In this document: one piece after another, positions 1-41,327 of the stretch | Layout of the letters: every line of letters begins with the position of its first letter | Position numbering within the stretch: the first letter of the stretch is position 1 | From: a virus | Direction: 5' to 3' (one strand) | DNA: 41,327 nt | IMG/VR virus record: IMGVR_UViG_3300032893_000129 | Location: 1 to 41,327 of that record | Notes under the pieces: generated by a model | Told to the model about the DNA's origin: nothing | Seen by the model: the letters and a program-made list of their open reading frames with translations, nothing else | Database searches by the model: none | Program-made: the position numbers and the translations under genes

Positions 1-126
1 TAAACGGCTCCTCGATGGATTATGTCGCCCTTATCCATTTTAAACTTTGGTTCCATGACAGCTCCTTTTCTGTGGCATCGAAGCCACGGTTAAATATAAA
101 CAAAAATGCTTGATAGCGACGGCTCG
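1..126. repeat. Terminal direct repeat, left copy
   Basis: Bases 1-126 (TAAACGGCTCCTCGATGG...GATAGCGACGGCTCG) read identical to 41202-41327. Confidence 0.95.
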
Positions 127-704
127 CTATCAAGCGCGGCTCTCTTCGGGCCTGCTCTGACTCCAAGCGCGTTGGTCGAATAGTCAGAGTGAAAACAGGT
201 CAAAAAGGCATGACCAATTTCCGTTCAAAGTCCCATTAAAACCGAGTTAAATATTTTCGGTTTAGGTGCCTTTTACGGTGCAATCGCTGCGCCAAAACCG
301 AAAATGCGCTGGCCCCTAATTGCACTTAGCGGCCTGGTTTCGTGCGCGTGAATCGAATAGCCCGCGTGCGTTGATACGTGCGAGTCTAGAGCTACTCTAT
401 CGGCTACTCTAGGTCGTGCCTCGAGTCGCCGGGTGCCTCGGTAGGTGCAAAAATCGCGCCAAAAATCAAGTAATTCTCAATACTTAGTTTGTTTAGGTTG
501 AGGCAATTTGGGGGAGTGACGAAAAACGGCGCCAGGGCCGCAAAATGCGTCACTTTCCACGGCGCAAAAATCGTCACTTTCAACAATTTCGCCGATTTAG
601 CGGTTTGGCCCGGTCGGTGCAATGGTGCCGAACGTCCCGGCGGCATGGTGCCAAAGGTACAAAAACTAACCTGCACGATCGAATCGTGCGAAGAGGAGAA
701 TCCC
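57..704. promoter_or_regulatory. Divergent non-coding control region between the leftward early operon and the rightward arm
   Basis: There is no credible ORF across 648 nt. Dyads lie at 108-135 (11-bp perfect stem), 155-162/182-189 and 239-245/257-263. Direct repeats are GCTACTCTA (391-399, 403-411), GTGCCTCG (416-423, 433-440) and CAAAA(A)T(G)CGTCACTTTC (541-557, 565-581). Confidence 0.6.
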
Positions 705-1010
705 ATGGATACGAATACAAAAACGGTCATTGACTACTCGAAAATGACCCCCGAGCAACTTGTCGCGGAACTTAAGCGTCGCGATGAAAAAGGCACACGC
801 AAAGGCACGCCAGTCGGCGAGGGCCTTAGCGTTCAGATAGGTGAAAAAGGTGGCATTAGCCTTTACGGTCTTCAGCGTATGCCCGTTACGCTGTATTTTA
901 ATCAATGGCAAAAACTCGCTGCATCAATCGGCGCGATTGTTGAGTTTGGCAACGCTCATCGCGACCAATTGAAACTCGAGAAGCCGGCCGTCGTTTCGAA
1001 GCCCGCCTAA
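705..1010 (+). CDS. Small protein with an N-terminal HeH/SAP-like motif; possible DNA-binding protein
   Basis: The ATG at 705 follows GAGGAGAA. The 'MTPEQLVAELKRRDEKG' segment resembles SAP/HeH motifs. A terminator follows. The long 489 start in the ORF track adds implausible Cys/Arg-rich sequence. Confidence 0.6.
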   Translation: MDTNTKTVIDYSKMTPEQLVAELKRRDEKGTRKGTPVGEGLSVQIGEKGGISLYGLQRMPVTLYFNQWQKLAASIGAIVEFGNAHRDQLKLEKPAVVSKPA

Positions 1011-1036
1011 ATAAACAACTCAAGTTTACTGCACCT

Positions 1037-1066
1037 AAACCCGATGTTAAACCCATCGGGTTTTTT
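1037..1066 (+). terminator. Rho-independent terminator
   Basis: Stem CCCGATG (1040-1046) pairs with CATCGGG (1054-1060) around a 7-nt loop, followed by T6 at 1061-1066. Confidence 0.75.
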
Positions 1067-1269
1067 GTTATCTAAGTGCGCGAAAATTGTCACTTCTGCC
1101 AAAAAGTTCAACACCATTTTAAAACTCGTATTCGCCTCGCCATTAAGTTTTTGATCTAACCCCTAACTTCGTCTCGTTTCGGCGCGCCGCGTCTCGCTAT
1201 TGGTCGCTAATGCGTTTTAAACCGCCATTGCAGTTGCGTTTCGAATCGCCGGTGCATTAGTTTGGGAAC

Positions 1270-1776
1270 ATGAGCGGCGGCGCACTACCTAAACCCAAAC
1301 TCCAAGACTTCGACATCGAAAGGTTCATCGCGTATATCACTCAGGGCGATCGTATTGCAGATGCGAGGGCCAAGTGTAATATAAGCCCGACTCAATTGGT
1401 ATATCTGTTAGCTGACTACCCTGAGTTTTCGGTTCGATTCCAACAAGCCCGCGCGCACGGTTTAGATGAGATGGCAGAGAATATCATGAGCATTGCTGAG
1501 AGCGAGATTGACGTTCGGCGCGCGGATGTGCGTATCAAGGCAACGCAATGGTATCTCTCCAAACGTCGCGCCGCGATTTATGGGGATCGCCTCGAGTTGG
1601 AGGTGCGAAACACCGTGGATATCGGCGGCGCGTTGAGCGAAGCGCTGAGTCGAGCTATTCCACAACGTATTGAAACTATTGAACTAAATCCAATACAGCT
1701 AACAGGTTCTAAACCTGTAGAAGTCGATGACGCGCCGAGTGAACAGGTAGAATCCTTTGACAGGCTTTTAGAGTAG
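1270..1776 (+). CDS. terS: Terminase small subunit (HTH type)
   Basis: N-terminal HTH-like segment 'CNISPTQLVYLLADYPEF', then 'RIKATQWYLSKRRAAIYGDR', which is typical of small-terminase families. It lies upstream of terL. Confidence 0.65.
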   Translation: MSGGALPKPKLQDFDIERFIAYITQGDRIADARAKCNISPTQLVYLLADYPEFSVRFQQARAHGLDEMAENIMSIAESEIDVRRADVRIKATQWYLSKRRAAIYGDRLELEVRNTVDIGGALSEALSRAIPQRIETIELNPIQLTGSKPVEVDDAPSEQVESFDRLLE

Positions 1777-2080
1777 GACTATAGGGCCGCGCGCGGGATA
1801 TAATTTCCCAAAAGACCGGGGTAGGGGTGGCGCGGGGGAGCCGCGCGCGCGAACCGAGCAATTCAGCGGTACCTTGAAAAGCTGCCAATGCTACTTCTGC
1901 GATTCCGCTACGCAATTAGCGAAGAGGCGCGCAAGGGTGAAAGTTCATTTCGGCTCAAAATTTTAAAATTTTTTCACGGCATTAATAACCCGCCGCGTTG
2001 TAAATTTTACAAACCGGTCGAATATATAGATCGAAAAAATTTTCTAGCGTTCTCGCATCCAAGCTGCCACCTTCGGAGAT

Positions 2081-4063
2081 ATGAAAACTTTTCTACTTGC
2101 TTTGATCTTCGCGGGTTTTCCTCTGGTCAGCAGCGCAATGCCGATCGACGCTCAAGCGCCGCCGAGCCTGGTTCTCGTGACCAACCCAAGCGACAATCCT
2201 GTCAACGTGACTGGTATAGTGACAGTGAATTCTCTGCCAAACAACACCGGCCAATTTCCAATGGCACAGTCAGTGAGTGTGGCGATTGCGAGTGATCAAT
2301 CGACTATCCCGATTTCCAATACGGACCTTCCACCGGGAGCCGCAACCGATGCAACTCTGTCTGCGATCAATGCGACGATTTCAAGCTTTCAGTCGGCTAA
2401 CCACACGGACTTAGTTCAAGTTGACACGGATCTTTTGGCAAACAATGCGATCGCAGCGGCGTTTCAGTCAGCAAATCACACTGACCTTTCCCAAGTGGAT
2501 ACTGATATTTTGGCCTTTAAGTCTGCGAATCATACTGATCTAAACCAAATTAATACGACTCTTGGAAGTCCTTTCCAAGCGGGAGGTTCAATTGGCAATG
2601 CGAGTTTTGGTATTTCGGGCACTCTCCCTGGCTTTGCTTCTACTCCTACTGTCAATCTTGGCACTATCGGTGCTGCTGCAACTGACGCAGAACTTGTTGC
2701 AATTAATGGAACATTGGGTTCACCAATGCAGAATTCGGGTGGATCGGTCACTGCGAATGCGGGGACGAACCTAAATACCTCAGCCTTAAATCTCGAGACA
2801 ACTCAGAGCAGCTTTAAGTCAGCAAATCACACGGACTTAAACCAAATCAATACGACGCTTGGAACTCCGATGCAAAACTCCGGCGGCTCAGTCACGGTCA
2901 ACGCCGGGACCAATCTCAATACGAGCGCGCTAAATCTTGAGACAACCCAGAGCGCTTTTAAGACTGCAAACCATAATGATTTTACGACTTTGTTTGGCGT
3001 ATTGCCGGCGTCTCTTGGTCAAAAAGCGATGGCCAATTCTTTTCCCATAGCTGTGGCAAGCGATCAATTGGCCGTTCTTACCAAGTATAATCCTGGCACG
3101 ATGGAACTCTTTGGAACATTGACTAGTTCGCAACGAGTTTTGCATATCAATCAACCCTTTTTCACGGGAACGTTAAGTAACTTAGTGACTCTTACCGTTG
3201 CGGGAACGGGTGCGGGATCCATCGCAAATGGGGAAGCAACGTTTTCAACCGGCACGACGACCGCTTCCAGTTCGAAAGGCGTATCTCTCACAAGTACACG
3301 GTATCAATCGGGCCAAGAGATATTTGCGATGTTCACCGCGGCGTTCACTTCGCCGGTAGCGGGTACCACGCAGAGAATTGGACTCTATGACGCCAACAAC
3401 GGTTTTTTCATTGGATATAGCGGGACCACGTTTGGAGTGTCCCTAAGGACCGGTGCCGCTGATACTACGGTTAACGCTGGAAGCTGGAACATCGATAATC
3501 TGACGGGAGCCGCCGGATCAAGGTTCACGAGTGCAGGTTCTCCCGTTGCCATTGATTTGACCAAACTCAATGTGTATCGCATTCGATTTGGTTGGCTTGG
3601 AGCTGCACCAATCTACTACGAAGTCTTGTCTCCCGATGGCGACTGGGTCACATTTCACGTTAATCGATATCCGAATAGCTCATCTCTTCCAAGCATTCAA
3701 AATCCAAACCTTCCGGTTACAGTTGAAGTTTCAAATGGTGCGACCACGAGCAACATTTCAATTGCGACGGCTTGCTGGGGAGCTGGTGGCGCTGGCGGCG
3801 AACTGGTTTGGAGTCCAAAGCACGTGGCGGGCGCAGCTACGACCGTGGTTAAATACAGTCCGGGCGTTCTTCATTCCGTGTGTCAAAATTCTCAAGCTGG
3901 AACGACAACGGTCTATGACAATACGGCCGGCAGCGGCACGATCATTGCCGCTATCAATACGGCGAGCTCGCCGTCTTGTCTGGTTTACGATGCTTATTTT
4001 TCAACGGGGCTTACGGTTGTGACGACGAATGCGAGCAACGACATTACCGTTAACTATCAGTGA
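2081..4063 (+). CDS. Secreted repeat protein (adhesin/fibre-like) with a C-terminal beta-sandwich-like region
   Basis: Sec-type N-terminus MKTFLLALIFAGFPLVSSA|MP. Repeated (F/K)SANHTDL..(V/I)(D/N)T units and two 48-aa repeats. Rich in NxT/S. The C-terminal roughly 350 aa is rich in predicted beta strand. Confidence 0.8.
   Translation: MKTFLLALIFAGFPLVSSAMPIDAQAPPSLVLVTNPSDNPVNVTGIVTVNSLPNNTGQFPMAQSVSVAIASDQSTIPISNTDLPPGAATDATLSAINATISSFQSANHTDLVQVDTDLLANNAIAAAFQSANHTDLSQVDTDILAFKSANHTDLNQINTTLGSPFQAGGSIGNASFGISGTLPGFASTPTVNLGTIGAAATDAELVAINGTLGSPMQNSGGSVTANAGTNLNTSALNLETTQSSFKSANHTDLNQINTTLGTPMQNSGGSVTVNAGTNLNTSALNLETTQSAFKTANHNDFTTLFGVLPASLGQKAMANSFPIAVASDQLAVLTKYNPGTMELFGTLTSSQRVLHINQPFFTGTLSNLVTLTVAGTGAGSIANGEATFSTGTTTASSSKGVSLTSTRYQSGQEIFAMFTAAFTSPVAGTTQRIGLYDANNGFFIGYSGTTFGVSLRTGAADTTVNAGSWNIDNLTGAAGSRFTSAGSPVAIDLTKLNVYRIRFGWLGAAPIYYEVLSPDGDWVTFHVNRYPNSSSLPSIQNPNLPVTVEVSNGATTSNISIATACWGAGGAGGELVWSPKHVAGAATTVVKYSPGVLHSVCQNSQAGTTTVYDNTAGSGTIIAAINTASSPSCLVYDAYFSTGLTVVTTNASNDITVNYQ
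2384..3001 (+). repeat. In-frame tandem repeats inside the 2081-4063 CDS
   Basis: There are five SANH(T/N)D units. The 48-codon units at 2714-2857 and 2858-3001 (LG(S/T)PMQNSGGSVT.NAGTNLNTSALNLETTQS.FK.ANH) differ mostly at third codon positions. Confidence 0.85.
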
Positions 4064-4071
4064 GGAAACAA

Positions 4072-4530
4072 ATGTCAGTAAAGATTTCGACTTTCACGAC
4101 CACGACAGATGGGACGACAGGGCTTGGAACGATTTCGGTGAAAATTCCAGGTACGTTTTCTGGCTTTGATTCAACTTCTGCTTCGTGGCAGGGAAGGCAG
4201 CTTTTGAAAGCAGGAGTTTGGCTAGAAAATCGTGCTGTTGGCGACATGATAAATGCTGCCTACATTAACGACACCGATGGCGTCATACCCGTGCCAGCTA
4301 GGGGAGCCTTTCCAAACTATCCGGTGATAAAAAATCTTCACGACGATTCCATGTCTAGCGCCAATCAAGGAATAACTTTTCCCCCGGAAAGCGAGGTTTT
4401 TAAGGTCGAGTTTCCAAGCAACATGAATGCGAAGGTGGCAGCGGGCCTTTATCTAGTTATCACCGCAAAAAAGGCAATTCCTGCTGTGGACACCGTGGTC
4501 GTTAATTTAGCAATGGATGATGCAACTTAG
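4072..4530 (+). CDS. Hypothetical beta-rich protein, partner of the secreted repeat protein
   Basis: The ATG at 4072 follows GAGGA (4062-4066). The track's GTG at 4060 overlaps the upstream stop. The stop abuts the terL ATG (TAGATG). Confidence 0.65.
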   Translation: MSVKISTFTTTTDGTTGLGTISVKIPGTFSGFDSTSASWQGRQLLKAGVWLENRAVGDMINAAYINDTDGVIPVPARGAFPNYPVIKNLHDDSMSSANQGITFPPESEVFKVEFPSNMNAKVAAGLYLVITAKKAIPAVDTVVVNLAMDDAT

Positions 4531-6093
4531 ATGGCAAGAATCGTCTCCCCTTATTCCCCACAAGACGAACAGCGGCTCATGGTAGAACTCTGGGATCCAA
4601 GGCTTAAAGACGACTTACGTAAATTTGTAATGTTCGCTTTCCCTTGGGGCAAGCGTGGAACTCCCCTTGAGAATTTCAAGGAGCCGCGGAAGTGGCAAAT
4701 CGAAGAGCTCGAGCGAATGACCGAGCACATTGCAAAGCAAAAGAATAAGATCGCACTTGGCATTCATCCAGAGATGTACAAGTCTGCCACGGCGTCAGGC
4801 CGCGGGGTGGGCAAGTCTGCTCTCACCGCTTGGCTAAATTGGTGGTTTCTCACCACCCGGCTTGGTGGAACGGCGATCACGACTGCCAACACCGAGGCGC
4901 AGCTTAAGTCTAGAACTTGGGCTGAAATGGGAAAGTGGCATACGCTCGCGATCAATTCCCATTGGTTTGAGAGGACTGCGCTCTCGCTCAATCCCGCGGA
5001 TTGGTTTAAGGAAGCTTTAGCAAAACTTAAAATCGATACGGGATATTACTATGGCCAAGCACAAATCTGGAATGAAGAATCTCCCGACAGTTTCGCAGGC
5101 GTCCACAACCAAGCTGGCGTCCTTCTCGTCATGGATGAGGGATCAGGCATTCCGGAGCCGATTTGGACGGTTAGCGAAGGTTTTTTTACCGAGCCGATTC
5201 TCGACAGATACCACTTTGCCTTTTCCAATCCCAGACGAAACACGGGAAGCTTTTTCGAGTGCTTTCATCGATACCGTAACTACTGGTACCGGCGTAATCT
5301 CGATTCAAGAACGGTCGAAGGGACTGACCATACGCTGCTTAACCAGATCGTAGAAAAATATGGGGAGGATTCCGATGAGGCCAGAATCGAAGTCAAGGGA
5401 GAATTTCCAAGGCAGGGAGATCGGCAGTTTATCAGTCGAGAACTTGCAGAAAATGCCCGTGTTCGTGAATTGGACCGATACGACGATCATGCAGCCCTTT
5501 GCATGGGGGTCGATCCCGCACGTTATGGTGATGATTCAACGGTTATCTGCTTTCGACGAGGACGGGACGCCCGTAGCATTCCGGCAATAAAGCTCAAAGG
5601 TGCCGACAACATGGTCGTCGCAAACAAATGTGCTGAGCTCATTACAAAGTACAATCCAGACGCAGTTTTCATCGATGGGGGTGCGGGTGCCGGCATCATC
5701 GATCGGCTCAAGGAGATGGGCTACAAGGTGCATGAGGTTTTGTTTGGTGGCGCGAGCGAAAGCCAAGAGTTTGCTGATCATAGGACTGAACTCTGGTCAA
5801 GGCTTCGCGAATGGCTCTCTGGCGGCATGATTCCGGCAGATCAGGAGCTCGTTGACGATTTGACCGGGCCTCAGTACAAATTCCAGGGGATTTCTGACAG
5901 ATTGAAACTCGAATCTAAGGAAGAAATGAAAAAACGCGGGCTCTCAAGTCCCGATAACGCGGATGCTTTGGCGGTGACGTTCCATGCCAAAGTCGCGCGC
6001 AAAGACTTGTTTGCAAGTAGAAGACGCGGTGACGGCCGCTCCTTTGGTCGGGAAAGAATCGCTCGCGATGTGGACTATGATGTTTTTGGTTGA
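4531..6093 (+). CDS. terL: Terminase large subunit
   Basis: Walker A 'SGRGVGKS', Walker B 'LLVMDEGSG', and the nuclease-domain motif 'GVDPARYGDDSTVICFRRG'. Confidence 0.92.
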   Translation: MARIVSPYSPQDEQRLMVELWDPRLKDDLRKFVMFAFPWGKRGTPLENFKEPRKWQIEELERMTEHIAKQKNKIALGIHPEMYKSATASGRGVGKSALTAWLNWWFLTTRLGGTAITTANTEAQLKSRTWAEMGKWHTLAINSHWFERTALSLNPADWFKEALAKLKIDTGYYYGQAQIWNEESPDSFAGVHNQAGVLLVMDEGSGIPEPIWTVSEGFFTEPILDRYHFAFSNPRRNTGSFFECFHRYRNYWYRRNLDSRTVEGTDHTLLNQIVEKYGEDSDEARIEVKGEFPRQGDRQFISRELAENARVRELDRYDDHAALCMGVDPARYGDDSTVICFRRGRDARSIPAIKLKGADNMVVANKCAELITKYNPDAVFIDGGAGAGIIDRLKEMGYKVHEVLFGGASESQEFADHRTELWSRLREWLSGGMIPADQELVDDLTGPQYKFQGISDRLKLESKEEMKKRGLSSPDNADALAVTFHAKVARKDLFASRRRGDGRSFGRERIARDVDYDVFG

Positions 6094-6129
6094 TCAGTTA
6101 AGCTAAAGTAGAGGAGCATTGCATTCAAT

Positions 6130-6375
6130 ATGGCAGCGATAACACCGGCGGCTCAAGGCGTGGCAGCATTCATGGGGATTCAACAGATCGCAAAACCCCC
6201 AGCACTTGAACAAGGTGGGCCCGCTCCCGGAGATGATCCAGCAGTCAAGCAAGCGATGATGCAAGCGGCGGAAGAGCAACGCCGGTCGCGCGGACTTGCC
6301 GCAAACATTCTAACCAGCGGTCAAGGATTGCTCGATACGCCCAACACCGCTCAACGCGTTTTATTGGGGTCTTAA
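6130..6375 (+). CDS. Small low-complexity protein (possible virion protein)
   Basis: Tightly packed between terL and the portal gene. It carries 'RRSRGLAANILTSGQGL....RVLLGS' at the C-terminus. Confidence 0.55.
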   Translation: MAAITPAAQGVAAFMGIQQIAKPPALEQGGPAPGDDPAVKQAMMQAAEEQRRSRGLAANILTSGQGLLDTPNTAQRVLLGS

Positions 6376-6624
6376 ATGGCAGGAATTTTTGGTGGACAGC
6401 AAAGAAGTCAAATGCCAGCGTATGCGATTCCAGTCACTCAAACGTTTAACGATTTGAACAAGCCTGGAACCGGTGCTCCGGGCACTCCGCCGGATCCGAA
6501 TCAAACGCAAAACCCAGCATCAAAACTTGGGAAGGCAGCTCAGATGCTCCAAAATCCTCCGCCTACTCTGCAAAACCCGGGACAGTCAAGCAAGGGCCTG
6601 GCGACCCGAATGCTGGGGTACTAG
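6376..6624 (+). CDS. Small Pro/Gln-rich protein
   Basis: Abuts its neighbours (TAAATG at 6373-6378; TAGATG at 6622-6627). The C-terminal '...ATRMLGY' echoes the previous ORF. Confidence 0.5.
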   Translation: MAGIFGGQQRSQMPAYAIPVTQTFNDLNKPGTGAPGTPPDPNQTQNPASKLGKAAQMLQNPPPTLQNPGQSSKGLATRMLGY

Positions 6625-8319
6625 ATGGAATTATCTCCGGTCACGACGCTTTCAAACGGGCCAGTTTCAAAAGCCAAAAACCTTGCCGACGTTGCTCAAG
6701 AAGTGCTCTTCGAATTTAGGCAAGTGTCAGGCGATCGCGGAAACTGGGAAGCGCATTGGACGGAAATTGCCGAGCGCATTTGGCCAAACCACAGCTTTCT
6801 TTTCATGGGATTTGGCATTCAGAAAACCGAAGGTGAAAAACGCACGTTTCGGCTCTTTGATTCGACCGCAGCGCTCGCTTTAAACCGGTTCGGTGCGATT
6901 CTTGATTCGCTTCTCACGCCTCGCAATCAGAAATGGCACAGGCTTAAGCCGGCCGACAAGATGCTTGAGAAAAATCATGAAGTCATGATGTGGTTTGAAG
7001 TGGTCAACGATCTACTTTTTAAGTATCGGTACGCACCACAGGCCAACTTTTCAAGTCAAAATCAGCTCGTTTACAAGTCTCTTGGGGCTTATGGCACAGG
7101 CGCCATGTTCATCGATTCCTTGGCCAATGAACCAGGACTTCGCTACAAAAATACTTTCCTAGGTGAGATGTACTTCTTTGAAAATCATCAAGGGATTGTC
7201 GATCGTGCGATTCGCCACTTCATGATGCGAGCTCGTCCCGCAGCACAACTCTGGGGAGATACGCTGCCCGATGAGATCAAGCAAGCGGCCATAAACTTCC
7301 CCAATAGACCCTATTATTTTCTTCATTGTGTCAAACCCCGCGGCGAGCCTGCTATCTTTAGAAAAGATTATAAGGGAATGCCGTATGCGTCTTACTACGT
7401 TTCGGTCACGGGAGCTGCTGGTCTTAGTGAGGGTGGCTATCGTACTTTCCCTTACGCTGTTCCTCGGTACGAACAGATGCCCCATGAAGTTTACGGTAGA
7501 TCACCTGCGATGGACGTCCTCCCGGCGATCAAGACGCTTAACGAGCAAAAGAAGGCGATGCTCAAACAGGCGCACCGGGTTATCGATCCAATCCTCTTGG
7601 TTCATGACGATGGCATCATTGACACGTTCTCGCTAAAGCCAGGCGCGATGAATGCCGGCGGCATTAGTGCCGATGGAAGGCCGCTTGTTCAACCTTTGCC
7701 GACTGGAAACGTTCAGCTTGGAAAGGAGATGATGGATGAGGAGCGAAACCTCATTAACGACGCTTTCCTTGTCTCCTTGTTCCAAATTCTCGTTCAAACT
7801 CCCGAGATGACGGCAACCGAGGCGCTTGAGCGTGCGCGTGAGAAGGGGATTCTCTTAAATCCCACTCTTGGCCGCCAACAATCTGAATATCTTGGCCCGA
7901 TGATCGATCGTGAGATCGACGTCCTCATGTCACAAAACTTGCTGCCACCGATGCCAAAGATTTTAAAGCAGGCGCAAGGTGAATACATCGCGGAATACGA
8001 TTCGCCACTCTCGCGCGCACAGCGGGCTGAGGAAGCCTCTGGCCTCATGCGAACGATTGAGTCAGCCCTTCAAATCGTGCAAGTGACTCAAAATCCGGAA
8101 CCGCTTGACTTTTTCAACTGGGATGTTGTTATCCCAGAAGTCGCAAGTATCAATGGAACCCCCCTAGCTTGGATGCGAACGCTTGATCAAGTGAAGATCA
8201 TTCGCAACCAGCGATCCCAAGATGCGCAGATAAACCAAGCGATCACGGCAGCACCGGGTGCAGCCGCGATGATCAAGGCAGGAGCCGCAGCTCAAAAAGC
8301 GGGCGGCGGAAACGGTTAG
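6625..8319 (+). CDS. Portal (head-tail connector) protein, podovirus type
   Basis: 564 aa, lying after terL. The N-terminal 'W..HWTEIAERIWP' resembles T7 gp8-type connector families. Confidence 0.8.
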   Translation: MELSPVTTLSNGPVSKAKNLADVAQEVLFEFRQVSGDRGNWEAHWTEIAERIWPNHSFLFMGFGIQKTEGEKRTFRLFDSTAALALNRFGAILDSLLTPRNQKWHRLKPADKMLEKNHEVMMWFEVVNDLLFKYRYAPQANFSSQNQLVYKSLGAYGTGAMFIDSLANEPGLRYKNTFLGEMYFFENHQGIVDRAIRHFMMRARPAAQLWGDTLPDEIKQAAINFPNRPYYFLHCVKPRGEPAIFRKDYKGMPYASYYVSVTGAAGLSEGGYRTFPYAVPRYEQMPHEVYGRSPAMDVLPAIKTLNEQKKAMLKQAHRVIDPILLVHDDGIIDTFSLKPGAMNAGGISADGRPLVQPLPTGNVQLGKEMMDEERNLINDAFLVSLFQILVQTPEMTATEALERAREKGILLNPTLGRQQSEYLGPMIDREIDVLMSQNLLPPMPKILKQAQGEYIAEYDSPLSRAQRAEEASGLMRTIESALQIVQVTQNPEPLDFFNWDVVIPEVASINGTPLAWMRTLDQVKIIRNQRSQDAQINQAITAAPGAAAMIKAGAAAQKAGGGNG

Positions 8320-8338
8320 CAGATAGCTAGGGGTTTGA

Positions 8339-8605
8339 TTGGATTTGAACATTAAAGAAAGACTTGATGGATTCTTCCGCCGGCGAAAGCTTGCGTATAT
8401 CAAGGTTTTCAATAAAGAGAACGTTTACACCGAGGAAGTTCTCGAAGATTTGGCAAAATTTTGCCGGGCCAACGATTCAGCATTTCATCCTGACTCGAGA
8501 GTGCACGCCGTCCTCGAGGGCCGCAGAGAAGTTTTTTTACGCATTCAATCCCACATAAATTTAACCACCGATCAGCTCTACAAGCTCTACGGTAAAGGAG
8601 ATTAG
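8339..8605 (+). CDS. Small conserved head-module protein
   Basis: TTG start with no in-frame ATG. It sits between the portal and scaffold genes. The 'EGRREVFLRI' segment resembles small proteins seen at this position in related head modules (from memory). Confidence 0.5.
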   Translation: MDLNIKERLDGFFRRRKLAYIKVFNKENVYTEEVLEDLAKFCRANDSAFHPDSRVHAVLEGRREVFLRIQSHINLTTDQLYKLYGKGD

Positions 8606-8607
8606 CC

Positions 8608-9465
8608 ATGTCAGTTGAAACGCCTCCCGGAACGCCTCCGCCAGCAGGAACTCCACCACCGGCAGGAACACCTCCGCCGGGTACGCCACCACCGGGTGAC
8701 ACTTGGGTGAGCAAATTCGACGATGAAACCAAAGGTTACATCGCGAATAAGGGTTTCAAGGAGCCGGGCGACCTTCTCCTCTCGTATCGCAATTTAGAAA
8801 AGCTCGTGGGTGCAGACCCTAATCACATCATCAAACTTCCGACGAAAGACGATGCGCCGGAATGGAATGGCGTGTGGGAACGCCTTGGCGTCCCGAAGGA
8901 AGCCAAAGAGTACACGACGGCATTTCCCAAAGAGATGGACCCAAAGATTGCTGAAAACACTCGTGCACTTTTCAAGGCTGCGGGGCTGACGAACAAACAA
9001 GCCGACGCGATTTTCAAAGGGTTCACTGAACAGCAAACGGTAGCCACTCAAGCAGCAGTCGAGGCGTACAACGCCAAGATCACGCAGGAAGATCTTTCTC
9101 TCAAGAAAGAATGGGGAGCGGCTTACCAGCAAAATATCGGCACGGCTCAAAAGGCCGCAAAGACTCTCGGATTTACGGCTGAAACGATTCAGGCCATTGA
9201 AAATTCGATTGGATTTGCCAAGACGATGCAGCTCTTCCAAGGTCTTGGATTGAAACTCGTCGAGGATTCCTTCCATCGCGATACGATGCCTGGCAGCGGG
9301 GGTTTTGGTGGAAAGCTCACTCCGGATCAGGCAAAGGCTAAGATCACGCAACTAAAGCAAGATTCGGATTTCGTGAAGCGTTACACGGCCGGCGATCGAA
9401 ACGCGCAGGCCGAGCTCCAAAGCCTTCATGAAATGGCCTATGTGGATGTGATGGACGCAAACTAG
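8608..9465 (+). CDS. Capsid scaffolding protein
   Basis: Lies between the portal and capsid genes. Pro-rich N-terminus, then a helical Lys/Glu-rich body ('LLSYRNLEKLVG'). Confidence 0.6.
   Translation: MSVETPPGTPPPAGTPPPAGTPPPGTPPPGDTWVSKFDDETKGYIANKGFKEPGDLLLSYRNLEKLVGADPNHIIKLPTKDDAPEWNGVWERLGVPKEAKEYTTAFPKEMDPKIAENTRALFKAAGLTNKQADAIFKGFTEQQTVATQAAVEAYNAKITQEDLSLKKEWGAAYQQNIGTAQKAAKTLGFTAETIQAIENSIGFAKTMQLFQGLGLKLVEDSFHRDTMPGSGGFGGKLTPDQAKAKITQLKQDSDFVKRYTAGDRNAQAELQSLHEMAYVDVMDAN
8620..8697 (+). repeat. Pro-rich tandem micro-repeat (PPGTPPPAGTPPPAGTPPPGTPPPG)
   Basis: Read directly from the sequence. It also generates the antisense Gly-rich shadow ORF 8409-8732. Confidence 0.8.
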
Positions 9466-9495
9466 ACTTGAATCGTCAACCTAGAAGGTGACACC

Positions 9496-9696
9496 ATGGA
9501 AACTAATGAGATTCGGCTTGAGTGCCTGCGGTTAGCGATATCAAAGAGCCCGGAACACGGGGAAGCCCTTAAAAGGGCAAAAGAGTACGTTGACTTTGTA
9601 GAAAATACTCAAGACGATACGAAGCAACCCAAGGCGCCGGAGACGGCGCCGAAAGTTGACAAAAAATCGGGCAACCTTTCTTCGCTCATGAAGTAG
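9496..9696 (+). CDS. Hypothetical small protein
   Basis: 66 aa. GAAGGTGA precedes the ATG, and the gene sits inside the head module. Confidence 0.5.
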   Translation: METNEIRLECLRLAISKSPEHGEALKRAKEYVDFVENTQDDTKQPKAPETAPKVDKKSGNLSSLMK

Positions 9697-9824
9697 GTCC
9701 GATTGACCGAGAGGGGAAAGTCCCTCTCTCTGGCCCAGAGTGCTCGGGTATGAAATGGCCCCAGGTCACGCTTGGATAAGCCTTTCGGAATTGTGTTCAA
9801 ACACTTTTTTGGAGGTTAGGCCAA

Positions 9825-10718
9825 GTGTCTATCAACATTCCAACATTCTATTCGCAACAGTACGCGACGAATATCGAACTGTTGCTCCAACAGATGGGAT
9901 CGAGATTCCGCGGTGCGGTCATGTCGAAATCCTACGTTGGTAAAGCTGCCCAGGTCGTTGACCAGATCGGCCAGGTTGCAGCTCAAAAAGTTATCGGTCG
10001 GTTTTCTCCGATGGGTCGCATCGACGCTCCCACGGATGCACGTTGGGTTTACCCGGTTGATTATGATCTTCCTCAGCTTGTCGACTCGTTCGATTTGCTC
10101 AAGATGATCGTCGATCCGAAGAGCTCCTTGGTGCAAAACGCCGTCTATGCAATGGGCCGTGCGCAAGATGACGAAATCATCGCTGCATTTCACGGGACGG
10201 CAAAGACGGGTTCTGACGGTTCGACTTCGACAACTTTGCCCTCGACTCAAGTCGTTGGCGTTGCGCAAGGTGCAGCGTCCGCGGTTGGCTTGACGGTTGC
10301 AAAGCTCCGCGAAGCAAAGCGCATCTTGATGGCAAACGAAGTGGATTTCGAAAGAGATCCGATCTACATCGGGGTGAAAGCTACTCAACACGACAATCTC
10401 TTGGCTGAGACGCAAGTCATCAACCTCGACTACAACGAAAAACCCGTTTTGGTCGAAGGCAAGATCACTCGCTTCCTTGGCATGGAGTTTATCCACAGCG
10501 AACGCTTGCTTTCGGGCACGGACGACGCTGCGGGTACGAGTGTCGCGGTTCCGGTGTGGGCGAAGTCGGGTATGCATCTTGGCTTGTGGGAAGACATTAA
10601 AACGTCGACCTCGATTCGAAATGATATCCAAGGCGAGCCGTTCCAGGCTTACTGCAAAGAGTCGATTGGCGCGACTCGCACGCAGGAAAAGAAAGTCGTC
10701 AAAATTTGGTGCCGGTAA
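9825..10718 (+). CDS. Major capsid protein
   Basis: GTG start after GGAGG (9811-9815). 297 aa, and 'QQYATNIELLLQQ..SRFR...VDQIG' is typical of a capsid family. It is followed by a decoration gene and a terminator. Confidence 0.8.
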   Translation: MSINIPTFYSQQYATNIELLLQQMGSRFRGAVMSKSYVGKAAQVVDQIGQVAAQKVIGRFSPMGRIDAPTDARWVYPVDYDLPQLVDSFDLLKMIVDPKSSLVQNAVYAMGRAQDDEIIAAFHGTAKTGSDGSTSTTLPSTQVVGVAQGAASAVGLTVAKLREAKRILMANEVDFERDPIYIGVKATQHDNLLAETQVINLDYNEKPVLVEGKITRFLGMEFIHSERLLSGTDDAAGTSVAVPVWAKSGMHLGLWEDIKTSTSIRNDIQGEPFQAYCKESIGATRTQEKKVVKIWCR

Positions 10719-10738
10719 TAGGCAGAAAGGATTAGAAA

Positions 10739-11230
10739 ATGTCTACAGCTAACACGAAATCCACTGCCATCACCAACGCGGACGCAAGTCCACGCGTAGC
10801 CAACAATAGCTTCTTCGCCGATGGCGAAGGTAGGTATTCCGTTGGTTATTGCGCGAAGCTTGCCGGCGACGGTAACAACAGTGTGTATCGTTTCTTCCGG
10901 GTTCCATCGAACGCGCGCATTCATAGCTTGTCGATGCTCTCCGATGCACTTGCGGGTGCGACGGCAGCAGACGTCGGTATCTATGATACGGCGGCAAATG
11001 GTGGAGCAGCAGTTGCTCAGCACGCTTATGCACAGGGCGTTGATATTCACCTCGGGTATACGACTCCGTCTAGCGTGTTTCAAAAGACCGCTGCAAATCT
11101 GGAAAAGCGCGTTTGGGAAGATGCCGGCCTTTCGGTCGACCCATTCAAAGAGTTTGATCTGTGTGTGACTCTCACCACCGCTGGCGGTGCTGCGGGTAAC
11201 ATCGGATTGATGCTCTCGTATACGCTCTAA
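10739..11230 (+). CDS. Capsid decoration / cement-like protein
   Basis: 163-aa beta-rich protein directly after the capsid gene, like the jelly-roll cement proteins of BPP-1-type heads. Confidence 0.5.
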   Translation: MSTANTKSTAITNADASPRVANNSFFADGEGRYSVGYCAKLAGDGNNSVYRFFRVPSNARIHSLSMLSDALAGATAADVGIYDTAANGGAAVAQHAYAQGVDIHLGYTTPSSVFQKTAANLEKRVWEDAGLSVDPFKEFDLCVTLTTAGGAAGNIGLMLSYTL

Positions 11231-11237
11231 CTTTAAA

Positions 11238-11264
11238 CGGGAGGCTTAACGGCCTCCCGCTTTT
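11238..11264 (+). terminator. Rho-independent terminator after the capsid and decoration genes
   Basis: Stem CGGGAGGC (11238-11245) pairs with GCCTCCCG (11252-11259), followed by CTTTT. Confidence 0.75.
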
Positions 11265-11283
11265 CCTTTGAGGAAATCAAGAC

Positions 11284-11508
11284 ATGGCAACAAGACTTTA
11301 TAGCTTGAACCCAGGCGATGTTCTCGAGAACATGACGGAAGCAGTTGGTCCGGCTACAACCACAAAGGCGATTGAGCTGAACGTGGATCTCTCCAATCTG
11401 ATCGTGACCGATGGGGCAACCACGCGAACGGTTACGAAGACCGAAGTCCTAATCGCGCTCGAGCTCTTCCAAGAGTACATTGTCCGAAGCAACTGGCCTC
11501 CGGCTTAA
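11284..11508 (+). CDS. Hypothetical head/neck protein
   Basis: 74 aa with GAGGAAATCAAGAC before the ATG. The assignment rests on position only. Confidence 0.5.
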   Translation: MATRLYSLNPGDVLENMTEAVGPATTTKAIELNVDLSNLIVTDGATTRTVTKTEVLIALELFQEYIVRSNWPPA

Positions 11509-11519
11509 AGGAGTGACGA

Positions 11520-11807
11520 ATGAACTCTTATCGAGTTGATATTCTCTCCAATGCGGGAGCTGGCAACGGGAGCCCGTTTGAATGGCGCGGCGGCCGCGGA
11601 GTGATGGTTACAGAGGCAACTTTCACTGGTGGCAGCGTGAAACTTCAAATGCAGGGACCGCAAGGCAACTGGATTGACGTTCCGAATGCTGAGGCGTTCA
11701 ATAACGACATTCTCAAGTTTGAACTTCCGCAAAGCCAAGTGCGCGCGGTAGTCTCGGCGGCAGGAGTAGCAGCAGCTTATTGCTCGCTGGTTAAAACCGG
11801 ATTTTAA
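11520..11807 (+). CDS. Hypothetical small beta-rich protein
   Basis: 95 aa with AAGGAG 8 nt upstream of the start. The assignment rests on position only. Confidence 0.5.
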   Translation: MNSYRVDILSNAGAGNGSPFEWRGGRGVMVTEATFTGGSVKLQMQGPQGNWIDVPNAEAFNNDILKFELPQSQVRAVVSAAGVAAAYCSLVKTGF

Positions 11808-11819
11808 TGGCGGGGAAAG

Positions 11820-12392
11820 ATGGCAAGCGATTTAGATATTTGCAATGCGGCACTGACCAAGGTTGGTGCCAATCAAATCACGAGCCGTACTGAAAATTCC
11901 GCCGGCGCGAAAGCAGTCAACGCGGTTTACGATCGAAAGCGAAAAGCTCTCCTTCGGAAACACCCTTGGAGCTTCGCGATCAAGCGCGCAAGCCTTGCAC
12001 AAGATGCAAACCCCCCGCTTTTTAATCGCACGTACCAATACCAACTTCCGAGTGATTGGTTAAGGCTCCTGGCGCCGGATCCAGAGGTCAACTTCAACGA
12101 TTGCGATTGGGAGATCGAAGGGCGATACATCATCACCAACTATCTGCCCCCACTTCAGATTCGCTACATTTGGGACGTCACGGACGTAAATCTCATGGAC
12201 GCTCTCTTCCAAGAGGCTTTGGCGACTGACATTGCGCTTGAGATTTGTGAAAAACTCACGCAATCGAACACCAAAAAGGCGGACTTGAAAGACGATTTGA
12301 AGGAAATCATCCAGGAAGCAAGACGGACGAATGCCATTGAAGTTGTGGCGCAAACTCCACCGGAAGACACCTTCATTACAGTGAGGCGATAA
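11820..12392 (+). CDS. Head-tail adaptor (T7 gp11-like tail tubular protein A)
   Basis: N-terminal 'DICNAALTKVGANQITS' and 'HPWSFA' motifs typical of podovirus adaptors. It immediately precedes the nozzle gene. Confidence 0.6.
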   Translation: MASDLDICNAALTKVGANQITSRTENSAGAKAVNAVYDRKRKALLRKHPWSFAIKRASLAQDANPPLFNRTYQYQLPSDWLRLLAPDPEVNFNDCDWEIEGRYIITNYLPPLQIRYIWDVTDVNLMDALFQEALATDIALEICEKLTQSNTKKADLKDDLKEIIQEARRTNAIEVVAQTPPEDTFITVRR

Positions 12393-12394
12393 CC

Positions 12395-15100
12395 ATGCCA
12401 AAGGTTTCCCCACTTCAGAGTAACTTTAACACAGGGGAAGTCTCCCCACTCCTCTATGGCAGAACGGACGCCGAACGGTATAAGGCTGCTCTTGGCACGA
12501 TGCTCAATTATGTGGCCACTCTTCAAGGGGCCGCGATTCGCCGTTCAGGTACGAAATTTGTCGACACGGTCAAAACGAGTGCCAATCAAACCCGCTTGAT
12601 CCCATTTCAATTTTCGCTCACGCAAAGCTATATGCTTGAGTTTGGCGCCGGCTACGTTCGCTTTTTTGCCAACGGCGCCATGATTTTGGCCGATCAAACC
12701 CTTCGCCAATATCAAGCAATCTACGATGAGGCTTTCCAGAATCGTTATGCGGTTCGCCCGATTAGTACGACCACTGATTTCAAGGAATATGCATCCGGTA
12801 CTTTTCCGATAGCTGGCACTACGATCAACGCCGGCAATCCAATGGAGCTTCAATCGCCGTACTTGCAAGCCGATCTTTTCCAGTTGAAGTTCGCTCAGAG
12901 TGCAGACGTTCTCTACATTACGCATCCGAACTATCCACTTTACAAACTTCAACGGTTTGCAAACGATTATTGGACCTTGCAGATGGTTCGAACGGTTGAT
13001 GGACCGTATTTGAATCCCGATAGCACGCTGATTTCTGGATTCATTCCTTCGGCAGTTGGAACCCAATACGGGATCATCACCCTTAAGACGACGATTGAGA
13101 ATACGATCACAGGAGCCGCAAACAATGGCAGCGGACTCATTCGGATCACTTCAACCAATCATCAACATCGGCCAGGCGACAAGATCGTCATTCTCGGAGT
13201 CAATGGCACCACGGAAGCAAACAACACGGTTGGAAATCCCTACTGGGTCATCGACAACGTTTCCGATGCAAACCACTTCGATTTGAGGGGATCCGCTTTT
13301 GTTCATGCCTACACTTCGGGAGGCTTGGCAAACCCTTATTTGTTCACGCCGGCCGATCTTGGTCGCTCAATTCGCATTCAAGATGGAACTAAGTGGGTTT
13401 GGGGTTTTATCACGACGGTCACTAACGGAGCCCACGTTCAATTCAAAATCATGTCGAGCCAAGTGTTTTCTAACACGACGCTCAAGACCGTTTTTCGTCT
13501 TGGTATCTACAAGGATGCAACCGGGATCACCACCGGGTTGACTGGCACGGGCCCGGGAGCCGCGGCGTTCTTTCAAGATAGGCTTTGGTTATCTGGCACT
13601 CCCGATTATCCGCAGCGTTTGGATGGAAGCGTTTCGAGCGATTATGAGAATTTCCAACCGTCAAACCGCGCAGATGGTACGGTTGCCGATTCCGATTCGT
13701 GCTCCTTTACGCTCAATGCTCAAGACGTAAATGCGATCCGGTGGTTAGCTTCTGAAGAAAAGGGCTTGCTTGCTGGCAGCTATTCTAGAGAGTGGGCTGT
13801 TCGCTCAGGCCAAAACGGAGATGCAATCACTCCGACCAATGTCAATGCAAGCTCCATGACCAATTGGGGATCTGCGGACGCGATGCCAGCACAAAATGGC
13901 AGGTCAACACTTTTCATTCAGCGCCAGGGCCGAAAGCTCCGCGAGCTCACGTACTTTTTCCAAGTCGACGGCTTCCGGGCAACTGACATGACGGAGCTCT
14001 CCGAGCACATTTCAATTCCAACTCTGACAACTCTTGCGGCCCAAAAGGAAACACAGCCGCTCATTTGGGCTTTGCGCTCCGATGGCGTTCTCGCGTGCAT
14101 GACCTATGATCGCGATGATACGAGCGTCAAAGTTGGATGGCACCGTCACATTCTTGGCGGCGTCTCTGATACTGCGGGAAGCGCTCCGATCGTTGAATCA
14201 ATTGCGGTTATCCCGTCAATCGACCTCTCTTTTGACCAACTTTGGATGATCGTTAAGCGATATATCAATGGCCAAACCGTTCGCACGATTGAGATTTTGG
14301 ATCGATTCTTCAACGATACGATGGATCAAGACGAGGCTTATTTTCTGGACTGTGGCGACACTTTTGACAATCCGGTTGCAATTTCAGGCGTCACGCAAGC
14401 AAGCCCCGCAGTTGTCACGGCAAATGGACATGGACTGGCAAACGGAAACCAAGTCCGGCTGACCGACATCATTGGTCCAACGGATCTCAATGATAAATTT
14501 TATAAGGTGCAAAACGTAACAACGAACACCTTTGAGATAGTTGACGTCAATGACGGGACAACCCCGATCGACACGACTGGAATGCCAGCCTACATCTCCG
14601 GCGGAAACGTCCGGAAGATGGTCACTACGATTTCCGGCATTGATTGGCTCGAGGGCGAGACGATCAGTGTCCTTGGTGACGGAGCTACCCATCCCGACGT
14701 TACGGTCAGTGGTGGGGCGATTACGCTGCAATACCCGATATCCAAAGCGTCATTTGGATACGCTTACAACTCAGATGGCCAGATGCTTCGATCCGATTCG
14801 GGTGCTGCGGATGGAACTGCGATCGGCAAGACTCGCCGGGTTCACCGGGTCGGATTCATGCTGCATCGCACAGGTGCGCTAAAAGTGGGCAAGAGCCTCA
14901 ACGAAGCCGATTTACAGCCCTTCGTTTTTCGCGAGCAAGGCGATGAGATGGGCCGAGCGACTCCCCTCTTCTCGGGGATTTTTTCAGAAGTGGTGGACTT
15001 CGACTACGACTTCGATAACTTGATCTCTTGGCGTCAGTCAGATCCCCTCCCTGGCATGATTCAATCCGTTAGCTGGATGATGGTGGAGCAAGACCGATGA
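12395..15100 (+). CDS. Tail nozzle (gp12-like tail tubular protein B)
   Basis: 901 aa. The N-terminus 'SPLQSNFNTGEVSPLLYGRTDAERYKAAL...RRSGTKFV' is a common podovirus tail-protein signature. Confidence 0.6.
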   Translation: MPKVSPLQSNFNTGEVSPLLYGRTDAERYKAALGTMLNYVATLQGAAIRRSGTKFVDTVKTSANQTRLIPFQFSLTQSYMLEFGAGYVRFFANGAMILADQTLRQYQAIYDEAFQNRYAVRPISTTTDFKEYASGTFPIAGTTINAGNPMELQSPYLQADLFQLKFAQSADVLYITHPNYPLYKLQRFANDYWTLQMVRTVDGPYLNPDSTLISGFIPSAVGTQYGIITLKTTIENTITGAANNGSGLIRITSTNHQHRPGDKIVILGVNGTTEANNTVGNPYWVIDNVSDANHFDLRGSAFVHAYTSGGLANPYLFTPADLGRSIRIQDGTKWVWGFITTVTNGAHVQFKIMSSQVFSNTTLKTVFRLGIYKDATGITTGLTGTGPGAAAFFQDRLWLSGTPDYPQRLDGSVSSDYENFQPSNRADGTVADSDSCSFTLNAQDVNAIRWLASEEKGLLAGSYSREWAVRSGQNGDAITPTNVNASSMTNWGSADAMPAQNGRSTLFIQRQGRKLRELTYFFQVDGFRATDMTELSEHISIPTLTTLAAQKETQPLIWALRSDGVLACMTYDRDDTSVKVGWHRHILGGVSDTAGSAPIVESIAVIPSIDLSFDQLWMIVKRYINGQTVRTIEILDRFFNDTMDQDEAYFLDCGDTFDNPVAISGVTQASPAVVTANGHGLANGNQVRLTDIIGPTDLNDKFYKVQNVTTNTFEIVDVNDGTTPIDTTGMPAYISGGNVRKMVTTISGIDWLEGETISVLGDGATHPDVTVSGGAITLQYPISKASFGYAYNSDGQMLRSDSGAADGTAIGKTRRVHRVGFMLHRTGALKVGKSLNEADLQPFVFREQGDEMGRATPLFSGIFSEVVDFDYDFDNLISWRQSDPLPGMIQSVSWMMVEQDR

Positions 15101-15537
15101 TCGAAATCGTAACTTTCAAGCGCGAACACTTAAAGCAAATGACCGAGCAACCAGCGATGGCCCATCTCCACAACTTCCTAACGGAAGTTCACTACCAAAT
15201 TATGGAAGATAGCCCATTCTCGCGAACGATTCTCTATGATGGGCGAGTCATCTTTTGCGGCGGGGTTGCTGAGGAATGGATGGGCCGTGGCACTTGCTGG
15301 GCGATCATCGATCAAGACTGCAAAAAAGAATTCGTAAGGGTTCACAAGATCGCACGAAAATTTCTTCACGAGTGCCCGGTTAACCGGATTGAGGCCGCGG
15401 TGCAGATTGGCTTTGAAGCTGGACATCGCTGGATCAAAGCTCTTGGCTTTCAATTGGAAGCTGCGGTCTTGAAAGCATACCTCCCCGGCGGCGCAGATGT
15501 GTCGCTTTATGCTTTGGTGAAAGGAACGGTGACGTAA
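15097..15537 (+). CDS. gp13-position internal virion protein with a GNAT-like C-terminus
   Basis: ATGA overlap with the nozzle gene. 'NRIEAAVQIGFEAGHRWIKALGFQLEAAVLKAYLPGGADVSLYALV' resembles a GNAT core. Confidence 0.55.
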   Translation: MIEIVTFKREHLKQMTEQPAMAHLHNFLTEVHYQIMEDSPFSRTILYDGRVIFCGGVAEEWMGRGTCWAIIDQDCKKEFVRVHKIARKFLHECPVNRIEAAVQIGFEAGHRWIKALGFQLEAAVLKAYLPGGADVSLYALVKGTVT

Positions 15538-16044
15538 ATGGCAGGAGCTGTAGCAGCTGGCGGTGGAGTTTCCGCAGTCGGCAACATCATCCAGGGCCAA
15601 GTTTCCAAAGGAATGGCCAATAGCCAGGCCGATATAGCGGATCAAAACGCAAATGAGGCAATGGCCAAGGCCGCAGTCGATGAACAGCGCCAACGGATTC
15701 GTTCGAGAATGGTCATTGGATCTGATCGAGCTGGGTATGGCGCCGCCGGCGTTTCGTCAGCCGAGGGCAGCGCTCTTGAAGTGCTCTCATCGAGTGCCGC
15801 GCAAGGCGAGTTTGATGCTCAGATGATTCGACACAACGGCGCGATTCAGGCGCTCAACTATCGAAACGAGTCCGCAATGCTCAGGTATCAAGGAAGACAG
15901 GCCGAAATCGGAAGTTTCTTTGGTGGAGCAAGTAGCCTTCTTTTGTCGGGTGCAAAGGGTCAACAGATGGGAACGAGTGACACGAGTGGTGGCGGATACG
16001 GAAGTGCTGGCGGATCTTATTCCGATTTTTCAAATGTTAGCTAG
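15538..16044 (+). CDS. Internal virion protein (gp14-like)
   Basis: Gly/Ala-rich 168-aa protein. 'GYGAAGVSSAEGSALEVL' is a pattern common in podovirus core proteins. Confidence 0.5.
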   Translation: MAGAVAAGGGVSAVGNIIQGQVSKGMANSQADIADQNANEAMAKAAVDEQRQRIRSRMVIGSDRAGYGAAGVSSAEGSALEVLSSSAAQGEFDAQMIRHNGAIQALNYRNESAMLRYQGRQAEIGSFFGGASSLLLSGAKGQQMGTSDTSGGGYGSAGGSYSDFSNVS

Positions 16045-16057
16045 TGGAGAGTGAGCT

Positions 16058-17608
16058 GTGCCAAAAATTCAACCATACCTCTCTGAGGAACAAGACACAG
16101 GCTTTAGACAAGCTCCGGGAGGAAATCCGCTTCAGCAAAACCCAGTTGCTCTTGGGCTTGAACGCTTTGGCAATTCGGTTGAGGACCTTGGGGTTGCGAT
16201 CAATACGCGCCAAACTCAAGATGAGATTTCTGATCTCTCACTAAAACTCTCACAGAAATTCTCTGATCAAAACGAGAAACTTGCCGATCAAGTGCAAAAG
16301 GGCACGCTCAATACTGACCAGTATGCCAGGGAAATGGCCGATGACTTCCAAGAAATTGGCGACGACGTTCAAACCCACGGCGGAAAAAGGTATTTCGCGA
16401 AACAATCGGCTATGATGCAGCGGCATCTCATGACGAAGATGGTTTCCGGCCAAGCCGAACTCGCCGGGGCCAAAGCCAAGGCAAACTATGTCGAAACAAG
16501 CAACGTTCGCGCAAACAATCTCATGCGCAATCCAGAAGATTTGCCGGTTGAACTCTCTTCCCTCGACACAGACGTAAACGAGCTTGTCGCAGGCGGCTTG
16601 GATTATTCGACCGCTCTTCAACTCCGCACTCAAACTCAATCGCATTTCACGAAGTCTGCCATTCAAGGCGTAATGCGATCAAACGACCAATTCGAAGGCC
16701 CTGGCGCCGGCGTCAACCGTGCAAAAGCTCTTCTTGATTCTGGCACTGCATTTGGCCAATCGATTGACCAGTTAATCTCCGCTGATACGAAAAAAGAACT
16801 CTATAGCGAAATCGATGCGACTAGGAACAAGAACCGAGTTGCAAAGAATTTGGCAGATCAGGCCGCGGCCAACGCTGCGGCCGACAAGCAAGACAAGATT
16901 TTGCTTGATCAAACCATTCCTCAAGCGGCGGCCGGCACGTTGACGCTCCAAGGAATTCAACAACAGATTCCCGATGATCCGAAACTCCAAGAGCATTGGC
17001 TTGATAAGTCCTATGAATGGGCGAAGAGGAAAAACGACGAAGGCGATCCCCGTGTAGAGATGGACATTCGCAACCGGATTTTCATGCCGCCTGATCAGCC
17101 GGGCTCGATCAGCTCGCTCGCACAACTCGAGAATGCAACCCGCGGAACCTATATCCCGGCACACCGCTACCAGCAGATGGTTTCTCTGCTCGAAAAAGAT
17201 ACGGTTAAGGGCCGAGCCCTCTATAACGGCCGTGCAGATTTCCACAAGCTTGCACTCTCTTTGATCCACACGGATCCGGTTTCTGGAACTGTAGATCCAA
17301 AGGGTCCGATTCTCTATCGCCAGGCAATGCAGCAAGCTGAAGCCGCGGAAGCCGATTTCGAAAAGAACGGGAAAAATCCACTCGATCTTTACGATGCCAC
17401 TAGCAAGGACTATCTTGGAAACAAGATCCAAGCCTTGCGCAGACCTTTTACTGAGGTTTTGCAAGAGCAAGCGGATTCGATGCGAAAGCAAGTTCAAGAA
17501 AATCCCGATGAGTGGGTGAACGTCATTCGAGTCAAGGATAACGTCACAGGCAAAGTGAAGCGCAGCCAGCTCAAAGGCCACGAAGATGAATATCAAGTGG
17601 TGAAGTAA
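16058..17608 (+). CDS. Internal virion protein (gp15-like)
   Basis: GTG start after GGAGAG. 516-aa helical protein lying between the gp14-like and gp16-like genes. Confidence 0.5.
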   Translation: MPKIQPYLSEEQDTGFRQAPGGNPLQQNPVALGLERFGNSVEDLGVAINTRQTQDEISDLSLKLSQKFSDQNEKLADQVQKGTLNTDQYAREMADDFQEIGDDVQTHGGKRYFAKQSAMMQRHLMTKMVSGQAELAGAKAKANYVETSNVRANNLMRNPEDLPVELSSLDTDVNELVAGGLDYSTALQLRTQTQSHFTKSAIQGVMRSNDQFEGPGAGVNRAKALLDSGTAFGQSIDQLISADTKKELYSEIDATRNKNRVAKNLADQAAANAAADKQDKILLDQTIPQAAAGTLTLQGIQQQIPDDPKLQEHWLDKSYEWAKRKNDEGDPRVEMDIRNRIFMPPDQPGSISSLAQLENATRGTYIPAHRYQQMVSLLEKDTVKGRALYNGRADFHKLALSLIHTDPVSGTVDPKGPILYRQAMQQAEAAEADFEKNGKNPLDLYDATSKDYLGNKIQALRRPFTEVLQEQADSMRKQVQENPDEWVNVIRVKDNVTGKVKRSQLKGHEDEYQVVK

Positions 17609-17609
17609 G

Positions 17610-26759: not shown

Positions 26760-26777
26760 TAGCAATCCGTTCGAAAA

Positions 26778-27572
26778 ATGCTCATGCTTCCAAGTGTGAG
26801 CACTAAACTTGAGCGGTACGGGATATTGAACGACATTCATTTCCCCTATGAAGACCAGCAGCGCTACAAGATGGCTCTTAAGATCTTTCGCTCCTTTGAT
26901 GCGCCCATTGACCACCTTTATCTGCTTGGCGACATTGGCGAATTTGAAGCGGTTTCTTCTTGGGCAAAACATCCTGGCGAACAAATGCCATTCCTGCGAG
27001 AACTCGAGTACGTTAACCGAAAGCTTGATGAAATCCATTCGCTTTTTCCGGCGACGCCGGTGACGTTGATTGAGGGAAACCATTGCTATAGGCTTTTTAG
27101 ATTCATCCGCGATGTGGCGCCACAGATGTGGGGGCTTATCGATACACCGCAAGTTTTGAAATTCCACGAAAGACCGCGGTGGAAATTCGTTCCTTATGGC
27201 CCAATCCAACTCGTTCAATGTGGAAAATCTAAACTCTACTTGAGGCATGAACCCATTGGCCGCGGGCAAGCCCATGCGAAGCAAACGGCAGAGAATGCGT
27301 ACGTTGATGTTGCTTATGGTCACACTCACACTTGGCAGTCTTTTTCTCATAGGAAGTTTGGACCCACTCCAATTTTAACCAAAGCGTATTCTCTTGGGTG
27401 GCTTGGAGATAAGTCGAAGCCCGTTTTCGACTATCGCGGATCCAAAGACAATTGGGTCGAAGGGTGTACGATCGTGGAATGCGAGACGCAATCTGGCGAT
27501 TATAGCTTGGAATTTGTGGACCTTCGGCGGATCCCCGCTTTTTTCCGTGGCAAACAGGTTGACCCAAAGTAG
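26778..27572 (+). CDS. Calcineurin-like metallophosphoesterase
   Basis: Motifs 'NDIHFP' (DxH), 'LLGDIGE' (GD), 'IEGNHC' (GNH) and 'AYGHTH' (GHxH). Confidence 0.85.
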   Translation: MLMLPSVSTKLERYGILNDIHFPYEDQQRYKMALKIFRSFDAPIDHLYLLGDIGEFEAVSSWAKHPGEQMPFLRELEYVNRKLDEIHSLFPATPVTLIEGNHCYRLFRFIRDVAPQMWGLIDTPQVLKFHERPRWKFVPYGPIQLVQCGKSKLYLRHEPIGRGQAHAKQTAENAYVDVAYGHTHTWQSFSHRKFGPTPILTKAYSLGWLGDKSKPVFDYRGSKDNWVEGCTIVECETQSGDYSLEFVDLRRIPAFFRGKQVDPK

Positions 27573-27651
27573 AATCATTCCCATACTTCGAAGCTAGATG
27601 TGCTGTTTATTTTCAATTCGTAACAAACCCCGCCGGGGAAGGAAGAAGAAA

Positions 27652-28059
27652 ATGTCCAAAGATCAAATCGTTTCCGATGCAAAGTCTGCGTTCATTTCTG
27701 GCCAAGATCAAATCTTGGGCCAAGTTTTGAGCGACGTTTACGACAAAGCGGCCTCCGAGCAAAAAGCTTCGGACGGCACTCTCACGCAAGCCGATCTCGA
27801 TGCCGCTGTAAAAGCTGCAACCGATCCGCTGAATCAGCAAATTTCGGATCTCCAAGCAAAGGATGATTCTGACATCGCGGCGCTGAAAGATGCTCAAGAC
27901 AAGTTGGCAGCTCTCCAAACTTCGTTTGATGTTTTGTCTTCCAAGGAAGCCGGCGAAGCAATCCAAGTTTCACAGTTTCAAGGGATGAAAGATCAGTTAA
28001 TCGCAGCGCAAAGCTCACTCGCGGCTTTGCTTGCTTCGATCTCGCCTCCAACTCCCTAA
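27652..28059 (+). CDS. Coiled-coil protein of unknown function
   Basis: The ATG at 27652 follows GGAAGGAAGAAGAA. The protein is Ala/Asp/Gln-rich with heptad character. The track's 27598 start adds an unlikely leader. Confidence 0.55.
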   Translation: MSKDQIVSDAKSAFISGQDQILGQVLSDVYDKAASEQKASDGTLTQADLDAAVKAATDPLNQQISDLQAKDDSDIAALKDAQDKLAALQTSFDVLSSKEAGEAIQVSQFQGMKDQLIAAQSSLAALLASISPPTP

Positions 28060-28072
28060 TAGTCTTAAAAGG

Positions 28073-28101
28073 AAAAAGCCCGCTGCGAAGCGGGCTTTTT
28101 T
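28073..28101. terminator. Bidirectional rho-independent terminator at the convergence of the two arms
   Basis: A5 (28073-28077), stem AGCCCGC (28077-28083) pairing with GCGGGCT (28090-28096), then T6 (28096-28101). A second 7-bp hairpin lies at 28102-28121. Confidence 0.8.
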
Positions 28102-28130
28102 ATTCGTGCATCGTCACGAATAGTGACGTT

Positions 28131-28586
28131 TCAAACTACCGATTCCCACAACTGTTTCCTTTCGGTCGGATGCTTAGTAGTTCTCGATCGACTCGGCCTT
28201 CCCCAATGTCCGCCGCCAGTCAGTGAGACCAGTCGCCAGCCTGACGCCTTAAGAGAAGTGCCAGGTTCCGACTCAAGAATGTAGGTGATGATTCGCGAAT
28301 AGCCCATTGCGAAGGCGATTTGGCGAGCTCGCGCATAGAGAAACGAGCACACATTTTTCATTCCATTAGAGCAAAGTCTTGTCACTTCGAGCGTCATTCC
28401 GTTATCCAACATTCTCGCAATTGGTCGACCACAAGCCATAACACCGACACATTCGTCGCCGCTGAAAGCCGCAATGCCAAACTTCCAGCCTTGCGGCGGC
28501 CTATGATGACGGTGAAATGCTGAAATAAATTCGCAGCATTGTTTATATGAAAGCGGCCTTGCAACCAACAAACTTTCCCCCTGCAA
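28131..28586 (-). CDS. Small GNAT-like protein of the 'HRHH' family that includes Mu Mom-like DNA-modification proteins (putative)
   Basis: 'FHRHHRPPQGWKFGIA...GVMACGRPIARMLDNGMTLEVTRLCS.G..NVCSFLYARARQIAFAMGYSRIITY..ESEPGTSLKASGW'. No ATG start; TTG at 28586, or TTG at 28571 after AGGGGGAAAG. Confidence 0.6.
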   Translation of the reverse strand: MQGESLLVARPLSYKQCCEFISAFHRHHRPPQGWKFGIAAFSGDECVGVMACGRPIARMLDNGMTLEVTRLCSNGMKNVCSFLYARARQIAFAMGYSRIITYILESEPGTSLKASGWRLVSLTGGGHWGRPSRSRTTKHPTERKQLWESVV

Positions 28587-28620
28587 CTTCTAGTAAAATT
28601 TTGCACTAACTTCTAGTAAA
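28585..28620 (-). promoter_or_regulatory. Tandem 13-mers (AACTTCTAGTAAA x2, 23-nt period) immediately upstream of the Mom-like gene
   Basis: Exact copies at 28585-28597 and 28608-28620, in the 79-nt gap between DUF3310 and the GNAT gene. Confidence 0.5.
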
Positions 28621-28665
28621 TCTGAATCGTCACCGCAGGTGAAGTTTCATCGAATCAGTGATGAT

Positions 28666-28896
28666 TCAACTTTTCCCAATAGCCATCTTTTTGCGCCGCT
28701 CGATTTCTCGATTGACATACCAAGCTGCTTTCTCCAAATCTTGAATCCCATTCTTGAGATCCGCACGCCAAAGGTACTTGATCGCGTTGCCCACGCAAAA
28801 GTTTTGGTGTTCCGTAACTTGGATGCATTCTATCCCACTTGGATGTTCAGTATAGTGCGACGGGTAGTTGACCGGGTCGTGTTTCTTGGCTGCCAT
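28666..28896 (-). CDS. DUF3310-family protein
   Basis: 'VNYPSHY...GIECIQV....F..GNAIKYLWRADLKNG.QDLEKAAWY' signature. The ATG at 28896 overlaps the upstream stop (TAATG). Confidence 0.75.
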   Translation of the reverse strand: MAAKKHDPVNYPSHYTEHPSGIECIQVTEHQNFCVGNAIKYLWRADLKNGIQDLEKAAWYVNREIERRKKMAIGKS

Positions 28897-29033
28897 TATT
28901 TCCCGCCTTTTTTGGGTTCTCGGTATCCATTCGCGTAAGCGGCCTTCGCTTGCTTTTCGGCTTGCGCTTTGGTCGGATATACTTTTCCGTGATTTCCCCA
29001 CTTGTATCCACCTTTTACTTTTTTGACTGGCAT
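28896..29033 (-). CDS. Small basic ORF (45 aa), not in the supplied ORF track
   Basis: GGAGGA lies 7 nt before the ATG at 29033. It reads MPVKKVKGGYKWGNHGKVYPTKAQAEKQAKAAYANGYREPKKGGK. Its stop overlaps the DUF3310 start. Confidence 0.5.
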   Translation of the reverse strand: MPVKKVKGGYKWGNHGKVYPTKAQAEKQAKAAYANGYREPKKGGK

Positions 29034-29037
29034 CTTT

Positions 29038-30000
29038 TTATCCTCCGAGCAATTCGCTCATTTGGTTTGCGATCTCGCCAGCGGCTTTGATTCGTCTCGA
29101 ATCAAGAAGCTGGGCATAGATCTTGGTTGTTTGTGTTGACTTGTGGTTCAACAATTCGCCGATCAAACCAAGGTCTGCGCCGTTTGACAAGCCCACCGTT
29201 GCAAAAGTTCGCCGGCAATCACGCATCCAAAGATCCGGACAGATGGCTTCTTGGCGAATCCGATCCCAAAGGCCATTGGGCATTGAGCATCCCATGAGTG
29301 AACCGTCCAAAGGCTTGCCAAGTTCCTTGATTTGCGCCATCAACATGGGTGGGAAGATCACTTGCTCGAACTCCCCCGTAATTTCCGTGCCTTTACCCTT
29401 GAAGGAAAGAATGCCGTAGCCATCTTGTTCTCTTAAATCACTCCACTGAGCGCGTTCAAGCGATCGCGGCCTAGCGCCGGTGAGCAAGAGCGCCAAGATA
29501 AACGTCGTTTTCCGCGGCCACCGGCTAGAATATTTGGCAATCAACGCGCCGATGCGTCGGAGCTCATCTGGGGTGGCATAGCGTTTTCGCTTCTTTTCGC
29601 GGAAGGCTTTGACGCGTTTGCACGGGTTATCGGCAATCCATTCCCGCTCCCAGGCGTGCTGAAACATACGGCTTAAAACCTCCAAGGCGCGATTTGCCTG
29701 AGTTGGGGTGCCTACGAGCCCAATATGCCAATCTCGCACAATGGCAGCCCTCATATCGTTTATATTGAATGATCCAAGTTCCGGTTCGATGAACACCTTG
29801 AAGCATCGTTCGACTTCGTACGACCAGCCGCTTTTTAAAAACCGATCGTTTGACCAATGCTCCGACCAGACGCGTTTAAAAAGCGCTGAAACGGTCATTG
29901 CTGCATTTTTAGGCACCGGACCGGTCAAAATACCCTCGAGCGTTCGAATCGTCGTGGCGACGGCTTTACGGCGGTTTAAATCGAATTGCATTTTTTCCAT
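29038..30000 (-). CDS. int: Tyrosine recombinase / phage integrase
   Basis: 'LLLTGARPRSL' (box I Arg), 'RDCRRTFAT', and 'LLNHKSTQTTKIYAQ' (His and the catalytic Tyr). Confidence 0.85.
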   Translation of the reverse strand: MEKMQFDLNRRKAVATTIRTLEGILTGPVPKNAAMTVSALFKRVWSEHWSNDRFLKSGWSYEVERCFKVFIEPELGSFNINDMRAAIVRDWHIGLVGTPTQANRALEVLSRMFQHAWEREWIADNPCKRVKAFREKKRKRYATPDELRRIGALIAKYSSRWPRKTTFILALLLTGARPRSLERAQWSDLREQDGYGILSFKGKGTEITGEFEQVIFPPMLMAQIKELGKPLDGSLMGCSMPNGLWDRIRQEAICPDLWMRDCRRTFATVGLSNGADLGLIGELLNHKSTQTTKIYAQLLDSRRIKAAGEIANQMSELLGG

Positions 30001-30061
30001 TGAAACTCCTTCGGTTTTTCGTTTTTTCGGTTACAGGTTCGCAGCTTTTACCGCAGAAGTT

Positions 30062-32200
30062 TCAATCCTCCCACAAAATTTTTCCGCCGATGTGCGTTTC
30101 GAAATCTTTTCGCGCTTGCTCGATCGTCGGAAAGCGATAGGTATACGGAAGAACTTTACCTTCTCGAACGCGTCCAAGACCCATGCTTGGACAACAAAGT
30201 TTCAATCTGCGGCCAAACTGAGATTCATTTGGCGCCCAACCGCTCATGCGTTCATTGAAGTATCGATAGAAAGAATCTCGCGCGGTCGATTTTAAGGCTT
30301 CAACCGGCCAACCTTCTATGCCCGAATGAGAAAGAGATTTGGATTGAAGAACCTCGAGCCACCACTGTTCAATCGGTCCGAGGCTACTAAGTTTTTGATC
30401 GGTCAAGGCTTCCGTCGCTGGCGCTGCGTTCACATCGGAAATTGGAGCGTTCATCAAGTAATCGAGCAAGAGCTCGTAACCTCCGTCTTTCATTCCGTCT
30501 AGAATCGATTGGAAAAACGGGCGATCTTGTTTCCTACCATTGCCAACGTCGAACACGGCAAATCGGCGTTCATCGCCAGATGCCGGCACGATCCAATCTT
30601 CGTTTCCGATGATCACCACTCGAAGCAGGTTCGCTACGGTGTAGGGCTCTTTTCCTTTGTGTTCGATGACATGGGTTTTGCCAGTGATGAGATCTTTGAG
30701 AACGCCTTCGGCTTGCTTGTCGCCTGACCAGAAGGCTTCCTCAAGGGTAAACAAAAGTAGATGCTGCAAATGCCCATTGAAGTGACTAAGCAAAAAACGG
30801 CGATTGGATGTGAGCAAGAAATGGATACCAAGTAAATGGCCGATGCACTCAACAATGAAGCTTTTGCCAACGCCTTTACCACCGCGCATCACCAATGCCA
30901 CTAAGGGCTTTTCCCACGGCCGCTGAACGAGATGCGCAAAGTATCCCACAAGCCAATTGAAATGTTCAACGTCACCTCGACAAACGTTGAGACGAATATG
31001 CTCTAGAAAGTTCTGAACGGCTGCCAATGCTTCGCGAGAGCCAGTTTTCTTTGGTTTGACCGTAAATCCACGCCACAAATTGTAAAGCCCGCGATGATCT
31101 TTCCCCGGTGCAAAACAAATTCCGGTGTAAGATCTTCGCTCTTTGGATTTCATCCAGAGTTGGGTGATCGGCTGAGGCTTTTCGCCGATCATCATCGTTT
31201 CAGCCGCGTGCCGTTTATGGAAGCTCGGCTCGCTTAAGTGATCGAGTGTAAATTTTCCTTCTTCGTCGGTGATCTCTTGGAGGATATGGTGGCCGCCGCC
31301 GGCGGTGACAAAAGCGTACTCGTCATTGAGCCGCTCGAAAGGGTGCTTGGTTTTCTTTTCTACTTCAACAGCCGGTTCATTGAAGGCCACTTCCGGAGCG
31401 TCGATTCCCGGTGGATTCGCACTGTAGTTAAATGCGGAAGCCACCACATGACGAATCTCTTCCGTTTCGAGAGCGGGTTCGCAGACGAAATACTGGCGCA
31501 TAACCTCCACGCATTTTTCGAAGGATAGCCCAAAGTCCTTGATCTTGCATGAAGCACGATAGGCAGCATCGTTCCGTCCACCTTGCGCCGCCACCTCCAA
31601 ACTATCCAGATATTCGACGGCTCTATTCCAAGCCATATCTTGGTTAACGTCCACCAAAGCAAGGTGCGATTTCGCAACTTTCTGCGCACGCGGGCTCGCG
31701 GGCTGAACCATCCAATCCAGCGCTTCCGCCATTGGATTCTCATTGATCCATTCGTACTTTTTCCCGTCAATCTCGCTCCCGGCGGCAACGACGTAACCGC
31801 CTAAACCGCGGCGATCGATGCCAACTCCAAGACAGTTCACGCCGTTTTTAATGGGAACGGAAGACCAGTAAAAGAGATGCAAGCCTCCAGTCGGGGTTTT
31901 GGCTGAAAGCGTTGGTGGGAAATCTTTGCCTAAGATGGCTAGTTGATCCATCGCAACGCGGCCATCCCGACCGTCCTTGACGTCAATGTCGATAACGCAG
32001 AGATAAGCGTCTCGATCGAGCAGTTTTCCGCAATGGATTCCAATGTTGCAACTCGTAGTCGGACCACCAAACCAACGGGCCATCTCATCGGCCGAGAGCG
32101 GATGCTGCCATTGCTTTATCGCGGGGATTTTGGAGTTTGGAGCAACAGGAAAGATTTGAAATCCAGCATTGTGGAGGGCAAATGGAGTGTCGAGTTTCAT
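30062..32200 (-). CDS. Bifunctional primase-polymerase (AEP) fused to a D5/P4-type SF3 helicase
   Basis: AEP motifs 'VIDIDVKDG', 'TPTGGLHLFYW' and 'GIDRRGLGGYVVAAGS'. Walker A 'GGKGVGKS'. The ATG at 32200 shares ATGA with the upstream ORF, which I prefer to the track's 32275 start. Confidence 0.88.
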   Translation of the reverse strand: MKLDTPFALHNAGFQIFPVAPNSKIPAIKQWQHPLSADEMARWFGGPTTSCNIGIHCGKLLDRDAYLCVIDIDVKDGRDGRVAMDQLAILGKDFPPTLSAKTPTGGLHLFYWSSVPIKNGVNCLGVGIDRRGLGGYVVAAGSEIDGKKYEWINENPMAEALDWMVQPASPRAQKVAKSHLALVDVNQDMAWNRAVEYLDSLEVAAQGGRNDAAYRASCKIKDFGLSFEKCVEVMRQYFVCEPALETEEIRHVVASAFNYSANPPGIDAPEVAFNEPAVEVEKKTKHPFERLNDEYAFVTAGGGHHILQEITDEEGKFTLDHLSEPSFHKRHAAETMMIGEKPQPITQLWMKSKERRSYTGICFAPGKDHRGLYNLWRGFTVKPKKTGSREALAAVQNFLEHIRLNVCRGDVEHFNWLVGYFAHLVQRPWEKPLVALVMRGGKGVGKSFIVECIGHLLGIHFLLTSNRRFLLSHFNGHLQHLLLFTLEEAFWSGDKQAEGVLKDLITGKTHVIEHKGKEPYTVANLLRVVIIGNEDWIVPASGDERRFAVFDVGNGRKQDRPFFQSILDGMKDGGYELLLDYLMNAPISDVNAAPATEALTDQKLSSLGPIEQWWLEVLQSKSLSHSGIEGWPVEALKSTARDSFYRYFNERMSGWAPNESQFGRRLKLCCPSMGLGRVREGKVLPYTYRFPTIEQARKDFETHIGGKILWED

Positions 32201-32451
32201 AGACTTGCCTTCCGCGAACGCTCTAAATCGATTTTGTAGAAATAAAAACCCTTGCGGGGTTGTTTGCCCTCGCATCGAGTGAAGATCGCGATTTTTGGAC
32301 TCGCAGCTGCCGCTTGCGCCGGAGATTTGTCCGTGGCGTAAGCAACGATGATGTTTGGAAAAACGAAGTGGTATTCGGGAACGTTGCGCTTTGACATGAT
32401 AAAGTAGTCATCGCCAATTCTGAAAGGCTTGTCTTGTGGATATTCGGTCAT
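32197..32451 (-). CDS. Hypothetical protein (84 aa)
   Basis: ATGA overlaps at both ends: with the polymerase stop at 32448-32451 and with the primase start at 32197-32200. Confidence 0.5.
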   Translation of the reverse strand: MTEYPQDKPFRIGDDYFIMSKRNVPEYHFVFPNIIVAYATDKSPAQAAAASPKIAIFTRCEGKQPRKGFYFYKIDLERSRKASL

Positions 32452-34514
32452 TTGCGATACCTTTTCCCACGCCAACCGCCGGCTGCAATCGGGAGAGTCC
32501 GAGCCCAGTCAGGATTTGCGCACATGATTTGTGACATTTCTTCAACTGACCCGAAGCTTTTTGGCACTTCGCAGATCACTTCATCATGAACGTGCGCAAC
32601 AACGGGGTATCCTTTAGCTTCCAATCGAAGCATCGCATCGGCAAGTAAATCTCGCGCCACGGCTTGCGTCACGTTTTCTGCCAAAGACCCGCCATAGGTG
32701 TGGGTTCTAACCCATTTGCGTGAAATGTCTTCGGATTTGTAGACGATTGAAGGCCTGATCTCTCCCCAAGGCGTTTTCTTCTCATCAAGCGATGGATAGG
32801 GATAGCAAATGACGCCTCCGCCAGGGAGTTTACACCAAAGGAAAGATCCGTTTACAAGATAAGTAATTCCGCGCACTTGCTGCGGGATCTTTGGATTTTG
32901 GATTGCGGCGATAGCAGCGTTTTCAAGCGAATACCAAAAACGCACGATATCGGGGTTGGCTTCGCGCCAAGCAAGTTTTGTGAGGTCTGACGCGATGAAC
33001 TCTTCCATCGGAAGATCGTAGCGCTTGCCATTTTCCTGCCAGTTCTTTATCGCTTTTTCCCGGTGCTCCGCGGATGCCTGTGCGAGCAGAGTTGGATACG
33101 CAGGAGCCATGCTAACTCCGTAGCCTTTTGCCATTGTGGAAAACGCTCCGACGCCACCTTGATATCCGAGAGCAAGCACGGCGACTTTTCCGACTTGCCT
33201 TTGCCAATCGACGATGGCGTTGATCGGCACAGTAAAAATGAAACTTGCAGCCTGCTCGTAAATTTTTCCATGGGTTCTAAAGACCTCTAGAGTTGATTCT
33301 TGGCCTGCGAGCCACGCCAGGACTCGAGCTTCAATCGCGCTAAAATCACAAGCAATAAGATCGCGGCCCAAAGGAGCACATATAAATGCGCGAATGCATT
33401 CCGCCAAAACTTCAAGCGGTTTTCCATAGAGAAGGTCGATCTCATGGGCCTTTACGCGTCCACAGCTGAGAGAATCGAGAAGCCGATCGATATGTTCTTG
33501 CTTGATTCCCGGGCGTTTGAGGTTGTGGAGTTGCACCCTTCGGCCAGCCCATCTGCGAGTGCTAGCTCCGGTATATTGAAAAGTTCCTCGAACTCGGTGA
33601 TCCCTGCCTGCGGAAACGAGCATTGGCTCAAGTTTTGAAGTGGCAGCTTTTCCGGCTTCCTGCCGAATTTCCAAGACTCTTCTACAATCTGAGGGGATTC
33701 CTTCACGGTCAAGCAATTCAGTGACGTCATTTTTAGCAAGTCCTTCAACTGAAACACCCATCCTCCAAGAGAGAAAATCCTTGATCTGTTGCACCGCCGT
33801 TGGCGTTGCCACTTGATTCATTGAAACTTTTTGGATCTCTGCGGTCAACCGGGCTTTTTCATCGTCGATTATTTCAAGAGCACGCTTGATTGCCGGAACG
33901 TCAACTCCAATCCCGCGGTCGTTGATGACTTGATCTAGTTGGTAAACTTTTTGCTCGTAAGGGGAAAGTGGCATCATTCGATGGCCGATTACTCGCTCGA
34001 CCACGACGTCTTGCGCGCAATAAGCTCCAAGCCGTCCGAGTTTTTCCTTGTCCTCATCCCACCAAATCACCTTGCCAGTGGGCGAAACGTCCCGCGGTTG
34101 GCACATTTGGAGCATGAGTCTGCTTCCAGCCATGTCTTTTCGTTGGTCGACTCCAAGGGCAGCGCTCGCGCCGTCTAGAGAGCCGGGGAGTGCCATGGCA
34201 TAGGCCATGGCAGAAGTGCAGCGGACTTGGTGAATGGAGATTTTAGGCCACCCATATCTTCGGTGCATGACACAATTGTTGATGACTCGCTCGAAGGCTG
34301 CGTTATGGGCCCAGACTTCTCGGCCGGCCTCAATGTGATCTCGCACATCGGAAGGACAAGCCTGGCCTGCCCACCACGTGCGAACAGGGCCTTCGTCAAA
34401 GGTGTAACAAGCAACAATGACGTCGGTGTCGGGATGGGTGGCATAAACATGGAGCCCTACCTTTTTGAGATCGACGGTCGATTTTGTTTCGAAATCCAAG
34501 TGCAAGATGGACAC
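32448..34514 (-). CDS. Family A DNA polymerase with an N-terminal 3'-5' exonuclease
   Basis: Exo I 'HLDFETKS', motif A 'ACDFSAIEARVLAW', motif B 'KVAVLALGYQGG', motif C 'HVHDEV'. GTG start after AGGGGGA. Confidence 0.92.
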   Translation of the reverse strand: MSILHLDFETKSTVDLKKVGLHVYATHPDTDVIVACYTFDEGPVRTWWAGQACPSDVRDHIEAGREVWAHNAAFERVINNCVMHRRYGWPKISIHQVRCTSAMAYAMALPGSLDGASAALGVDQRKDMAGSRLMLQMCQPRDVSPTGKVIWWDEDKEKLGRLGAYCAQDVVVERVIGHRMMPLSPYEQKVYQLDQVINDRGIGVDVPAIKRALEIIDDEKARLTAEIQKVSMNQVATPTAVQQIKDFLSWRMGVSVEGLAKNDVTELLDREGIPSDCRRVLEIRQEAGKAATSKLEPMLVSAGRDHRVRGTFQYTGASTRRWAGRRVQLHNLKRPGIKQEHIDRLLDSLSCGRVKAHEIDLLYGKPLEVLAECIRAFICAPLGRDLIACDFSAIEARVLAWLAGQESTLEVFRTHGKIYEQAASFIFTVPINAIVDWQRQVGKVAVLALGYQGGVGAFSTMAKGYGVSMAPAYPTLLAQASAEHREKAIKNWQENGKRYDLPMEEFIASDLTKLAWREANPDIVRFWYSLENAAIAAIQNPKIPQQVRGITYLVNGSFLWCKLPGGGVICYPYPSLDEKKTPWGEIRPSIVYKSEDISRKWVRTHTYGGSLAENVTQAVARDLLADAMLRLEAKGYPVVAHVHDEVICEVPKSFGSVEEMSQIMCANPDWARTLPIAAGGWRGKRYRK

Positions 34515-34668
34515 TTATTCCCCCTAAAAACAAAAAGCGTGTGGGCGTGACTCCACTGGATGCCCCTGCAATCCGTTCACGGCGTACTATCCGGAGAGTT
34601 GCTATCAGTTTGCTCCCGGCCAGGCGTGTGCTCTAGAGGGCTACGGCACCTCAACTTCCACACATGAC

Positions 34669-34746
34669 GCTTTTTAGAGAGCCCCGCCAGTCGGGTGTTT
34701 TCACGTTGTTGATCTTTCAGTCAACCAACGGGGCTCTCTAAAAAGC
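34669..34746 (-). other. Long perfect hairpin (18-bp stem) with a nested inner hairpin
   Basis: GCTTTTTAGAGAGCCCCG (34669-34686) is the exact reverse complement of 34729-34746. An inner GTTGA/TCAAC stem sits in the 42-nt loop. Confidence 0.7.
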
Positions 34747-34772
34747 CGGTTGTTGCCACACGCGCAACCGGC
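34740..34772 (-). terminator. Rho-independent terminator after the SSB gene
   Basis: On the minus strand, GCCGGTTG (34772-34765) pairs with CAACCGGC (34752-34745), followed by U5 (34744-34740). An alternative GTTGCC/GGCAAC pairing overlaps this stem. Confidence 0.55.
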
Positions 34773-34815
34773 AACGCGCCATCTGCCAGGGATACCTTGG
34801 CCGTGGCAAATTCAC

Positions 34816-35388
34816 TTATGAGAACAAAGCACCGGCGTCAGCAGCACCCCCCGTGCCGCCGCCACCGGTTTCAACAGGAGCAAATGCATCGGTGACACGC
34901 ACGACATTGCCGAGCGGATCGCCGTCTCGCACGAGCTGAACGTGGCCAAGACCAGCGCTCACTCCGCGATTTCCTTTTTGATCGTAAGCGTAAAAGTTGA
35001 TCGACGCGCGAACGAAGCAGCCGGCATAAATTTTTGCCGGATCCAAGATTTCCTGCACGTTTTGGTCAACCACCGTTGGCTTGCGTTCAGATTTCAAGTT
35101 CATGAAGATGCCACCTGGCTCATGGCCATCGGGCAACTTCCCGTCTTTTTCCCGCTCTTCGTGCTTGCGGAAAGGATTTTTAAGCGGTTTTGGCCACTTT
35201 GATGGATCGGTTCCCCATTTCTTCTCGATCGCAGCTTGTGCTGCTTTTTGCATAGCGGTTAAATCGGTGCCCTTCGGAAAAAGTGCTACCAATGAAAACT
35301 CTTCTTTGCCATTGAGCTTGTTTAACTCGGCTTTAAAGAGTTTGGGATATGAGAGCCGGAATACCGGCGTTGTTACTGTGGTGGACAT
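34816..35388 (-). CDS. ssDNA-binding protein, DUF2815 / T7 gp2.5-like
   Basis: 'TPVFRLSYPKLF...' N-terminus, 'GCFVRASINFYAYD.KGNRGVSAGLGHVQLV.DG.PLG' signature, and a Gly-rich tail. Confidence 0.8.
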   Translation of the reverse strand: MSTTVTTPVFRLSYPKLFKAELNKLNGKEEFSLVALFPKGTDLTAMQKAAQAAIEKKWGTDPSKWPKPLKNPFRKHEEREKDGKLPDGHEPGGIFMNLKSERKPTVVDQNVQEILDPAKIYAGCFVRASINFYAYDQKGNRGVSAGLGHVQLVRDGDPLGNVVRVTDAFAPVETGGGGTGGAADAGALFS

Positions 35389-35412
35389 TGTCCCTCCCTT
35401 TGGTTTTAGCGT

Positions 35413-35727
35413 TTATTCGCTTACTTCTTCGTACGTCATTTCAAAAATATCAGGCTTACAAGGATAGAATTCTCCTTTTACACCTTTGATAATCCAATCG
35501 CCTTCCATCGCCGTGTGATCGCCTTCAAGTGTGATGATAAAAAGCTGTGCCTTTGGAGTTTGCCCAAATCTATCTGATTTACCAGAGACACCGCCACGAC
35601 AACTGCCGCCAAGCCATTCACGGCATTCATGCCAACTCTCTTTTGTGAGCTGCCTCGCTTCGATGACGACTGGTTTCTTTCTAAACTTAGCCACCGATGA
35701 CCTCGAAAACATTCTTCGCTTGTTCAA
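35413..35727 (-). CDS. Hypothetical conserved phage protein (start uncertain)
   Basis: 'KKPVVIEARQ.........GDWIIKGVKGEFYPCKPDIFEMTYEEV' pattern. A GTG at 35694 overlapping the upstream stop is a plausible true start. Confidence 0.55.
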   Translation of the reverse strand: MNKRRMFSRSSVAKFRKKPVVIEARQLTKESWHECREWLGGSCRGGVSGKSDRFGQTPKAQLFIITLEGDHTAMEGDWIIKGVKGEFYPCKPDIFEMTYEEVSE

Positions 35728-36823
35728 GTGAGCTAACTGGCGGGCGACCGTCAGCTTCCTCGACGAGAGTCGTGCCGCTTGATTCGCTGATCATGTACTT
35801 CGCGAGCTTCGTTTTTTGCTCCTTGGTACAAAACTTTTCGACTTGTGCAGGTGATTTAAGCTCGGGCTCGGTCACAAGTTGGTGGACAGAAATGCCAAAG
35901 TTTTTATTCAAAAGCTCTGGAGTAACTTCGCCCATCCAGCGCCTCATCGCGCGCTTGGCGACCAACTTCCATCCCGGCGGGCATTTGCCCTTGTTCGCTT
36001 CATTGTAGGCAAACTCCCTGACACTCTTGATCCAGGACTCGATTTGTGGGAGGGCGTGGAGAGTGTCAGAAAGTTTCTGCGGATCATAAGAAAGCGCCGG
36101 CGTGAACACTTCCTTAGCCGTCTCGAGCGCTTTTTTGGAAAGTTCCGGGCATTGGGCGGAAGCCGGGCAAAACCTGCAATGATCTCCGCTTTTGAGACTG
36201 GCATCGGGTTTTTCCGTGGCCTTGGCCGCATCGACAAGATCCGCTGCGAAGTCCAAAAGCTCCAATGCCGGTATCGACCAAGAGCGAATCGGCCCGTCCA
36301 CATGAAAGCAGCGCGGTTGCACGATCGTGATTTTTACCTCAGAAACCCGTAAATTAGGCAGGCTAAGAAGAGCACCCAGAGCATAATATTGAAGTTGCTC
36401 GTTTTCGACGACGTCAACCGGGACGCCTTGACCATGCTTATAGTCGACGACTTCAAGCTCTTTGATTCCTGGCTTCCAAATAACCGCGTCAGCCGTCCCG
36501 TAAAGCATCGGATAAAGCTTGCTAAGATCAAAGCGGTGCTCGACGAGAAGCTGGTTTTCTTTTCCAGCTTGGCAAAGCTCCTTAATGTAAGTGACGTAAA
36601 CATCAACAGCCTCCATCATTTCGTACTCAGTGGAATTTTTGGCGTTTGGGCCCTTGCCAGTCAGCCAATCAGCCGCCATCTCATGCGCGCGAGTACCTTC
36701 GTCCGCGTAAACGCTTGAAACTTGTGGTGGCGCTTTTTTGATTTCACGAATGGATCCAGGACAAGCTCTCCAACGGTGATAGGAGCTTGCGCCAAGGTGC
36801 GAGTGAACTGGTAAATTGCTCAT
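35687..36823 (-). CDS. PD-(D/E)xK nuclease of the DUF2800 / Cas4-like type with a Cys cluster
   Basis: 'HLGASSYHRWRACPGS', 'GTADAV.....LEVVDYKHGQG', and a C-terminal 'CRFCPASAQC'. Confidence 0.8.
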   Translation of the reverse strand: MSNLPVHSHLGASSYHRWRACPGSIREIKKAPPQVSSVYADEGTRAHEMAADWLTGKGPNAKNSTEYEMMEAVDVYVTYIKELCQAGKENQLLVEHRFDLSKLYPMLYGTADAVIWKPGIKELEVVDYKHGQGVPVDVVENEQLQYYALGALLSLPNLRVSEVKITIVQPRCFHVDGPIRSWSIPALELLDFAADLVDAAKATEKPDASLKSGDHCRFCPASAQCPELSKKALETAKEVFTPALSYDPQKLSDTLHALPQIESWIKSVREFAYNEANKGKCPPGWKLVAKRAMRRWMGEVTPELLNKNFGISVHQLVTEPELKSPAQVEKFCTKEQKTKLAKYMISESSGTTLVEEADGRPPVSSLEQAKNVFEVIGG

Positions 36824-36984
36824 CTTCGACCTCCACGTGGAGCACGAGTTGCCGGAACTTTGCCTTCGTTCTTGAGCTTTTTTAACGTGTTGGCATTCTC
36901 TTGGCTCTTAACGTGCCGGGACCATGCGCGTTTTTGCGCGCAAGCCCGGCGGCTTGATCGCAGTTTTTTCTTTGAGATGGGCAT
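36820..36984 (-). CDS. Small highly basic ORF (54 aa), not in the supplied ORF track
   Basis: ATG at 36984. It reads MPISKKKLRSSRRACAQKRAWSRHVKSQENANTLKKLKNEGKVPATRAPRGGRR. The stop shares ATGA with the nuclease start (36820-36823). Confidence 0.45.
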   Translation of the reverse strand: MPISKKKLRSSRRACAQKRAWSRHVKSQENANTLKKLKNEGKVPATRAPRGGRR

Positions 36985-36989
36985 ACAAT

Positions 36990-37586
36990 TCATCCCACCA
37001 TTTGCTTGCAGATTTCGACAAGTTCGCCATATTTCTCTGGCTTCACTTCGCCCATTCGCTTTGCACCCAGTTTTTCCAAGGCTTCGCGCGCGGCTTCAAA
37101 TCCTTTTGCCTCATTGAGAGCGGAGAGAGCCTTGATCGCATCATCTTTGGTTGCACTTGGACTGCTGCTCGCTGCAAACGGCGGTTGATCAACCGGCATT
37201 TCCAGCTGCGTGCTCGTCTGCGCCGGCGGCGTTAGTGGTATTTCCGTCGACTGTGGTGCAGCTTGAGCGCCTTCTTGAGCAGCAGCGTTCTCAGCTTCGG
37301 GTTTAGGTTTTGGCTTTCGTCCAGGCTTGCCGCGTTCTCTCTTCGGCTCGAAACTATTTTTCGTCGGTTGGGTTTGAACTTCTTCCGGGAGCGGGAGTTT
37401 GGCTTCCTTTTCCCTCTCGTGGACTTTCGCGAGCGCCGCATCGACTTTCTCCTGCGTGGTGGTCACTTTGCCGGTTTGCGGATTGAGCTGGTCACGCACG
37501 TTGATTCGCAAAAACTGTGCTGCCATCTCCATGCATTTCAAACGTAAATCTTCGGCGGAATTCGCCTGAATGGTAACTGTAAACAT
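36990..37586 (-). CDS. Disordered protein with an AT-hook-like core and a helical C-terminal domain
   Basis: 'KRERGKPGRKPKPKP' sits in a Pro/Gln/Ala-rich linker. The C-terminus is 'AIKALSALNEAKGFEAAREALEKLGAKRMGEVKPEKYGELV'. Confidence 0.6.
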   Translation of the reverse strand: MFTVTIQANSAEDLRLKCMEMAAQFLRINVRDQLNPQTGKVTTTQEKVDAALAKVHEREKEAKLPLPEEVQTQPTKNSFEPKRERGKPGRKPKPKPEAENAAAQEGAQAAPQSTEIPLTPPAQTSTQLEMPVDQPPFAASSSPSATKDDAIKALSALNEAKGFEAAREALEKLGAKRMGEVKPEKYGELVEICKQMVG

Positions 37587-37625
37587 CTTTGATTTCCCCC
37601 TCTAAGATGTGTTCGGTGGCGTGGA

Positions 37626-39059
37626 CTATTCCAGTAACTTATCGAAATTGAGGCTACTCAAAACTTCTCGTTCCATGCAAGCGGCTTTTTCTTCGTTGTC
37701 GCAAAGCAGCTTGGCAATGGCAGTGGATTTTTCCAAAAGCATTTCATTTACGTGCTCATCAATGCTGCCCGGCAAGCACGCGAAGCGCACGAAAACAGGC
37801 TTTTTTTGCCCAATTCGGTGAGCTCTTTTTGCAGCTTGCACGTTGTGCTCTGGACTCCACTCTTGATCGACAAACAGGACTTGATTGGCGGCAGTCAATG
37901 TAATGCTCGTGCCGGCCGAGATGATGTTTCCAAGGAGGATGCGAGTTTTCGCGTTTTGCTGAAAGCTATCAATGTGACGCTGGGCCTTTTCCTTTGGCGT
38001 GCCGCCGTAAACGGTGACTGGATTGAAGTCGGCAAGCTCGCGTTGAAGCGTTGCGATCGTATCTCTATATATTCCAAAGATTACGATTTTATCGTAGGCA
38101 TTGCTCGAAAGCTCATCGCGTACGAGCTCGATGATCGGTTCCAATTTCGCGATCGAGTTGTACATCCGAAGCGTCGTGATGGATTTTGCGAGCATTTGCA
38201 GCGCTTGGAGCCCCTTAAAGGTCAGTTTTCCATCGATCACCGTTCGCGTGGTGTTGGTTTGCTGCTCGATGAGCCGGGCAAGCTCCTTCGTTTCGTCGGT
38301 TGGAAAAACGTATTTCACGAACGAGGAATAGAGTCCAAGATCAATGCTCTTTGGCGGCTCAACGATGAGCTTGCTAAAGACGAGTGGCGGCAGATTCAAA
38401 TGTTCGCTTGCCTTTCTCCTTAACATGATTGGCTTGATGATCTTCGCGAGCTCCGGCAGTAGGTTATTTTTTGCTCCCGTGATTTGCGTTCGATGAGGAT
38501 GCGGCTGATAGCTCGTACAATACCTATTTATCCAAGAATCATAGTCGAGTTTGGTGACGCCAAACGTGTAAAGCATTGGCCACAGTTCGCCCGGGTGGTT
38601 TGGCATGGGAGATCCGGTTAGAATCCAACAACGCGCGGATCTTCTGACAAGTCCGTTTTTGCCAAAAAACTCTTGGGTACGAATGGCATGGGGATTCTTG
38701 AGGAAATGTCCTTCGTCGCCGATGAGGATATCAGCCTTGGCATCGAGAGGAATCTTGTCCATTTGCTCAAAGCTGTGAATTCGGATAATGACTTTGTTTT
38801 TGCCGGTGTGATGCTCCGGCCACCAAAGATCAAATTCCCTTTGCCAGTTTATGGTGGCAACAGCCCTGCAAATGACCCAGATCTCTTTTGCTCGCAGTTT
38901 TTTGGCCGCGAGAATGGCTTGGCCAGTTTTGCCAAGGCCTTGCTCATCGGCCAAGAGTGCAAATCTGTGCGCGACCAAAAAATCCCGGCCGATTTCTTGA
39001 TATGGGTGCGGAGTCATCGTCATTTTTTCACTGTTGGCAATGAATTCGGGAAAGGTCAA
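37626..39059 (-). CDS. SNF2-family helicase/translocase
   Basis: Motif I 'DEQGLGKTGQ', motif II 'GDEGHFLKN', motif VI 'QAAKRAHRIGQKKPV'. The start may be the ATG at 39023 rather than the TTG at 39059. Confidence 0.9.
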   Translation of the reverse strand: MTFPEFIANSEKMTMTPHPYQEIGRDFLVAHRFALLADEQGLGKTGQAILAAKKLRAKEIWVICRAVATINWQREFDLWWPEHHTGKNKVIIRIHSFEQMDKIPLDAKADILIGDEGHFLKNPHAIRTQEFFGKNGLVRRSARCWILTGSPMPNHPGELWPMLYTFGVTKLDYDSWINRYCTSYQPHPHRTQITGAKNNLLPELAKIIKPIMLRRKASEHLNLPPLVFSKLIVEPPKSIDLGLYSSFVKYVFPTDETKELARLIEQQTNTTRTVIDGKLTFKGLQALQMLAKSITTLRMYNSIAKLEPIIELVRDELSSNAYDKIVIFGIYRDTIATLQRELADFNPVTVYGGTPKEKAQRHIDSFQQNAKTRILLGNIISAGTSITLTAANQVLFVDQEWSPEHNVQAAKRAHRIGQKKPVFVRFACLPGSIDEHVNEMLLEKSTAIAKLLCDNEEKAACMEREVLSSLNFDKLLE

Positions 39060-39286
39060 GTCCCGTCCGCGCTGCTAGATCCAAGTAACGCCTTTCGAGA
39101 AAGACTTGCAAACAGCTGACTTCCGGAATCAGGACTGATTGCTCTAGTGCGGATCCAACCTCCGCCAAGTGACTAGCTTGAACGGAGACATCGCCAAAAT
39201 TTTGACGATGAAACCCCATAAGGTTGGAAGTCAAACATTGAACCCCGCGGACGAGATTGACTTAGAAAGGTTAGGAGATTGATTGG

Positions 39287-39496
39287 TTAAAAGCCAGAAT
39301 CTTTTTTCAATTGCCTACGGGCTGCGCGGGCGAGGTGGATGAGTTGCTTCCAAGTTGCAGTCTTAACGGCGATCATGTCAACCACATGATTTTGATATCT
39401 CCAACGCATTTGGATCACTTGCTGTGGCATCTTCGGGTCTTTATTTACTGGCAGATTGACAATACGAGCTTTGAACTCGGCTTTAGGGCGGCTCAT
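39287..39496 (-). CDS. Hypothetical protein (69 aa)
   Basis: ATGA overlap with the RuvC-like gene stop (39493-39496). Confidence 0.5.
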   Translation of the reverse strand: MSRPKAEFKARIVNLPVNKDPKMPQQVIQMRWRYQNHVVDMIAVKTATWKQLIHLARAARRQLKKDSGF

Positions 39497-40014
39497 GACA
39501 GTTGCCCACCATAAACGGCCAAGAGTGCCGCTTCAGCTCGATCATGGTGCTTTTTTAGCTTGAAATAGTCTTGGCGATCGGGAAAAAGCTGCCGGGCCTT
39601 CTCAAGAGAGCGGTTTTTATCCCGCGTGAGGCCCATGGATGCCTTCCAAACAGAGGGCTGCGGTTGGAGGATTGGCAGGAGGTGGGCTGCCAAAACACCG
39701 ATGCAAAGGCCGGTAGTGCGTCCAAACAAGAAGGTTGAGGAGACTCCCTGACCTGGCATCGAGTGAACGCATTCCACCACGGCCAAACGCACGGATTTCG
39801 CAAACTCATCGACGATACGCGCCAAACCATAATGGTCCAACGTTTTGGTCCCGTCGAATTTATCCTCGATCACCGGCATATCGAATAATTCATAGAGAAT
39901 CTTGGTTTTAGGGGAATAAATTGCAATTGCACCGGTGATTCCTGGATCAATTGCCAAAACCAAGGAGCGATTGGATTGAGTTTCTTCAGCTCGTCGAGGT
40001 TGTAAATCGTTCAT
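39493..40014 (-). CDS. RuvC-like Holliday junction resolvase
   Basis: 'LAIDPGITGAIAI', 'VVECVHSMPGQGVSSTFLFG' and 'HHDRAEAALLAVYG'. Confidence 0.85.
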   Translation of the reverse strand: MNDLQPRRAEETQSNRSLVLAIDPGITGAIAIYSPKTKILYELFDMPVIEDKFDGTKTLDHYGLARIVDEFAKSVRLAVVECVHSMPGQGVSSTFLFGRTTGLCIGVLAAHLLPILQPQPSVWKASMGLTRDKNRSLEKARQLFPDRQDYFKLKKHHDRAEAALLAVYGGQLS

Positions 40015-40059
40015 GAGGGCAGCTTGGCTTCAAATCGAATAGGTTGCAAGAGAATATAC

Positions 40060-40370
40060 TTTGTTCCAACGTTCCAGGCGTTCCGGACGCGTGTTCTAAG
40101 AAGGGCACACGTATAAGTATATGATATTAATAGGGATATTTAAATATTCTAGGCAAACTAGGTAAAATGGCACTTTTATTCTTATAATAAAAAGAAAGTA
40201 TAAAGCTAATGTTAAATACATGAGTATTTTTATAAGAATATATTATTTTACTTAGTTTACTTAGAATAATAATAAAAATAATATATAAGTAATAGAAATT
40301 ATTAAGAAATTTTTGTTCCGTGTAAAAATTAAATTGGATAGAAATGTACTAGGTAAAGGCGGAACACCGA
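40060..40370. promoter_or_regulatory. AT-rich ORF-free island flanked by GTTCC iterons (candidate origin / promoter hub)
   Basis: Hand counts give 25%, 17% and 10% G+C for the 60-nt lines 40121-40180, 40181-40240 and 40241-40300. GTTCC lies at 40064, 40072, 40081 and 40316, with GGAAC at 40362. See the findings for the internal repeats. Confidence 0.6.
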
Positions 40371-40416
40371 GGAAATTTAATCCGGGGAAATGGGTAAAAA
40401 CCGCATTTGCTTAAAA

Positions 40417-40632
40417 TTAGGGAGCTCTTGGCTTGCGCGCCGGGTGGCTTTTTGGCAGTGGCGCTTGGTCGTCGCAGTGACGGACTCGGTGGTTTTCAAG
40501 GTGAAGATACCGGATCTTGATGATATCGAGCGTTACAAACGGGGTCGTGATAACCCCGTCGAACGGTTTGCCGCAGACCGGGCAAACTGAGTGTTTTTTG
40601 GATAATTGAGAATCGTTGTCGTTATCGCTCAT
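40417..40632 (-). CDS. Small CxxC (zinc-ribbon-like) protein
   Basis: The ATG at 40632 shares ATGA with the upstream stop. The protein carries 'CPVCGKPF' and a later 'HRVRHC'. Confidence 0.45.
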   Translation of the reverse strand: MSDNDNDSQLSKKHSVCPVCGKPFDGVITTPFVTLDIIKIRYLHLENHRVRHCDDQAPLPKSHPARKPRAP

Positions 40633-40754
40633 GGGCCATCCAGCCAGCTGAAAATCTCGCCGATAAACTTGCATAGCGCTCGAATGGCCAAAGCCCAGAC
40701 AACGATTCCAATTGGAACGAAGAAACACCAAGTGATTGCGTTTGCGATGGTCAT
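40629..40754 (-). CDS. 41-aa single-pass membrane peptide
   Basis: The ATG at 40754 shares ATGA with the upstream stop. It reads MTIANAITWCFFVPIGIVVWALAIRALCKFIGEIFSWLDGP. Confidence 0.45.
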   Translation of the reverse strand: MTIANAITWCFFVPIGIVVWALAIRALCKFIGEIFSWLDGP

Positions 40755-41257
40755 GGGATTCTCACCGGCATTAAAAGTCCGATTAACGTGTCCGAAACAG
40801 AAAGCCCATCGGTTATGAGAATGGCAGACCAAACTAGAGAATCATTTTTTCCCTTTTCCGGTGCTCTCGCAAAACAATTGCCCATTCTCAAGATTGGAAC
40901 ATACATGGGTTGCACGCCGATCTCGAATGATTCGTCTTCCGCTTCAAAGACGTAGGCCATTATTTCATCCATGTTGTTTCGGAACTTTACTCCGATTGGC
41001 CGATCTTTAAGTTTTTTGTAAGCAGAGAGATCGTGATGAATGTGGCCTTTGATGAGTTGATCTAGATTGGCGCATTCTCTAGTTAAGCAGAGCTCGCCAA
41101 AATCGTATCTTCCTTCTGTATGCTCCGCAATCCACTTGGAGAGTGCTTTGGGCATCAATGACGTTCGATCGTTTCGCACCAACCAATGGCCGTTTGTGGT
41201 GTAAACGGCTCCTCGATGGATTATGTCGCCCTTATCCATTTTAAACTTTGGTTCCAT
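40751..41257 (-). CDS. Mini beta-clamp (DnaN)-like protein, first gene of the leftward early operon
   Basis: AAGGAG lies 5 nt before the ATG at 41257. Four motifs occur in DnaN order: 'TTNGHWLV', 'EGRYDF', 'EIGVQPMYVPILRM' and a C-terminal 'LLMPVRIP'. Confidence 0.55.
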   Translation of the reverse strand: MEPKFKMDKGDIIHRGAVYTTNGHWLVRNDRTSLMPKALSKWIAEHTEGRYDFGELCLTRECANLDQLIKGHIHHDLSAYKKLKDRPIGVKFRNNMDEIMAYVFEAEDESFEIGVQPMYVPILRMGNCFARAPEKGKNDSLVWSAILITDGLSVSDTLIGLLMPVRIP

Positions 41258-41327
41258 GACAGCTCCTTTTCTGTGGCATCGAAGCCACGGTTAAATATAA
41301 ACAAAAATGCTTGATAGCGACGGCTCG
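41202..41327. repeat. Terminal direct repeat, right copy
   Basis: Identical to 1-126. It contains the start codon and first 18-19 codons of the minus-strand gene 40751-41257. Confidence 0.95.

Follow-up and report, generated by a model that had tools for sequence, protein, structure and literature searches.

A two-gene module encoding a signal-bearing, lectin-like fibre protein in the variable terS–terL slot of a temperate phage

The interval between the terminase genes

The window, the whole stretch of 41,327 nucleotides analysed here (IMG/VR virus record IMGVR_UViG_3300032893_000129), belongs to a temperate phage, which carries an integrase gene at 29038-30000 and encodes its own T7-type tail fibre elsewhere. 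The only pointer to a host is L118, a phage-sized contig binned to the Planctomycetota, and it is unreliable. The small and large terminase genes are 2,754 bp apart (1777-4530), and this interval consists of a 5' part of 304 nt (1777-2080) followed by the genes p660 and p156, which are the real cargo (2081-4530, Table 1). All coordinates that a first-pass annotation had given for this arrangement hold, and each of the sequence features listed there is present. The terS ORF ends in TAG at 1774-1776, scores 44.8 bits against the PF20901 Sf6_terminase profile (cut-off 27), and matches phrog_1482 with an E-value of 1.5e-15. Homologous ORFs could be located upstream of terL in 18 relatives and are 26-51% identical to it. 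With a profile score above the cut-off and its position upstream of terL, the ORF is a genuine small terminase, as had been proposed. Since terS is genuine, neither of the two outcomes that had been named as speaking against the earlier reading, a misidentified terS and a conservation of the pair as signal-less virion genes in relatives, was found. The terL gene and the one annotated in MW202898 are 68% identical, and a megablast search with 1-8400 against annotated phages gave zero matches. Besides these genes, the interval contains only two ORFs, both in its 5' part, a frame-overlapping one of 135 aa (1888-2295) and one on the minus strand (1709-1915), which are most likely spurious because of their overlaps.

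Table 1. Features at the terS–terL locus of the window
Feature	Position	Strand	Characteristics
terS, Sf6-like small terminase, left flank	1270..1776	+	PF20901 and phrog_1482 matches
G-tract/GC-rich element	1786..1852	+	contains the 14-mer AAGACCGGGGTAGG (1812-1825); flanked by the CGCGCGCGG / CCGCGCGCG inverted pair
Phased A/T tract AAAATTTTAAAATTTTTT	1957..1974	+	recurs in most relatives
Palindrome TTGTAAA-T-TTTACAA	1998..2012	+	sole occurrence in the window
p660 gene, mosaic fibre-like lectin protein, 660 aa	2081..4063	+	ORF; 396 homologs with common core
p660 predicted signal peptide, aa 1-19, MKTFLLALIFAGFPLVSSA/M	2081..2137	+	n-h-c rule
p660 shaft-like region, aa 62-333	2264..3079	+	ASDQ boxes, SANHTDL helical repeats, NLNTSALNLETTQS repeats
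p660 predicted concanavalin-A/legume-lectin-type beta-sandwich core, aa 338-570	3092..3790	+	structure model, Foldseek, phrog_1645
p660 C-terminal B domain, aa 580-660, ending in STGLTVVTTNASNDITVNYQ	3818..4060	+	homologs elsewhere; low pLDDT
p156 gene, 152 aa	4072..4530	+	ATG 4072, SD GAGGA at 4062-4066; unannotated family
terL, large terminase, right flank	4531..6093	+	phrog_2 E 4e-37; ATG adjoins p156 stop

The separation of the two terminase genes had been regarded as very unusual, but within the clade it is the rule: terS and terL are adjacent in none of the 18 relatives in which terS could be located, the gaps range from 138 to 2,073 nt, and their contents vary between HNH/NUMOD endonucleases, zinc-ribbon ORFs, and a GT9 heptosyltransferase. 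In L008 the slot is occupied by a glycosyltransferase of LPS type, again a cell-surface function. The terS–terL gap is the variable cargo slot of this clade. Among annotated phages and IMG/VR contigs, 84 loci with a related terL were screened first, and none of them has a homolog of p660 or p156 near terL; the same is true of L118, the closest genome-derived, syntenic relative. The GC content of the cargo about equals that of its surroundings, its tetranucleotide distance is mildly atypical (rank 9 of 156), and its GC3 is lower (0.46-0.48 versus 0.50-0.61), a difference that may partly reflect amino-acid composition. As had been noted before, the stop codon of p156 (TAG, 4528-4530) directly adjoins the terL ATG at 4531, which makes the cargo part of the packaging operon. 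An intrinsic terminator was not found 3' of p156, and the only terminator-like match near the end of the cargo (4483-4499) is weak and lies within coding sequence. From the earlier suggestion of a moron or cargo cassette we retain the accessory cargo, which is supported by the absence of the two genes in relatives and their recurrence elsewhere, while a classic autonomous moron is contradicted by the missing terminator.

The 304 nt in front of the cargo had been taken for regulatory DNA of the insert itself. The GC-rich pair, the A/T tract, and the palindrome are all present as described. However, the G-tract element AAGACCGGGGTRGG, the A/T tract, and the palindrome recur just 3' of terS across the phage clade, also in relatives that do not have the cargo. 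The region is therefore not the control region of the cargo, and any promoter in it belongs to the phage backbone. In the window and in L001, L007, L008, and L014, the exact 14-mer AAGACCGGGGTAGG is located at most 75 nt from the terS stop, and degenerate G-run forms of the element exist in most of the 18 relatives. A/T tracts of at least 12 nt, mostly of the same AAATTTT type, are located 68-302 nt past the terS stop in 13 of these 18. L013 has a comparable palindrome behind its A/T tract (GTTGCGGT-T-ACCGCAAC), weaker ones are present in L015 and L010, and the window's palindrome might be an operator or activator site. The weakest item of the earlier description is the promoter-like TTGTAA..ATATAT, whose letters are there, but for which a sigma-70 consensus scan of 1777-2080 did not report a promoter. 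Intrinsic terminators were not found 3' of terS, and neither Rfam families nor tRNAs were found in the window. The CCGCGCGCG sites at 1787-1795 and 1841-1849 form a perfectly complementary pair. In total, the window contains four CCGCGCGCG matches where 1.1 would be expected, and four are reached in 5 of 100 shuffles. The fold enclosed by the pair is no more stable than that of shuffled sequence, so that a stable RNA structure of the GC-rich pair does not go beyond chance (z = -0.53). An alignment fold of the post-terS element has weak covariation (-0.64 kcal/mol), and for this reason we do not claim an RNA structure for it. Most plausibly, the region is the lineage's own control region 3' of terS, preceding whatever sits upstream of terL. 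The conserved succession of G-tracts and A/T tract marks the position of the cargo slot. It might serve packaging or late control in what is a widespread podovirus clade including Ralstonia phages.

Domain composition of p660

The N-terminus of p660 (MKTFLLALIFAGFPLVSSA/MP) is laid out like a signal peptide, in n-, h-, and c-regions, and passes the Sec (SPase I) rule as MK-TFLLALIFAGFPLV-SSA/M, the rule being a basic n-region, an uncharged hydrophobic h-region, and small residues at -3 and -1. The call is based on this simple rule and on the conservation of the signal across contexts (see below), and it agrees with the earlier assignment. The description as a repeat protein also stands at the protein level, where we found two ASDQ boxes (aa 62-81 and 313-333), four copies of SANH[TN]D[LF], and two of NLNTSALNLETTQS; TRF did not detect a tandem repeat in the p660 DNA. 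Helices are predicted in the shaft region by the structure model, the repeats are 75% identical to those of P0120, and the N-terminal part of L086_484SP is a relative of this region (E 4e-5).

The model of the subsequent core has pLDDT values mostly above 90 and represents a concanavalin A-like lectin/glucanase fold. Foldseek compares it with a probability of 1.00 to pea lectin, Emp46/47, ERGIC-53, and the botulinum neurotoxin Hc domain, and its list also includes 1dhk_B, an alpha-amylase entry, and Cip1, which is unassigned. The core matches phrog_1645 (E 5e-28) and is about 50% identical to more than 100 homologs. Many of its charged residues are invariant (E413, R432, D461, D472, R500, R502, E514, and D519). 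Homologs of the C-terminal B domain are standalone genes of 172 and 193 aa in L114 and L116 (E 1e-12), and a further one forms the C-terminus of a 453-aa protein of L109 (E 4e-15). A Peptidase_S74 or other Pfam match was not obtained for p660, and a virion-attachment domain was not recognised in it.

The p156 family

The p156 gene follows p660 after a gap of 8 nt. Comparisons of p156 and 83 family members with Pfam, PHROG (E below 0.01), NCBIfam, and the PDB gave no match, nor did the PADLOC defence models match p660, p156, or the cassette proteins, and p660 and p156 have no similarity to Tfa, chaperone, or S74 families. The p156 model is poor (pLDDT 58.6) and Foldseek matches are insignificant, and we therefore do not assign a fold. 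Of the earlier description as a beta-rich partner of 152 aa, the size holds, with ATG 4072 as the start, while the mostly-beta character is predicted with low confidence. Neither p156 in the window nor most family members carry a signal (it is present in 7 of 159), which would place p156 in another compartment than an exported p660. A narrow alignment did not recover the family from IMG/VR or GTDB genomes, and the broader alignments are too diverse for pattern scans. With A4, only three IMG/VR loci were obtained. With 174 representative clusters, p156 represents a newly defined family of proteins of about 150 aa that is tightly linked to signal-bearing fibre proteins.

The same module in unrelated phages

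Genes of the p156 family are found in 12 independent contexts (the window, L086, L087, L090, L092, L109, L110, L111, L112, L114, L116, and L168), and the large and the small gene are adjacent or one gene apart in all of them. The accessory genes recur as a pair in unrelated phages, and the module is mobile. In 10 of the 12 contexts the p156-family gene is preceded, one or two genes upstream, by a gene for a mosaic fibre-like protein that carries a Sec or lipoprotein signal. The background of signal-like N-termini is 52 of 2,659 ORFs (2.0%), which for the immediately upstream gene gives p = 1.8e-8 in Fisher's test. L168 contains the lectin core, B domain, and p156 trio, and its large protein carries the lipobox LIS/C, which is an envelope lipoprotein signal. 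The module lies beside terL or the portal gene in L086 and L168, and just upstream of putative terS and terL genes in L112. In L087 it follows the capsid gene, and in L110, L111, and L116 it directly precedes lysis-type peptidase genes; P0018 is found at the tail-fibre position of a siphovirus. It is always part of late structural or packaging operons and never accompanied by its own promoter and terminator like a prophage-expressed moron. Module companions of 276 aa and 80 aa in other phages have neither a homolog in the window nor a family assignment. The window's own fibre-module proteins also begin with signal-like sequences; tblastn searches with its signal-bearing proteins of 254 aa and 330 aa against cultured phages returned nothing useful.

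Possible function of the module

Taking these data together, we propose that the two genes form a mobile accessory module, expressed late, by which a glycan-binding fibre protein is sent to the envelope of the host with p156 as its partner or chaperone, and we give this proposal about even chances. The two-gene module (2081-4530) would have landed in the variable slot of the clade, and its transcript would read through into terL within the late packaging operon. The Sec signal peptide would take p660 across the inner membrane, where the mature protein, composed of shuffled phage-fibre modules and a concanavalin-A-type lectin domain, could reside in the periplasm or at the surface of an infected cell or a lysogen and, for example, occupy surface glycans. 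The outcome might be superinfection exclusion, progeny kept from re-adsorbing to debris, or altered adhesion, and p156 would act as a dedicated partner or chaperone of p660. Several observations count against this scheme. Defence or exclusion families were not matched, and the lectin core belongs to phrog_1645, which is labelled "virion structural protein" and most homologs of which do not carry a signal (4 of 125 sequences scanned do, the five p156-family proteins being among the 125). The missing signal of p156, the constant embedding in late structural or packaging operons, and the poorly spaced SD of ATG 2081 together with an in-frame Met20 also count against it.

The main rival, which we consider unlikely, is that p660 is a head or tail fibre or a decoration protein of the virion with a lectin domain and that p156 is a Tfa-like assembly factor or distal adhesin. 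The phrog_1645 label, the structural annotations of cyanomyophage proteins, and fibre-like BFVD proteins matching the core would all fit such a fibre, as would the domain-shuffled mosaic build that is typical of fibres, the small partner directly downstream, and a B domain that is standalone or fused depending on the phage. The same holds for the constant location in late structural operons, be it after the capsid gene (L087) or before lysis-type peptidases (L110, L111, L116), the position of P0018, and the missing signal of p156. Signal-like starts on the window's fibre-module proteins mean that this feature may suit virion proteins in this lineage. However, particles of tailed phages assemble in the cytoplasm, and the Sec-type signal in 10 of 12 contexts as well as the lipobox of L168 would take the protein out of it. 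In this rival reading, either the hydrophobic N-terminus would not serve export or the protein would join the particles outside the cytoplasm. In addition, a virion-attachment domain is not recognisable, there is no likeness to known Tfa, chaperone, and S74 families, and the closest relatives of this phage manage without both genes.

The concanavalin A-like lectin/glucanase superfamily includes glycoside hydrolases and lyases, and p660 could be an exported late glucanase or lyase that loosens capsule, EPS, or cell-wall glycans and aids progeny release. Late expression combined with a predicted export signal, the many invariant charged residues of the core, and some distant p156 contexts adjoining lysis-type genes (peptidase C92, NlpC/P60, or CHAP) would be consistent with an enzyme. 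We consider it improbable, because the best structural matches are non-enzymatic lectins and toxin receptor-binding domains, although with 1dhk_B and Cip1 the list is not entirely free of enzymes, Pfam glycosidases or lyases do not match, and a GH16-type E-x-D-x-x-E motif was not seen, although the motif was read by eye and not rigorously. It is even harder to imagine that the signal peptide is just a spurious 5' extension and that p660 is an ordinary cytoplasmic phage protein starting at the in-frame Met20 (ATG 2138), in which case the secreted reading would fall. The SD of ATG 2081 is indeed poorly spaced (GGAG, 2 nt), and from about residue 18 on the sequence has its homologs in segments that are internal in other members of the family, but ATG 2138 does not have any SD at all. 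Moreover, nine other contexts have independent signal-type N-termini, borne by N-terminal regions that are not homologous, and in several of these contexts the start is fixed by overlap with the stop of the upstream gene, and a coincidence is very unlikely given the background of 2%.

Returning to the proposed export of p660, the recurrence of the pair suggests that phages send fibre-type sugar-binding proteins to the envelope of their hosts. In a broader version, which is possible but doubtful, a mobile module in several unrelated tailed-phage lineages exports glycan-binding fibre-type proteins by Sec or lipoprotein signals together with a p156 partner, as a phage-borne counterpart of the MAT fibres discussed below. 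These proteins would either coat host glycans or mature in the periplasm and join the particles after lysis, and four late proteins of this phage, p660 and three fibre-module proteins, would take that route. A coating of host glycans would amount to superinfection exclusion at the glycan level, or to protection from debris, by recycled receptor-binding modules. If export takes place, phages would be reusing receptor-binding modules in an unrecognised way by equipping them with export signals that direct them to the envelope of the host. This would be relevant to superinfection exclusion and to surface properties changed by lysogenic conversion, and likewise to the annotation of fibre-like genes in metagenomic phage genomes, because many of these are routinely labelled "tail fibre" or "virion structural protein". 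A direct precedent was not found in the literature on signal peptides of phage fibres or on exclusion by exported receptor-binding-like proteins.

Comparison with known systems

Like the lom and bor morons of lambda, the cargo consists of extra genes between conserved late genes of a temperate phage, is absent from close relatives, and encodes a product that, judged from its signal sequence, would be targeted to the envelope. In contrast to these, it is part of the packaging operon and has neither its own terminator nor a promoter attributable to it, it is far larger and comprises two genes, and p660 is built from fibre modules instead of being a small outer-membrane protein. The small receptor-blocking exclusion lipoproteins Llp of T5 and Cor of phi80 and N15 bind a protein receptor, FhuA. 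They resemble p660 as phage-encoded envelope proteins, if p660 is indeed exported, and among the homologs only that of L168 has a true lipobox. By analogy, p660 might occupy the phage's own receptor and thereby prevent superinfection and loss of progeny on debris. However, p660 is not similar to them in sequence, is a lectin-type protein of 660 aa with a Sec signal and no lipobox, has a partner gene, and is encoded 17 kb from the tail-fibre genes, whereas the small lipoproteins have their genes next to that of the receptor-binding protein.

The pairs Stf/Tfa of lambda, S/U of Mu, and gp37/gp38 of T4 share with the module the order of a large mosaic fibre-like gene and a partner of about 150 aa, and in both cases the boundary between the two proteins moves by fusion and fission. 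They differ in that p156 is not homologous to any Tfa or gp38 family, that p660 has a putative export signal in place of a virion-attachment N-terminus, and that the module of the window, L086, L112, and L168 belongs to the packaging and not to the tail module. The PHROG 1645 proteins of cyanomyophages (S-RIM, S-WAM, S-TIM5) have the concanavalin A-like core, with 28-30% identity to S-RIM, but only this core, about 35% of p660, is common to both. The matches span aa 407-565 of p660, there is no other detectable similarity, and they are located at about 94-103 kb in genomes of about 170 kb.

Bdellovibrio presents its mosaic adhesive trimer (MAT) fibres on the cell surface, and they bind surface glycans (PMC10769870). 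They are chromosomal genes of a predator bacterium and have a conserved N-terminal beta domain of about 130 aa and, in one subfamily, an S74 chaperone-protease (PMC10769870), whereas p660 and p156 are encoded in a phage late operon, p660 has no S74 or other Pfam match, and the p156 partner is present instead; the 130-aa domain was compared by description. In their overall build, MAT fibres and p660 are alike in combining a signal peptide, a shaft related to phage tail fibres, and swappable adhesive or lectin-type C-terminal tips (PMC10769870).

Genome context

The first and last 126 nt of the window (1-126 and 41202-41327) are identical and the window is therefore a circularly closed assembly of about 41.2 kb with an assembler overlap, representing a complete genome. 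The phage is temperate and podovirus-like. Its structural module shows the gene order of T7, and an M15 endolysin and a tyrosine integrase are encoded in addition. A terL comparison puts MW202898 (68%) closest among annotated phages, followed by the Ralstonia phages RpY1, DU_RP_II, and C22 (54%). The closest genome-derived relative, L118 (JANQLS010000195.1, 42.5 kb; terL 66%, structural module syntenic), is a phage-sized contig in a Planctomycetota MAG bin, and the binning is untrustworthy as host assignment. A strong intrinsic-terminator-like hairpin at 1037-1063 (10-bp stem, then a T run) is located directly after ORF 489-1010 and 200 nt before terS, and may delimit the packaging operon from an upstream unit.

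The interval between terS and terL

All coordinates of the first-pass annotation were borne out on re-checking. TerS is a real Sf6-type small terminase (PF20901, 44.8 bits at a cut-off of 27; phrog_1482, E 1.5e-15) and is indeed split from terL, which starts at 4531, by an interval of 2,754 bp. This interval opens with 304 nt in which credible ORFs are absent, and the CCGCGCGCG pair, the A/T tract, and the palindrome described for this region are all found at their sites. Shuffled sequences fold as well as the GC-rich pair (z = -0.53), and the suggested promoter is only a loose match on which a consensus scan was silent. The following ORF of 660 aa (p660) has, as proposed, a signal-peptide-like N-terminus and repeats at the protein level. 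The partner gene is best read from the ATG at 4072, with a GAGGA Shine-Dalgarno sequence, resulting in a product of 152 aa (p156) and a TAG stop that abuts the terL ATG.

An alignment of the post-terS stretches of the window and four relatives brought out a conserved element, AAAAGACCGGGGTRGG. The exact 14-mer AAGACCGGGGTRGG is present in a single copy each in the window and in the related loci L001, L007, L008, and L014, at most 75 nt from the terS stop. Most of the 18 relatives with locatable terS have a G-tract run at the same place (e.g. CCGGGGTGGGGGTGGGGGTGGGG). As an alternative to the 14-mer, the repeats take the form GGGGTGGGGGTGGGG, with G-quadruplex-like spacing. In 13 of the 18, an AAATTTT-type A/T tract follows the terS stop at a distance of 68-302 nt, and some relatives have a short palindrome after it, for example GTTGCGGT-T-ACCGCAAC in L013. 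This multi-part element directly 3' of terS, with the palindrome in some phages, is distributed clade-wide in these podoviruses. Because the relatives carrying G-tracts, A/T tract, and palindrome have no cargo, these features pre-date the two-gene module of the window, and the 304-nt region belongs to the backbone and not, as the first-pass annotation had it, to an insert with its own regulatory region. Covariation for a common secondary structure is weak. It is a reasonable guess that the element is a packaging (pac or cos) site, or a late-control region with a regulator-binding palindrome.

The position of the module, which had been called very unusual, is not so for this lineage. In the 18 relatives terL is found 138 to 2,073 nt after the terS stop and never at zero distance, and the gap contents vary from phage to phage. 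Where ORFs were inspected, a small upstream ORF of varying identity abuts or overlaps terL. The proposed synteny check revealed no p660 or p156 homologs near terL in the 84 terL-related loci first examined, nor in L118, so that the cargo of the window is the largest seen in a variable slot. Judged from these comparisons, the terS-terL gap is a cargo slot in this clade, variable by nature. The heptosyltransferase found there in L008, a close relative, is possibly an LPS-modifying conversion gene. RpY1_026, labelled "clamp-loader subunit", is a homolog of the window terS (30% identity) and is probably wrongly annotated. The overall GC content of the cargo equals that of the genome. In tetranucleotide usage the cargo deviates mildly, ranking 9th of 156 windows, and it has a reduced GC3 (0.46-0.48 versus 0.50-0.61). 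Another podovirus, L108, with SU10-type portal and capsid genes, has fibre-type cargo between terL and portal, namely a 418-aa lectin-core homolog, a methyltransferase, and an 819-aa beta-helix (tailspike-like) protein.

Domain architecture of p660

A word-indexed search with p660 gave 396 homologs, and nearly all of the best 120 of these 396 match residues ~338-569 only, with about 50% identity. Among the matches listed, the flanks are widely different, and the core is found at the start, in the middle, or at the end of proteins of 386-1,151 aa. In the AlphaFold2 model (76-sequence alignment) the core folds into a two-sheet β-sandwich with pLDDT mostly above 90, while the remainder is of low confidence with a few helices. 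The core has Foldseek matches of probability 1.00 to legume lectins, Emp46/47, ERGIC-53, calreticulin, and the Hc-N domain of botulinum neurotoxin. Its matches to viral models are uncharacterised phage proteins, haloarchaeal tailed virus proteins, and a cyanophage "virion structural protein", and PHROG 1645, with the same label, matches p660 with E 5e-28. The C-terminal B domain exists as a free-standing gene (172 or 193 aa) in the contigs L114 and L116; in L109 and L168 it is part of a fusion. In L085, a phage-sized Logan contig (SRR33375187, 39.8 kb), the 711-aa core homolog P0010 is located directly 3' of a run of glycosyltransferase, epimerase, and PIG-L-type genes, which ties the lectin core once more to glycan-modifying cargo.

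The p156 family and its recurring partner

The word-indexed search with p156 found four homologs only, and an exhaustive profile search 174 representative clusters, mostly of single-domain proteins with 145-175 aa. The family has zero matches in Pfam, PHROGs (E below 0.01), NCBIfam, PADLOC, and PDB sequences, and a fold search with the poor AlphaFold model of p156 gave no significant match. We compared 12 independent contexts (the window, L086, L087, L090, L092, L109, L110, L111, L112, L114, L116, and L168), the related sequences being metagenomic contigs throughout. In 10 of the 12, the gene one or two positions upstream of the p156-family gene encodes a fibre-like protein of mosaic build that carries a signal sequence at its N-terminus (for example with the signals MKRLALLFALLLVAPARA/D, MKWLLFLIALTAPASA/Q, MRFLLLLLIALWPRMALA/D, MKRVLALLALLASPALG/Q, and MKKFAALAALAILARLFALSAFA/G), and L116 encodes three such proteins consecutively. 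The contexts without signal, L110 and L111, are the most distant, and their p156 domain is fused to an N-terminal extension of about 80 aa. A simple n-h-c rule and inspection by eye served to call signal peptides. The background of signal-like N-termini by this rule is 52 of 2,659 ORFs (2.0%) in all fetched loci, compared to 6 of the 11 genes that directly precede a p156-family gene (Fisher p = 1.8e-8; L168 was found later). In L168, the large protein has a lipoprotein signal at the N-terminus (…AILIS/C) and shares the lectin core and the B domain with p660, at 45% identity over aa 367-660; a p156-family gene (E 9e-43) is located directly 3' of it. Shuffled repeat modules (NLRNAAGTEIGTS…PTGTTTQP, LPxGAAT[DE]A[ST]L, ASDQ box) are common in the mature upstream proteins, and their C-terminal domains differ. 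A signal peptide of their own is present in 7 of 159 p156-family members.

Five contexts (L086, L087, L090, L092, and L114) contain in addition a conserved protein of 256-284 aa and an ~80-aa protein just upstream. The larger cassette begins with the 256-284 aa protein and the ~80-aa protein, which is helical and has a Pro/Ala-rich tail; the signal-bearing fibre protein comes next, then optionally a B-domain gene, and the p156-family gene last. Across otherwise unrelated phages, the 276-284 aa versions share 65-73% identity; the two additional proteins were not found in the window, and the larger-cassette proteins have no family assignment.

In every context the module has the same orientation as the late operon and is tightly packed in it. 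Given this packing and the varied backbones, the module is mobile among phage backbones and appears to be expressed with the late genes. The proposal of a moron or cargo cassette is retained as far as accessory cargo is concerned, but the module is not a lambda-type autonomous moron; it has neither its own terminator nor an attributable promoter.

In the window, the three genes after the gp17-type fibre gene all start with signal-type sequences. The last of the three proteins contains the motif …HGGTGATSKAGAFDAL… ("GGTGAT…"), which we take to be typical of tail fibres. L118 likewise encodes several large signal-bearing proteins. The late operons of the window phage therefore encode at least four fibre-like proteins with a signal, and exported fibre-like proteins appear to be a theme in this lineage.

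Locations of the features in the window and in related loci
Feature	Location	Remark
terS	1270-1776	
Post-terS multi-part element	1786-2012	
Cargo module	2081-4530	p660 2081-4063; p156 4072-4530
terL	4531-6093	
T7-type portal	6625-8319	PF12236, E 1e-103
Protease or scaffold-like protein, major capsid protein, tail tubular proteins A and B, internal virion proteins		window structural genes
Tail fibre	21349-22302	gp17-type N-terminal adaptor
Signal-type N-terminus	22292-23056 (gene)	MRLNFLLLLLFPTFAFA/K
Signal-type N-terminus	23058-23489 (gene)	MRLLVWLAVMLTPIAAFA/V, from internal start
Signal-type N-terminus	23492-24484 (gene)	MKAISTLLTFVFAFYTAWAFA/A; 330 aa
Signal peptide	p660 aa 1-19	
ASDQ box 1	p660 aa 62-81	
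SANHTDL helical repeats, two NLNTSALNLETTQS units	p660 aa 83-312	
ASDQ box 2	p660 aa 313-333	
Lectin core	p660 aa 338-570	
C-terminal B domain	p660 aa 580-660	
14-mer	1812-1825; L001 5418-5431; L007 2957-2970; L008 5931-5944; L014 7782-7795	
HNH/NUMOD homing endonucleases	L002 6293-6817 (Ralstonia phage RpY1_027); L022 3205-3939	terS-terL gap; HNH_3/NUMOD4
Zinc-ribbon ORFs	L007, L008	terS-terL gap
Cysteine-rich ORFs	L001	terS-terL gap
DUF6445-like protein	L007	terS-terL gap; below Pfam cut-off
Family-9 glycosyltransferase (heptosyltransferase)	L008 6732-7736 (IMGVR_UViG_3300032333_000199)	terS-terL gap; PF01075, E 2e-14
Three small ORFs	L118	terS-terL gap
Fibre-type cargo	L108 3739-14728	
P0010 and glycan genes	L085 3605-12136	
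Larger mobile cassette	L086 7410-10462; L087 7730-10519; L090 8261-10462; L092 4187-6668; L114 5780-8495	
Module position	window	between terS and terL
Module position	L086, L168	between terL and portal
Module position	L112	just upstream of ORF terS-like by N-terminus, then putative terL, then portal
Module position	L087	after HK97-type capsid gene
Module position	L090, L114	end of same-strand structural genes; lysis-type genes (NlpC/P60, CHAP) nearby, other strand
Module position	L110, L111, L116	lysis-type peptidase C92 gene directly 3' (Pfam match L116; sequence judgement L110, L111)

Proposed function and alternatives

We infer, with evenly balanced confidence, that p660 is a Sec-exported protein binding envelope glycans, that p156 is its dedicated partner, and that both are transcribed late together with terL. 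Transcription would proceed from the conserved post-terS region through p660, p156, and terL, Sec would translocate p660, and the signal would be cleaved after SSA. Mature p660, with a fibre-type shaft and the lectin domain, would then bind glycans in the periplasm or at the cell surface. Such receptor occupation could result in superinfection exclusion or in protection of progeny against debris, similar to T5 Llp and phi80 Cor, although at the glycan level. The role agrees with the presence of receptor-binding-type modules, with the L168 version being a lipoprotein, and with an LPS glycosyltransferase occupying the slot in L008.

The conservation of the export signals argues against the main alternative, in which p660 is a virion fibre or decoration protein and p156 its chaperone, and which we regard as unlikely even though it would fit the PHROG label, the mosaic, fibre-like make-up, the place in a late operon, and p156 having no signal. 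In addition, it could be possible that signal-type N-termini are compatible with virion proteins in this lineage. It is improbable that p660 is exported to degrade glycans as an egress factor, and we hardly expect the start codon to be mis-called.

Comparison with known systems

As a kind of gene, we place the module with the phage accessory genes for envelope proteins. It resembles classic morons in behaving as accessory cargo but does not share their own terminator and attributable promoter. The gene order is that of tail-fibre/Tfa pairs, whereas homology and the N-terminus of the large protein are different. With Llp and Cor the sole likeness is that a phage protein is exported. We found neither the p156 family nor cassettes with signal-bearing fibres in late operons of phages described in the literature, and there is a real chance that the module marks an undescribed class. 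The MAT fibres of Bdellovibrio combine a signal peptide, a phage-like trimeric shaft, swappable lectin-type tips, and display at the cell surface (PMC10769870). They are encoded by chromosomal genes and have a conserved N-terminal domain, plus an S74 domain in one subfamily (PMC10769870), neither of which was detected in the phage module. In architecture, these MAT fibres are the closest described analogue.
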